Shown piece by piece: positions 1-64,000 of a DNA stretch of 64,000 nt. Below the pieces are notes generated by a model. It worked only from the letters and a program-made list of their open reading frames with translations. It searched no databases and had not been told where the DNA came from. This DNA comes from an uncultured Methanosarcinales archaeon. GTDB lineage: Archaea > Halobacteriota > Methanosarcinia > Methanotrichales > Methanotrichaceae. The stretch spans positions 64,001-128,000 of the forward strand of contig CAWJKV010000007.1 of NCBI GenBank assembly GCA_963843555.1, given 5' to 3'. The number at the start of each line of letters is the position of its first letter. The first letter of the stretch is position 1. Position numbers and translations under genes: made by a program.

Positions 1-768
1 GCGATCATAGAATGCATCCGCATCCGCTGCCAGAGCAATCCATTGATCGCCTCTTTCCTGTGCTTCCAGGAACTTCTTGGTCTGCAGGTCGCTGGGAAAT
101 ATGGATGTTGTCACGCCCGTCTCTGCACCCATATTGGTGATAGTTGCTCTCTCCGGTACAGTCAGCCTGGCTACGCCTTCGCCTGTATATTCGCAGATGC
201 AGCCAACGTTACCCTTTGTACTCAGGATTTGGAGAACCTTGAGAGCCACGTCTTTGGCTGTGGTCCAGGGCTGCAGTTCGCCTGTGAGGTGAACATTGAT
301 CACGCGAGGGGCGGTGAGGTAGTATGCGCCTCCACCCATGGCCACTGCTACATCGAGCCCTCCTGCACCCATGGCCAGGGAGCCTACGCCTCCGGCGGTG
401 GGCGTATGGCTGTCTGAACCCAGCAGAGTCTTGCCAGGTCTCGCGAATCTCTCCAGGTGGACCTGATGGCAAATGCCGTTTCCAGGTCGCGAGAAGTAGA
501 TGCCGTACTTTTTCGCGATGGATTCCAGGTAGGCGTGATCGTCTGCATTCTCGTATCCTACCTGGATGGTATTGTGATCAACGTAGCTGACTGAAAGCTC
601 GGTAGCTATATCAGACAGCCCCATGGACTCGAACTGAAGATAGGCCATAGTGCCCGTTGCGTCCTGGGTGAGGGTCTGGTCTATCTTAATACCGATCTCT
701 TTGCCTATCTCGTAGGAACCATCCGCGAGGTGCTTCCTCAGGATTTTCTCAGTCAATGTATAACCCAT
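1..768 (-). CDS. Aconitate hydratase, 5' part (runs off the window)
   Basis: Manual translation from ATG 768: MGYTLTEKILRKHLADGSYEIGKEIGIKIDQTLTQDATGTMAYLQFE, with the aconitase QDATGTMA motif; GGAGG RBS upstream. Not in the ORF track. Confidence 0.88.
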   Translation of the reverse strand, partial: MGYTLTEKILRKHLADGSYEIGKEIGIKIDQTLTQDATGTMAYLQFESMGLSDIATELSVSYVDHNTIQVGYENADDHAYLESIAKKYGIYFSRPGNGICHQVHLERFARPGKTLLGSDSHTPTAGGVGSLAMGAGGLDVAVAMGGGAYYLTAPRVINVHLTGELQPWTTAKDVALKVLQILSTKGNVGCICEYTGEGVARLTVPERATITNMGAETGVTTSIFPSDLQTKKFLEAQERGDQWIALAADADAFYDR

Positions 769-907
769 AAATGACCTCCCGCAGGCATATTAATCCTGGA
801 TTATTAATCCTGAATCTCGGCTATGATCATATTAAAACTAAGCGATATGAGATGTCTATTTCTTATCTCACTATTTCGTCCGAGATGGAAGCGCGAACCA
901 GTAGAGC

Positions 908-922
908 AAAAAGGTTATATAT
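908..922 (+). promoter_or_regulatory. Putative distal rRNA operon promoter (BRE/TATA)
   Basis: AAAAAGGTTATATAT: purine-rich BRE followed by TTATATA, upstream of 16S. Confidence 0.55.
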
Positions 923-1065
923 GTCTGAGTTATTGGATGGGTTCGGCCCGCCTGGAAGGGTGTGCCAACGGGTCCTATAGATAGTGATTATAGGGCCTGA
1001 GTATGACATCGGTTCGAGGAAGTCAGGGTTTCTCTCTTCTTCCCAGAAATGGGATGGAAGGGGGG

Positions 1066-1080
1066 AAAAGGTTAAATACC
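1066..1080 (+). promoter_or_regulatory. Putative proximal rRNA operon promoter (BRE/TATA)
   Basis: AAAAGGTTAAATACC about 200 nt upstream of 16S, same design as the distal copy. Confidence 0.6.
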
Positions 1081-1278
1081 TCGGCTGACAACCTTAATGG
1101 GCCGATGAGGCGTCGCAACACAAAGGCTACGACCCCGATTTGATGAAGGGCCGAGTTCCAAGTTGCGATATATAGAAAGATATGGAGACGCGAGTTTTTT
1201 CGTGTCTGACATTGGTCTTGGCGACTCAGCCAATTCCGATTGGTTCGGAATAACAAAAAAATATTTACTTCCTAGAGA

Positions 1279-2749
<1,471 letters not shown>

Positions 2750-2920
2750 AAAGTTATTGACATACAAACGTATGTCTCCCCGTGCCAATCGGCCTGTCAG
2801 TTCGAAAGATCTGATGGGGCCACGACGAAAGTCGTGGTAAGCTGAAAATGTCGACCGAGACCAAGAAAAGCGTAACCAAGTAGCCAGCTTATTGATAATC
2901 ATTAGCTGGGCCTGGATTTA

Positions 2921-2993
2921 GGGCTTGTAGCTCAGCTGGTAGAGCGCCGCCTTTGCAAGGCGGAGGCCCTGGGTCCGAATCCCAGCAAGTCCA
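2921..2993 (+). tRNA. tRNA-Ala(TGC) in the 16S-23S spacer
   Basis: GGGCTTG/CAAGTCC acceptor stem, anticodon arm CCGCC-TTTGCAA-GGCGG, T-arm CTGGG-TCCGAAT-CCCAG. Confidence 0.97.
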
Positions 2994-3120
2994 TTGAACC
3001 AATGCACACATTGAGGTCGACTCGATGTGGAAGGGTGGAGGTCCGTCCCTCGCAAGGGATCGGTCCGACGACACCATGCACAAGCTTTGCGACCAGACGC
3101 TCACTGAGTTTAGTGGGGCA

Positions 3121-6020
<2,900 letters not shown>

Positions 6021-6064
6021 ACTAAACTCGGGCGAAATCTGGTCGCAAAGCTAAAGCATGATAA

Positions 6065-6126
6065 CCAAGTATCCCTGGACTTACGAGTCTGGGGAGGCAT
6101 AAAACCGGTTCGATTCCGGAACTTGG
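6065..6126 (+). ncRNA. tRNA-like processing element upstream of 5S rRNA
   Basis: CCAAGT/ACTTGG closing stem, 10-bp hairpin TCCCTGGACT-TACG-AGTCTGGGGA, T-arm CCGG-TTCGATT-CCGG. Confidence 0.65.
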
Positions 6127-6130
6127 AATC

Positions 6131-6258
6131 GAGCATGGCGGCCAGAGCGGCAGGGAAACTCCTGAACCCTTTCCGAACTCAGAAGATAAGCCTGCCCACG
6201 TTCTGCACTGTACTCAGATGCGCGAGCTCTCGGGAACTGTAGATCGCTGCCATGCTCA
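6131..6258 (+). rRNA. rrf: 5S rRNA
   Basis: Terminal helix GAGCATGGC/GCCATGCTC, conserved CCGAAC loop, T-rich tract downstream. Confidence 0.95.
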
Positions 6259-6624
6259 CCTAATATCTTTTTCTTCAACTCAAACTAGAGCTTAGGCTCG
6301 CTTAATTTCTGTATTTCAATCCCATTAGCCATATTGCTCGGATGACTATATTCAGCTTAGCGATGCTACAGGACTAATCGGGATTCTATGTGCCTAAAAG
6401 GCCAAGCTGCAGATCGCTGCCACGCTTGCCTTAACCTATTTTGGATTGACATAGAGGATTACAAGGATTATTACCACTCAAAACGCACATGTCCGGCTAA
6501 GGTCCAGTGGGCTATATTGCATCGACCTACAGCTGTCTCTGACAATCTCAGGCGCTTGACTCTGTCCTCATCGAGCAGGAGTTAATCATAAATACATCCT
6601 GAATCGCATATCCTGGAGCAAAGC

Positions 6625-7155
6625 GTGAGACTTTCCATCGAGATGGTTGAAATGAAGATTCAGTTCATTTTGTTTATGGCAGTCTGTCTTGTGGCTTCTG
6701 CAGAAGTAGCGTACGGTGCTGACAAAATCCAGAGCGTAGGCGGCGACTTTGGAAGGTCATGGCTCGATAGCTACCTGGCTCAAAATCCCAAGCCTGGAGC
6801 TCAGGATAATGACAGTAATCTCTCAAGCTGGGGAGGCGCACCCAAAGGCAACTCTTCCGTAGGCAGCAATCTTGTTAATCAGCAGAAGGCAACGACCCCG
6901 CCTGTCCAGGAATGGCTCGGCATAACAACACCCCTGGGAATAGAGAATGATACAAGAAATAATTCCCTTAGTGAAGCCAGGAAGGAAATTCCCTTCTCTA
7001 TAAGCAAGACGATCACTCCTATCCATCAGATAGACGCAAGCTGGAACCAGACCTTACCTGAACAGCAGTTTCCACAACCTGATAAAAGTGGATTAATATA
7101 CGGAATTCCTGCAGAAACGTACTACTCTATTGGACCCGCGTATTTCAATTTCTAA
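6625..7155 (+). CDS. Secreted hypothetical protein (likely start ATG 6652)
   Basis: Signal peptide MKIQFILFMAVCLVASA followed by SVGGDFGRSWL. Confidence 0.7.
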   Translation: MRLSIEMVEMKIQFILFMAVCLVASAEVAYGADKIQSVGGDFGRSWLDSYLAQNPKPGAQDNDSNLSSWGGAPKGNSSVGSNLVNQQKATTPPVQEWLGITTPLGIENDTRNNSLSEARKEIPFSISKTITPIHQIDASWNQTLPEQQFPQPDKSGLIYGIPAETYYSIGPAYFNF

Positions 7156-7249
7156 TGCCGGGGATGCAATAATAATACCGAGTCCGAAGAACAAATGGAA
7201 GCTGGCCTGGAATGAAAATGGCAAATACCATAAGCCCAAGAAAAATTGC

Positions 7250-7468
7250 CTAGTGATGCGCGCCGTGCGCATCCCCGTGAGCGCCATGGGGCGCTGCATT
7301 AGATCCTGCCTTAACGGCCAGGAAATCCTTATCGATATAAGCCTGATGGGCCAGATCCAGGCACTCCTTGCAGATGCCGAACATCTCGTCCTTGGGGCCT
7401 TTAAGGGTTGCTAAGTTGAGTTTAACAGGAACAGTCTCCTTATCAACAAGACAGAGCGCGCACTTCAT
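7250..7468 (-). CDS. Small CxxC...CxxC protein with His-rich tail, resembling the C-terminal half of FpoO
   Basis: MKCALC...GICKECLDLAHQAYI...HGAHGDAHGAHH; abuts the ubiX stop with AGGTGA RBS. Confidence 0.6.
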   Translation of the reverse strand: MKCALCLVDKETVPVKLNLATLKGPKDEMFGICKECLDLAHQAYIDKDFLAVKAGSNAAPHGAHGDAHGAHH

Positions 7469-8065
7469 CTATTTCACCTGTGCTCCGATCTGATTCAAAC
7501 GGTTATAAGCATTTCCTTTCCATCTCTTGTATAGATCGTTCTCCACCCCGAGAAGATCCAGCACACGGCCCGCTAGAACATCTACCAGCTCTTCCAGATT
7601 CTCAGGCCGGGAGTAGAAGGCAGGGCAGGCGGGCAGGATCACGGCTCCGGCTTCGCTGGCGGTTACCATGTTGCGGAGCTGCACCAGGCTCAGGGGCGTC
7701 TCCCTTGGCACCAGAATCAACTTCCTCTTCTCTTTAAGGCATACGTCGGCACTTCGTGTGATGAGCGTATCTGAGGACCCGCATGCTATCCCGGAGAGAG
7801 TTCCCATGCTGCAGGGGATGACGACCATGGCATCGATCAGGTATGAGCCGCTGGCTATGGGTGCGGCAAAGTCGCGGGGTGCATAGACATGGCTGGCCAG
7901 CTTTTCCACATCTTCTGGCTGAAAATCGGTCTCGATCTCTATGATCTTTCGAGCCGAATCGGTAATTACAAGATGAGTTATGCAGCCTTTTTCCCGCAGG
8001 GCCTGCAAGAGTCGAATGCCGTACTGCACTCCCGAAGCCCCGCTTATGCCCACAACGATTTCCAT
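7469..8065 (-). CDS. ubiX: Flavin prenyltransferase UbiX
   Basis: GISGASG, PIASGS, IPCSMGTL, RETPL and PAFY motifs. Confidence 0.95.
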   Translation of the reverse strand: MEIVVGISGASGVQYGIRLLQALREKGCITHLVITDSARKIIEIETDFQPEDVEKLASHVYAPRDFAAPIASGSYLIDAMVVIPCSMGTLSGIACGSSDTLITRSADVCLKEKRKLILVPRETPLSLVQLRNMVTASEAGAVILPACPAFYSRPENLEELVDVLAGRVLDLLGVENDLYKRWKGNAYNRLNQIGAQVK

Positions 8066-8143
8066 ATAGATCCCTCCTGTTACTTTTTCAATATACATCG
8101 TTTATAAATTTGAGACTATCTCTTTTGGTCGCAATTTTCTTTT

Positions 8144-8590
8144 TCATATTAAACCTCTCTCGCGCAGAACCCTCTGTTCGTCTCCTGTGATATAAGCAAA
8201 GATCTTTGGCCTCTCTCCGATCGTTTGAAGCAGATAGATCACATCAAAATCGATTCTCTCTGTCGTACCGTCTCTTTTTATGTAGTTCGCCCGCCAGAAG
8301 ACCCTTGCCTGCACATGAAATTCATCCAGGACGGTTACTGTCAGGCCGGATATTTTCATGCTCTTGGTGCCTATGCTTCTGTAGAACTCAAAGCCCTGCA
8401 AAATTTGCGACTGGAACTGCTCATCATTTTTTCCGCAATTCACTCCGCTGGGATTGGCGGCTATGAAACAGTCGCTGAAGGCCTCGGCCGTTGCCACAGC
8501 ATCGATCACTGGCTTTTCACCCAGAGCGTTATTGACCCTCGCCTCATATTGGGCGAAGAACTCTCTTATTCTATCTGTCATTTCCTGCAT
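8144..8590 (-). CDS. Hypothetical protein, possibly NTF2/SnoaL-like
   Basis: 148-aa ORF overlapping the upstream gene; alpha-beta pattern ending FDVIYLLQ..PKIFAYITGDEQ. Confidence 0.6.
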   Translation of the reverse strand: MQEMTDRIREFFAQYEARVNNALGEKPVIDAVATAEAFSDCFIAANPSGVNCGKNDEQFQSQILQGFEFYRSIGTKSMKISGLTVTVLDEFHVQARVFWRANYIKRDGTTERIDFDVIYLLQTIGERPKIFAYITGDEQRVLRERGLI

Positions 8591-9272
8591 CTCTCGTCAT
8601 CTCCTCTAAACGCCTCTGCAGAAGAAACTCCCGGAAAGCATCCTCATCAGGCAGATCCGGCAGGCTGCTGGCCGCATATGCATCTTCCAGCTGAATCATC
8701 TTTTCCATGACCTCCCCGGCTCCCGGAGTATGCAGAATAGGTGCAAAGCAGATCCTGGCCTCCTTGAGGAGCTTAATTCCGAAATTGATGGTCCGGAGAG
8801 CCGTCCTGTAGCCTTTGCCCGACCTCTTCGTAGGCTTTTCCTCGGATTTGATCTGGCTTTCCGCCATCCCTTTGATGGAATGATAGGTCTTCCGGCAGAG
8901 GTTGGCCTGCACCAGGAAAGATAGCTCCTCCTGGATTTGAGAAGGCTTTATGATGAGCGGGCTTGAGACATACCAGATTGCGTTTACGTTTCCCTTGATG
9001 AGCTGATTTATGAGGTGCCCTATCTCCCAGCCTAATGTATCGTAAACCTCTCCTCCCCGGGCTGCTATCTCCTGGCGGACTGTGGGCGGAACACTCTCGC
9101 CCCGCAGGATGCTTCTTGTGGGTGAGATATAGATCATCACGAGGTCAATATCGCTTTCCGGGCCCTGCATGCCCCACATGTGCGAGCCGACGCAACTGAC
9201 GAACAGGGTTTCCATCCTGCTGTTATTGGTTTGTTCTATCTCCCGCAGATCGATATCGATGCCAAGGTTCAT
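8571..9272 (-). CDS. Pol-beta superfamily nucleotidyltransferase (RlaP/YcgL-like)
   Basis: GSHMWGMQGPESDIDL (GS...DxD) motif and LIKGNVNAI; GGTGA RBS before ATG 9272. Confidence 0.8.
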   Translation of the reverse strand: MNLGIDIDLREIEQTNNSRMETLFVSCVGSHMWGMQGPESDIDLVMIYISPTRSILRGESVPPTVRQEIAARGGEVYDTLGWEIGHLINQLIKGNVNAIWYVSSPLIIKPSQIQEELSFLVQANLCRKTYHSIKGMAESQIKSEEKPTKRSGKGYRTALRTINFGIKLLKEARICFAPILHTPGAGEVMEKMIQLEDAYAASSLPDLPDEDAFREFLLQRRLEEMTRDAGNDR

Positions 9273-9315
9273 GTTTTCACCAGATAAAATCATCCGCTGT
9301 CTGCCATTGTGTATC

Positions 9316-10263
9316 TCATCCCGCATTATTACTTGCAATCTTGCTTTTCTTCAGCCTCTCCATCGTGGCCGCCACCATCAGTGGAAGGGTTATGGTCGCG
9401 TCGCCATAAACCGTCACGTAGCTGGCTTTTTCCGAGATCTTGCCCCAGGAGATGGCCTCGGAGAGGGTAGCCCCGGATAGGCCTCCATTCTCAGGTGTAT
9501 CTGTGGTGAGCTGGATCGCGAGGTCGAAGCTCTTGGGGGTGACGAGCATGGACTGCAAAGCAAAGTTCTTGGGAACTCCCCCGCCCACTATTACTATTCC
9601 TGATCTCTCGCTATCATAGCAGATGTCAACGATCTCTTTTACATCGGCAAAGGCATCTACATTAAGCCTTTTTGTCTGGCTGAACATCCAGGCCTGCAGG
9701 CCGATCATGGAGTCAGGAAGGGCTGGGCAAAAGACGGGCACCTTCATCTCATAGGCCGAGCGCAGGATGGATCTATTGTCATTGATTTGACGGCCTATGA
9801 TGCTCATCAGCTCCCTCCCGGAAATGATTTCCGGCGTATCTGGCAGGATTTTTTGCATCAGCCCTTCGAATGCGACGAAATCCTCATCCCTCAGAAATAC
9901 ATCATAAATCCGGCTCATGCCCGTTGCTCGAAGAGCGGCATCATCCGACTCGGCGGATCCCAGGCAGTGGCATCCGAATGATTCAATGATGTCATGTACA
10001 AGGTTTGCTCCCGTGATCACCAGCACATCCACGTAGCCGTTTCGGATCAGATCGGAGACTATATTCCTCATGCCTGCCGGCACCATCGCGCCGGAGAGCG
10101 TCAAGAATTTGGTGAAATCTCCAGAAAGCATTTTTTCATAAATAGCCACAGCTTCTGCAAGTCTTCGGGCTCCAAAGCCGCAGTGGCCCAATCTCTCCAC
10201 CAGGGTGTCTATGCTCATCCCTGGCTCTATCTCCAGTTGGTGCACGATCTCCATTTTATTCAC
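9316..10263 (-). CDS. dhs: Deoxyhypusine synthase family protein
   Basis: SGAMVPAGMR, TGANLVHD, GGGVPKNF, GGLSGATLSEAISWGK, GDATI motifs. Confidence 0.93.
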   Translation of the reverse strand: MNKMEIVHQLEIEPGMSIDTLVERLGHCGFGARRLAEAVAIYEKMLSGDFTKFLTLSGAMVPAGMRNIVSDLIRNGYVDVLVITGANLVHDIIESFGCHCLGSAESDDAALRATGMSRIYDVFLRDEDFVAFEGLMQKILPDTPEIISGRELMSIIGRQINDNRSILRSAYEMKVPVFCPALPDSMIGLQAWMFSQTKRLNVDAFADVKEIVDICYDSERSGIVIVGGGVPKNFALQSMLVTPKSFDLAIQLTTDTPENGGLSGATLSEAISWGKISEKASYVTVYGDATITLPLMVAATMERLKKSKIASNNAG

Positions 10264-10387
10264 CTTAATAATGATAATATCTCATAGATAGTTCAGGAAA
10301 ATTGTGATTGAACTTGTGCAACGCGAAATTTTTTCTCATAAACCTTTTATACCAGGCCTTATGTTTAGCTTTTACGGAGGATAAACA

Positions 10388-10792
10388 ATGCCCGGCGAAC
10401 CGATGGCAGTGGTTCCTTATATACCACTTATTATATTTTTGATAATGGGAGCTATAGTGCCCATTGCGGCCCTGGCGGCTATAAAGATCATAGCGCCAAA
10501 TAGATCAAGCCGCCAAAAGCGATCGATATACGAAGGTGGGCTGAAGCCAATCCGCGACGCCAAGATCCAGTATAGCGTTCAATATTACCTTTTCGCAATC
10601 GTCTTTGTGATATTCGATGTTGAGGTTTTATTTTTTTACCCCTGGATCTACGTTTACGCGAATGAAGCCATGCAGCAGTTCACGGTCTTCGGGTCGATGA
10701 ACTTTGCCGTCTTCGAGATGCTCCTATTTATCGTTGTACTGTTGGTTGGACTTATTTATGCTATCAAGAAGGAGGCTTTGCGTTGGGTATAA
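10388..10792 (+). CDS. fpoA: F420H2:phenazine oxidoreductase-like complex subunit A
   Basis: YEGG, QYYLFAIVFVIFDVE, KKEALRW; GGAGG RBS; TATA-like TTTTATA at about 10345. Confidence 0.95.
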   Translation: MPGEPMAVVPYIPLIIFLIMGAIVPIAALAAIKIIAPNRSSRQKRSIYEGGLKPIRDAKIQYSVQYYLFAIVFVIFDVEVLFFYPWIYVYANEAMQQFTVFGSMNFAVFEMLLFIVVLLVGLIYAIKKEALRWV

Positions 10793-11355
10793 GCGATGTC
10801 ATACCCGTGCCCGTAGGTATCGACGAGGAGATTGAAAAGTGGACTATCTTTGGACAACCTGTAGTCGAGGCCTGGTTTACAACCACGGAGAAGATTCATC
10901 AGATCATTGAGATGGGGCCCATAAAGAATATCTTCAACTGGGGCAGGAAGAATTCGGTTTACTTTTTGATGCAGCCCATGGGTTGTTGTGGTGTGGAGAT
11001 GTTCGTCTTCGGAGCAGCACCCTATGATAGCGACAGATTTGGGTGCATCCCTAGGAATACACCGCGTCAAACCGACGTGATGATCATCTCCGGATACCTA
11101 ACCCGCAAGTACCTACCGGTCTTCAAGAATCTCTGGGAGCAGATGCCTGAGCCAAAATGGTGCATAGCCATTGGGGAATGTGCCATATCTGGGGGGCCAT
11201 TCTATGATTCCTATAACATCATCCAAAATACAGGCGATTACTTCCCCATTGACGTCTTCATCCCGGGATGTCCACCCAGACCCGAGCAGTTCCTCGAGGG
11301 CTTAATGAATCTCCAGGAAAAGATCAAGCAGCGCAAGGATAAGCGAGACTATTAA
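10783..11355 (+). CDS. fpoB: Fpo subunit B (NuoB-like)
   Basis: GCCGVEM, GECAISGG, IPGCPPRPE; TTG start behind GGAGG. Confidence 0.95.
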   Translation: MGISDVIPVPVGIDEEIEKWTIFGQPVVEAWFTTTEKIHQIIEMGPIKNIFNWGRKNSVYFLMQPMGCCGVEMFVFGAAPYDSDRFGCIPRNTPRQTDVMIISGYLTRKYLPVFKNLWEQMPEPKWCIAIGECAISGGPFYDSYNIIQNTGDYFPIDVFIPGCPPRPEQFLEGLMNLQEKIKQRKDKRDY

Positions 11356-11369
11356 GGAGGGATCTTTTC

Positions 11370-13082
11370 TTGACAAATGCAAGCGAGGTTCTGAGCTCTA
11401 TTCAGTCCGCATTTCCTGGAGCCGTTCTGGACTCCAGAGTGGAGTCGGACCGGAGGCTCTGGGCCACAATCGATTCCAAGCTCATTTTAGACGTATGCAA
11501 ACACCTGAGTTCTAAACTCGATTTCGATCACTATTCTGGTGCTGCAGGCGTGGACTGGATCGCCAGGAACGAGATGGAAGTCGTGGAGATCATGGCCAGT
11601 CACGGAGCTCATCAGGTTGTGGCCATGCTAAAAGTAAAGACTCCCCGAGAAAATCCTTCTGTCAAATCACTTACCGGTCTCTACTGGAATGCCAACTGGT
11701 ATGAAAGAGAGATCTGGGAGATGTTTGGCATCAATTTCGAGGGGCACCCAGAGCTATATCCTTTGCTTCTATCGGATGAGTTGATGGGAGCCTGGCCCTG
11801 GAGAAAGGACTTTAAGGGCTATCCCGATCTGACTACGGGTGAGAGGGCTGTTCAGATCACGACTCCAGAGGGCTATACAGAATATCATGTCCCACCCACT
11901 CCGGCTGAAGTCGAGGCCGGGACCGCGGTCAGAGAGAAGCCAAAGTATCCCTCTTTTCGGGAAAGAGAGGAGTTGGAGATCAAGTCCGATGCCGAGATGA
12001 TCATGCACCTGGGCCCGCAGCATGCGATGGTTCCCGGTCCTTTCCTGCTGGACATCCTGGTTGAGGGGGAAAGGGTGAAGAAGGCCTTCTTGGATTTGGG
12101 CTACATTCACAAAGGCATCGAAAAGATCATGGAGAACAGGAGCTGGCTGCAGGGCATAACCTACACAGACAGAATGTGCTACGTGGCATCTCTCTCCAAC
12201 AATGAGTGCTACTGTGGCGCAGTAGAGAAGATCCTTGGTCTAGAAGTTCCCGAAAGAGCCCAGTATGTCCGCGTCATCCTGGAAGAGCTCTCCAGAATTC
12301 AAAGCCACCTCATAGGCACAGGCGAGTTCCTGACGCTCGTCGCAGGAGTCGGCTATGCACCGTGGCAGTACATGATCATGGACAGAGAGAAGATCATCTC
12401 TTTAATTGAGAGCGTTACCGGGGCCAGGCTGACTCACACCTTCGTGCGCTTCGGAGGGGTTAGAAATGACCTTCCGGAAGGCTTCGCCGAGCAATGCCGA
12501 AAGGTATTGCCATATATGAAGTCGAGAACGGAGGAATTCATTGAGCTTTTTGCGCAGGATCCGATATATTCTCTTAGGATGGAGAATATTGGCTCCATCC
12601 CACCCGAGACTGCCAAACGCATGGGATGCTCAGGAAGAGTGCTGAGGGCCTCGGGCGTCGCCTATGATATGCGAAAAGAAGATCCTATATTGGTCTATCC
12701 CGATCTGGACTTCAAGGTCGTAACCGGGACCAGAGGAGATTCTGCGGACAGAATCGATGTTACCCTGAGAGAGATTTTGGAGAGCATTCATATCATTGAG
12801 CAATGTCTGGACAGGATTCCCTCCGGTCCCATTAAGACGGAAACCAAGGTTCCCAAGAAGGTTCCGGCGGGGGAAGCCTACTACCGGGTTGAGGATCCCA
12901 GAGGCGAGATGGGAATGTACGTGATCAGCGATGGTGGCGACAAGCCCTACCGTGTAAAGGTTAGAGGGCCATTCTACGCTACCTTCCAGACTTTGACTCC
13001 GCTCTTGGAGGGAGTCTACATTGCGGATGCAGTAGCCATTGCCGGTAGCATGGATGGCTGCCCATCCGAAGCGGATAGGTAG
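11370..13082 (+). CDS. fpoCD: Fused Fpo subunit C/D
   Basis: NuoC part (ANWYEREIWEMFGINFEGHP) in frame with NuoD part (GPQH, GYIHKGIEK, DPRGEMG, SMDGCPSEADR). Confidence 0.93.
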   Translation: MTNASEVLSSIQSAFPGAVLDSRVESDRRLWATIDSKLILDVCKHLSSKLDFDHYSGAAGVDWIARNEMEVVEIMASHGAHQVVAMLKVKTPRENPSVKSLTGLYWNANWYEREIWEMFGINFEGHPELYPLLLSDELMGAWPWRKDFKGYPDLTTGERAVQITTPEGYTEYHVPPTPAEVEAGTAVREKPKYPSFREREELEIKSDAEMIMHLGPQHAMVPGPFLLDILVEGERVKKAFLDLGYIHKGIEKIMENRSWLQGITYTDRMCYVASLSNNECYCGAVEKILGLEVPERAQYVRVILEELSRIQSHLIGTGEFLTLVAGVGYAPWQYMIMDREKIISLIESVTGARLTHTFVRFGGVRNDLPEGFAEQCRKVLPYMKSRTEEFIELFAQDPIYSLRMENIGSIPPETAKRMGCSGRVLRASGVAYDMRKEDPILVYPDLDFKVVTGTRGDSADRIDVTLREILESIHIIEQCLDRIPSGPIKTETKVPKKVPAGEAYYRVEDPRGEMGMYVISDGGDKPYRVKVRGPFYATFQTLTPLLEGVYIADAVAIAGSMDGCPSEADR

Positions 13083-13094
13083 GAGGGGGAGGAT

Positions 13095-14144
13095 TTGGAC
13101 ATAATAGAAACCATCACTCAATTCGCCGCAGAGCAGCCGGCGATATTCGCCCTGATCGTCGGCATTGTCGGTGCTGTGGTAATCGCTGCTGTGGTCAACA
13201 TTGGAGCCATGCTAATTATCTGGGGCGAGAGAAAGGTGCTGAGTGATTTCTGCAACAGATATGGCCCCAATCGTGTGGGCGGAAGGTGGGGCATACTGCA
13301 GCTTGGTGCCGATGCCATTAAGCTCTTCACTAAAGAGGATATTATCCCCGGTGATGCTGATAAGGCGGTCTATGTCTGGGCACCGATAGTGGCCTCCATG
13401 GCCACCATGCTCGTGGCAGTAGCCATTCCCTTTGGGGCACTTCATATAGACGGCAAAGACTATCCGCTGGTAGTGGCCAACATGGATATCAGCGCCTTTT
13501 ACGTAGAGGCAGTCATGAGCCTGATGGCCATAGCAGTTTTCATGGCAGGCTACAGCTCTAACAATAAGTACTCAATGCTGGGTGCCTTCCGAGGCGTTGC
13601 CAGAATGATTGCTTATGAGGTTCCCATGGGTGTCTGCGTCATATCCGTGGCGGTCATGGCTCACAGTCTTAATCTGGTTGAGATTGTGGAGAGCCAGACA
13701 ATCTGGTATGCCTTTGCTCAGCCTCTGGGATTTGTCATCTTTGTCATTGCCCTGATTACTGATTTGGGAAGAATCCCGTTCGATCAGAGTGAAGCTGAAG
13801 AAGAGATCATATCCGGTTACAATACTGAGTACAGCGGAATCCGCTGGGGTTTGCTCTACTTCCAGGAATATAATAACGCGTTCTTGGGATCCATACTGCT
13901 GGCACTCTTATTCCTGGGCGGCTGGCATGGACCGATCATACCCATACCGATCCTGGATATAATCTCTCCATTGATCTGGCTTTTCATGAAGGTGGTAATT
14001 GTACTGTGGTTCTTCATCTGGGTCAGAAGCTCGCTCTTCCGCCTGCGCATCGATCAGGTAACTGACATCGGGTGGAAATGGATGCTGCCGCTTTCCTTGT
14101 TGAATCTGGGATGGGCAGTATTAATTGGATCATACTTTGCATGA
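13095..14144 (+). CDS. fpoH: Fpo subunit H
   Basis: ERKV..RYGPNRVG, DAIKLFTKE, RIPFDQSEAEEE. Confidence 0.95.
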   Translation: MDIIETITQFAAEQPAIFALIVGIVGAVVIAAVVNIGAMLIIWGERKVLSDFCNRYGPNRVGGRWGILQLGADAIKLFTKEDIIPGDADKAVYVWAPIVASMATMLVAVAIPFGALHIDGKDYPLVVANMDISAFYVEAVMSLMAIAVFMAGYSSNNKYSMLGAFRGVARMIAYEVPMGVCVISVAVMAHSLNLVEIVESQTIWYAFAQPLGFVIFVIALITDLGRIPFDQSEAEEEIISGYNTEYSGIRWGLLYFQEYNNAFLGSILLALLFLGGWHGPIIPIPILDIISPLIWLFMKVVIVLWFFIWVRSSLFRLRIDQVTDIGWKWMLPLSLLNLGWAVLIGSYFA

Positions 14145-14156
14145 GGTGGCATTGAG

Positions 14157-14750
14157 ATGTTGAAGAGAAAGATGATAAAGAACTTCAGCTGGCCTCTGAA
14201 GACCGCCACGCGGGAGGTTGAAATTACAAGGCTCTATCCCGAAGTTATGATGGAGTTGCCTGCAGCGGAAAGAGGCATTCACGAGCTGGATGCCACCACA
14301 TGCATCGGGTGTGCATCCTGTGCCAGGGTTTGCCCTAACAGCTGCGTTGAGATGGTTCAATTCAAGTTTGGAAATCCTCTCAAGAACAAGAAGATGCAAT
14401 TTCCAGAGATAGATTATGGAAGATGCATGTTCTGCGGCCTGTGCGTGGACGAGTGCCCTGTGGAATGCCTCAAGATGGGCAAGAAGGTCACCATGGCTGG
14501 TTGGGATAGAAAAGACATCATAAAGAGTCCGGATTTCCTGGCCACAAAGAGATTCTCAGATAAAGAGGTTGCAGATCTGGAAGCTGAGGCCAAGAGGATT
14601 GCAGCCGAGAAAGCAGCCGCCAAGAAAGCTGCCGCAAAAGAAGGGCCTGCAAAAGAGGGGGCCGCCAAGAAGCCCGCCAAAGAAGGAGCTGCCGCCGTAG
14701 AGAAGAAGGCGGAGGCAAAAGCCAAGCCTGAAAAAGGAGGTGCGTCCTGA
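14157..14750 (+). CDS. fpoI: Fpo subunit I, 2[4Fe-4S], with Lys/Ala-rich C-terminal extension
   Basis: CIGCASCARVCP and CMFCGLCVDECP. Confidence 0.95.
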   Translation: MLKRKMIKNFSWPLKTATREVEITRLYPEVMMELPAAERGIHELDATTCIGCASCARVCPNSCVEMVQFKFGNPLKNKKMQFPEIDYGRCMFCGLCVDECPVECLKMGKKVTMAGWDRKDIIKSPDFLATKRFSDKEVADLEAEAKRIAAEKAAAKKAAAKEGPAKEGAAKKPAKEGAAAVEKKAEAKAKPEKGGAS

Positions 14751-15181
14751 TGGCAGAAAAGTCTGGCTTAAGTACTATGCGGTCCGTCTTCGAGCTACTG
14801 GTTCTTCTCCTCGCGCTGCTAATTATCTTCGGCGGCCTGGCGTTGATGGTTATCCTATCACCCTGGTCCAAGGAGGTTCTTGACAAACTACTGGCTTACG
14901 ACATTCCGTTTGCAATAGAGCTCCTGTTCTTCCTGGCCTTGGCTGCAATCATAGTGATTCTATCGGCTCTCACGGTCCAGGCTAAGAATATAGTGCACAG
15001 TGCTCTTTACTTGCTCGGAACCTTTGCCGGAGTTGCTGCGCTTTACGTATCCCTGAACGCCCCATTCGTGGGTGTAGCTCAGATTCTGGTGTACATCGGA
15101 GCTGTGGGAGTTCTGATACTCTTTGCCGTGATGCTTACCAGGAAGACTATTGTGGAGGAGGAATCCCATGGTGAAATTTAA
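14750..15181 (+). CDS. fpoJ1: Fpo subunit J, N-terminal half
   Basis: NIVHSALYL, QILVYIGAVGVLILFAVML. Confidence 0.9.
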   Translation: MAEKSGLSTMRSVFELLVLLLALLIIFGGLALMVILSPWSKEVLDKLLAYDIPFAIELLFFLALAAIIVILSALTVQAKNIVHSALYLLGTFAGVAALYVSLNAPFVGVAQILVYIGAVGVLILFAVMLTRKTIVEEESHGEI

Positions 15182-15431
15182 GATCATCATTTTGACCCTG
15201 GCCTTTCTGGCAGTCCTCATGGCGTCGCTTTCCCTCACCGATTGGGGTACAAGCGAAAAACAGCCTCTCAGTTTTGAGCCCAGGGAAGGGTTAAGGCTGC
15301 CGGAAAGCGGCATTGGAGACGTTGGATTCGAGATCTTCACAACCTACGTCTTCGCCTTTGAGATTCTGGCCCTGGTCTTAACGGCTGCCTTGGTGGGAGC
15401 GGTTTGGGTTGCACGAAGGGAGGTTGCCTGA
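15168..15431 (+). CDS. fpoJ2: Fpo subunit J, C-terminal half
   Basis: [24 protein letters not shown]. Confidence 0.88.
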
Positions 15432-15469
15432 GGAGGGCGACAACAGATGACAAGGAGGGAGATTTACCG

Positions 15470-15772
15470 ATGATACCGTTGGAGCTTTACATATTGCTGG
15501 CTTCCATCATGTTCACCATCGGCTTGTACGGCCTCGTTACTCAAAAGAACGGAGTCAAGCTGATGATGTGCATCGAGCTATTGCTCAATAGCGCCAACAT
15601 CAATCTTGTTGCCTTCTCAGCTTTCCAGCCTAATGTGAATGGCCAGGTGTTTGCCCTGTTTTCCATTGCGCTGGCTGCGGCTGAAGCAGGCGTTGGGTTT
15701 GCAATTATGATCGCGCTATACAGGCTATATGGAACCATTGACCTGGACAACATCAAAGCCATGAGGTGGTAG
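15470..15772 (+). CDS. fpoK: Fpo subunit K
   Basis: [23 protein letters not shown]. Confidence 0.95.
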
Positions 15773-15775
15773 GGA

Positions 15776-17813
15776 GTGTATTCTGATTATGCATACCTGA
15801 TAGTAGCACTTCCTGTACTGGCCTTCTTGCTTTGTCTCTTCGTGGGCAGCCGACTGCCCAGAGGAGGAGGCTTCCTAACCGTTCTGGGGACCTTTGCAGG
15901 TCTTATACTATCTCTGGGGATATTCTCAGAGATATATCCGGATGGGATAATTCATCAGTCAATGCCATGGTTTGCCGATTTCAATGTGGGCATACTGATA
16001 GATCCTCTGGCGCTGGTGATGCTTCTCATGGTAACCTTCGTGGTTACACTGATTCACACCTATGCTAACGGATACATGAAAGGCGATCCGGGCGCATCCA
16101 GATACTTCGCCGAAGCGGCACTGTTTACCGCTTCCATGCTGGGTCTGATCTATGCCGATAACCTGCTTCAGCTCTTTATATTCTGGGAACTGGTGGGACT
16201 CTGTTCATATCTCTTGATCGGCTTTTGGTACCGGAAGCCTTCTGCGGCTGCCGCTGCCAAGAAAGCATTCCTGACAACGCGCGTGGGCGACGTCATGTTC
16301 CTGGCAGCCATAATTCTACTTTACAATAACCTGGCCAGCCTGAACATCGCTCTCAGGCCCGGAGAATACCTCTTGCAGTTCCCGGTGATCTACGCTAATA
16401 TCGCGCAGATCGCTCCGGAGCAGCTGACGCTTATCGCCTTGGGACTGTTGGGCGGCGCAATAGGCAAGTCTGGTCAGTTTCCTCTGCATGTTTGGCTTCC
16501 TGATGCCATGGAGGGTCCAACTACCGTTTCCGCCATGATCCATGCGGCGACGATGGTTACTGCCGGCGTCTACCTGGTAGCCAGAATGTTCCCGCTCTTC
16601 TACGCCGCGCCCTATGGTCTGACGGCAGTGGCAGCAGTTGGTACATTCACAGCTCTATTTGCAGCCACCATGGGCCTGACTGCATTCGATATCAAGAGGG
16701 TTCTGGCTTTCTCGACTGTATCGCAGCTCGGCTTCATGATGGCTGGCCTCGGAGTGGGAGCGGCAGTAGGAACCCTTGCTGTAGGTGTTTCTATCTTCCA
16801 CCTCATCGGCCATTCCTTCTTCAAAGCTCTGCTCTTTCTTTGCGCCGGGTCTGTCATTCACGCCGTCAATACCAACGATATGCGGGAAATGGGAGGCGTA
16901 GGAAAGTACATGAAATGGACCATGTACACCATGCTCATAGGCTCCCTGTCTCTGGCCGGATTCCCCTTATTCACCGGATTCTTCTCCAAGGACGAGATCA
17001 TAGTAATTTCTTATGAGTACGGAGTGGCTATCAACTTCTTGCCCTACATATTCCTGGTACTGGCAGCTGTTCTTACGGCCATCTACACCTTCAGAATGTG
17101 GTTCTCTGTCTTCACCGGCAAGGCAAGATCCGACTACGGCAAACACGAATCACCCTGGGTTATGATCGGGCCGCTGATGATCTTGGCTATATTTGCCTTA
17201 GGATTCGGCTATGTGGCTCAAGATGACTTCTACGAATATCTTGACACCAATTTCGATTATTATGATGTCAACTTTGTAGAACTCGGCATAATAGGAGGCC
17301 ATGAGCTTGCAGCTCCTGTAGCTGAGGGCGTGGCAGAAGCCACTGCTGCTGAAGGAGGGCAGGCGGCTGGCGGCGAAGGAGAAGCTGGCGGAGAAGAAGG
17401 ACCGGGAGAGCCCTGGTACATTCAGATATTGCCCATCATAGTAGCTTTGGGCGGCATTCTCACAGCCTCTCTATTCTACTTGGGATAGAGTCAAGAAATT
17501 CGATCCCAGCCAGGTCACAGGCGACAAGGATCCCATTCGTAAGATGCTGCTGAAAGGATACTACCAGCATGAAATCATGACAGGCTGGATCTCTGAAGGT
17601 ATAGTCTACGGGACGGCGTTGATCTTTAACGTGATCGACATCAAACTCGTGGACGGATGGCTGAACTGGCTGAGCGCCTGGGTGATGGGTTTCGCACAGC
17701 ATGTAAGAAAGGTTCAGACCGGCGTGATCCAAAACTATGTTGCAGCCTTAGTTCTGGGGGTAGTTGTGCTGGTGGTTGTAATTGTTCTGGCTATGGGGGT
17801 GGGCCTGATATGA
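15776..17813 (+). CDS. fpoL: Fpo subunit L (one apparent extra base at about 17480)
   Basis: WELVGLCSYLLIGFW, KSGQFPLHVWLPDAMEGPT; deleting one T in TACTTGGGATAG joins ORFs 15776-17488 and 17544-17813 (FYWDRVKKFDP...). Confidence 0.92.
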
Positions 17814-19318
17814 TCTCGAACGCGATAACGTGGATGATCGTCATTCCTCTCTTGGGTGCGATGGTCTCATTCTTTGCGGGATCCAAGGCCAAATTCGTGG
17901 CCTTAATCGCCTCGTTGATAACCCTAGTCCTATCTCTGCAAATGTATATGCAGTTCGATAAAACTTCAACGATGATGCAGTTCGTAGAGAACTACAACTG
18001 GATTCCCTCTCTTGGTGTCAAATACACCGTGGGCGTTGACGGGATTGGTTTTCCCTTAGTTCTGCTCTCTACGATAGTCTCCGTATTGGTAATAATATAC
18101 TCCTGGGGAGAGACAAAGAAGCCCAACCAGTACTTTGCCCTGCTTCTCTTAAACGAAGTGGGTGTGCTGGGTGTATTCACATCCCTGGACTTCTTCCTGT
18201 TCTACATCTACTGGGAGATAGTGCTCATACCCATGTTCTTCCTCATCGGATCATGGGGCGGACCGAGAAAAGACTACGCGGCAATCAAGTTCTTCATCTA
18301 CACCCACGTGGCAAGCCTGGTGATGCTGCTGGCAATCTTCGCCATGTACTTCACCTACCAGCTGCCGGATGGATCAAGAACCTTTGACATGCTGATTTTG
18401 CTGAATGCAACAGCAGACAAGGCCATCTTCCCAACCAGCCTGCTGAATATCATCTTCGCAGGGTTCCTGCTGGGATTCCTGGTTAAGATGCCTGCCTTCC
18501 CCTTCCATACCTGGCTGCCGGATGCTCACGTCGAGGCTCCCACAGCTGGTTCGGTGGTGCTGGCGGCTCTGCTGCTCAAGATGGGAGGATACGGCCTCTT
18601 CAGGATCATACTGCCCATGCTGCCAAATGTTGACAAGGCCTTCGTGACCATCATCGCCATCATTGCGGTGCTTTCCATCGTCTACGGAGCTTTCATGGCG
18701 CTGGCTCAGAAGGATATCAAGAAGCTGGTGGCATACTCATCCGTCAGCCACATGGGATTTGTGACTCTCGGTGCTGTGGCCTTCACAACATTGTCCATAC
18801 AGGGTGCCATGTTCCAGCAGTTCTCCCACGGCATCATCACCTGCGTCCTCTTCATGTCTGCCGGTACCATCCAGCATGTGGTAGGGACCAGGATTATAGC
18901 CGATCTGGGAGGTCTCGCTGATCGCATGCCCAAATTTGCCGTCCTCATGATGGCCGGATTCATGGCCTCTCTGGGACTGCCGGGCATGAGCGGCTTCGTA
19001 GCCGAGTTCATGGTCCTGACCGGCTCCTACGCAACTCTCCCGACCTACACCATGATCGTGGTGTTCTTGAGCATAGTAATCACGGCCGCCTATCATCTCT
19101 GGGCCATGCAGAAGGCTATGTTCGGACCGATTCTGAAGAAGTATATGAACGTTCATGACCCGCATGCCTATGAGCTCTTCGCCATGAGCATGATCATAGT
19201 GTTGACTCTGCTCTTCGGCCTTCAGCCCGGGCTGATGACCGACATGATGGGGACAGCGGCAAACCAGCTGGCCCTTATGGAGCCGGTCATGACTTTATCC
19301 CAAATGGGGGTGATCTGA
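17810..19318 (+). CDS. fpoM: Fpo subunit M
   Basis: WEIVLIPMFFLI, PFHTWLPDAHVEAPTAGS, AYSSVSHMG. Confidence 0.95.
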   Translation: MISNAITWMIVIPLLGAMVSFFAGSKAKFVALIASLITLVLSLQMYMQFDKTSTMMQFVENYNWIPSLGVKYTVGVDGIGFPLVLLSTIVSVLVIIYSWGETKKPNQYFALLLLNEVGVLGVFTSLDFFLFYIYWEIVLIPMFFLIGSWGGPRKDYAAIKFFIYTHVASLVMLLAIFAMYFTYQLPDGSRTFDMLILLNATADKAIFPTSLLNIIFAGFLLGFLVKMPAFPFHTWLPDAHVEAPTAGSVVLAALLLKMGGYGLFRIILPMLPNVDKAFVTIIAIIAVLSIVYGAFMALAQKDIKKLVAYSSVSHMGFVTLGAVAFTTLSIQGAMFQQFSHGIITCVLFMSAGTIQHVVGTRIIADLGGLADRMPKFAVLMMAGFMASLGLPGMSGFVAEFMVLTGSYATLPTYTMIVVFLSIVITAAYHLWAMQKAMFGPILKKYMNVHDPHAYELFAMSMIIVLTLLFGLQPGLMTDMMGTAANQLALMEPVMTLSQMGVI

Positions 19319-19319
19319 A

Positions 19320-20828
19320 GTGGACTTTTCACACTACGCACCCCTCTGGGGAGAGGCGTTGCTAACGTTCCTGGCGGTACTGATTGTGCTGCTGGGATCC
19401 CTGATGAAGAATAGCGGCAAGCTCATGGGCTACTTGAGTCTAGCAGGGCTTGTAGCTGCCCTGGGCCTGGTAAGCAGCAATCTCATGATTGCCACGCCGG
19501 CCTTATTCTTCTTTGATACCATATCGGTGGATGCCCTGTCTCAGTTCTTCAAGGTCGTCTTCCTTGTGGTATCACTGCTGGTAGTGATAGCATCTCTATC
19601 CAAGTACACAGGAAAGGGAGCAGATGAGTATTATGCCCTGCTGCTCCTTGCCACAGTGGGCATGATGGTGGTTGCCAGCTCTATCGACCTGATTACCCTG
19701 TTCGTGGCATTTGAGCTGGCCAGCCTGTCCACATATGCCCTGGCAGCGTTTGACAGGAGCCGCAAGAACCTCGAGGCCGCCATGAAGTATTTCATCTTCG
19801 GGTCTGCCGCGTCTGCGTTCATGCTCTTCGGTTTCTCGCTGTTCTATGGAATGGCGGGATCTACCAAGCTCAGTGTCATCGCAACAGCTTCGCTGGCCGA
19901 TTTTGGGCCGGCTACACTGATCGCGCTGCTCTTCGTGATCGCAGGATTCGCTTTCAAGATGGCACTGGTGCCTTTCCACATGTGGGCTCCCGATACATAT
20001 GAGGGTGCACCTCCTCTTGTCTCGGCATTGCTTGCCGCCGGTTCCAAGAAGATGGGCTTTGTCGCAGCCTTCCGTGTTCTGCTCGTGGCACTCATAGCCC
20101 TGCGGATGGAGTGGTATCTGGCCTTCGCAATACTTGCAGCCGTAACCATGACGCTGGGAAATTTAGCTGCCTGCTGGCAAAATAACGTGCGCCGCATCCT
20201 GGCTTACTCCTCTATCGCTCAGGCGGGCTACATCGCCATCGGCTTTGTGGTAGTAGGAGCAGCATATGGAGTGGCACCGACAACTTCCTTCAACGGCATC
20301 CCAATTCCGCCGGCTCAACTCGGCCTTGCAGGGGCGTTCCTCCTCATTCTGGCACACGCTCTGATGAAGACGGGAGCCTTCATCGGCACCGCTCAGGTAA
20401 CGTCGATGGTTTCAAAGACCGATGCAAGCGATGCAAGCGATCCGGACGATATATCCAACTATGCTGGTCTGGTGCACAGAGCGCCCATCACTGCGATATG
20501 CATGTTGATCTTCATGTTTGCTCTGGCAGGCATCCCACCCACGGCAGGATACATAGGAAAGTTCGTGCTCTTCAGCTCGGCCATTTACTCCGGCCTGGTC
20601 TGGCTGGCAGTACTTGCCATCCTCAACAGTGCTCTGTCGCTGGTCTACTACCTGAGGATCATAAGTTATATGTTCCTGAAGAACCCAGCCGGCCCGAAGG
20701 TGGCAGAGTCTAAAGGGTATCTCGTGGCGTTGGTTTTGACGACGATTGCGGTCCTTTGGATAGGCATTTTTCCGGAAGCATTCATAAACTGGGCACTGCA
20801 GGCAGCAACGGTTCTGCTGCCTCAGTAA
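19320..20828 (+). CDS. fpoN: Fpo subunit N
   Basis: EAAMKYF, VPFHMWAPDTYEGAP, LAYSSIAQAGY, LAGIPPTAG. Confidence 0.95.
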   Translation: MDFSHYAPLWGEALLTFLAVLIVLLGSLMKNSGKLMGYLSLAGLVAALGLVSSNLMIATPALFFFDTISVDALSQFFKVVFLVVSLLVVIASLSKYTGKGADEYYALLLLATVGMMVVASSIDLITLFVAFELASLSTYALAAFDRSRKNLEAAMKYFIFGSAASAFMLFGFSLFYGMAGSTKLSVIATASLADFGPATLIALLFVIAGFAFKMALVPFHMWAPDTYEGAPPLVSALLAAGSKKMGFVAAFRVLLVALIALRMEWYLAFAILAAVTMTLGNLAACWQNNVRRILAYSSIAQAGYIAIGFVVVGAAYGVAPTTSFNGIPIPPAQLGLAGAFLLILAHALMKTGAFIGTAQVTSMVSKTDASDASDPDDISNYAGLVHRAPITAICMLIFMFALAGIPPTAGYIGKFVLFSSAIYSGLVWLAVLAILNSALSLVYYLRIISYMFLKNPAGPKVAESKGYLVALVLTTIAVLWIGIFPEAFINWALQAATVLLPQ

Positions 20829-20853
20829 CCCTTTTTTAACCGCTTTTTTTTTG
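20829..20853 (+). terminator. Oligo-T terminator of the fpo operon
   Basis: TTTTTTT and TTTTTTTTT tracts immediately after the fpoN stop. Confidence 0.6.
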
Positions 20854-21128
20854 TCTTATCTCAAATACTATGAATTGTTAGCCTGCATACGTTTGAAAAA
20901 GGATTTCATCCCTCGATTGAATCACTTCCGGAAGGTCCGATTGAACTCATATCCTGAATTGCATCTATCAAGGATATTTGGAGACTTATGGAGAAAAGTT
21001 CTGAGGAATCTTCGCCGACCACATAAACGAATTGGCATCTCGTGAGGAGATTTAACGAAGCTCTCTCAGCGGCTGCTCTCCAGTCGAGCCTGGATAATGG
21101 AAATTATATAAAACTGAAGAAAACGAGT

Positions 21129-21926
21129 CTAAATGATCCCTTTTGCTATCAAGGCAGAACGCATCTCAGTGACTTCCGATTCCAGTTTTTCGAACCTTTG
21201 TTCAAGATATCCCTTTAGGTCTTTTCTGGATTCTCGGACTTCTTCCAACAGGTTTTCTTCCGCATTCAGTTTCTCTTTTTGGAGATCGATTATTACATCC
21301 ATCTTGCCGCCGAGACCTTCCTGGCCTTTGATCATTATATCCATCTTGCTGCCGAGACCTTCCTGGCCTTTGATCATTGTATCCATCTTGCTGCCGAGAC
21401 CTTCCTGGCCTTTGATCATTGTATCCATCTTGCTGCCGAGACCTTCCTGGCCTTTGATCATTGTATCCATCTTGCCGCCGAGACCTTCCTGGCCTTTGAT
21501 CATTGTATCCATCTTGCTGCCGAGACTTTCCTGGCCTTTGATCATTGTATCCATCTTGCCGCCTAAATTGTCGTTCAATCTATCTACCGCAGCAATCAGA
21601 TCCTTTAGACGAAACGCAGCCGCGTCCAGCCGGGAATCTGTCTCACCTTTTTCTACGAGCTTGTAGAACTTACCGAATTCATTTTTTGGCTCGGCATATT
21701 CTTTTTCCACAGCGGAGACTTTGATTAAGGTATTTTTGATAACAATTGCCTCTTCAAACCACTTTAACTTATCTTCGTCGCCTTCCGCTATTATCTTTGC
21801 CCGGCCATCCTCCAGATTCTCGACGGTTCCCCTTAGTCCCAACATTTTGGCAAAGTCCATGACTCTGGCACGATATCCCACCTTCTGGACCGTTCCCGAG
21901 ACATAGATTGTAAGCCTTTTCTTCAT
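21129..21926 (-). CDS. Acylphosphatase-domain protein with repetitive coiled-coil tail
   Basis: GTVQKVGYR...GTVENLEDG acylphosphatase motifs, then 14-aa repeats KMDTMIKGQEGLGS. Confidence 0.85.
   Translation of the reverse strand: MKKRLTIYVSGTVQKVGYRARVMDFAKMLGLRGTVENLEDGRAKIIAEGDEDKLKWFEEAIVIKNTLIKVSAVEKEYAEPKNEFGKFYKLVEKGETDSRLDAAAFRLKDLIAAVDRLNDNLGGKMDTMIKGQESLGSKMDTMIKGQEGLGGKMDTMIKGQEGLGSKMDTMIKGQEGLGSKMDTMIKGQEGLGSKMDIMIKGQEGLGGKMDVIIDLQKEKLNAEENLLEEVRESRKDLKGYLEQRFEKLESEVTEMRSALIAKGII
21297..21563. repeat. 42-bp coding tandem repeat, 6 copies plus a partial one
   Basis: ATCCATCTTGCYGCCGAGACYTTCCTGGCCTTTGATCATTRT units start at 21297, 21339, 21381, 21423, 21465, 21507 and 21549 (partial). 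Confidence 0.97.
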
Positions 21927-22145
21927 CTTCTACAAGTCTTATCTCTTCGTATATGGCTTTATCGCTCTCTTGATGGCGTTCTGGAGTCTGAAAATCCATG
22001 TCTGAACCTGTGTCTGATTGGCAGTCCGCACCGAAAATCAAGTTTCCCCTTTTCCCTATAATCATCCTCGCACCTCGTTTCTGGCTCGTCTCCAGTCTCA
22101 TGTGCCAGCCTATATTTTTATTCTCTCGCATTTCCCCAAACTCTC

Positions 22146-24050
22146 TTATCTGTCCCTCACACTCCGAAACCGCATTCGCATCTCGCATACCCCTTCCTCG
22201 CTCCTCTTCTCTGTATCGAATCCCATCTTCTCTAAGAGATTTACCATGGATTTATTCTCCACCAGCACATCTCCTGTAAATCCGAGAAGGCCCTGCCTCC
22301 TGGCCAGGTAGGTCAGATAACTGAGCAGCTCTTTTCCCACACCCTGCCCCTGGAATTTATCCCTCACCACCAGAGCAACTTCTGCCGAGTACATATCAGA
22401 GTTCAGCTCATACTGCCCGAGGCCTATTATGGTCTCCTTTTCCATCTCCTTCTCCTCAATTACTGCCAGAATCTCCATCTTCTTGCTGTAGTCTACAGCC
22501 ACGAAATCCTGCAGCCTTTTGTGGGGCATGTCTTTGCGGGCGGAGAAGAAACGCATATACATGCTGCCCTCAGAGAGGTCGTAGAAGAAGTCCTTCAACA
22601 TAGGCTCGTCAGTGATCTTCACCGGCCGCAATAGTACGTTGAGCCCTTTACTGGTAGTTCTGTAGATCTCCAGCTCCTCGGGATAGATGCCCTTCTCTCC
22701 AGGGATGAAAACCTGATCCTTGTAGATGAGCATCCTCTTGCGAGCGGCTTCGATCAACCAGGGCCGGAATTTGGGATGGGCGATAGCAATGAGATCCATG
22801 GCCCTCTCACGAATGTTCTTGCCATGCAGATAGGCAATCCCGTATTCGGTCACTACGTAATGAACATCACCCCGCGTCAAAGTGACTCCTGCTCCCTCCT
22901 GCAGGACGGGAACAATCCGGGAGACGCTGTCATTTAGAGCCGTGGATGGCAGGGCCAGGATGGTCTTTCCACCCGGGCTGAGAACGGCTCCTCGCATGAA
23001 ATCCGCCTGTCCGCCTGTACCGCTATAGAAAGTCCCGCCCAGCGACTCTGCCGTAGCCTGGCCCGTCAGATCCACCTCCATGGCGCTGTTGATGGCGGTC
23101 ATAAGCCTGTTTCTGGATATCGAGAGCGGGTTATTGGTATAATCGATCCTCTTGAATTCAACTGCCGGATTCTCGTCCAGGAATTCGTAGGTCTCGCGGC
23201 TACCCATGCAAAAAGAGGCGATAGTCTTGCCGGGATTATTGGTCTTCTTCTGGTTTGTGACGACTCCTTTTTTCATAAGTTCGATGATTCCGTCGCTGAG
23301 GAGCTCGGTATGGACACCAAGATCCTTTTTATCCACAAGACTATGAACAACAGCATCCGGGATCAGCCCATAGCCCACCTGGATTGTTGAGCCGTCTTCG
23401 ATGATGTGGGCAACATACTTTCCAATCCTCTGCACAATGTCGTTGGGGGCTTTGACGGAATACTCCAGCAGCGGCTCGTCGTAGGGAAGGATAAAATCGA
23501 TGTCTCTTATGTTTATGAATCCATCACCGTGAGTGCGGGGCATATTCATGTTGACCTGAGCTATGACGAGTTTCGCCATCTCAGTAGCGGATTTTACCAC
23601 GTCCACGCTTATTCCCAGGCTCAAGTAACCGTGCTTGTCCGGCAGAGAGGTTTGGATCAGGGCCACGTCCACAGGAATCAATTCCGATCGAAAGAGATCG
23701 GGGACACTGGAGAGGAAGATGGGGGTGTAGTCTGCTTCGCCGCGGTTGACGGAATTTCGGGTGCTGTCTCCTACAAAGAAGGAGTCGAGCCTGAAGTTCT
23801 CCTGGAGCTTTTCATCGGTATAGGGTGCAACGCCCAGAGTCCAGACATGGATCAGCTCGGCGTCGAAGAACGCCTTGGGATCGTTTTTGACATAGTTGAC
23901 AAGCGCCTGCACAAGATACTGAGGCTCACCGCAACCGGTTCCTATGAATATCCGATCTCCAGCATGGATATGGCTGAATATGTTCTCCTCAGGCATGAAC
24001 TTCTCAGGATAGATCTTCCTGAACTCCACCAGGAGCGTTTTATCTTTCAT
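22146..24050 (-). CDS. Acetyl-CoA hydrolase/transferase fused to a C-terminal GNAT domain
   Basis: IEDGSTIQVGYG, LGVHTE, SGTGGQADF, VVTEYG; C-terminal AEVALVVRDKFQGQGVG. Confidence 0.9.
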   Translation of the reverse strand: MKDKTLLVEFRKIYPEKFMPEENIFSHIHAGDRIFIGTGCGEPQYLVQALVNYVKNDPKAFFDAELIHVWTLGVAPYTDEKLQENFRLDSFFVGDSTRNSVNRGEADYTPIFLSSVPDLFRSELIPVDVALIQTSLPDKHGYLSLGISVDVVKSATEMAKLVIAQVNMNMPRTHGDGFINIRDIDFILPYDEPLLEYSVKAPNDIVQRIGKYVAHIIEDGSTIQVGYGLIPDAVVHSLVDKKDLGVHTELLSDGIIELMKKGVVTNQKKTNNPGKTIASFCMGSRETYEFLDENPAVEFKRIDYTNNPLSISRNRLMTAINSAMEVDLTGQATAESLGGTFYSGTGGQADFMRGAVLSPGGKTILALPSTALNDSVSRIVPVLQEGAGVTLTRGDVHYVVTEYGIAYLHGKNIRERAMDLIAIAHPKFRPWLIEAARKRMLIYKDQVFIPGEKGIYPEELEIYRTTSKGLNVLLRPVKITDEPMLKDFFYDLSEGSMYMRFFSARKDMPHKRLQDFVAVDYSKKMEILAVIEEKEMEKETIIGLGQYELNSDMYSAEVALVVRDKFQGQGVGKELLSYLTYLARRQGLLGFTGDVLVENKSMVNLLEKMGFDTEKRSEEGVCEMRMRFRSVRDR

Positions 24051-24325
24051 TCTTTTTCCCTCTCCTCATTCCTCTTGGCTCTCCCATCCACCTTACTCTT
24101 GGCTTTCTCTAGCTTCCTTTTTTCTCTCTCCTTAATCTCCTATTCTCCTCTTCTTCTTCCTTTTCCTTATCTTCTTCCCTCTCCGCTTAAACCTTCTAAG
24201 ATGTGGTCTCTATATCATAATCAGCTTGACGCTCTGAAAAGGATTTTATAGAGGCAATAAATGATTACGCAAACTGCATGCAGACAACAAAGCCATGAAT
24301 GGAGAGAGATTGCGCTGAGAAATGA

Positions 24326-25348
24326 ATGGCGAATGGAATGGGCTATGGAATGACAAACGTCTTGATTTACGGCGCGGGGGCAATCGGATCTTTTGTAGGG
24401 TATCTCCTCATGGCGCCTTCTCAACCCAATGGCCCGAAAATCGAAAACGTTGCCCTGTTGGGAAGGGCAAGCCATATGCAGAAGATCATGGAAGCTGGTT
24501 TGCGGATAGATTTTCCAGATAGCTTTCCAGATCGCTCACAGCTCCTGCAATTCAAATACTGCTTTGGAAATCTCGATGATCTCAAAGAATCTGATTTTTA
24601 TCCTGAATTGGTAATAGTATGTGTTAAAACGTATGCCCTGCCAAATGTGTGCATTGAGCTGAATGAGTCGGGATTGCTGCAAGAAAGACTGAAGAACGCC
24701 TGTTTTCTCCTCTTGATGAATGGCATGGGCAGCAAAGAAATCTTTGAGCAGTTGACGGCCCTCTCGCCCAGCAGGGTCCTGGAAGGGATCACATCCATTG
24801 GAGTGAGATTCACCGGGAACGGTTTGATTGAGCTAAAAGGTCTGGGAAAGACCGTTATTGACGACAAAATCTGTGTAAAACGAAAACAATCCCTGAATGA
24901 ATTCCTGGAATTCAGATTCAGGGAATCAGGCTTTGAGATTGAATTCGCCCCTGATTTCAAGAAACATCAATGGGATAAGCTCTTCGTCAACTCTGTAGTA
25001 AATCCTATAACCGCCATTACTGGCCAGGAGAATGGGATCGTTCTATCCGATCAGTTGAGTGGCACTGTGCAAAACATCATCAGGGAAGGCGTAAGCGTTG
25101 CCCAAAGGGAGGGCCTGGAGACAGATGTGGAGAGCATCCTCGAAGTCGTCTATTCTGTAGCCGAGAAGACCTCTCATAACACTTCCAGCATGCTCCAGGA
25201 TGTACAAAAGAAGAAGATGACTGAGATCGATTCCATCAACGGCTATATTATCCAATTGGCAAAAAGAAATGACATAGAGGTTCCGGTAAATGAGGCTCTG
25301 TTTGGATTGGTGAAGTCAATGGCCGGATGCGTTAAGGACCGCAATTAA
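24326..25348 (+). CDS. panE: 2-dehydropantoate 2-reductase (likely start ATG 24350)
   Basis: GAGAIG, CVKTY, LMNGMG, WDKLFVN, SSMLQD, TEIDSING. Confidence 0.9.
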   Translation: MANGMGYGMTNVLIYGAGAIGSFVGYLLMAPSQPNGPKIENVALLGRASHMQKIMEAGLRIDFPDSFPDRSQLLQFKYCFGNLDDLKESDFYPELVIVCVKTYALPNVCIELNESGLLQERLKNACFLLLMNGMGSKEIFEQLTALSPSRVLEGITSIGVRFTGNGLIELKGLGKTVIDDKICVKRKQSLNEFLEFRFRESGFEIEFAPDFKKHQWDKLFVNSVVNPITAITGQENGIVLSDQLSGTVQNIIREGVSVAQREGLETDVESILEVVYSVAEKTSHNTSSMLQDVQKKKMTEIDSINGYIIQLAKRNDIEVPVNEALFGLVKSMAGCVKDRN

Positions 25349-25376
25349 TATTATCACCAAAGACCATTATTTATGC

Positions 25377-26186
25377 ATGAAGATGAAAAACTCATGCTTA
25401 TTTATGGTAGCTTTATTATTATTGGCAACCCACTTAGTAGCAGTGTCCCAGGCGCCATATAACCATTCTCTAACGCCGGCACAACAGCAGGCGATATGGT
25501 ATTCTGAAGCATATCGTTTCCTCAACGGTGGTTATTACCCGTACAACTATGCCGACTATCCGATGGCTGCCTACCCGTATTACTACAGCCCCTACACTTA
25601 TTACTACCCTCAATATTCATCGTTCCGAGTCCTGCCATATCCTGTACCCACGTATGCTGCACCAGCGCAGACAACCACACCAACACAGACGTATCCCTCT
25701 AGTGCAACGGGATATAGCATAATGACTGCCACCAATTCCGCCCTAGGCACATACCTAACCGATGGCAGCGGCAGAACACTCTACCATTTACAAAGCGATC
25801 AAGGTAGCTATACCAGCAAATGCACCGACGCCACTTGCACTGGAAGCTGGCCTCCATTCTACTCGGGGGGCATAAGCGTTCCAGGAAACCTGAATCCTGC
25901 GGATTTCAGCGTCATAACTGTAAGTGGATCTAAACAATATCAGCAGATAGCTTTCAAGGGTTGGCCATTATACTACTTCTACAGGGATACAAAGCCCGGC
26001 GACGTCTACGGCCAGGGTTTAAAGGATAATTATGGTGTCTGGTCAGTAGTGAATCCTGAAAGCCCCAGCACATTTCCAGTAAACTTCCCGTATCCGTCCG
26101 GTGGAACCGCATCAAATCAGTACCAATATCCGATGCAACAGCCGTACACGATGCCAACCCAGCCGACATACGCTTCACAATATTAG
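25377..26186 (+). CDS. Secreted protein with Tyr/Pro-rich region and Lipoprotein_15/COG4315-like repeats
   Basis: Signal peptide; LTDGSGRTLY, CTGSWPPF, GWPLYYFYRDTKPGDVYGQG. Confidence 0.8.
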   Translation: MKMKNSCLFMVALLLLATHLVAVSQAPYNHSLTPAQQQAIWYSEAYRFLNGGYYPYNYADYPMAAYPYYYSPYTYYYPQYSSFRVLPYPVPTYAAPAQTTTPTQTYPSSATGYSIMTATNSALGTYLTDGSGRTLYHLQSDQGSYTSKCTDATCTGSWPPFYSGGISVPGNLNPADFSVITVSGSKQYQQIAFKGWPLYYFYRDTKPGDVYGQGLKDNYGVWSVVNPESPSTFPVNFPYPSGGTASNQYQYPMQQPYTMPTQPTYASQY

Positions 26187-26601
26187 ATCTTTCACCCAAC
26201 CCCTGTGCACATAGCTCGGGCGAGCATCTGCCATTTTTTTGTGGCTTGGGAAAGCGAGGCCAAAAGCGGCTGGAGGAGGATGGGATGAGGTGCCTTCAGG
26301 TTCGAGAATACCTATGGGTTGAAATTCATGGTTTTGCATCCAATGATTCTCATTGGCTTTCGATGTCTGACCTGGAAAGGTAGTAAGGTGATCTGGTAAG
26401 GAGAGAGAATAAAAATGTATTGCCTCGGATCACAACCCCGATTTTATAATCTATGATGGATATAGACTATTGCGACAATCTACAATCTAATGGCTAATCT
26501 AGTTCAAGAATTCACACAAAAAAGAGAACACCAGCAGCACTGTGCCGATGTGTTTTCGATTATTCGTTCCAATATCTCATGCCATTGCTTCGGGGATTGG
26601 T

Positions 26602-27072
26602 CTATTGTTGGTTAGTTACTATTTTGACGTTGTTGGTGGCTTCTGAAAGTCCGAAAGCCATTGCATCCCTGTTTCCTACCTTGACCTGCTCGAGATTGAC
26701 CTTGATGCAGCAGTCTTGGCAGGAAACGTTGCCACTGCTACAACATTCACACTCACCAGAATCCTGATTCTTCTTGATCTCCAGATTGTTTGTTGCAATA
26801 GGATCTAATCCCGGCCCAATGGCCAAAGCCCTATCATTTCCAACCGTCAGAATGTCGAGATTAGTGTTCGCAAAATACGGGAACCTAAAGGCAGATCCTT
26901 CTGACATAAATATTCCTCCATCCTTTCCGAGGATGTCTACGCCACCATCCCCGCCAAATCCCTGAGCCATAACCGGAATGGATAGCATGGCAAAGGTCAA
27001 TGCCAATACAAATTTATTTGTTTTGATAGTCTTACCCCCTAAATCTTTTAGTTTAGACAAAGTAGTACTCAA
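26602..27072 (-). CDS. Secreted protein with two Asn-rich repeats and a Cys-rich linker (start uncertain)
   Basis: Signal-like KTNKFVLALTFAMLSIPVMA; the codon behind the GGGGGT RBS is ATC (27027), not ATG. Confidence 0.7.
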   Translation of the reverse strand: MSTTLSKLKDLGGKTIKTNKFVLALTFAMLSIPVMAQGFGGDGGVDILGKDGGIFMSEGSAFRFPYFANTNLDILTVGNDRALAIGPGLDPIATNNLEIKKNQDSGECECCSSGNVSCQDCCIKVNLEQVKVGNRDAMAFGLSEATNNVKIVTNQQ

Positions 27073-27256
27073 TTATATTTATGTCTTTGGGTTCATTAAA
27101 TTAGTAAAGAAATTTTCAATAGAAAATATTTATATTACATATCGTTTTAAAATATAATGAGTACCAGTTAGATAGTTAATATGAACAACTAAATTTGCTA
27201 CAAATTGATCTCTGAAAGGACGAAGCTTTACAGGATAGTATACACTTTTTGCAGCG

Positions 27257-27572
27257 ATGAAAGACTTCTTCATCAGCTACAACCAGGCCGACCGCCTGGG
27301 CGGAATAAATTGCCTGGTGCTGGAGGAAGTTGGATACAGCACTGTACTGCAGGCCTGGGACTTCCGCCCATGATGCAACTTTCCCCTTCGAGATGGATAA
27401 AGCGATAAAAGGGACGGAACGAACTATCCTCGTTCTATCACAAGACTTTTAGCCTCCGATTTCACCGCCCCAGAGTGGGCCGCCGCCTTCGCCCAAGATC
27501 CGACCGGAAAAAAGGGCAAGATTCTGCCCATCAAAGTCCGGGATTGCAGACCAGAAGGTCTTCTGGCTCCAC
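27257..27572 (+). pseudogene. TIR-domain gene remnant
   Basis: Across frames: MKDFFISYNQADR/WAE*IAW.LEEVGYSTVLQAWDFRP/EMDKAIKGTERTILVLSQDF/ASDFTAPEWAAAFAQDPTGKKGKILPIKVRDCRPEGLLAP; stop and several indels, truncated. Confidence 0.85.
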
Positions 27573-27617
27573 CAAATCGTCGAGAGGGATCTGGGATTGC
27601 TCGATTCTTGAGCCTTC

Positions 27618-27785
27618 CGCCGGAAGTCTTGAGGCCTGCTCGGGCGGCTGCGCTTGCGGTCGCGCGGGATCGCGGGTGCGCTCGCGTGGCCGGGCATGCT
27701 CGCGGGCGAGGAGACCCGGAAGCGGCAGGGATGCGGCTTGGCTGTGAATCAAGCCGGAATCCGTTCGAGTTGAGATGGCTAGGAG
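27618..27785. repeat. GC-rich dispersed direct repeat, copy 1
   Basis: Core GCTCGGGCGGCTGCGCTTGCGGTCGCGCGGGATCGCGGGTGCGC is identical in copy 2. Confidence 0.85.
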
Positions 27786-28068
27786 GACCTCTTCCAGGTA
27801 TGACAAGGCCCCCAAGGTCACGACCGAAATCATCAGACCTCAGCATCTCGGATGCTTAGGGGATGCAGCTTCCATACCACAATCAGGATTACAAATAGGA
27901 CAATGAGAATCTTAAGAGCCAGAAGATATTCATTTGCCCCAGCTATGTTAAAGCCTGAAAGGAAATCTCCGTCAATACCTACTGTCGAAATGCTTTCACC
28001 CTTGGAAATATATGCTGTTCATAAAGAAATCATTTTCGATCTTCCCGTGCGCGTACCGAATACCTGCA

Positions 28069-28240
28069 CGCCAGAAGGCCGGAGGCCCGCTCGGGCGGCT
28101 GCGCTTGCGGTCGCGCGGGATCGCGGGTGCGCGCGCGTGGCCGGGCTGCTCGCGGGCGAGAAGACCAGGGGGCGACAGGGATGCGTCAGGCTGGCAAGGA
28201 TATTGACAGAAATCCGAACGAGCGGAGATTGCAGGGACGT
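28069..28240. repeat. GC-rich dispersed direct repeat, copy 2
   Basis: Same core 451 bp downstream, with diverged flanks. Confidence 0.85.
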
Positions 28241-28399
28241 CCCGCTACGTGAGGCAGGGGCTCACTCGGGCTATTGTAGTCTTGCGAGATTACCAGAAGT
28301 TCCTGTGAGTTATCAGTTACTCTTTAATTAGCAAATTCTTCCGCAGCAGCCGGCATGTCACCTTGATGGCCTGGAGAAGCTCTTGACTTTGTTCTTTAA

Positions 28400-28622
28400 C
28401 CTGGTTCGTGATGATGGATATCGCCAGATCCTTGGAGCCAAGATTACGGACAATGAGTGCGATGGCTTCTGTTCCGGATTCTTTGATGAGCTAACTGATC
28501 GCGGTTTGAAAGGTGTTAAACAGATAGTTTCAGATGGCCATAAAGGAATACAAAGCGCAGTTCAGTCAAGGTTCTTGGGTGCAACTTGGTAGATGTGTCA
28601 AGTCCATTTCAGCCGCGCACGG
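28400..28622 (+). mobile_element. IS256-family transposase internal fragment
   Basis: VRDDGYRQILG...FFDELTDRGLKGVKQIVSDGHKGIQSAV...GATW*MCQVHF. Confidence 0.85.
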
Positions 28623-29250
28623 TGTTGAATAATATTATGTCCTAAGCCAAGACACTTGGTAAATAGATCCGAAGAAAACCACCAGCTATCAAAAACAATA
28701 TACAGATCAACGCTCTTTGGGACTTTTAGCGGTTCAAATAATTTCTTCAAAAGCAATCTGTATTTTTGTTTTAAAATTTTCATTTTCGTCTCTATTTTTG
28801 ATGTACATCTTGGCTTTATGTGGAATAAACAATCCCTTTGATTAGATAACGGAAGTAACAAAATTGTTACCCCAAATAGGTTTCCTTACTATGGTCGTAA
28901 AATTTTCCTGCACCCTCTGTCTGAGTCCCTTCTTTCTCATCGAATGTATCGTCAATTATTAACAATATTCTATCATTTTCTTTTAAACATAACTGTTCAA
29001 TAAAAAGACCTACTTTGCGCTGTGCAACTTCATTCTCATCCCAATTCGCATCGCTTAGGAACCAATTGTGCGAAGAACGTGCTTTTCTCCCCTTGTTACA
29101 TTCAGCCATAGTATCACAAAGGTTAGCAACGGTTTTGGATTTATCACATACGCTTAGTGCTCTGCATAAATCCCGAAATGATCCATAACTCGGTTTTCGT
29201 GAAGAGGTCCTTAAATTCATTTAAGAATGGCTCTAAATTGTAAGGGTGCT
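28623..29250 (-). mobile_element. IS701-like (DDE) transposase remnant, frameshifted and 3'-truncated
   Basis: FLSDANWDE, LLIIDDTFDEKEG..TEGAGKFYDH, YIVFDSWW; low GC. Confidence 0.75.
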
Positions 29251-29535
29251 TTAACTATCTTGATCATTCTACTCCCGAAAAAGAGATTTTGATCTTAGTA
29301 TAAAAGCTTTAATTTTTATTATTAAACTTATAATTCAATTCAGTTGAAAGAAATTATAAATCTTCTAAAAAGTTGGAAAGTGCAGAATACTTAATCGTTA
29401 TCTATAATTTTAATTGATGGGCGCAAAATGATTTGTCTGTTTCTTTTCTTGATTGAGTGAAGAAAATCGCAGTTTTATCAGGCAATGTGAACAGAAGGGT
29501 CAGGTTAATAAGTAGAAACTGTTTTTGAATACAGG

Positions 29536-29781
29536 ATGGAAATGCCTGAAGATGAAAAGCCCACCGCAAAACAATCATCACCGCAATTCATACCAAAGTT
29601 CAAAGGAAAGAAAGTGATGATCCGCCTGCTCTCAGGAGGCCAGCCGGTTACTGGAACCATTGAGTCATTCAACCCCTATGAGATCCTCCTCCAAACGGCA
29701 AAGGGCGAGTTATTGGTCTTCAAACACGCTATTGCAACTATGGAAATCGTGGATGAGCCGCGGGGGTATAAGCCAAGCTAA
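29536..29781 (+). CDS. Hfq-like Sm-fold RNA-binding protein
   Basis: KKVMIRLLSGGQPVTGTIESFNPYEILL (Sm1) and LLVFKHAIATME (Hfq Sm2 [Y/F]KHAI); TATA-like TTAATAA about 30 nt upstream of the ATG. Confidence 0.85.
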   Translation: MEMPEDEKPTAKQSSPQFIPKFKGKKVMIRLLSGGQPVTGTIESFNPYEILLQTAKGELLVFKHAIATMEIVDEPRGYKPS

Positions 29782-29782
29782 A

Positions 29783-31183
29783 TCATGTCGGATCGCTTGG
29801 ATTTCTTTTTCTATGCCATCTTTCCAGGTAGCTCACTCCAAAAAGGAAGGTTCCAGAGACGGCCATTCCTAGCAATGGATAGCTCTGGCCGAAGATTATG
29901 GCTGTAGCGCCTCCTCCCACCAGCGCAGACAGCGCTCCGGAAGACGTGAGGCCGAGCCTCTCTTTATAAAACCCGGCAACTACAGGTAAGAGGAGGCCGC
30001 TGGTGAATACCGTGTAGGCAATGAGCAAGGTCTTGGTGATGCTCGGCATTGAGACCGCTAGGAGAAGGGCAGATGCACCAATGATTAATACCGCGATCCG
30101 CGAGACCTGAATCAAATGGTGCGAGCTGGCTTTGGGTCTTATTTTTTTGTATATATCAAGGGTAAGGATGGATGTGACGGTCATCAGGCTCGTGTCAGCC
30201 GAAGACATAAAAGCCGCCAAGAGTGCAGCTGCCACAATGCCCTCAATTCCCGGTGAGAGAAGCTCCGTCAAGAGCGATGGAATAGCCTGCTCAGGAGATA
30301 TTGTCGGATAAAGAGACCTGGAAAAGATGCCCAGCGATGTGATGAGAAATGCCAATGGGATGAGGACGATTGCCGAAATGAATACGGAAATCTTTGCCTC
30401 TCTCGGGCTGCGGGCAGAGAGCAGGCGCGAATACATGTCTGGACCGATCAGGTAGGCTGAGCCCACTACCAATAGCATGGAGATCGCTTCCCAGCCACCC
30501 ATCTTATCAGAAGTGGGAAAACTCTCGCTTAAGAGAAGCCCCGGCCCGGATGCATTAAGAGCCGCCTGGAATAGAAGAATCATTCCCATTATTATTATCA
30601 GGAACTGCACCAGATCGGTTCTAACGACTGAGCTTTGCCCACCGTGCGCTGTGTAAAGGACGAACACCGCCGTGCATATAACCATGAAGAGAGTTCCGTT
30701 TCCTCCGAAGACCGCGCTGAGGACTTTTCCAGAAGCTATGATCTGCACGGCGATCACACCAACCCAGGAGACGGCGATGAGAATTGAGGCTGCAGTCCTT
30801 GCTCTTTCACCATAAAACGATCCCACCAGTTGCGGCAGAGTATAACATCCCGTTGATCTAATTCTTCCGGCAAAAAAAACAAGAATAAGCATTCCAATAG
30901 TGCCGGAGAGCATCCACCAGGCACCGGGAAAGCCTTTGCTGAATCCCAGTCCCGCCATTCCGATGGTGGATGAGGCTCCTATTATTGTGGCACAAAAAGT
31001 GCCTATCAGGAAGATCATCCTAAGGCTTCTGCCCGCCAGGTGAAAATCCTCCAGGCTCCTCATACGAAGCCTCCACGCTCCTATGATGAGGATAGCCAGC
31101 AGATAGACCACAATTACAAAAGCCGATTGATTCGCAAACACCCCTTCTATTGTCGACCAAATGTCCCTGATTTTGGTTGACAA
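29783..31183 (-). CDS. Sodium:solute symporter family protein
   Basis: [36 protein letters not shown]; about 13 TM segments. Confidence 0.9.
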
Positions 31184-31270
31184 TAAATCAACGTAGGTTT
31201 AAACCTTTCGCTAAACTCCATCAACAGTGGCTGTCCAATGGTGTTCCTGGGATTTTCTACACAACTCCTA

Positions 31271-33095
31271 TGCGATCCTTGGAAAATGAGGAGCAATTAG
31301 AGGATAATAATGCTGCATCTAACAATCCGACAACATTGGAAGAGAAAAATCTGATAAAGGAGATCGAACGCAAGACTCCGGTGGTGGATCTGCCTCTGGG
31401 CGCCACTGAAGACCGTGTCGTGGGCTCTTTGAATGTTGAGAGAGCCATCAAGGAAGGCATCAAAGCCCTGGAACCGGGCATCCTGGCAGCCGCCAATCGA
31501 GGCATACTCTACATAGATGAGGTCAATCTTCTGGATGATCACGTGGCCGACGTCCTCCTGGACTCTGCAGCCATGGGGGTAAATATTGTGGAAAGGGAGG
31601 GCGTGTCAGTGGCCCATCCCTCCAAATTCATTTTAGTGGGAACCATGAACCCAGAGGAGGGAGAGATCCGGCCCCAGCTTCTGGACCGGTTCGGGCTGCA
31701 GGTCAGCGTTGTCGGCATTGAAGATGTGGACCAGAGAATGCAGATCGCCAAGATGGCGGAGAGCTTTGATCGTGATCCGGAAGTCTTCGCCATGCAGTGC
31801 CATGCCAGACAGGAGGAGCTGAAAGGGAAGATCGCTCAGGCCAGGAATAGGCTTCGGAAAGTGATCATGAGCGATGATCTTCTCAGATCCATCGCCTCTA
31901 CCTGCATCGACCTGGGCGTCAAGACGCACCGGGCTGAGATTGTCATCTCCAGGACCGCCAGGACCATTGCCGCTTTCGAGGGGAGAGCAGAGGTCAATTC
32001 TGAGGACGCAAAGATGGCCATGCAACTGGCCCTGGCCCACAGGATGAGAAGCAGGCCCTTTGAGCCGCCCACCTGAATAAAGAGAAGCTGGAAAAGTCCA
32101 TGGAAAAGCATCAACAAGAGCAGCAACACCCGCATCGGTCGCAGAAGAAAGAAGAGCCTCAGACTCACGAGCCCGATGATCAGCAGGATTCAAAGCAGAC
32201 CCAGGCGGCAAAAGCCGAGGAGCAGATCTTCAGTGTCGGATCGTCCATTGATGTGCGCCAGATAAATATGCCCCACAAGAGAGATAGGATTGCGCGCCGA
32301 AAAACCAGCGGCAGAAGAATGAATACCTTGGCCCTGAAGAAACGGGGTCGATATCTGCGCCAGAGGATGCCCATGGATGGCAAAGACATCGCCATCGATG
32401 CTACGATTCGAGCGGCAGCCCCTTATCAGAGGGTTCGATTCGGTCCCAATGCCATACGAGTGTTGAGCGAAGATATTAGAGAGAAGGAGAGGGTTGGCAA
32501 GACCTCGGCCGTGGTGCTCTTCGTGGTGGATGCCAGCGGCTCCATGGGGGCCATGCAGAGGATGGAGAGCGCCAAGGGAGCGGTTCTCTCCATGCTCATG
32601 GACTCCTACCAGAAGAGAGACAAAATCGGCATGGTGGCCTTCAAAGGCACGGAGGCGGAGCCAATTCTGTCGCCCTCTTCCAGCGTGGATCTGGCCCTGA
32701 GCCGATTGCGTGAGCTTCCCACAGGCGGCAAGACGCCGCTATGTGCCGGCCTCTCCCGGGGACTGCAGATTTTGCAGGGCGAGCTGCGCAAGGATGAGGA
32801 GACCAAGACCATGATGGTGCTCATATCCGATGGAAGGGCCAATGTGGGAATGGGAGGAAAGATCAAAGACGAGCTGATGGAGATCTCGGAACAGAGCAAA
32901 CGGCTCGGAGTGCACACCATCGTCATAGATACCGAAGTTGTGGAGAGCTCCTTCATGGACATCAGGCTCGGCTACTGTCGGGAGATCGCAGAAACTGCAG
33001 GCGGAAAATACTATCCTCTATCCGGCTTGAGTCCGGAAGCTCTTTACGGCATTGTAGATGGTGAGCAAAAGCTGATCTTTGAGAGCAATACATAG
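31271..33095 (+). CDS. ChlI/ChlD-type chelatase subunit (AAA+ plus VWA), N-terminally truncated, frame break at about 32073
   Basis: [62 protein letters not shown]; no Walker A region. Confidence 0.8.
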
Positions 33096-33134
33096 GAGAT
33101 CGGACAGAAGAATCCCAGGGGTGTTGCCAGCGAT

Positions 33135-33995
33135 TTGAGCAAGATGATTGAGATATCGGGACTATGCAAGGACTATTCAGGCATAAAGGTGGTTGACGGC
33201 CTGGATCTGGCGGTTGAGTCCGGTGAGCTTTTCGGCTTCCTGGGACCCAATGGAGCCGGCAAGACAACCTCCATTCGCATACTTACCACCCTCACCAAGC
33301 CCACATCCGGGCAGGTTTGGATTAATGGCATAGATGTGGTCAGAGATCCTGCACGGGTGAAGTCGGAGTTCGGCATAGTCCAGCAGCATCTCAGCCTGAA
33401 CCGGGACCTGACCATTGCCGAGAACCTGGAGCTGCATGCACGGCTGCACCACCTTTCCAGGGCAGATCGAAAGAAGCGCATAGCAGAGCTCCTGGATTAT
33501 GTGGAGCTATCCGATCATGCCGACTACCTCATTGATGATGTCTCGGGCGGCATGAAAAGGCGCGCCATGATTGCCCGGGCTCTCATCCACAGACCGAAGC
33601 TTCTCTTTCTGGATGAGCCAACAGTAGGTTTGGACGCCCATGCCCGCCGCAAGGTATGGGATCTCATCCGCAGGATGAACTCCGAGGGTGCAACCGTCTT
33701 TCTGACCACTCATTATATAGAAGAGGCAGAGGCGTTATGCAAGAGAGTGGGCGTGCTGCATCAAGGCCGGATGATTGCCATTGGCTCGCCTCCCAGCTTA
33801 CGACAAAAACTGGGCACGATTGCCGTGGAGATGCAATTGTCGGGAAACGGTACTCAATACAGGTATTTCCCGGATAGGGCCATGGCCGCGGAGTTCATCC
33901 AGACGCTGCCCAGCTCAGAAAGAGTGGTCATGCGGGAGTCGAATTTGGAAGATGTCTTCATCGAACTGACCGGCCAGAAGGTCACCGGGGATTAG
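33135..33995 (+). CDS. ABC transporter ATP-binding protein (DrrA-like)
   Basis: GPNGAGKTT, SGGMKRR, LFLDEPT. Confidence 0.93.
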   Translation: MSKMIEISGLCKDYSGIKVVDGLDLAVESGELFGFLGPNGAGKTTSIRILTTLTKPTSGQVWINGIDVVRDPARVKSEFGIVQQHLSLNRDLTIAENLELHARLHHLSRADRKKRIAELLDYVELSDHADYLIDDVSGGMKRRAMIARALIHRPKLLFLDEPTVGLDAHARRKVWDLIRRMNSEGATVFLTTHYIEEAEALCKRVGVLHQGRMIAIGSPPSLRQKLGTIAVEMQLSGNGTQYRYFPDRAMAAEFIQTLPSSERVVMRESNLEDVFIELTGQKVTGD

Positions 33996-33998
33996 GCA

Positions 33999-34769
33999 AT
34001 GGGGTCAATAATGGGATCAGCCAGGCAATCGACAATGGATGCCTACAGCATACTCTGGGCGGACCTCATGTCTCTCAAGCGCCGGGGCCCCAAGTTTCTC
34101 GTCATCACCCTTGTCAGTCCATTGCTATATTTGGTGGCCTTTGGATGGGGGCTGGGCAGAGGCATGAGTCTCAATGGAACGAGCTATCTTGAATTTGTGA
34201 TTCCGGGCATCATCGCTCTCACTGCCATGAACACCAGCTTCAATGGAGCTGGGAACCGTCTCAATGTGGACCGTCTATTCTACAAGAGCTTCGATGAGTG
34301 CCTCATGGCTCCCATCGGGCTGACTTCGCTTTTAATGGGAAAAGCATTGATCGGAGTGGTCAGAGGCCTGATCAGCTCGGTGGCTTTTCTGATAGTGGCC
34401 TTAATAATTGCGCCTGCCATGCACATCGGGCCGCTGTTCCTGGTCGGCCTGATTCTCACCTGCCTGACCTTCTCCTTCCTTGGCGTTCTCGCAGCACTGT
34501 TGGCCCGATCTCATGAGGACATGGCCACCTTCGGGAGCCTTATTCTGATTCCTATGACCTTCCTGGGCGCGACCTTCTTCTCTCTATCCCAGGTGCCTGT
34601 CGGGCTGGAGTATGCACTCTATTTTCTGCCTCTGACTCACGCCAGCCTGTTTCTGAGGGCGTCGGCATTGGACCAGCCCTTGCCCTGGGGATCCTTTCTC
34701 GCGCTCACGGCATTTTTTGCGTTATTCTTATGGGGCGGCATGCTGGCTTTGAAGAGGGCCAGCGTTTAA
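33999..34769 (+). CDS. ABC-2 type permease
   Basis: YLEFVIPGII, PMTFLGATFF, LPLTHA; about 6 TM segments. Confidence 0.9.
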   Translation: MGSIMGSARQSTMDAYSILWADLMSLKRRGPKFLVITLVSPLLYLVAFGWGLGRGMSLNGTSYLEFVIPGIIALTAMNTSFNGAGNRLNVDRLFYKSFDECLMAPIGLTSLLMGKALIGVVRGLISSVAFLIVALIIAPAMHIGPLFLVGLILTCLTFSFLGVLAALLARSHEDMATFGSLILIPMTFLGATFFSLSQVPVGLEYALYFLPLTHASLFLRASALDQPLPWGSFLALTAFFALFLWGGMLALKRASV

Positions 34770-34897
34770 TGGCCTGGAATGCAGAGCCGGATGGGGGGGT
34801 ACAATTCTCATTTTTGATGTCAGACCTGCAAAAGCGAGCTGTCAGAAGAACTTTTTCTTGCCCGGTCTATTCTACAAGAAAATGAGGGCAAGTCTCA

Positions 34898-35455
34898 CTA
34901 TTTCACGAGATGTGGTTCTATTAGAGGCTGATGAGCTGTAGAATCCGGAAAATCGCCCTCAACCAATTTAGAGAGGTCGCTTTTTAATGTGGCTCCACCT
35001 GAATTCAGTAACCATCTCTCCAAATGCCGGTTTTCGTCGCAGTAATAGACAATTGTGCCATTTTGTGAGAGCTGAACAGTCCCATTTTGAATTCGAACAA
35101 GAGTCTCTTCTGTTTCATTTATCACTTCGGCTTTGAAGCCGCGATAACCGAGATTGTTGGACAGCTCTCTATATGAATCTCTGGGCAACATTGCGAGTTT
35201 CTTGAGAAAAATGACTCCATCCGCCTCTGACAGGGTCCATACGGGATTGGGATTTCCCGAAAAAATATCTAATTCTACTTCAACCCTTGCCAACATGAGG
35301 CTATCTCCTTCTGCCATTCCATGCGTGTCCACTGCTGGAATTGATAATGCCGGTGATGGACTGCAAAATGAAAGAATCAGTGCAGGAAGGATCCATGCGA
35401 AAAGGAATGACACTCCATTAGCATGTACCGCGATTCTTCTTATATTCTTTATCAT
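34898..35455 (-). CDS. Hypothetical, probably secreted protein
   Basis: Hydrophobic N-terminus; VELDIFSGNPNPVWTL and LGYRGF. Confidence 0.65.
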   Translation of the reverse strand: MIKNIRRIAVHANGVSFLFAWILPALILSFCSPSPALSIPAVDTHGMAEGDSLMLARVEVELDIFSGNPNPVWTLSEADGVIFLKKLAMLPRDSYRELSNNLGYRGFKAEVINETEETLVRIQNGTVQLSQNGTIVYYCDENRHLERWLLNSGGATLKSDLSKLVEGDFPDSTAHQPLIEPHLVK

Positions 35456-35555
35456 GGCACAACATTATCATTCTCTCCGCAAGGAAATTATACGGAGGCT
35501 TTCTTCTATTCACCATTTATGCAAGCTGCTGAAATATCGCTCAAAATTGATTTAA

Positions 35556-36383
35556 ATGATAGAAGCATGTATAAGACCAATGGTTTCGGTCGTTAAAAGT
35601 CATCCTGTAGTTACATTCTTCGTGCTGGCTTATGGCCTCTCGTGGGGGAACCTTATACTATCCAGGGCCTGGCCCAGTATCCCATTTCTCTTCCCTTATG
35701 GACCAATGCTTGCGGCAGTCATCGTTGCAGGCATCACATGCGGAAAGGACGGATTGAAAGATATGTTCAGGCGTTGTACGCTATGGCGCGTTGGGATTAA
35801 ATGGTATGCTGCCGCACTGCTCCTCCCAGCTGCTATCGCCCTTGCCGCAGTCTACTTCAGCATTCTGCTTGGAGGAGATGAGTCGTTCACAGAACATATC
35901 AACTTGGAGCAGATCAGCCTGTTCAGTCTCTTCCTACTGTTTCCCATCGCCATGATCGATGCTCCGCTGGGAGAGGATTCAGGTTGGCGAGGCTATGCCC
36001 TGCCCAGATTTCCTGCCAGCCGTTCACCTCTTGAGAACACCCTGATCCTCGGAGTGTTAATTGCAGGCTGGCATTTGCCTCTCGCTTTGGCCGAAGAATC
36101 AATCGCTGTGCCGTACCTGATCGCAACTATAGCTTCGGCTGTAGTGACAAATTGGGTTTACTACAATGCCAACGAGAGCGCATTGCTGGCCATCTTGTAC
36201 CATACTGCGGCAAATACCATGGGTCTGTACCTCTTCCCAGCGTTCTCTGGATCCGAGTTGGTGAGGCTGTTCTGGCTGTTGGCGGCAGTGAATTGCCTGG
36301 TGGCAGCCGTGGTGGTCCTCCTGGCACCAGGCCGAATCTCCTGGTCCAACCATAGGTCAACCATATCTAAAGACCGTGAGTAG
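35556..36383 (+). CDS. CPBP (CAAX/Abi) family intramembrane protease
   Basis: GEDSGWRGYALP (canonical EE is ED here), WHLPL, AILYHTAAN. Confidence 0.88.
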   Translation: MIEACIRPMVSVVKSHPVVTFFVLAYGLSWGNLILSRAWPSIPFLFPYGPMLAAVIVAGITCGKDGLKDMFRRCTLWRVGIKWYAAALLLPAAIALAAVYFSILLGGDESFTEHINLEQISLFSLFLLFPIAMIDAPLGEDSGWRGYALPRFPASRSPLENTLILGVLIAGWHLPLALAEESIAVPYLIATIASAVVTNWVYYNANESALLAILYHTAANTMGLYLFPAFSGSELVRLFWLLAAVNCLVAAVVVLLAPGRISWSNHRSTISKDRE

Positions 36384-36503
36384 TGGCTAGATGACCTTAA
36401 GTCCTTCTCTACCGCTCTTGGAGACGGCTTTTTGTAGTTTGGACTAATCTTTTATCCCAAGGAATATCTCCAGAGCTATCTTTGGAAATGAGGACCATAT
36501 CCA

Positions 36504-37565
36504 ATGCGAGGAATACAATGGTTGCTGCTTTTTTTGCCGGTCGCAATTCTGATGGAATTGGCCCACACTGGCGGGGCGCTGGTCTTTGCAGCCTCGGCAC
36601 TAGCTATCATTCCCCTGGCTGGAACTCTGGGAGAGGCCACTGAAGCACTGGCTCTGAAAACAGGTCCGCGCATCGGAGGTCTCCTGAACGCAACCTTTGG
36701 CAATGCAGCGGAATTGATTATCACCCTGGTGGCGCTCCAGGCAGGCCAGATGGAGTTGGTCAGGGCCTCTATCACCGGCTCAATTTTAGGTAATTTGCTT
36801 CTGGTCCTGGGATTGGCCATGCTCGTAGGAGGTCTCAAGAACGGTCTGCAGAAATTCGATCGCCGCCATGTAGACACGGATGCCACCATGACCATCCTGG
36901 CGTTGATCGCCATGAGTGTGCCCTCGCTCTTCAGTCATTACATAGAACCGGACAAGCTGCGAGTCGTGGAGCTGAGCCTGACTACAGCGGGAACGATACT
37001 GATCCTATATATCCTCTTCATCATATACACTCTGAAGAGTTGCAGTTCAGAAAAATGCGATGCCGTAACGGTAAGAGAGGCCCTTCCCACACACCGCTGG
37101 AGTATGCGCAAGGCTTTAGCAATGATGACCTTCTCCATGGCCGGAATCGTCCTGATGAGCGAGTTCCTGGTGGGGTCGGTAGAGGCTGCCACCACGGTCC
37201 TTGGCTTGACGCCTTTCTTCGTAGGAATAATAATCGTCCCCATTATCGGCAATGTTGCTGAGCATCTCGTCGCAGTACAGGCTGCTCGGCAGGATAAAAT
37301 GGATCTGTCCCTTTCTATCACCCTGGGGTCCAGCCTGCAGATCGCGCTCTTTGTTACACCAGTGCTGGTCTTCGTCTCTTTCATTATGGGAGATCCACTC
37401 ACACTGGAGTTCAATCAGTTGGAGCTAATTGCCCTGGCCGCTGCAACGTTCATCTCGGCCCTGGTTGCCCTGGATGGAGAATCTAACTGGCTGGAAGGAG
37501 CAATGCTGCTGGCGGTTTATGGCATCCTGGGCCTGGCATTCTTCTTCCTGCCGGCAGGGGTGTAG
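36504..37565 (+). CDS. cax: Calcium/proton exchanger
   Basis: NATFGNAAEL, GSILGNLLL, GNVAEH, GSSLQIALF, DGESNWLEG. Confidence 0.93.
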   Translation: MRGIQWLLLFLPVAILMELAHTGGALVFAASALAIIPLAGTLGEATEALALKTGPRIGGLLNATFGNAAELIITLVALQAGQMELVRASITGSILGNLLLVLGLAMLVGGLKNGLQKFDRRHVDTDATMTILALIAMSVPSLFSHYIEPDKLRVVELSLTTAGTILILYILFIIYTLKSCSSEKCDAVTVREALPTHRWSMRKALAMMTFSMAGIVLMSEFLVGSVEAATTVLGLTPFFVGIIIVPIIGNVAEHLVAVQAARQDKMDLSLSITLGSSLQIALFVTPVLVFVSFIMGDPLTLEFNQLELIALAAATFISALVALDGESNWLEGAMLLAVYGILGLAFFFLPAGV

Positions 37566-37722
37566 GCTGAAATGTGAGGTGCATTGATTGGATGATTCCG
37601 ACCAAATCAATATGTTGTTCTCTATCGAGGGTCCGGTGCTCCCATATCGATAATTTCTGTGTGATATGCAGGAACGGATTTCATAGAGGATTATGAAAAA
37701 CGAAAATAGCAATTTTTATTGG

Positions 37723-37736
37723 CAAAAGTTTTATAG
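37723..37736 (+). promoter_or_regulatory. Putative leuA promoter (BRE/TATA)
   Basis: CAAAAGTTTTATAG ending about 24 nt upstream of ATG 37760, implying a nearly leaderless mRNA. Confidence 0.6.
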
Positions 37737-37759
37737 GGCGGATATGTTAATCATGATTT

Positions 37760-39323
37760 ATGACACACGAAACCTCTGTGGGGAATCGCCTTCTACGACG
37801 TTCGTTCGCTTGTTGATGAAAGAGTTCGCATTTTTGACACCACCCTTCGCGATGGAGAGCAGACTCCCGGGGTATCTCTCACTCAGGAAGAGAAGCTCAA
37901 GATCGCCTGGCAGCTTGATAAACTCGGTGTGAATGTCATCGAAGCCGGGTTTCCCGTCTCCTCGAAGGGGGAGTTTGACAGCGTCCGCCAGATTGCCAGA
38001 GCAGGCCTGAATGCCCAGGTCTGCGGTCTCTCCCGTATCGTCAAGAAAGATGCCCAGGCCTGTATCGATGCTGATGTGGGTATGGTGCATGTCTTTGTTC
38101 CTACCTCGGATATCCAGATCGCTCATACTATTAAAAAGAGCCATGATGAGATCGTAGAAGGGGCCAGGGAAACAGTGCAGTTTGTGAAGGACCAGGGAAG
38201 GACCTGCCTCTTCTCGGCAATGGATGCCACCCGCACCTCTCCCGAGTTCTTGCACCGCATCTTCAAGGCGGTAGAAGAGGTGCATTGCGATGTTATCAAC
38301 ATCCCTGACACCGTGGGAGTGGCGAATCCATCCAGTTTCTATCGATTTGTCAAGGACATCTGTGATGATGTGGATATGGTGGTCGACGTCCACTGCCATA
38401 ACGACTTCGGCCTGGCTGTGGCCAACAGCCTGGCAGCCGTCGAAGCCGGAGCAAGAGAAGTCCAGGTCTGCGTTAACGGCCTGGGTGAAAGGGCCGGCAA
38501 CGCCAACCTGGCCGAGACGGTGATGAGCCTGCACTCCATCTACAGAGCCCGAACCGACATAAAGACGGAATATCTGGTGGAGACGGCCCGGCTCGTGGAG
38601 CGGCTGACCAAGGTGAATATATCTATAACGGCTCCCATTGTGGGGGAGAACGCCTTCTCCCACGAGTCCGGCATTCACAGCCATGGAGTGATCGAGAACA
38701 GCAAGACCTTTGAGCCCGGCATCATGACTCCTGAGATGGTGGGCCACAAGAGGCGCATAGTTCTCGGCAAACATACCGGAAGGCACGCTGTGGCCAAAGT
38801 TCTGGAGGAAGCAGGCTACCGGCCCACAGAAGATCAGCTTCAGGAGATCCTGGAGAGGGTTAAAGAGCTGGGTGATAAAGGAAAGCAGATCGGCAATATA
38901 GATCTTCAAACCATTGCCGATGTTGTGATTGGAGAGGTGGCTAAGGGCAGCCAGGCAGTGGTGCTGAAAGAGGTCTCAGTCATGACCGGGAACATCATCA
39001 CGCCCACGGCAACCGTGAAGGCCCTGGTGCGGGGTAAGGAGAAGGTCCTGGCCAGTATCGGCGTGGGACCGGTAGACGCGGCCGTAAACGCTGTGCAGGG
39101 TATCCTGGAGAGCGAGACATCCATTCACCTCTGCGATTTTCGGATAGAAGCCATAACTGGTGGTGCAGATGCACTGGCGGAAGTGGTTATTGGAGTTGAG
39201 GATGACCGGGGCCGCAAGGTCAGCGCCCGCTCGGCGCGCGAGGATATCGTCATGGCCTCAGTTGAGGCCCTGGTCAGCGCCATAAATAGATTGATGCTTC
39301 TGGAGGAACCTCTTGTTGAATGA
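37760..39323 (+). CDS. leuA: 2-isopropylmalate synthase; the conserved N-terminus has no in-frame canonical start
   Basis: [15 protein letters not shown] (37824 onward, upstream of the ORF-track GTG), [28 protein letters not shown]-terminal regulatory domain GVGPVDA; citramalate synthase not fully excluded. Confidence 0.85.
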
Positions 39324-40086
39324 ATCAGTGCCTGGGATAATCGATTCACATTGTCACCTCGATTTCAAGCAGTTTAACAAAGATCGCGAAGCTGTGATGG
39401 AGAACGCCCGAAAGTGCGGCGTGGTCCGGATGATCAACTCGGGCGTGGACTATTCCACCAATCAAAAGTCACTGGATCTGGCGAAGAAATATGATTTCAT
39501 CTTCGCCACCCTCGGTCTCAGTCCCAACACCATAGAAGGCCAAAAAGATCCTGAACTGAAGCTGCGATTGGCGCAGATAGAGGAGAATGCGGGACAGGCG
39601 CTGGGAATCGGCGAGGCAGGACTTGATTATTACCACTGCAAAGACGCCAGCTCGAGAGAGCGGCAGGCAGAGGTTTTCAGAAAGGTCATAGACCTGGCTA
39701 AATCTCTGAATTTGCCGCTGGTTATTCATTCCCGGGATGCGGAACAGCCTGCCCTGGAGATGGTCAAACACCTGGATAAGGTCGTGTTTCACTGCTACAG
39801 CGGAACTCTCGCCACCATGAAAGAGGCCATTGACAGAGGATTCTACATCTCTCTGGCCACAAGCATCTGCCGCTCCGGACACCACCAGATTCTGGCGAGG
39901 AATGTATCAATGGACTATCTTCTGGTGGAGACCGACAGCCCATTCCTAAGCCCACGCAGTGGCAGAAATGAGCCCTCATTTATCCAGGATTCCGTCCGAC
40001 TCATCGCCAAGATCAGAGGCATGGAGCCGCAAGAGGTTGCAGAGAAAACAGCGGAGAATACCAAACGAATTTATAACATCCGTTGA
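39313..40086 (+). CDS. tatD: TatD family hydrolase
   Basis: DSHCHLD, IGEAGLDY, VIHSR, FHCYSG, VETDSPFL. Confidence 0.92.
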   Translation: MLNESVPGIIDSHCHLDFKQFNKDREAVMENARKCGVVRMINSGVDYSTNQKSLDLAKKYDFIFATLGLSPNTIEGQKDPELKLRLAQIEENAGQALGIGEAGLDYYHCKDASSRERQAEVFRKVIDLAKSLNLPLVIHSRDAEQPALEMVKHLDKVVFHCYSGTLATMKEAIDRGFYISLATSICRSGHHQILARNVSMDYLLVETDSPFLSPRSGRNEPSFIQDSVRLIAKIRGMEPQEVAEKTAENTKRIYNIR

Positions 40087-40142
40087 AATGTACTGAAATC
40101 GGAAGAGAATTCAGAACATCTAATTATCGAGAAAGGGTCAAC

Positions 40143-40637
40143 ATGGATCGGATGCCAATACACTTCGAGCACATCATGAGGTATCTGGGCTCCAGAAAGG
40201 AGAAGGGGAGAAAGCAAATAGGCCTCCTCGTCGATGGGCCCAATATGCTCAGAAAAGAGTTCCAGATGGACCTGGAGGAGATCAGGGACATCCTCAAGGA
40301 TTACGGCGATATCAAGATGGGTAAGGTCTTCTTGAATCAGTATGCATCGGAGAAGCTGGTTGAAGCGGTGGAAAATCAGGGGTTTGAGCCGGTGATCTGC
40401 ACCAGTGATGTGGATGTAAGGATGGCAGTAGAGGGCGTGGACATGATATACAACCCTGTCATCGATACCCTGGCCCTCGTCACCAGAGATGCAGATCTTA
40501 AACCGGTGCTCATGAAGGCCATGGAACACGGCAAGGAGACCATCATCTTCGGGGCAGAGCCGGGTTTCTCTGTGGCCCTCAGGAACTCAGCCGATTATGT
40601 CATAGTGCTCCGCGACGGCCAGTACGTTACGGAATAA
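40143..40637 (+). CDS. NYN domain protein (TIGR00288-like)
   Basis: LLVDGPNML, DVDVRMAVE, TRDADLKP, SVALRNSAD. Confidence 0.88.
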   Translation: MDRMPIHFEHIMRYLGSRKEKGRKQIGLLVDGPNMLRKEFQMDLEEIRDILKDYGDIKMGKVFLNQYASEKLVEAVENQGFEPVICTSDVDVRMAVEGVDMIYNPVIDTLALVTRDADLKPVLMKAMEHGKETIIFGAEPGFSVALRNSADYVIVLRDGQYVTE

Positions 40638-40639
40638 TT

Positions 40640-41401
40640 TTGAGGTTAAAATTGAGTCTGCTATCTAGTCAGCCGTTTCTTTGGCCGGACGGCTTGAGAG
40701 CTTGTGCCTGGGAAAGATGCCGCCATTTGGTGCCGCTCTTGTCAATAGCAGGTCGAAGAGAGGAATACAGGCAGAGGGATGAATGGGGAGACCTGGATAT
40801 CCGTGACAGCGGTTGGAGAAGTCGCATTCCTTTCGGGCTGCCTGTATCCTATTCAGGCATTATATTATCGATCTGCCTGATAGTATTTCTCCTGAGCCAG
40901 ATCGTCCCTGGCTTAGTATATAACTACCTGGCCCTAAATCCGGATTATGTAATGCAGAGGCCCTGGACTCTTCTGACGCATATGTTCGTGCATGCCAACT
41001 TCAACCACCTCCTCTTGAATATGCTCGTCCTCTTGTTCTTTGGCATGGAGCTGGAAAGGCGTGTGGGAAAGACCAAATTCCTGGAGATCTACATCCTATC
41101 CGGGATAGTGGCGGCTTTGGTCCAGATGACGGTCTCGGACGGATTTCTGGTGGGAGCGAGCGGAGCTCTTTATGGAGTCATGGGGTGTCTGGCTATAATC
41201 GCTCCTGAGATTCGAGTACTGCTCTTCTTCATAGTACCTATGAGCATTCGGGCCTTGGTCGTGCTGTTTGCCCTGATGGATTTGTTATTCTTTGGTGCCC
41301 CGGACAACATCGCACATATGGCCCATATCGTGGGGCTTTTGGTCGGATTGGCCTTCGGGCTGATGATGAAGAAACAGCCTAAATATTATTACAACCCCTG
41401 A
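40640..41401 (+). CDS. Rhomboid family protease (start uncertain)
   Basis: PWTLLTHMFVHA..HLLLNM, VGASGA, AHMAHIVG. Confidence 0.9.
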   Translation: MRLKLSLLSSQPFLWPDGLRACAWERCRHLVPLLSIAGRREEYRQRDEWGDLDIRDSGWRSRIPFGLPVSYSGIILSICLIVFLLSQIVPGLVYNYLALNPDYVMQRPWTLLTHMFVHANFNHLLLNMLVLLFFGMELERRVGKTKFLEIYILSGIVAALVQMTVSDGFLVGASGALYGVMGCLAIIAPEIRVLLFFIVPMSIRALVVLFALMDLLFFGAPDNIAHMAHIVGLLVGLAFGLMMKKQPKYYYNP

Positions 41402-42023
41402 GGGCTGTTTTCGAGAAGAAGCTATCCATCATCTGCGTCCCGATCCAATTCGCGACCTGATCTGAATGCGACCGGTTGCAGGTGTCATCCTTTCTGGCTG
41501 GTAAAGCGACCATCTTGGGCCTGAAGTCCGGCCCCGCTTCGGATTGGATGGTTTTGCTGCCCTCATCAGAAGCTTAATTCGGAAGCCCGATTTCTATGAG
41601 AGATATTCGCTACGCTGCACTCGGGATTTAGATAAGTTTCTCCCTCTGGCGAGTAATATTATCTAGATGTTAATATCTAGCATTTAAAGTAGCTTTATAT
41701 GATGTCTAATATGCAAAATACACACCCATTGTGCAGATATGGATTGACTTGAATACCCGCCGCCTTATGGCATAAAATCATGCATATAGCTCAGAGGATC
41801 ATTATATAAATACAACGACAAAGTTAAGTTCCATCTCGCCAGGGACCAATCTTTTTATACTTCAAGAACTGTATTAAAACGGGAGATGTAGCAAGAAGGG
41901 CAAATTAAAACTTTTGATGCATGTGATATGATAGTGCATATATCCGTTCAGAGGAAACAAAAGAATGGTGACGGAGCAGCAGATGTTGAAGCATCTAATG
42001 GCACGCCTCAGCGGTGATTATAT

Positions 42024-43629
42024 TTGAAGTCAATAGTCAAGGGATCGGTCGGCACAATTGTTGGCGAGACCAATCCATTAGCATTCAAGTTTCTCATAAA
42101 TAAAGAGGTTGGAAGGGGCACTTACGTCAAGGCCAAGGCCGAAGGAAAGGAGTGGATCCTGGCCCAGGTTGATGACATAAAGAGGTCAAACTCCGCCTAC
42201 AGCGTAAACCAGCTCAATGATGCAGCCAGAAATTACGATTCAAGAGAGATGATGATCGCCGAGACAAGGGTGATCGGCGTGGGAAGCAACGGCAAGCTAC
42301 ATCTTCCCACCAGTCCTGCCCGGCCGGGAGAACCGGTGTTCATTGCCGATGAAAAGCTGATCAAGGCAACTCTGGGCCTGGCCAAAGGCGATATGTACGT
42401 GGGTATGCTGCGGGGTTACGATATCCGGGTGGAGCTGGACGCCAATACGCTGGTGCAGAAGCACTGCAGCGTGTCTAGCCAAAACAGGTTCAGGAAAATC
42501 CTATACAGCTGCAGTGATCCTGGAAGAGCTGTTGGAAAGAAAAGTGGCTCTGCTCGTCATCGATCCTCACGGCGAATATGCCTCTATGAAGGAGCCCAAT
42601 AAGGTGGGCGACTTCAGCAGGTATAAGATCAAGCCGCGAGGCTACGATGTAACTGTATACACCCCGGGCGAGATGGCCATGAATCAGAGAGCTGACCGGC
42701 CTTTTCGCTTCAATGGCCTGAACCTGTCTGCTCGAGAGGTGGCGAAAATGATTCCTCACGAGGGCAGCAGCAGCGGTCAGTTGGGGCTGCTCTATGAGGC
42801 CATCAGCGCCCTGCGAGCGGAAACGGACGCCTACACCCTGGAGGACATAATTGAGCAGGTTGTGCGCAGCAACTCCAAGGTGAAATGGAATTTGGTGGGC
42901 CAGCTGGAATCGCTCCTGGAGCTGGGGCTCTTCTCCGGCTCGGCGACGCCCTGCGAAGAGATGCTCCGGCCAGGAAAAGCTGCAGTCATCGATATGACCG
43001 GCATCATCCCTGAGCTGCAGGCCATGATCGTCTCCCGGCTCCTGACCGATATCTTTGAGGCCCGAAAGCGCAGGCTGATCTCGCCAGGGATGGTGGTGGT
43101 AGAGGAGGCGCATAACTATATCCCGGAGCGGGGCACGGGGAACGCCGCTTCCACCAATATCGTGCGGACCATTGCTGCCGAAGGCAGAAAGTTCGGCCTG
43201 GGTCTGATGATCATCAGCCAGAGGCCGGCCCGCGTGGACAAGAACGTCATCTCCCAGTGCAACACCCAGATCATCATGAGGGTCACAAACCCCAACGATC
43301 TCAAGGCGCTGAGCAAAGGCCTGGAAGGTATGACCTCCGACCTAGAAGAAGAGATCAAACGGCTGCCGGCAGGCGTGGCCATGCTGGTAAGCAATGAGAT
43401 CGAGCGGCCTATTACGGTCAATGTCCGGCCCAGAAAATCCCGGCATGGAGGCATAAGCACTGAGATTGTCTCCAAAGAGAAGGCCAATGCCTCCATCACC
43501 CATGCGACAAGGGGGCCGGAGAAGAGGCCCGATGCTCCAGCAGGCTCAGCGACGGAAAGGCCCAGCCGGGAGAAAAAGGGGCCAGGCGGCGGATTGCTGA
43601 AGAAGGTCTTTGGGACGAGAAAGGCATAA
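42024..43629 (+). CDS. HerA-like ATPase (HAS barrel plus DUF87), frame break at about 42474
   Basis: KHCSV/LAKTGSGKS Walker A across the break; IDPHGEY, VEEAHNY, EGRKFG, ISQRP. Confidence 0.88.
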
Positions 43630-43713
43630 TTTAGGCCAACTCCACCAATTCTGCCAATCCATTTTTTCTCTTACTTTATAAAATATCAGAAAGTGCATTG
43701 AGGATGTCGTGCT

Positions 43714-44272
43714 ATGAGACTCATGAAGCCTGGTATATCGGTGCAAATTGTCCTGGCAATATTTGCGTTTTCAGTCCTTTATGTATCGGCCGTCCAAGCC
43801 GAGGAGATTGATATGAAGAACCTTGAAGTGAAATTGGGTTTCACCCGGATTCCGGATGAGTATACGTGCGTTGGATCAGACACTTCGCCAGAGATTGGGA
43901 TTCAAGGGCTTAATGCCACGTCCATGGCAGTGATAGTCGATGACCCGGATGCGGCCTGGGGGCACCTTCACTCACTGGATCATCTGGAATATTCCGCCCA
44001 TGGACATGATACCTGGAGCAATTCCAAAGAATGCTACAGTTAAAAAGCCCATCTCGGCCATGCAGGGGATGACCTCTTTCGGAGAAGTCGGATATGGTGG
44101 CCCCTGCCCGCCTCCGGGAAAACCGCACAGGTATTTCTTCCGCGTCTTTGGACTGGACAGGATGCTGGACCTCCGCCCTGGCGCCTCGAGATCAGGATCT
44201 GGAGAAGGCAATGGTGGGCCACGTGCTGCAGAAGGGAGAGGCCATGGCCACCTATGGAAGGTGATTCTATAA
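43714..44272 (+). CDS. YbhB/YbcL (PEBP) family protein with indels
   Basis: IVDDPDA / GTFTHWIIWNI / YGGPCPPPGKPHRYFF in adjacent frames; signal peptide. Confidence 0.85.
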
Positions 44273-44376
44273 TCCTTTCTGGAATAACACTCCTTGGGAC
44301 AGCACTCTCTTTTTGATGCCTTAAACAGCGGAAAATTAAAAAGAAAAAAAAGCCGGATTTACCCCGGGCGCAGAAT

Positions 44377-46671
44377 TCAGACTGGTTGGAGAGGAGCTGC
44401 TCCTCTCACAAGGCCTGTGATCAATGAGAATCCTTCACCGCCAGTCCCGGAATTCCTGGGCCAAATATCGACGCTCCAATTTCCTTTTGCAGGCTTATGC
44501 AGGAAATAGTAATCATAGTTGGAGCCTATCAGGTGCGATACATTCTGATCGTCACCCTCCAGAGGTAAAGCGATTCCATTCGGCTGAATCAGGACTACTG
44601 TGAATGGACTGGCTTGCCAGGAGAGCCCGATCATCTCTGCCTGATCAGACATCGAGAGATCGCTTTGGTTTCCCGAAACAGTCTGGTTCTGTCCCAGCAA
44701 TCTCACGAATCGCAGAGGCGGTGCACTTGAATATGCGATACCATTCTCCACCTTCAAAGTTTCAAGAGCTGTAACCTTGGCCCCCCAGGGCAGAGTTACA
44801 ACTGATCCGGCAGGAATGGTGTAGTTGTAAGATTCGGTGGGCTGACTGGTTTTGTAGGGCTCAGTATAGGGAGCGACATAGGGGTAGGGATAGGCATAGG
44901 GATAGTTATAGTAGGGATATTGACAGAAGCCATTGATGCACGTCTTTCCCGGCTCGCAGACCACAAGTGCGTGTATGCAGCCCCAGACACTATCGCAATA
45001 GTCTATAGTGCAGGGATTGCCGTCGTCACAACTTTTCTGCTTATGGACACAATTACCATTGCCGTCACAATAGTCGGTTGTGCAGCTTTTGCCGTCATTA
45101 CAATTTTTCGGGACATTCTTGCACCCCGTGACTGGATCGCAGGAATCGACGGTGCAGGGATTCTTGTCGTCACAGTTTTTCGATTTATGCACACAAGCGG
45201 TTCCATTGTAGGAGTCCGTGGTGCAAGCGCTACCATCATCACAGCTTGTCAGGATGTGAACGCAATTCCCTTCATAGCAGTAATCGAAGGTGGTGGCATT
45301 TCCGTCGTCGCAATCCTTCGGAGTGTGCACGCATGCCTTCCCATTGAAGGTATCGATGGTGCACAAATCGCTATCATTGCAGTCTGGTTGATGATGCTTG
45401 GCCGAGAATGCTTGACTGGCCGAGATTGACTGATTCGAGAACTCGGTTGTGATGTTATCTTCGCTATTGATAACGATGGGCTCATTAATGCAAGCTCCGG
45501 CTTGGCAGGAATCGAGAGTGCTGTCATTTCCATCATCGCAATTCCTTGGCATGTAAATGCAGGCTGCGCCGTTGTAGCTATCTATGGTGCAGGGATCGCC
45601 GTCATCACAGATTATCTCGGTCGATACATTCTCTTTGTCGCTTTGAGATTCGTTGCTGGTAACATTCTCTTCATTGAATGTAGACCAATATCTGTCTTCA
45701 GAAACACCTGGCTCCCAGGGTTCGAAGGCACCTGCATTTCCGCTATCATTGCTTAATGGCGCTCTTGCACAACTACAGGAGCCGGATGCATCGGCAATGC
45801 CTGCGTTCCCGTCATCACAGATCATAGGATCATGAACACAGCCATTTGCACCACAGTTGTCCATGGTGCAGGGGTTGCCGTCATCGCAGTTCAAGAGATC
45901 ATGAACACAGCCGTTTGCACCACAGTAATCATGGTGCAGGGGTTGCCGTCATCGCAGTTCAACAGGATCATGAACACAGCCGTTTGCACCACAGTAATCA
46001 GTGGTACAGGGGTTGCCGTCATCGCAGTTCACAGGATCATGAACACAGCCATTTGGACCGCAGTTATCAGTGGTACAGGGATTGCCGTCATCGCAGTTCA
46101 TGGGATCATGAACACAGCCATTTGGGCCGCAGTAGTCCATAGTACAGGGGTTGCCGTCATCGCAGTTCATGGGATCATGAACACAGCCATTTGGTCCGCA
46201 GTAGTCCATAGTGCAGGGATTGCCGTCATCGCAGTTCATGGGATCATGAACACAGCCATTTGGTCCGCAGTAGTCCATAGTACATGGATTCCGGTCATCG
46301 CAATTCACAGGATCGTGAACACAGCCATTTGGGCCGTAATAATCCCTGGTACATGGGTTGCCGTCGCTGCAGTTCACCAATGCAGGGGCAGCCCCTCCTC
46401 CCCCGAAAGTCACATTCGTAAAGGGGTTGAAGCTCCCAATTCGTCCTAGCTGGTTGATATTGGCGTTCATTCCATAAGCATTCCGCGTAGACTGGCTCCT
46501 GTCCTCGCAATTCGTCATGGGGACATGCTGGCATTCAGTTCCATTGCAGTAGTCCTTAGTGCAGGAATCTCTGTCATCACATTCTCCGCATTGCGCCGAA
46601 ACGCAGGATGGAAATAATAATGACAAGAGAATAAATATTGGGATATATCTGCAAAGCTTACCTTTAACCAT
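44377..46671 (-). CDS. Large secreted Cys-rich repeat protein (CDDGNPCTxDxC, Dictyostelium-type repeats), about 765 aa
   Basis: ORFs 45949-46788 and 44377-45894 share a frame and are separated only by compensating indels at about 45961 and 45930; signal peptide; about 18 repeats. Confidence 0.85.
45810..46376. repeat. 69-bp coding tandem repeat, 8 copies
   Basis: ATCRTGAACACAGCC recurs at 45829, 45898, 45967, 46036, 46105, 46174, 46243 and 46312. Confidence 0.95.
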
Positions 46672-46745
46672 ATTTTTTACCACACTTTTCACTCCCATAT
46701 AAGTCGAAGAATCCTTTTTATTTCTAACTTTCGCTCTTAGGAGTA

Positions 46746-47594
46746 TCATCCACAGGGTGGCGGTTCTGTGGACTCCAACTTCTTCCACATTCGCACCGCA
46801 TGATTTCCCCGCCCATAATAGTTCCTGACCAGCTCCCTCTCCTGGTAGCCTGCTTTTCGGTAGAGCTCCAGAGCACCTGGCTTTTCCAGAGCGGCCTCCA
46901 GGCGGACGGCCTTTGCACCCAATTTGGCAAGCTCCTTCTCCAAAGCCTTTATGAGCTCGCTGCCTATGCCTTTCCTCCGGTAACCGGTATGAACATCCAA
47001 TGTATAAACGGCACCTGCGTTTCCGCTGGTGTATCCCATGACAAAGCCCAGGACCTTTTCCTCAGGCTCACAGGCCACCAGAGCCACAGCGTAGCGGATG
47101 AGGTAGGCAAACATCCCGGGAGGGAAGGCGGTCTCCTCCGGGAAGCAGAGCCCTTCGATCTGCACGATCTGGGCCAGATCCTTGGGCTCTGCTTTGCGTA
47201 TCTTCATTTCTTTATCAGGGATTGGTCTTGCTACCTGTCTCACCACATTGGCATAATTCCCAAAAACCTCAGGGATATCGATAGTTCCAATCACATCCAC
47301 GACGCCAATGGCGGCAATGGCCCGTCCTTCTACTATTATGGGTGCGACAGATACCGGCACTCCCGCGTAGGCTCCACTCTCCGGAACGGTGCGAATGGCC
47401 TTGCCGGTCCTGATGACCTCTTCCAGGACCGGGCCGCTGTAGCTCTTATCCAGAACCTTGCCTTTTTCTACCCGGACTCCCGGATATTTCGAGCCGCGCA
47501 TGGTTACGGGAAGCTGGATGATCTCGTTGAGCGCGAGAGCGAGATCTGCCAGATCCTCAGACCTGGCCTCTTCAGATATCACGAGCCTGGACAT
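46746..47594 (-). CDS. DUF2111-like domain in frame with a RimI-like GNAT acetyltransferase
   Basis: LPVTMR..GVRVEKGKV..YSGPVLEEV..AIAAIGVVD, then MKIRKAEPKDL..LDVHTGYRRKGIG..LYRKAGY..NYY. Confidence 0.75.
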   Translation of the reverse strand: MSRLVISEEARSEDLADLALALNEIIQLPVTMRGSKYPGVRVEKGKVLDKSYSGPVLEEVIRTGKAIRTVPESGAYAGVPVSVAPIIVEGRAIAAIGVVDVIGTIDIPEVFGNYANVVRQVARPIPDKEMKIRKAEPKDLAQIVQIEGLCFPEETAFPPGMFAYLIRYAVALVACEPEEKVLGFVMGYTSGNAGAVYTLDVHTGYRRKGIGSELIKALEKELAKLGAKAVRLEAALEKPGALELYRKAGYQERELVRNYYGRGNHAVRMWKKLESTEPPPCG

Positions 47595-48145
47595 GTCAGC
47601 AATATTTGGCTGCAATATCAAATAAATGCTGCCCTTATCGAGAGTCCAATTTTGACTCCGATCAGTCCAAGACGGATCCAGGGTCGCCTGACTAAAACAT
47701 GCTGAAGGTTAATGATCTCGAAGCACAGACATGATAGGCAAATCGCGCATTGCTCGATCAGTTTCATCTCAATTACATCGGAGATGCCGTAGAAATGCCA
47801 CAGAACTGTTCTGAGGTGAACATCAAGACTTGCAGGTTAAGCGTGGCACTTATGCAGCACCAACAGAGTGCTTAATCCTATTCTGGCAAAGTCTTCATTC
47901 AGCTACCATAAGAATGAAGATCAAGTAAAACTGAGTGGTTGCTGATATCGATCAATTGATCTTGATGCTATCGATTCCGGCAAAGGCAGAACTTGGAGCG
48001 CAACATGAGAGGTTTGAGACGAGAAGAGTCCTTATAATAATATCTTGCAGTTTAAAGCATATCGAAAAAAAGAGAGATTGGATTACAGGTTATACGCACC
48101 TATAGATGAGGATCAACCTGTATATCTCAGCTCCTTTACCTTACC

Positions 48146-49631
48146 CTACTTCTTCGGATCGAACTTTATTGCCCTATCGTACACTATCTCTGAGTAGGAC
48201 GGCCCGGTCTTTGTAGCCTTTTCCAGATAGCTCCTCCAGGCAATGAAGAGCGGTTGATCCAGACCTATGCCGTAGGCTCCCGGACCAGTGGGAACCTCAA
48301 AGCAGTGTGGATCGCCATTGCAATTTCTGGCAATCTTGTAGACATAGAGGTATTTCGCGTTGGGATTGTCGGGCAGGTATTCCTCAGCAGTTCCATTAAA
48401 TTCAGCGTCATGGATTGCTCCAACACCATTCCATGCATCTGCTCCATAGAGGACAAAGTTCTCGTACGTCGCTTTTCCTGTGGCTACATGGTTAACCCCA
48501 TAGACGATTATGAACTCATTGGTATCGTTGCCCAAAGTAATCGCTGGATTCGGCATGAAATCATAGTACTGCGAGAGATTAGGGAATGGAGGTGTCGGCG
48601 AATTCGGAGTTCGGGTTGATGTCCATAGATAGCAGGCATCGTTGTCAGGGCCTAAGGCATCGATTCCTCTCTGGATAGCATCACTTCCCGATGGGACTGC
48701 TATACTAGTTGGAAGCTCTGTAGCGTTCAAATCGCTATATTTATTGAGAATAGCATTCCTCAGCTGTTCGAGATCATCCATAAGGTCAAACTCTGTTTTA
48801 CCCGTTCCACGAACCTTTAGTTCTGGATATTTATACGGATCCAGGCTTTGTAGATTCGTTGGGAGTTATGCGGAAAACAGTTGCAGGTGTGTTATTGAGG
48901 TAGTTATCGCCAGCTTGCTTATCTTTGTATAGTGCTGGGCGAATTAACATTATAAAATTATCGGAGCTATTCTCTAAGCCCATATTCAGGACGGCTGAGG
49001 GAAGCGCCTGAGTATTAAATATGCCGCTTGGATATCCTGCTGATAACGCAGCAGCCCGGATGCGTTGATCAATGCCTCTGTCGGCCGTAGCGACTATCAC
49101 AGTAGTTTGATTAAATGGATTTCCAGCCGACCCATTGGGCGTCCCTTCAGTATTGATCACCAAGTTGTTTACTGTATCGGCCAAGTTGGCAAAGATCCAT
49201 CGTGTCTCATTTCCATATGTCCTAGACAACAAATAATGATCGAAACTAAAGTATCTACATTCTGGTGGCGTTCTTCCTACGAAAACAACGGCTTCATCTG
49301 GACCAATAGTCCAAAAAGCAGATGTGTCCTGACCCATTCCAAGTGCTTTGGTTATTCTAGAAAACAGCTCAGGTACGTTACGGCCAGGCGCAGGTGGAAC
49401 AAAATATGTCAAATATCTTGTGCTGGGGTTGTTTCCATATGCAGAAGGCAACACTCCTGTGTCGTATAACTTGATTATATCCAAATAACCTATCCTGCCT
49501 TGTTGTACAGTGAATCCATCTTTTTCTAAGGTCTGTTTAAAAGTTGTTACGTTACCTATGTCCACATTCTCTGCATGGCATGCTCCTATTAACATGGCAA
49601 ATAAAATTGCCAATATTATATAGACTCTCAT
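48146..49631 (-). CDS. Secreted hypothetical protein of about 495 aa, one indel at about 48843
   Basis: Signal peptide; removing one base gives KLDPYKYPELKVRGTG and joins ORF 48146-48781. Confidence 0.75.
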
Positions 49632-49867
49632 ATATTATATTCCTCCTAAGTTAATTTATCATTAGTTATCATCATACCTACAAAAATCTTTGGACACGTT
49701 GTCGAAGCAATGTATTGAATAAATGGTGAGCAAACGAATAATAGTGCGGGGGTCTCATCCCCCGCACCTTGATATCAGCAGCGGTAAATTTCGCTCAATG
49801 TTTCTTACCAGTAATAAATGCGGGGCAGCATTCTATGTCTATCTCTTAAATCGACCATACATGTTAT

Positions 49868-50506
49868 ATGAAGGAATTCATTAAGATGTTCGGCATGGAT
49901 GAGAAGGAGTATTATAAAAAGTGTAAAACCCCCTCCACTTGGTATTTTGCTGGGTGTCAAATGTATAACGCGGCTGTTACTCTTTTAGATATATGGACGG
50001 ATGCTATAAACAAACCGATACCACGTATACCTATTTCCCCAACCACTGAAGAATTAAATGCAATTACGGAACACCTTTCGAAATGTTGCGACTTATTTCC
50101 TGTCTATATGATGCTCATGGGCTACGCACTTGAGAACATGTCGAAAGGCTTAGAGCTTATGGAAAAAACCAAACCTGGTGGCGACCTGGCGGGTCGCTCG
50201 AACCTAACCGTTAAAAATCTAGGTTTTGGTGGCAAAAGAGGCCATGAAACTTTAGAAAGGCTGGACAGGTTAGAAATATCTCTTGATCCAGATGAGAGAG
50301 AAGCAGTTCAAATCGCTGTTGATCATGTCATTTGGGCGGGCAGATATGGTATTCCGATGAATCCTGGAAAGCATGCCTCGGATAACATGCCTGATGTCAT
50401 CAAAGAACGACGAAAATATGCCGATGCACTAAAACCCCTTTTCGACAGGCTTTATGAAAAATATAGAGAAAGGGCTTTTCTCTACTTCGGTTCGATATTG
50501 GATTGA
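49868..50506 (+). CDS. HEPN-superfamily-like helical protein
   Basis: Pattern W..A..M..AA / MLMGYALENMSKG / GHETLERL / WAGRYGIP resembles the HEPN E..K, H.L..L, RYP layout. Confidence 0.6.
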   Translation: MKEFIKMFGMDEKEYYKKCKTPSTWYFAGCQMYNAAVTLLDIWTDAINKPIPRIPISPTTEELNAITEHLSKCCDLFPVYMMLMGYALENMSKGLELMEKTKPGGDLAGRSNLTVKNLGFGGKRGHETLERLDRLEISLDPDEREAVQIAVDHVIWAGRYGIPMNPGKHASDNMPDVIKERRKYADALKPLFDRLYEKYRERAFLYFGSILD

Positions 50507-51022
50507 AAGGCATTTCAACGCATCCAGTCTGCATGTTGTATATACTCACTTATACTGTCAAAGAGACCATTGCAGGGCCTACAAATATTTTTATAGATAC
50601 ATTCCTGGACTCGTTACCCCTGATGTTGCGCTCTGGATTGTGGGCTACTAATTTGGTTCTAGACGATGCTGCTTTTTCGATAGCTGGCAATTGTCGATAA
50701 TTGATTCCATAGTGTATGGAATAGGAACTTTGCCAGAAGCGAAAATAGGGCCTGTTAAGAGAATGCCAAAAAGAGAGATGGATTCTTGCAGGTTACACAT
50801 ATTTACTTTTTGCAATACCGATCTCCTTCTTCAGTCCTTTTTGGTGGGATGCAAAAGGGAAGTATTTAACTAAGATATGCAGAATAAGCGAACATGGACG
50901 AAAAGAAGCCGTTTATGCCCAAAATCGAAAGGCCAGATATGCAGGAATTCCTTGATAGTCTTCCAAAACCGGTATTTCCAATAGAGGAAAAAACGATTAT
51001 AGGGAAAAACGTTACCGTGTTC

Positions 51023-52481
51023 CATCGGTCATCGGTTAAGACCACCACTCAGCTCTGAAGCGTTCGCGATTGACATGAGGATCGAGAGCCTGACTACCAT
51101 AAACACCTAAACTAGTTTCTAAAGTCTTGGTTATTCCTAGATGTCGCAAGATGAGGGTAAGTTGATCGCCCGCATTTTCTGCGAAAACAATGCTCCATCT
51201 AAGCTGAGTAAAACGTATTATATTTTTTTCTGCATGATATTTTCTTACGTTGTAATATGTCCTCCTGCTAACGAGGAGTGTTAGAATTGCAACCCAGATT
51301 AGGGCTTCGATTATCTGAGGATTTTTGGTGTTAATGACGTCAAGTGCATACCTGCTCTTCAGTTCCTTGAACATTAATTCGATATCCCAGCGCGCTCCGT
51401 AAAGTTTTCCAATATCTTCTGGCTCCAGAATATCTGAATTAATATTAGTAATATATGTATGATATTTTTCATCCTCTTCATTATGTATAGCCACGAGACG
51501 AAATCGATGTGTATCGGATTTACTGATTCCTTTGTAGGATCTACGCTTGAAGGTTACTTCGATTTCAACATCCAGTATTTGTCTTTTAAGTTTTGGTAGT
51601 ATGTCTTGGAGATAGGCTCCGGACACGTCGATAGTCTGACCTCTCCAGGTTCTATTCGCCTTAATGATTAATGGATTGGAGTTTTCTTTTAGACGAGAGA
51701 CGAAATAGCCACCATTTTCAGCAATTCTCGAAAATAGTTGATATTTATAGAAACCAAGATCAAAGAGGAGAATTTTGTCTTTTATCCAAGGCCCAACACG
51801 GATTGTCTTTAGCTCATTAGTGCTTTCTGAATGAAGTGAGACACTCTCAGGAGTGTTTCCTTTTGCACTTACAAGGATCGAAACTTTTAGGCCCGCTGCT
51901 TCTTTCTTTGATCGTGCCGCAGGGTATAGCTTGGATAAGCTCGCATGAAGCCGGACTATTGTGCTATCTTGGATTAGGATATCGCTAAATTTAATTAATT
52001 TTTTATTAATGTTGTGGCTTTGTTCCTGAGCTAGATATTCAATTCCATGGAGCACGCAAGCTTTAAGAAAAGCTACGAGTTCCGGAGTAAAGCGGTAATA
52101 CCAGCTGCTGTCGCTCAAATTATCTTGGGACTCTTTTTCATAGCTGCGCTTTAAACTCGCTAATGTTCTCTGAAGACGGACGCCGAAATTCAAAGTCAGA
52201 ACCCAAAACATCACTACTGCATCAATTTTACGTTCACGTTTTATTAATCCAGTCTCAATTGCGGTCTTTCTTAAAAACTCCGGCGAAAACATAGAGCATA
52301 GATCCCTCTCTATGATGCTTTGATCTGTAATTGAGCTATCTGTGACCATTAGCTACTCTCCGAGATAGAAATAAGATCACAGCGCCTATATAAAACTAAA
52401 CTTGATCCGAAAACAATTTCAGTACAAAGCGGAAAATAGATCTAGGCAATTTGCCTTTTCGTCCTTAAACGATGACCGATG
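51023..52481 (-). mobile_element. Complete IS4-family (ISH8-like) insertion sequence, 1459 bp
   Basis: 18-bp TIRs CATCGGTCATCG(G/T)TTAAG with one mismatch; 10-bp TSD TACCGTGTTC at 51013-51022 and 52482-52491. Confidence 0.95.
51036..52349 (-). CDS. IS4-family transposase, intact
   Basis: IQDST, LFDLGFY, YGARWDIELMFKELK (YREK signature). Confidence 0.95.
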   Translation of the reverse strand: MVTDSSITDQSIIERDLCSMFSPEFLRKTAIETGLIKRERKIDAVVMFWVLTLNFGVRLQRTLASLKRSYEKESQDNLSDSSWYYRFTPELVAFLKACVLHGIEYLAQEQSHNINKKLIKFSDILIQDSTIVRLHASLSKLYPAARSKKEAAGLKVSILVSAKGNTPESVSLHSESTNELKTIRVGPWIKDKILLFDLGFYKYQLFSRIAENGGYFVSRLKENSNPLIIKANRTWRGQTIDVSGAYLQDILPKLKRQILDVEIEVTFKRRSYKGISKSDTHRFRLVAIHNEEDEKYHTYITNINSDILEPEDIGKLYGARWDIELMFKELKSRYALDVINTKNPQIIEALIWVAILTLLVSRRTYYNVRKYHAEKNIIRFTQLRWSIVFAENAGDQLTLILRHLGITKTLETSLGVYGSQALDPHVNRERFRAEWWS

Positions 52482-52839
52482 TACCGTGTTCACAATCGAT
52501 GGAAAAGAGACGACGGGAGTGGTTCAAAGCGCCCCATATTTTGGCCTTGCGCTCAAAAATGGCACCGGCAAAGTCATAGTATTTACAAATGCTATTACAT
52601 CCATACATTTTCATGAGCACGACAAATAAGCAAAAATGCCGCCCATTCCCCGCCGCTAGTATAGGCGTAGTATTGGTGCCGGTACTAGACCGCCCGCTGG
52701 GGAAATCCAACAGTTTTGAACAGCCTAGCTACTCTTTTGGGAGGAATGCCAAGCTCTCACCTTTATGACGGCCAGCCGAAGATGATAGCAGCAAGATCTT
52801 GTTTGAGACAGTTATCTTTTAATGCTTCTGCAAGCACAC

Positions 52840-53134
52840 TCATGTCCAAGTTGCCTCGCCACATCTCCGATACGAATCCCGGCATCCAACCACCATGAAG
52901 CGGCACTATGCCTGAGTAGATGTGGGATTATGCGTTTCCTGCTCCTCTGCAACACCGGAAGTTTATCTTGGAGCCCCGCTCTTGTGACGACCTCATCAAG
53001 AAGGCGTTGTACTTGTCATGAGCTTATATGGCCATCCTGACGACCCAGGAAGACGAACCCGGCCTCCCTACCATGTAAATAATCTTGCAAGGCTCCAAGG
53101 GTAGGCTTGGGCTTACAACGGTAGCTCTAGTCAT
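52840..53134 (-). pseudogene. Tyrosine recombinase/integrase fragment
   Basis: Manual translation LQDYLHGREAGFVF..HISS*QVQRLL..RIIPHLLRHSAASWWLDAGIRIGDVARQLGH; internal stop, no catalytic Tyr segment. Confidence 0.85.
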
Positions 53135-53318
53135 TCTAGCCAACATCTCCGTCTCCACAGGAGATCCGCCTGGCATGAAGCGGCCGGAGGGGCTGATGCC
53201 ATCGCTATCGGCCTCTGTGCAATAGTCGCTATTACTGTTGCCGCGATCCTTGCCGCCTGAGAGGAGATTGGAACCCGGATCTCCCGACCCGGCCCTCCTC
53301 CACAGATATCACGAGCCT

Positions 53319-54495
53319 TCAGCGTCCCTTCCTCTTCATCAGCCTGGCCTGGAAGCCATGGTATTTGGCAAATCCCTCTGCATCCTTCTGGCTCAGGGTC
53401 TGAGAGTCGAAGGAGACCATGTCCTGAGAGTAGAGCGCATCTGGCGACTGGCGGCCTATGGGCATAGCACTTCCGCAGAAGAGCTTCATCTTGACTGAGC
53501 CGTTCACCCTTCTTTGGGACTGATCCACAAAGGCATTCAGGTCGGCGTAGAGCGGGTCCTCCACCAGGCCCATGTAGGCCAGCTCAGACCAGAATTCATC
53601 CACCATGACCTTGAAGCGGAGCTCATTCCGGGATAAGACCAGACGCTCGAGGTCTTTATGTGCCGTGAGCAGGATCGTTGCCGCAGGATGCTCATAGTTC
53701 TCGCGCGCCTTCAGGCCCAGAACCCGGTCCTCAACCATGTCCGTCCTGCCCACGCCGTGCTCGCCTCCCATCTGATTGAGCTTCTCAATCAATCCCAGGC
53801 CGTCCATCTGCACTCCATCCAGTGAGACGGGAATGCCTTTTTCGAATCCTATCTCTACCACCTGAGACGGCCTGCTGGCATCAGGCGTTTTGGTCCAGCC
53901 GTAGATCTCCTCGGGCGGCTCGAAGTAGGGGTCCTCCAGCTTTCCTCCCTCAATGGACCGGGACCAGATATTCTCGTCGATCGACCAGGGCTTATCCTTG
54001 GTCACAGTCACTTCTATGCCGTGCTCGCGCGCATAATCGATCTCCCACTCGCGCGCCAGGTCCAGCTCTCGCATGGGCGCTATGACCCTGCAGTCCGTAG
54101 CCCGAAATATAGCCTCGAAACGGAGCTGGTCATTGCCGCGACCTGTGCACCCGTGCGCCAGGTTCTTTATGCCCAACTTCGCGGCGACTTCTACCGCTTT
54201 GCTGGCGATAAGAGGCCTGGCGATGGCTGTTCCCAGGACATATCCCTCGTATGAACCATTAGCTTTGATGAGCGGGAAGAGGCAGGTCTCCACAAACTCC
54301 ATTCTCTGCGTCTATTGTGTAATGCTCGTCCGCCAGTTGCTTTGCTCTGCGGTTTCCCCGCTCGATATCCGACCTTGGCTGGCCGACATCCACGAGAACG
54401 GTAACGATTTTATCAAATCCGTAGCGCTCCCGGAGGAGCGGTATACAAACAGATGTATCCAGGCCACCAGAATAGGCCAATACAACTTCAGACAC
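53319..54495 (-). CDS. argG: Argininosuccinate synthase, one indel at about 54300
   Basis: [49 protein letters not shown]. Confidence 0.95.
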
Positions 54496-54595
54496 TTTGG
54501 CAACACCACTTTCGTACAAGAGGCAGGTCAAATTTAACCTTAACTCTTCGTCTAGGCGATAACTCTATAACTGCCACGAAAAAAAAGGAGGAATA

Positions 54596-55690
54596 ATGAC
54601 CCAGCTGATCAAGACGGCCGCTCTTTGCGTGGACTTCGATCGGGATGCTCGGGCCTTGCAGGCTCACGGTGCCCTCGCGCGAATGATCCAGCCTGTTTTG
54701 AAGATGGTAAACCAGAGGCTAGCGGATGAGAAGCCTGCCCAGGTCAGGCTGAAGGATATCGTAGCCAGCACCTGGCTGCCGCCCATCCCCAGCGGCCCTT
54801 TTAAGAGGCTGCTTTTGAATGAGGCGAGGAGCGCAATAGGCCGAATGGTGCCCCAAACTCTCTCCATCGAGGTCACTAGGCTTTGCGGGGCAAAATGCGA
54901 TCATTGCCTTATAAAAGAGGGCGAGGGAGAGCTGAGCCATGAGGAGATTCTGCGCATTATCGACGAGGCCGTCGACATGGGCAGCTGCATCATAACCTTC
55001 ACAGAAGGCGATCCTCTTCTGCGAGAGGACATCTTTGAATTGATAAAGCATGTAGATCCAGAAAAAGCTGTGGTGAATCTCTTCACGCCCGGCCTGGATA
55101 TGACCATGGAAAAGGCTGTCAAGCTCAGAGAAGCAGGGCTTTATAATCTTATTATCGGTGTCTACAGCACCAATCCCGAGGAGCATGACAAGGTTCGGGG
55201 AGTAGCAGGGGCTCATGCCAGGGCATTAGAGGCCATTCGCATCGCTCTGGAAACGGGACTATTGGTCACCATGTCCTGCCATGTGCTGTCCGGGCAGGTG
55301 GATCGGATCGGGGAGCTCTACGAACTCGCCGCAGAGCTGGGAGTGCAGGAATTGTCCATATGGGAAGGCATGCCCAAGACTCCAGAAGAGCAATTGACTC
55401 AGATTGAGCGGGAGAAAATCGTAAACCTCTACCGGAAGATCAATGCCACCCCAGGAGGGCCGCGTCTCTTTGCCAATACCTATTTCGAGGGCGAGTTGCT
55501 GGGTTGCATGGCCGGAAGAAGGTGGCTGCATGTGGGCGTAGACGGCGGCATTAGAGCCTGTCCTTATTTGCAGGAGAGCTATGCCAATATTCATGAAACC
55601 TCCCTCAGAGATGCCTGGAAGGCAGTGAGGAGTTCGGGGCAGTTCGAGGGTTTTGTCTGCGATTGTCCTGCCCAAAATAGAGAGTTTTAA
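54596..55690 (+). CDS. Radical SAM protein with SPASM/twitch domain
   Basis: CGAKCDHC, FTEGDPLLR, GCMAGRRWLHV..G.IRACPY. Confidence 0.88.
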   Translation: MTQLIKTAALCVDFDRDARALQAHGALARMIQPVLKMVNQRLADEKPAQVRLKDIVASTWLPPIPSGPFKRLLLNEARSAIGRMVPQTLSIEVTRLCGAKCDHCLIKEGEGELSHEEILRIIDEAVDMGSCIITFTEGDPLLREDIFELIKHVDPEKAVVNLFTPGLDMTMEKAVKLREAGLYNLIIGVYSTNPEEHDKVRGVAGAHARALEAIRIALETGLLVTMSCHVLSGQVDRIGELYELAAELGVQELSIWEGMPKTPEEQLTQIEREKIVNLYRKINATPGGPRLFANTYFEGELLGCMAGRRWLHVGVDGGIRACPYLQESYANIHETSLRDAWKAVRSSGQFEGFVCDCPAQNREF

Positions 55691-55915
55691 GTGGGAATAT
55701 TCAGAACAAGGAGTTTTGACGCTGAAATTCGGTTTAGCAGGACGAGCTTGCAAGAAACGGAGACTGAAGTAAGCTGCCCGCACAAGTCAAATTGGCATCC
55801 TTTGAACTTTTTAGGAATATATATTTATTATTTTGACCACTCATGGAGCTAAAAATTAGTCTAGTCTCATCATATCATTGATGATAATAAAATAAGGATG
55901 TGCCTGTAGGAAACC

Positions 55916-56707
55916 ATGTCTGCCTGGGAAGAGTTCCTTAAGTTTTCCTCGTATCTGCTCAGAACCAGAAGAAAGGTTGCAAGCAGCGCTTTCTGGATAG
56001 GCCTAATCACTTCGTTGATAGGTGGCATCTTGCTAAATCAGATGATGATCATGAACTCGCACGATGCAGATAACCAGAAGCTAGAGGATCAGATAAGCAC
56101 TCTCGTAGAGCGGGCGGACCTTCTTCAGGAATCTGGTGAGTACAATGAGTCTATAAAATTTTGTGAGGATGCCCTTAAACAGGAACCAGGTATGAAATCC
56201 AGAGCACCTATTGGATATGGCAGATTGTACCAAACGATGGGAAACGCCTACCGTTCTCTGTCAAGCATTCGTGATACTGAGCTTAATTTACTGAAATCCA
56301 TGTTCTACTATGAGGAGGCGCTCGACGCCTTCTCGGGCCATGGGCAGAAGGCAACATCTATAGAGCATGCGAATTGTGAAAGCGACCTCGGGAAAACTTA
56401 CATGTACCTAGCAGAGGTAAGGGAAAAGGAGGCGAATCTAGACTTGGCGATTGATCATTTCCAGCATGCCCTTTTTGCGATTGATCCCAAGAGGCACCCC
56501 CTGGAGCATGCTTTTGTCCAGAACAATCTAGGAAGCGCCTACCAGCTCCTTTCTGAGGTGAGGAACAAGGAGCAAAACCTCAATCGATCCATCCAGGCCT
56601 ATGGCGATGCGCTGAAAATATGTACTCAGGAGGAATATCCTGAGGATTTTGCGAACATCCAGTATAACCTCGGCAGCGCCTATCAGATTCTCTCAGGAAC
56701 TCCTTGA
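55916..56707 (+). CDS. Membrane-anchored TPR protein
   Basis: N-terminal TM segment; repeats QNNLGSAYQLLSEVRNKEQNL..AI..Y..AL. Confidence 0.8.
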   Translation: MSAWEEFLKFSSYLLRTRRKVASSAFWIGLITSLIGGILLNQMMIMNSHDADNQKLEDQISTLVERADLLQESGEYNESIKFCEDALKQEPGMKSRAPIGYGRLYQTMGNAYRSLSSIRDTELNLLKSMFYYEEALDAFSGHGQKATSIEHANCESDLGKTYMYLAEVREKEANLDLAIDHFQHALFAIDPKRHPLEHAFVQNNLGSAYQLLSEVRNKEQNLNRSIQAYGDALKICTQEEYPEDFANIQYNLGSAYQILSGTP

Positions 56708-57052
56708 TTTTATCTGCCATTTCCATGCGCCCCGCCGTCGCATTGACCACCAAGCATCCATCGTTCCCTCTACAGGCTCTTTATTCAAACAATCATTGCT
56801 TTGGCTTATTTGTTCCTCCAGCCAATCTGCCCAAGCTCAACAGAGTTATTTGCTTCACTGAGGTTTCCTCCCAAGTCTTTGGCTGAGACTCAATTCCTTT
56901 TTTTCTTGCAGAAGCTTTATCTAGTAAAAATTTATTAATAATATTCAAAAGATAGCGAATCCGCTCTTCAGCTCAAGCCGGGCGGTACCTGAAATAAAAG
57001 CCATGGAAAATTATTAGTACAGATATGTGCTTTATCAGATCTGAGGTAGGAT

Positions 57053-57691
57053 ATGGGTTTCATCAGCAGCTTCAGGGATAATCTTGGGGCCTGGATAAAT
57101 AAGATCTTCAAAAAGAAGAGGGCTAAGATCGGACTATATGGCCCACCGAATGCCGGAAAGACAACCCTGGCCAATAGGATATTGAAGGACTGGAGCGGAG
57201 AAGGTACCTTCGGGACCATCTCCCCCGTTCCTCACGAAACCCGCAGGGCCATAAGAAAGGAGGGACTGATAATCAACGCCAATGGCTCGACTATCGAACT
57301 GGACATAGTCGACACGCCAGGAATGGCGACAAAGATTGATTTCAAGGAGTTCATGGCCTTCGGCCTCTCCGAAGCCGAGTCCAAGAAACGAGCCAAGGAG
57401 GCTACAGAAGGCGTCATAGAGGCCATCAAGTGGCTGGATGACCTGGATGGCATCCTCCTGGTTATGGACTCAAGCGAGGATCCTTATACCCAGGTCAATG
57501 TCACGGTGATTGGTAACATGGAAGCAAGGAAGCTTCCGCTTCTCATCGTGGCCAATAAAATGGATCTGCCCAATGCCTCGCCGTCCAGGATCAAAGCCGC
57601 TTTCCCCCAGCATGCCATGGTGCAGATATCCGCGCTGGAAGGTTCGAATATTGATAACCTTTATCAGGCAATAGCCACTCATTTCGGGTGA
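57053..57691 (+). CDS. oapA: Era-like GTP-binding protein, OapA family
   Basis: GPPNAGKTT, PHETRR, DTPG, EATEGV, VANKMD. Confidence 0.85.
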   Translation: MGFISSFRDNLGAWINKIFKKKRAKIGLYGPPNAGKTTLANRILKDWSGEGTFGTISPVPHETRRAIRKEGLIINANGSTIELDIVDTPGMATKIDFKEFMAFGLSEAESKKRAKEATEGVIEAIKWLDDLDGILLVMDSSEDPYTQVNVTVIGNMEARKLPLLIVANKMDLPNASPSRIKAAFPQHAMVQISALEGSNIDNLYQAIATHFG

Positions 57692-58056
57692 TCTTGATGA
57701 GAGAAGTGCATATGGACCTAATCTCCGAGGAGAAGCTGGAGAGTATGACATCCATGGAGAAGATCAGGCTCATTCTGGACAAGGTAAAAAAAGGTAAGAT
57801 TGTGGTTCTTGAGAGCGGCCTGACTCCTGATGAGGAGGTGCGTCTCATCGAGATGACTATGACCGAGATCAGGGTGGATGAGTTCTCAGGAATAGAGATC
57901 GAGAGCTATCCTTCTAAGAAGGGAGGATCATTCTTGGATAAGATATTTGGGAAAACCCTCAAGGGCAGGATGACGGTCATCGGCCCGGCCAACCAAATAC
58001 ATACCATTGAGAAAGACAAGTACCAGATCAGCACCAAGGTCTCTATGGGGGATTGA
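57688..58056 (+). CDS. oapB: DUF2073 / OapB family protein
   Basis: SMEKIRLILD, LESGLTPDEE, GIEIESYP, TVIGPAN. Confidence 0.85.
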   Translation: MILMREVHMDLISEEKLESMTSMEKIRLILDKVKKGKIVVLESGLTPDEEVRLIEMTMTEIRVDEFSGIEIESYPSKKGGSFLDKIFGKTLKGRMTVIGPANQIHTIEKDKYQISTKVSMGD

Positions 58057-58470
58057 ATGCCTCATATCTGTACCCGCTGCAACAACATCTTCGAGTCGGG
58101 AGAAGATATCCTGAAGGGCTGCCCGTCCTGCGGCTGGAAGAAGTTCATGTTTGTGCGCAAAATGCCGCGGGAATTGGATATGTCAAAGCATTCAGGGGAA
58201 CATATCATAACCAGGGCCATGGGCGTGAAGGTGCCACCCAGGAGATCGGAAAAAGAATCTATGCCCCCGACCAGATCCGATGAGGCTCCAGAGAACGAAT
58301 TGAGCCCAGGCGAAGGAAAGCCTCTGGAGAGCATAAAGATAACCGCGCCCGGGACTTACGAGTTGAATCTGCCGTCTTTATTCGAGAGGGATGAGCTGAT
58401 CATGGCAGTCAAGGAAGGAACTTATTTTATAGATCTGACATCTGCCTTCAAAAAAGGCAAGAAAGATTGA
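58057..58470 (+). CDS. oapC: Zn-ribbon OapC family protein
   Basis: MPHICTRC..ILKGCPSCG..KF; ESIKITAPGTYELNL. Confidence 0.85.
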   Translation: MPHICTRCNNIFESGEDILKGCPSCGWKKFMFVRKMPRELDMSKHSGEHIITRAMGVKVPPRRSEKESMPPTRSDEAPENELSPGEGKPLESIKITAPGTYELNLPSLFERDELIMAVKEGTYFIDLTSAFKKGKKD

Positions 58471-58482
58471 AGATCAATCCTA

Positions 58483-58635
58483 TCAATCCTGCGTTATTCG
58501 GATCTCAATAGATTTCCAATCCGGGCTTACCCCTCGCAGAGACTGGGCCATGGCGACGGCCACGTTGCCGATGATCTCCTGGGTGAACTCATTTAGTGGA
58601 ATGTCCTTGCCGTCTGCCTGCAGCTTTACAATCAT
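58483..58635 (-). CDS. 50-aa small protein resembling the C-terminal module of long archaeal MobB proteins
   Basis: MIVKLQADGKDIPLNEFTQEIIGNVAVAMAQSLRGVSPDWKSIEIRITQD*; GAGGGG RBS; below the ORF-track cutoff. Confidence 0.7.
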   Translation of the reverse strand: MIVKLQADGKDIPLNEFTQEIIGNVAVAMAQSLRGVSPDWKSIEIRITQD

Positions 58636-58693
58636 TTATCCCCCTCTCGTTTGCCTGCCTGCGACTTCTTCCAGGTTTTCTGCGAGTTTTGTT

Positions 58694-59101
58694 TTAAGCT
58701 CCGCCAAATATGGCGATAGGCGGTGTGACGACTGAAGCGCTGGCGGAAATGGCCTGTGGAAGAGTGCGGACACTGCCTGCCTGGTTGCCGGCGTCGGGAT
58801 TCTTAACTGCGAACATGGGTGTGACTGTGATCGCACCTGGACCCTTGATTATGGTCGCATTCACATTGGTATTCGTCTTCTTTCCCAGAGTGCTTAGATC
58901 CAAGACATTGCTCTCCACATTACCTCCCAGAGCGGTTGGTGCGATGGTTGGCATATTTTCGGAGACCTGAGGCAGAGACATTGCCTGTATGCTTGTCTTT
59001 TTACCCAATGTGCTCAGATTAAGAACATCTTGGGCACTGGCTGCAGCCATGAAACCTGCCAGGAAAACGGTGACGACGAAGATGGTGAGAATTGACTTCA
59101 T
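58694..59101 (-). CDS. Secreted hypothetical protein with duplicated VLxLSTLGKKT motif
   Basis: Signal peptide; GGAGGT RBS. Confidence 0.75.
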   Translation of the reverse strand: MKSILTIFVVTVFLAGFMAAASAQDVLNLSTLGKKTSIQAMSLPQVSENMPTIAPTALGGNVESNVLDLSTLGKKTNTNVNATIIKGPGAITVTPMFAVKNPDAGNQAGSVRTLPQAISASASVVTPPIAIFGGA

Positions 59102-59194
59102 ATATGAAACCTCCTTACTCTAAAGGGTACTCAATTGACCCTCGTTTTCTGGTACTTGAGCTTTAACCATTTATTCCTTTTGCTTAATCTATGA

Positions 59195-59741
59195 TCACTG
59201 GAACGATTCGCGAGAAGAAAGATGGGAATTGTCGCTCTTCGATACTGTGCACAGACGCTCCACACCGTTTATCTCCGCGATGAATTTGGCCACAGCCCCG
59301 GGCACGAGGTCTGCCCAGTTGCCATTCTCACTCATCAAATTGCGAATGGCCGTTCCGGAGTACAGATCTCTCTGGTACAAAGGCAGCTTTTTCACCAACA
59401 CATTGGCCTCGGAGAAGAGCTGGACCACCAGAGGATTGTTGGAATAGACCACATCAAAGCGAGGGACCATGGATTGCAGGTGAGAGACCCATAACCGAGT
59501 TGCGTTTGATATCCTGCAAAGGCGTGACAATAGCAGCGCTCTTCCTCAGACTCGCTTTCGCTAGAGCGGCATAGATCATCTCCATCCTCTCGCCGCCGGT
59601 GAAGGGATTCTCGGTGGTGTGGCTCTCCTGGGCGCTGCCGATCACTATCACAATCTCCTCTACCTCTTCTGCGATCTTCTCCAAGACCGCCTGATGCCCG
59701 AGGTGATAAGGCTGGAAGCGCCCAATGTAAAGCCCGCGCAT
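59195..59741 (-). CDS. nadM: Nicotinamide-nucleotide adenylyltransferase with indels
   Basis: IGRFQPYHLGH, GSAQESHT.ENPFTGGER, SNNPLV, YSGTAIR. Confidence 0.92.
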
Positions 59742-59756
59742 GAACTTCAAATCCAC

Positions 59757-61479
<1,723 letters not shown>

Positions 61480-61492
61480 TTTTCGCTCAGAC

Positions 61493-62731
61493 TCAGGTGA
61501 TTTCTGTGGGTTTTATCGATTCCATCACTATTATTTCTCTCTTTTTCAGCTCTTTCATGAACGCTTCATAGGCTCCATCCTTGAGTGCGTCTTCAGGAGC
61601 CACGATCCCCTTCTCCAGGATCTCGCCCTTCGCCAGGAGCCTGGCCGCCACTGCCGCCGAAGCGCTCGTCACTCTGGCCATGGCAGAGATGCCCGTCGCG
61701 CTGTCCGCGCCCGTCCACATGAAATAGTCCGCCTGCTTCTCTCTCCCCCATGCCGTATTCCACATGACGCAGACATCCTCATCTCCGGGCAATGGCCGGA
61801 GCTTCGCTTCGACCAGTTGGAGGAAGAAGTCCCTGGGCCGGATGAGCTGGCCCGCAAGGGCAACGGGCTCGATGTCCAGAAGGCCGCATTCCTTCAGTGT
61901 ATCGATAGCCTGCCAGTGACCAGGCCAGCGAATGGTCTTCTCCGAGAAGCTCTTCAGGTGTCTTTGCGTGTGGAGAAAACTGGGCATGCCTGGTGTTATG
62001 GCGCATTCCAGCTCCTCATCCCGTCCGCATTCCTGAAAACGGAAGCTCTCCCGGCCCGAGGTGGCATCCACCTCTACGGGCTTCCCGTCATCCAACACGC
62101 GCACCTTGACCATGTACTCGCGCAGCACATGATCGAAGGACCAGGTGATCATATACTGCAGAGGATGACGGGCCGCTGCGTCGCGGCTGGGAATGCCGCC
62201 TACGCGCGCCACAGCACGATCAGCATCAACTTTCCTTATCCCCTCGGCCAGAGTTATATTGCTCAGGCCCGGAGCAAAGCCCATGCCATCCAGCAGCGTG
62301 ACACCGTTGTCCAGAGCCCTGCGGTGCAGAGATTCGCCATACTCATCCAGGCTCATGCCCGCCGGGATCTCCAGGCCTTCTGTCTCGTAAGGGTCAGGCC
62401 GGCGGTGGTACTCTTCCAGGATGTCAACCACATCCAGACCTGCACCGATGGCAGTCTCTACCGTTCTGTAGCTGCTCCTCCGGTCGGGCAGGGCGATGAT
62501 GCCCACGTCGTACTCCTGCATCAGAGCTCGAGATCTGCGGGCGTCCGCGATGTCCAGAACATGGGTGGCGACCTTTTCGCTGCCGATCCAGTCTCTGGCC
62601 TTCTGCAGTGAATTCTGGCTCCGGCCCGCAATGCCTACGATCTCGGCTCCGCCAAACTTTGCCAGATCCCAGGCCACGGCCGAGCCGATCTTGCCTGTGC
62701 CGCCGAAGACAAGTGCTTTCAGATCTGTCAT
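61493..62731 (-). CDS. Saccharopine dehydrogenase family oxidoreductase
   Basis: GGTGKIG, GMGFAPGLSN, RVGGIP, EKTIRWPGH, SAMARVT. Confidence 0.88.
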   Translation of the reverse strand: MTDLKALVFGGTGKIGSAVAWDLAKFGGAEIVGIAGRSQNSLQKARDWIGSEKVATHVLDIADARRSRALMQEYDVGIIALPDRRSSYRTVETAIGAGLDVVDILEEYHRRPDPYETEGLEIPAGMSLDEYGESLHRRALDNGVTLLDGMGFAPGLSNITLAEGIRKVDADRAVARVGGIPSRDAAARHPLQYMITWSFDHVLREYMVKVRVLDDGKPVEVDATSGRESFRFQECGRDEELECAITPGMPSFLHTQRHLKSFSEKTIRWPGHWQAIDTLKECGLLDIEPVALAGQLIRPRDFFLQLVEAKLRPLPGDEDVCVMWNTAWGREKQADYFMWTGADSATGISAMARVTSASAAVAARLLAKGEILEKGIVAPEDALKDGAYEAFMKELKKREIIVMESIKPTEIT

Positions 62732-63102
62732 CTTTCCAGCCTCTGGACGTCCGATGCCCTCGATATCTTCAGCTCTTCCGATCCATGGAAGTCTTCTATC
62801 GTTCCTCTGATCCGTATGCGGTCACCGGCGTGAAGCTGCTCTTGGAGCTCTCCTGCTCCCGCGCCGGCAGGAATGAAAACGGGCATGGCAGTTGAGTCCA
62901 ATCGGAGAAGCAGGTTGCCTCCGGTATTGGTGGGCTTCATCTCCAGGATCAAGCCCTCCAGGGAGAGGAGGGAGTCCGCTTTAGCAGCGGCGCCGTCGTC
63001 ATTGCCCTCTTCAGGGCTGAATGCCCAGAAGGCCACGGCCAGAGACCCCAGGGCCATGAGGAGCAGCACTACTACTATCTTCTCTTCTTTTTGCATCCTC
63101 AT
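62728..63102 (-). CDS. Membrane-anchored OB-fold protein
   Basis: N-terminal TM segment; GDRIRIRGTIEDFHGSEEL. Confidence 0.75.
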   Translation of the reverse strand: MRMQKEEKIVVVLLLMALGSLAVAFWAFSPEEGNDDGAAAKADSLLSLEGLILEMKPTNTGGNLLLRLDSTAMPVFIPAGAGAGELQEQLHAGDRIRIRGTIEDFHGSEELKISRASDVQRLER

Positions 63103-63209
63103 GATCTTTCATCCCTCAAGGCAGCTCCCGCTAATTGCTGGGCAGTTGTGCGATTTGAGATTTGCGCGAAAAATGTTTCTTGAGCTTATTGCTTATATAA
63201 CATTATTAA

Positions 63210-63386
63210 TTACTTCTTTTCTTCAGGCTTCGGCCCAAAACGCTCCTGCCAGCCCTTCTCCAGATGATCGAGACAGATGTCGCATACGCCCTTGTATGCG
63301 CCCTCGGGATAGGTCAGGTTATGGACGGGGGCCTTAATGGGAAACAGCAGTGGTCGAGCACGGGTACATAGTTCGCAATCAGCCAT
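63210..63386 (-). CDS. fpoO: 58-aa FpoO-like protein (N-terminal half only)
   Basis: MADCELCTRARPLLFPIKAPVHNLTYPEGAYKGVCDICLDHLEKGWQERFGPKPEEKK*; AGGAG RBS; below the ORF-track cutoff. Confidence 0.8.
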   Translation of the reverse strand: MADCELCTRARPLLFPIKAPVHNLTYPEGAYKGVCDICLDHLEKGWQERFGPKPEEKK

Positions 63387-63429
63387 TTTGATTCATCTCC
63401 TACGGATCGGTGAATAGAGTTTCTCATGT

Positions 63430-63867
63430 TTAAGTTTTCCGTTGTTCGTAATCTTCCATACCCATGATCATCTCTGTCAACTCTTCCACCAGCCTCTCAT
63501 CAATCTCAGCGAGCATCACCCTTCGCACCATGTTGGGCACATCGATCTCGGCCATGACGATCTTGGGAAGATGGCTGTGCTTGAAGCCTTCCACGACCGC
63601 ATAGTCCACCCCCTCGTCCTGCAGTTCGGCTAATGCGGAATCCAGATCGCCGCGCTCTCGCGTCACCATAAGCTTCGCCTCTCCGAGACCAATGACCACA
63701 TCCGCTCCGGCATCGAAGTGGCGCCTGGTGTCGCCTCTGTCAACTGGATGGGTGACCATGTTCTTGACTGTCCCCACCTTCCCGTGCCTGGCCAGTGAAC
63801 TGACCAGAGCGGCGACCAGGGTTGTCTTGCCTGTCTTCTTTGTTCCTACTACCGATATCACTTTCAT
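63430..63867 (-). CDS. mobB: Molybdopterin-guanine dinucleotide biosynthesis protein B
   Basis: VVGTKKTGKTT, DTRRHFDAGA, VVEGFK. Confidence 0.88.
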   Translation of the reverse strand: MKVISVVGTKKTGKTTLVAALVSSLARHGKVGTVKNMVTHPVDRGDTRRHFDAGADVVIGLGEAKLMVTRERGDLDSALAELQDEGVDYAVVEGFKHSHLPKIVMAEIDVPNMVRRVMLAEIDERLVEELTEMIMGMEDYEQRKT

Positions 63868-63892
63868 GATTGAGATCGTTGGGATTGTCGGA

Positions 63893-64000
63893 TCATTCAG
63901 CCCGAATTAGCTCAATAAGGAATCGAGCAAATCCCTCCAGATCCGCAATGCGCACATTCTCGTTCAGACCATGGGCATTGCTCTCCAGCTGCCGGCCCAC
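63893..64000 (-). CDS. 3' end of a probable M20-family metallopeptidase
   Basis: ...SNAHGLNENVRIADLEGFARFL* matches the AH..NE...I.DL C-terminal motif. Confidence 0.6.
   Translation of the reverse strand: MGRQLESNAHGLNENVRIADLEGFARFLIELIRAE

What the first reader, a model, noticed from the sequence alone, without database searches (positions are those of the whole stretch)
37723..37860. Candidate leucine-sensing +1 ribosomal frameshift gating leuA
Seen: the leuA frame is closed by TGA at 37761 and has no ATG/GTG/TTG before the essential DTTLRDGEQ motif. An ATG at 37760, about 24 nt behind a TATA box, opens an 18-aa uORF ([18 protein letters not shown], 37760-37816) whose only Leu codons are the tandem CTT-CTA at 37790-37795. 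A +1 slip of peptidyl-tRNA-Leu from CUU to UUC enters the leuA frame (...[20 protein letters not shown]). Established: CUU is the P-site codon of the prfB and Ty1 +1 shifts, and slow A-site decoding promotes them. Inference: Leu starvation stalls the ribosome at CUA and produces LeuA, a translational feedback switch I do not know to be described in archaea. I recall that euryarchaeal leuA orthologs often have start-codon problems and an N-terminal FF/FY pair, which would hide CTT-CTN in the shifted frame; this recollection is unverified. Alternatives: a spurious G in GGGG (37780-83) in this error-prone assembly, or a CTG start at 37776.
Basis: partly seen in the sequence, partly recalled or inferred. 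Interest (0 to 1): 0.85.

Follow-up and report, generated by a model that had tools for sequence, protein, structure and literature searches.

The report
Leucine-sensing frameshift start of leuA
The first leucine-pathway gene of this methane-making archaeon has no normal start of its own and is most likely made only when a ribosome that started one base out of step slips forward at a leucine codon, a design that many archaea share (with an isoleucine codon on the isoleucine-pathway twin) and that would let amino-acid shortage switch the enzyme on.

Summary
Observation confirmed; it is not an assembly error. The out-of-frame ATG (37760), GGGG and CTT-CTA are kept in 39 of 39 same-genus loci, and independent contigs show no indel, whereas two other one-base breaks in this window are private to the assembly. 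Of 208 Halobacteriota leuA loci, 166 carry the leader. In all 166 the codon after the NTT slip codon is Leu, using all six Leu codons. The sister citramalate-synthase clade has the same leader with Ile in 60 of 61. All 42 loci without the leader have an ordinary in-frame start. Both versions recur in Asgard genomes, with three unexplained Arg exceptions. Best reading: a +1 ribosomal frameshift gated by charged tRNA-Leu (about 0.72). The frameshift and its regulation are inferred; neither was measured. Main rival: a non-AUG in-frame start (CTG or ATC). Pfeiffer and Dyall-Smith 2021 speculated on slippage for haloarchaeal leuA2 without naming a site; eight library searches found no experimental report. 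This scan noted the same device earlier on other genomes.

The parts
37721..37736 (+). Archaeal promoter-like element: purine-rich BRE-like GGCAAAAG (37721-28) and TATA-like TTTTATAG (37729-36). The BRE/TATA labels are recalled consensus, not from a tool.
   Evidence: Sequence. Distance from TTTATA to the uORF-frame ATG is 28-31 nt in 65 of 78 pairs in the family, and 30 nt here, which fits a leaderless or near-leaderless mRNA (inferred; no TSS data).
37760..37816 (+). 18-codon leader ORF in the -1 frame relative to leuA; its ATG is the probable real start of LeuA translation
   Evidence: The nearest upstream ATG lies in this frame in 140 of 166 loci. Leader length varies from 4 to 20 codons while keeping frame.
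37761..37763 (+). TGA closing the leuA frame
   Evidence: A leuA-frame stop lies in the leader region in 49 of 63 distinct family sequences, against 0 of 63 in the uORF frame.
37776..37778 (+). In-frame CTG, rival non-AUG start
   Evidence: Open in-frame CTG at this position in 59 of 166 loci: 38 of 40 same genus, 15 of 30 other family genera, 6 of 96 outside the family.
37778..37788 (+). Shine-Dalgarno-like stretch GTGGGGAATCG just 5' of the slip codon (possible stimulator); contains in-frame ATC 37785-87, the second rival start
   Evidence: Duplex with the 16S 3' end found in this window at 2738: -6.7 kcal/mol here; mean -8.1 against -4.8 for coding controls over 166 loci. The predicted duplex ends 1 nt before the P-site codon in 136 of 166. 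ATC/ATT at this position in 132 of 166.
37790..37793 (+). Proposed slip site: P-site CUU re-pairing on UUC (37791-93) in the +1 frame
   Evidence: P-site codon CTT 74, TTT 58, GTT 32, ATT 2 of 166 (NTT was part of the site definition). +1 re-pairing keeps the middle base in all; -2 keeps at most one base in 126 of 166.
37793..37795 (+). Proposed sensor (A-site) Leu codon CTA
   Evidence: Leu in 166 of 166 leuA leaders and Ile in 60 of 61 paralog leaders. CTA is 4.8% of Leu codons in long ORFs of G000.
37794..39323 (+). 2-isopropylmalate synthase (LeuA) body read in the +1 frame; predicted trans-frame product 520 aa
   Evidence: NCBIfam NF002085 695.8 bits against cut-off 517. Pfam HMGL-like, HCS_D2 and LeuA_dimer. 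LeuA clade on the tree, apart from the Ile-leader paralog clade. Length.
37836..37862 (+). DTTLRDGEQ active-site motif, upstream of the first canonical in-frame start (GTG 37929)
   Evidence: Aligned to solved isopropylmalate synthases from query residue 10. The catalytic role of the R-D pair is recalled, not from a call.

Best explanation
Ribosomes start at the out-of-frame ATG (37760) on a probably leaderless mRNA and read the leader to CUU (P site) with CUA in the A site. With enough charged tRNA-Leu, CUA is decoded and translation ends at the leader stop, so no enzyme is made. When leucyl-tRNA is short, the empty A site lets the peptidyl-tRNA slip one base (CUU to UUC), possibly helped by an SD-like pairing just upstream. 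Translation then continues at UAC in the leuA frame and gives a full-length LeuA. The frameshift is both sensor and switch. Shown: the anatomy, its conservation, selection for a Leu codon in the leader frame, and the Leu/Ile swap between paralogs. Inferred: leaderless initiation, the slip itself, the SD role, and induction by starvation.
For: (a) Not an error; control breaks in the same window are absent from relatives. (b) A-site Leu in 166 of 166, all six codons: CTA 75, CTT 54, TTA 31, CTC 3, TTG 2, CTG 1, while the overlapping leuA-frame residue varies (Y, F, S, W, C, L). (c) Confound test: when the third base is T or C the first base must be C to stay Leu; observed C 57, T 0, against C 76, T 33 when the third base is A or G. 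In non-halophile loci with third bases TT the first Phe codon is TTC in 25 of 25 while the next codon is TTC 14, TTT 10, TTA 1, and body Phe is TTC 192 of 281. (d) The pattern scan of the genome collection did not fix frame: 119 of 119 hits have the site in register, 119 of 119 Leu, 0 Phe, and 118 have an open uORF ATG (this set overlaps the first in part). (e) Paralog clade has Ile in 60 of 61, with the rare TTA at the junction in 60 of 61 against 6% in the body. 13 more halophile paralogs have GAA-ATT. H. volcanii HVO_0644 disruption gives Ile auxotrophy (PMC4300041). (f) All 42 leader-less leuA loci have an in-frame ATG/GTG/TTG, while 105 of 166 leader-bearing loci have none. (g) The HVO_0644 leader is listed as a leaderless Ribo-seq sORF, HVO_0644A (PMC10117724 supplement), matching the L228 leader from its second Met. 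(h) The annotated HVO_1510 peptide 43-61, which spans the predicted junction, was not seen in proteomes (PMC8305020 supplement). (i) Asgard: 13 Leu and 6 Ile leaders among 31 loci, read by eye; the Ile ones group with the paralog clade.
Against: No direct measurement of a trans-frame peptide, ribosome footprints or leucine response. 61 of 166 leader-bearing loci do have an in-frame ATG (29) or GTG/TTG (32) 4-25 codons before the Asp; M. mazei MM_1284 is annotated from such an ATG. Methanotrichaceae-type cimA has an in-frame ATG 4 nt after the leader ATG. ATC/ATT sits in frame two codons before the junction in 132 of 166, and every locus has some near-cognate in-frame codon. The synonymy signal before the junction is weak (23 of 68 against 15 of 74, p 0.09). 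GTT, ATT and TTT-to-TTA slips need a mismatch on re-pairing, and three Asgard loci have TTC before the Leu. One paralog has Leu rather than Ile (L249), and three Asgard loci have Arg (L426, L430, L435). Four loci (f5, L165-type) lack the SD-like pairing, and the spacing differs from the 3 nt of prfB. The motif pattern was written after viewing the loci and two sites (L139, L188) were placed by hand. Loci are kin, so p-values overstate.
Confidence: 0.72

Rival explanations
1. Non-AUG initiation in the leuA frame (CTG 37776 or ATC 37785), with the overlapping leader acting as a leucine-sensitive competitor or queue that exposes the weak start; no frameshift.
For: CTG open in 38 of 40 same-genus loci. 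ATC/ATT in 132 of 166. About 30% of putative alternative starts in H. volcanii were near-cognate codons (PMC7261190 passage). Some family-f2 cimA loci lack any leader ATG and show GTG or CTG instead. Pfeiffer and Dyall-Smith name an in-frame CTG as a candidate.
Against: No single in-frame codon is universal. In 26 loci a TGA sits four codons before the junction, and 32 loci have GTC, ACT, AAC, GTT, GTA or AGT at the ATC position. A ribosome stalled on the Leu codon would cover both candidates (inference). It gives no reason for the TT at the slip position to be in register in 119 of 119 scan hits.
Confidence: 0.12
2. A +1 frameshift at the same site, but at a fixed rate or answering to another signal, so that it limits LeuA without sensing leucine.
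For: CTA and TTA are rare codons in G000 (4.8% and 4.2%), as in Ty1-type fixed shifts on a slow codon (PMC5009743 passage). Arg exceptions occur in Asgard.
Against: Codon identity follows the pathway end product (Leu or Ile), and common codons such as CTT and CTC are used. A fixed-rate shift does not need that.
Confidence: 0.11
3. Transcriptional slippage or RNA editing removes one base in part of the mRNA.
For: T5-T7 runs at the site in Methanosarcinaceae-type loci.
Against: This locus and the halophile loci have no homopolymer at the site (CTTCTA, GTTCTT). One RNA contig covering 37792-38200 shows no indel, but it starts inside the site. It would not explain the Leu/Ile swap.
Confidence: 0.03
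4. Assembly error (extra G in GGGG 37780-83) or a pseudogene.
For: The assembly does carry private one-base breaks near 32073 and 42473.
Against: GTGGGGAAT in 39 of 39 same-genus loci, including single- and two-contig genomes; the leader in 69 of 69 other family genomes; no indel in independent contigs; intact conserved body.
Confidence: 0.01

Closest known systems
Open annotation issue for haloarchaeal leuA2 (HVO_1510), Pfeiffer and Dyall-Smith 2021, PMC8305020 (main-text passage and supplement section S2.f read; Figure S1 image not seen)
   Same: Same ortholog set. [quoted passage not shown]
   Different: Haloarchaea only. In the parts read it names no slip site and no sensor codon, and it has no methanogen or Asgard data, no Ile twin on the citramalate synthase, and no test.
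Bacterial prfB (release factor 2) autoregulatory +1 frameshift, CUU_UGA_C (PMC5009743 passages)
   Same: Short zero-frame ORF, functional protein in the +1 frame, P-site CUU (UUU in a minority), slow A site, upstream internal SD, shift as sensor and effector.
   Different: The A site is a sense codon for the pathway end product, not a stop; the signal is charged tRNA, not release factor; archaeal; SD-like spacing differs; GTT and ATT also occur.
Yeast Ty1 / ABP140 / EST3 +1 shift (CUU_AGG_C) and starvation 'hungry codon' shifting (PMC5009743 passages)
   Same: +1 slip of a P-site tRNA at a slow sense codon.
   Different: Ty1 relies on a rare tRNA, not on a pathway product. For amino-acid-starvation shifting the 2016 review says no example giving a functional starvation-specific trans-frame protein was known.
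Ornithine decarboxylase antizyme +1 frameshift (PMC5009743 passages)
   Same: Metabolite-responsive +1 shift controlling a metabolic pathway.
   Different: Eukaryotic; polyamine signal; shift at the last ORF1 codon; the product inhibits synthesis rather than starting it.
Bacterial attenuator leader peptides (leu, ilv, trp; mechanism recalled)
   Same: A short leader with codons for the end-product amino acid reads charged-tRNA level.
   Different: Here the leader overlaps the gene out of frame, one codon suffices, the gene has no start of its own, and no terminator or stable fold was found.
Saccharolobus solfataricus fucA1 -1 frameshift (PMC8211752, abstract, passages and part 1 of section 7)
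   Same: Programmed frameshift in an archaeal chromosomal gene.
   Different: -1 direction, heptamer site, strain-restricted. The 2021 review calls it the only reported archaeal case.

Membership tests
prfB-type regulatory +1 frameshift | Short zero-frame ORF with the functional protein in the +1 frame | tested here: met
prfB-type regulatory +1 frameshift | P-site CUU or UUU able to re-pair one base on | tested here: met
   CUU to UUC here; CTT or TTT in 132 of 166 loci, GTT or ATT in 34
prfB-type regulatory +1 frameshift | A-site stop codon read by the gene's own product | tested here: not met
   The A site is a Leu sense codon in 166 of 166, so it works like prfB but is not a member
prfB-type regulatory +1 frameshift | Internal SD 3 nt 5' of the shift site | tested here: inconclusive
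   Anti-SD complementarity above coding controls in 95% of 166 loci, but the predicted duplex ends 1 nt before the site in 136 and is weak in four f5 loci
prfB-type regulatory +1 frameshift | Trans-frame product shown by sequencing or reporter | not testable with these tools
   Needs proteomics, ribosome profiling or reporters
Ty1-type +1 shift at a slow sense codon | Rare A-site codon | tested here: inconclusive
   CTA is 4.8% of Leu codons in G000, but CTT is the sensor codon in 54 of 166 loci
Attenuator leader peptide | Leader carries codons for the pathway end product | tested here: met
   Leu on leuA, Ile on the paralog
Attenuator leader peptide | Terminator/antiterminator or sequestering RNA structure | tested here: not met
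   No terminator-like site in 37500-37950; fold of 37757-37870 z = +1.63. Bacterial-type scan, single sequence only.
Attenuator leader peptide | Downstream gene has its own start codon | tested here: not met
   No ATG/GTG/TTG before the active-site motif
2-isopropylmalate synthase (LeuA) | Family score above cut-off, catalytic and allosteric domains, clade apart from citramalate synthase | tested here: met
   NF002085 also scores the paralog near its cut-off, so the tree carries the split.
2-isopropylmalate synthase (LeuA) | Enzyme activity on 2-oxoisovalerate | not testable with these tools
   Needs an assay

The most novel reading that the evidence does not exclude
An old archaeal class of amino-acid sensors, present in Halobacteriota and Asgard archaea, in which the committed enzyme of a pathway can only be reached by a +1 ribosomal slip at a codon for that pathway's end product (Leu on LeuA, Ile on CimA). 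It would be a natural, productive use of hungry-codon frameshifting and the archaeal counterpart of bacterial attenuation.
Probability: 0.65. Interest if true: 0.92.

Novelty: new variant of a known kind. Interest (0 to 1): 0.85.

Why it matters
A 2021 review lists one programmed frameshift in an archaeal chromosomal gene (fucA1, -1), and a 2016 review knew no case of starvation-induced slipping that yields a useful protein. This leader would supply both a regulatory +1 case and that missing example. It offers an answer to how methanogens and haloarchaea sense leucine and isoleucine at the level of translation, turns a published open annotation problem (HVO_1510) into a test with a named site, codon and peptide in genetically tractable Haloferax and Methanosarcina, and implies that many leuA and cimA start annotations are wrong.

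Tried and rejected
Assembly error: rejected. -2 slip: at most one base of the P codon is kept in 126 of 166 loci. Restart at the TGATG overlap of the leader stop: that ATG (37816) is in the third frame and is not kept in other genera. ATG 37753: third frame, upstream of the expected transcript start. RNA structure: no stable fold and no terminator. Scan of 3783 open frames of G000 for a second gene with this leader: only leuA had leader ATG plus NTT plus no early Met (loose pattern, genome 82% complete; the paralog was not found with this query). Reads: only Logan contigs were served. X16 covered 4 of 29 bins and is uninformative; X15 starts at 37792. Ribo-seq papers: no HVO_1510 hit in PMC7261190 (main text and one supplement file) or in the stored, cut supplement of PMC10117724. 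No leader peptide hit in PMC11456600 supplements, where files 5, 13 and 14 were not searched and file 6 was cut. Unseen supplements could hold relevant rows. PMC7002104 and PMC13759103 passages had nothing on this. The first tree used 95 columns and 82 of the loci (short bodies, L072 and surplus rows per family left out); the second was a quick tree of 33 rows. They serve only to separate the paralog clades. No structure or complex prediction was run, as it would not bear on the claim.

Full report
Observation. The sequence is as described. ATG 37760 opens an 18-codon ORF to TGA 37814-16 with Leu only at CTT 37790-92 and CTA 37793-95. The next frame, closed by TGA 37761-63, encodes a 2-isopropylmalate synthase (NF002085, 695.8 bits against cut-off 517; HMGL-like, HCS_D2 and LeuA_dimer domains). 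It has no ATG, GTG or TTG until GTG 37929, 31 codons past the Asp of DTTLRDGEQ, a motif aligned in solved enzymes. The genome (G000, 82% complete) holds only this gene and a shorter third paralog. Named Methanothrix and Methanosaeta records are among those most like the window over 150 bases, about 0.83-0.87 identity, so the organism is most likely a Methanothrix.

Error or real. The assembly is error-prone: a Mg-chelatase-like gene near 32073 and a HerA-like gene near 42473 are each broken by one base, and both read through in relatives (7 of 7 and 5 of 5 loci). The leuA break is different. I fetched the 5' region from 69 family genomes (of 104 searched). All 69 carry the leader motif, and GTGGGGAAT precedes the slip codon in 39 of 39 same-genus loci. 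Three loci have 9-nt insertions that keep the leader frame. Contigs from two DNA runs span the junction with no indel (contigs, not raw reads).

Breadth. Of 208 leuA loci, one per genome (window included; a hand-picked subset of the genomes searched), 166 have the leader motif and 42 do not. The motif pattern was written after viewing the loci, it did not use the A-site codon, and L139 and L188 were placed by hand. The motif occurs in 19 coded families plus 30 of 30 halophile-type loci from seven more. All 42 motif-less loci have an in-frame ATG (38) or GTG/TTG (4) within 4-25 codons of the Asp. Of the 166 motif loci 105 have none and 61 have one. An open leader-frame ATG is present in 165 of 166, and the nearest upstream ATG is in that frame in 140 of 166, at 4 to 20 codons. 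In the family the ATG lies 28-31 nt from TTTATA in 65 of 78 pairs, as expected for a leaderless mRNA (inference). The leader stops within 0-10 codons after the Leu in all 166. The pattern fixed NTT-YT but not frame or third base: 119 of 119 are in register, 119 of 119 are Leu, none Phe, and 118 have an open leader ATG. This set overlaps the first in part.

Which frame is under selection. Phe-Tyr in the leuA frame would force a Leu in the leader frame, so I tested the cases that separate the two. The A-site codon is Leu in 166 of 166 with all six codons, while the overlapping leuA residue is Y 106, F 53, S 3, W 2, C 1, L 1. Where the codon ends in T or C it must begin with C to stay Leu: C 57, T 0. 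Where it ends in A or G both occur: C 76, T 33. In 25 non-halophile loci from 7 families the first Phe codon is TTC in all 25, although the next codon is TTT in 10 and body Phe codons are TTC in 192 of 281. The codon before the slip site varies among CGT, CGC, CGA and CGG (138 of 166), silent in the leader frame but giving V, A, D, E or G in the leuA frame. A general synonymy test in 63 distinct family sequences is clear after the junction (leuA frame 72 of 187 against 40 of 191) but weak before it (23 of 68 against 15 of 74, p 0.09). Kin are not independent, so p-values overstate.

The paralog control. The sister clade (separated on trees) carries the same leader. Of 79 loci, 61 have the motif, with Ile in 60 and Leu in one. 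The junction codon is TTA in 60 of 61, against 6% of body Leu codons. Thirteen further halophile loci have a variant leader with GAA-ATT, and five have an in-frame start. The L228 leader matches, from its second Met, HVO_0644A, listed as a leaderless Ribo-seq sORF upstream of HVO_0644 (PMC10117724, supplement rows). Disruption of HVO_0644 gives isoleucine auxotrophy (PMC4300041, passages). The sensor codon therefore follows the pathway end product. In Asgard genomes (24 of 101 had a match) 31 loci read by eye give 13 Leu leaders, 6 Ile leaders, 3 Arg leaders and 9 without. The Ile ones group with the paralog clade, five of them with support 99. The Arg cases are unexplained.

Mechanism. Initiation at 37760; peptidyl-tRNA on CUU; a slow CUA when leucyl-tRNA is short; a slip to UUC; decoding resumes at UAC 37794; product 520 aa. 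A -2 slip fits poorly. The 15 nt before the site pair with the 16S 3' end found at window 2738 better than coding controls (mean -8.1 against -4.8 kcal/mol), but the duplex ends 1 nt before the site rather than the 3 nt of prfB, and four loci lack it. CTA is 4.8% of Leu codons in G000. No stable RNA fold or terminator was found. The slip, the leaderless start, the SD role and starvation control are inferred.

Against. Nothing was measured. In-frame canonical codons exist in 61 of 166 loci; M. mazei MM_1284 is annotated from one, and MM_0671 is given an ATC start (PMC11456600 supplement rows). Methanotrichaceae-type cimA has an in-frame ATG 4 nt after the leader ATG, and some f2 cimA loci lack a leader ATG. 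In-frame ATC/ATT (132 of 166) and CTG (59 of 166) remain possible non-AUG starts, though neither is universal and 26 loci have a TGA four codons before the junction. Several slip codons re-pair with a mismatch.

What is known. [quoted passage not shown] The frameshift model predicts that missing peptide, though absence in proteomics is weak evidence. Atkins 2016 (PMC5009743, passages; the first 300,000 of 449,034 characters held) describes prfB, Ty1 and antizyme, and says no functional starvation-specific trans-frame protein was known. A 2021 review (PMC8211752) lists fucA1 as the only reported archaeal case. Eight library searches (listings and abstract starts seen) showed no paper that names this site or tests it. 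The library lacks most subscription papers, and some supplements were unreadable or cut. Earlier notes of this scan describe the same device on other genomes; they are unchecked AI notes and not evidence. I had the Ile twin before reading them.

Verdict. A real, deeply conserved leader. It works like prfB but is not a member, because the A site is a sense codon for the end product. It is a new variant of regulatory +1 frameshifting, partly anticipated as speculation in 2021. Confidence in leucine-gated frameshifting 0.72; interest 0.85.

Noticed in passing
window 31177-33095, break near 32073: Mg-chelatase-like AAA plus VWA gene split by one missing base; continuous in 7 of 7 loci from 5 relatives, so a probable assembly error.
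   Followed up: yes
window 42024-43629, break near 42473: HAS-barrel plus HerA gene split by one extra base; continuous in 5 of 5 relatives, so a probable assembly error.
   Followed up: yes
window 2738-2749 and 2921-2993: 16S rRNA 3' end followed by tRNA-Ala(TGC): part of an rRNA operon.
   Followed up: partly
L426, L430, L435 (Asgard handles G400, G475, G469): Same leader layout but with an Arg codon (GTT-CGT) where close homologs L427 and L429 have Leu; unexplained.
   Followed up: partly
L225-L243 (13 of 19 halophile paralog loci): A second leader type with a longer conserved peptide ending GAA-ATT; includes the Ribo-seq sORF HVO_0644A.
   Followed up: partly
L274-L303 (Methanotrichaceae-type and f2 cimA-like genes): An in-frame ATG 4 nt after the leader ATG in nine family loci; in f2 the leader start position holds ATG, GTG or CTG, followed by tandem Ile codons.
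   Followed up: partly
L072 (G082): Two extra bases put the leader ATG in frame with the body but garble the active-site motif; looks like an assembly or polishing artefact.
   Followed up: no
L344 / L423 (Hodarchaeota-labelled record): Keeps the junction motif but has an in-frame ATG behind an SD-like stretch; its close homolog L428 lacks that ATG and has a leader-frame TTG.
   Followed up: partly
L354, L362: Contigs in bacteria-labelled MAGs carry Methanothrix-type leuA leaders (0.81 and 0.88 identity to the window over 150 bases); probably mis-binned.
   Followed up: no
G000 whole genome: No citramalate-synthase paralog found with this query and no tRNA-Leu(UAG) or (CAG) among 38 tRNAs; the genome is 82% complete.
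   Followed up: no
window 36504-37565 and 39313-40086: Neighbours are a calcium/proton exchanger and a TatD-family nuclease whose ORF overlaps the leuA end; no link to the finding seen.
   Followed up: no
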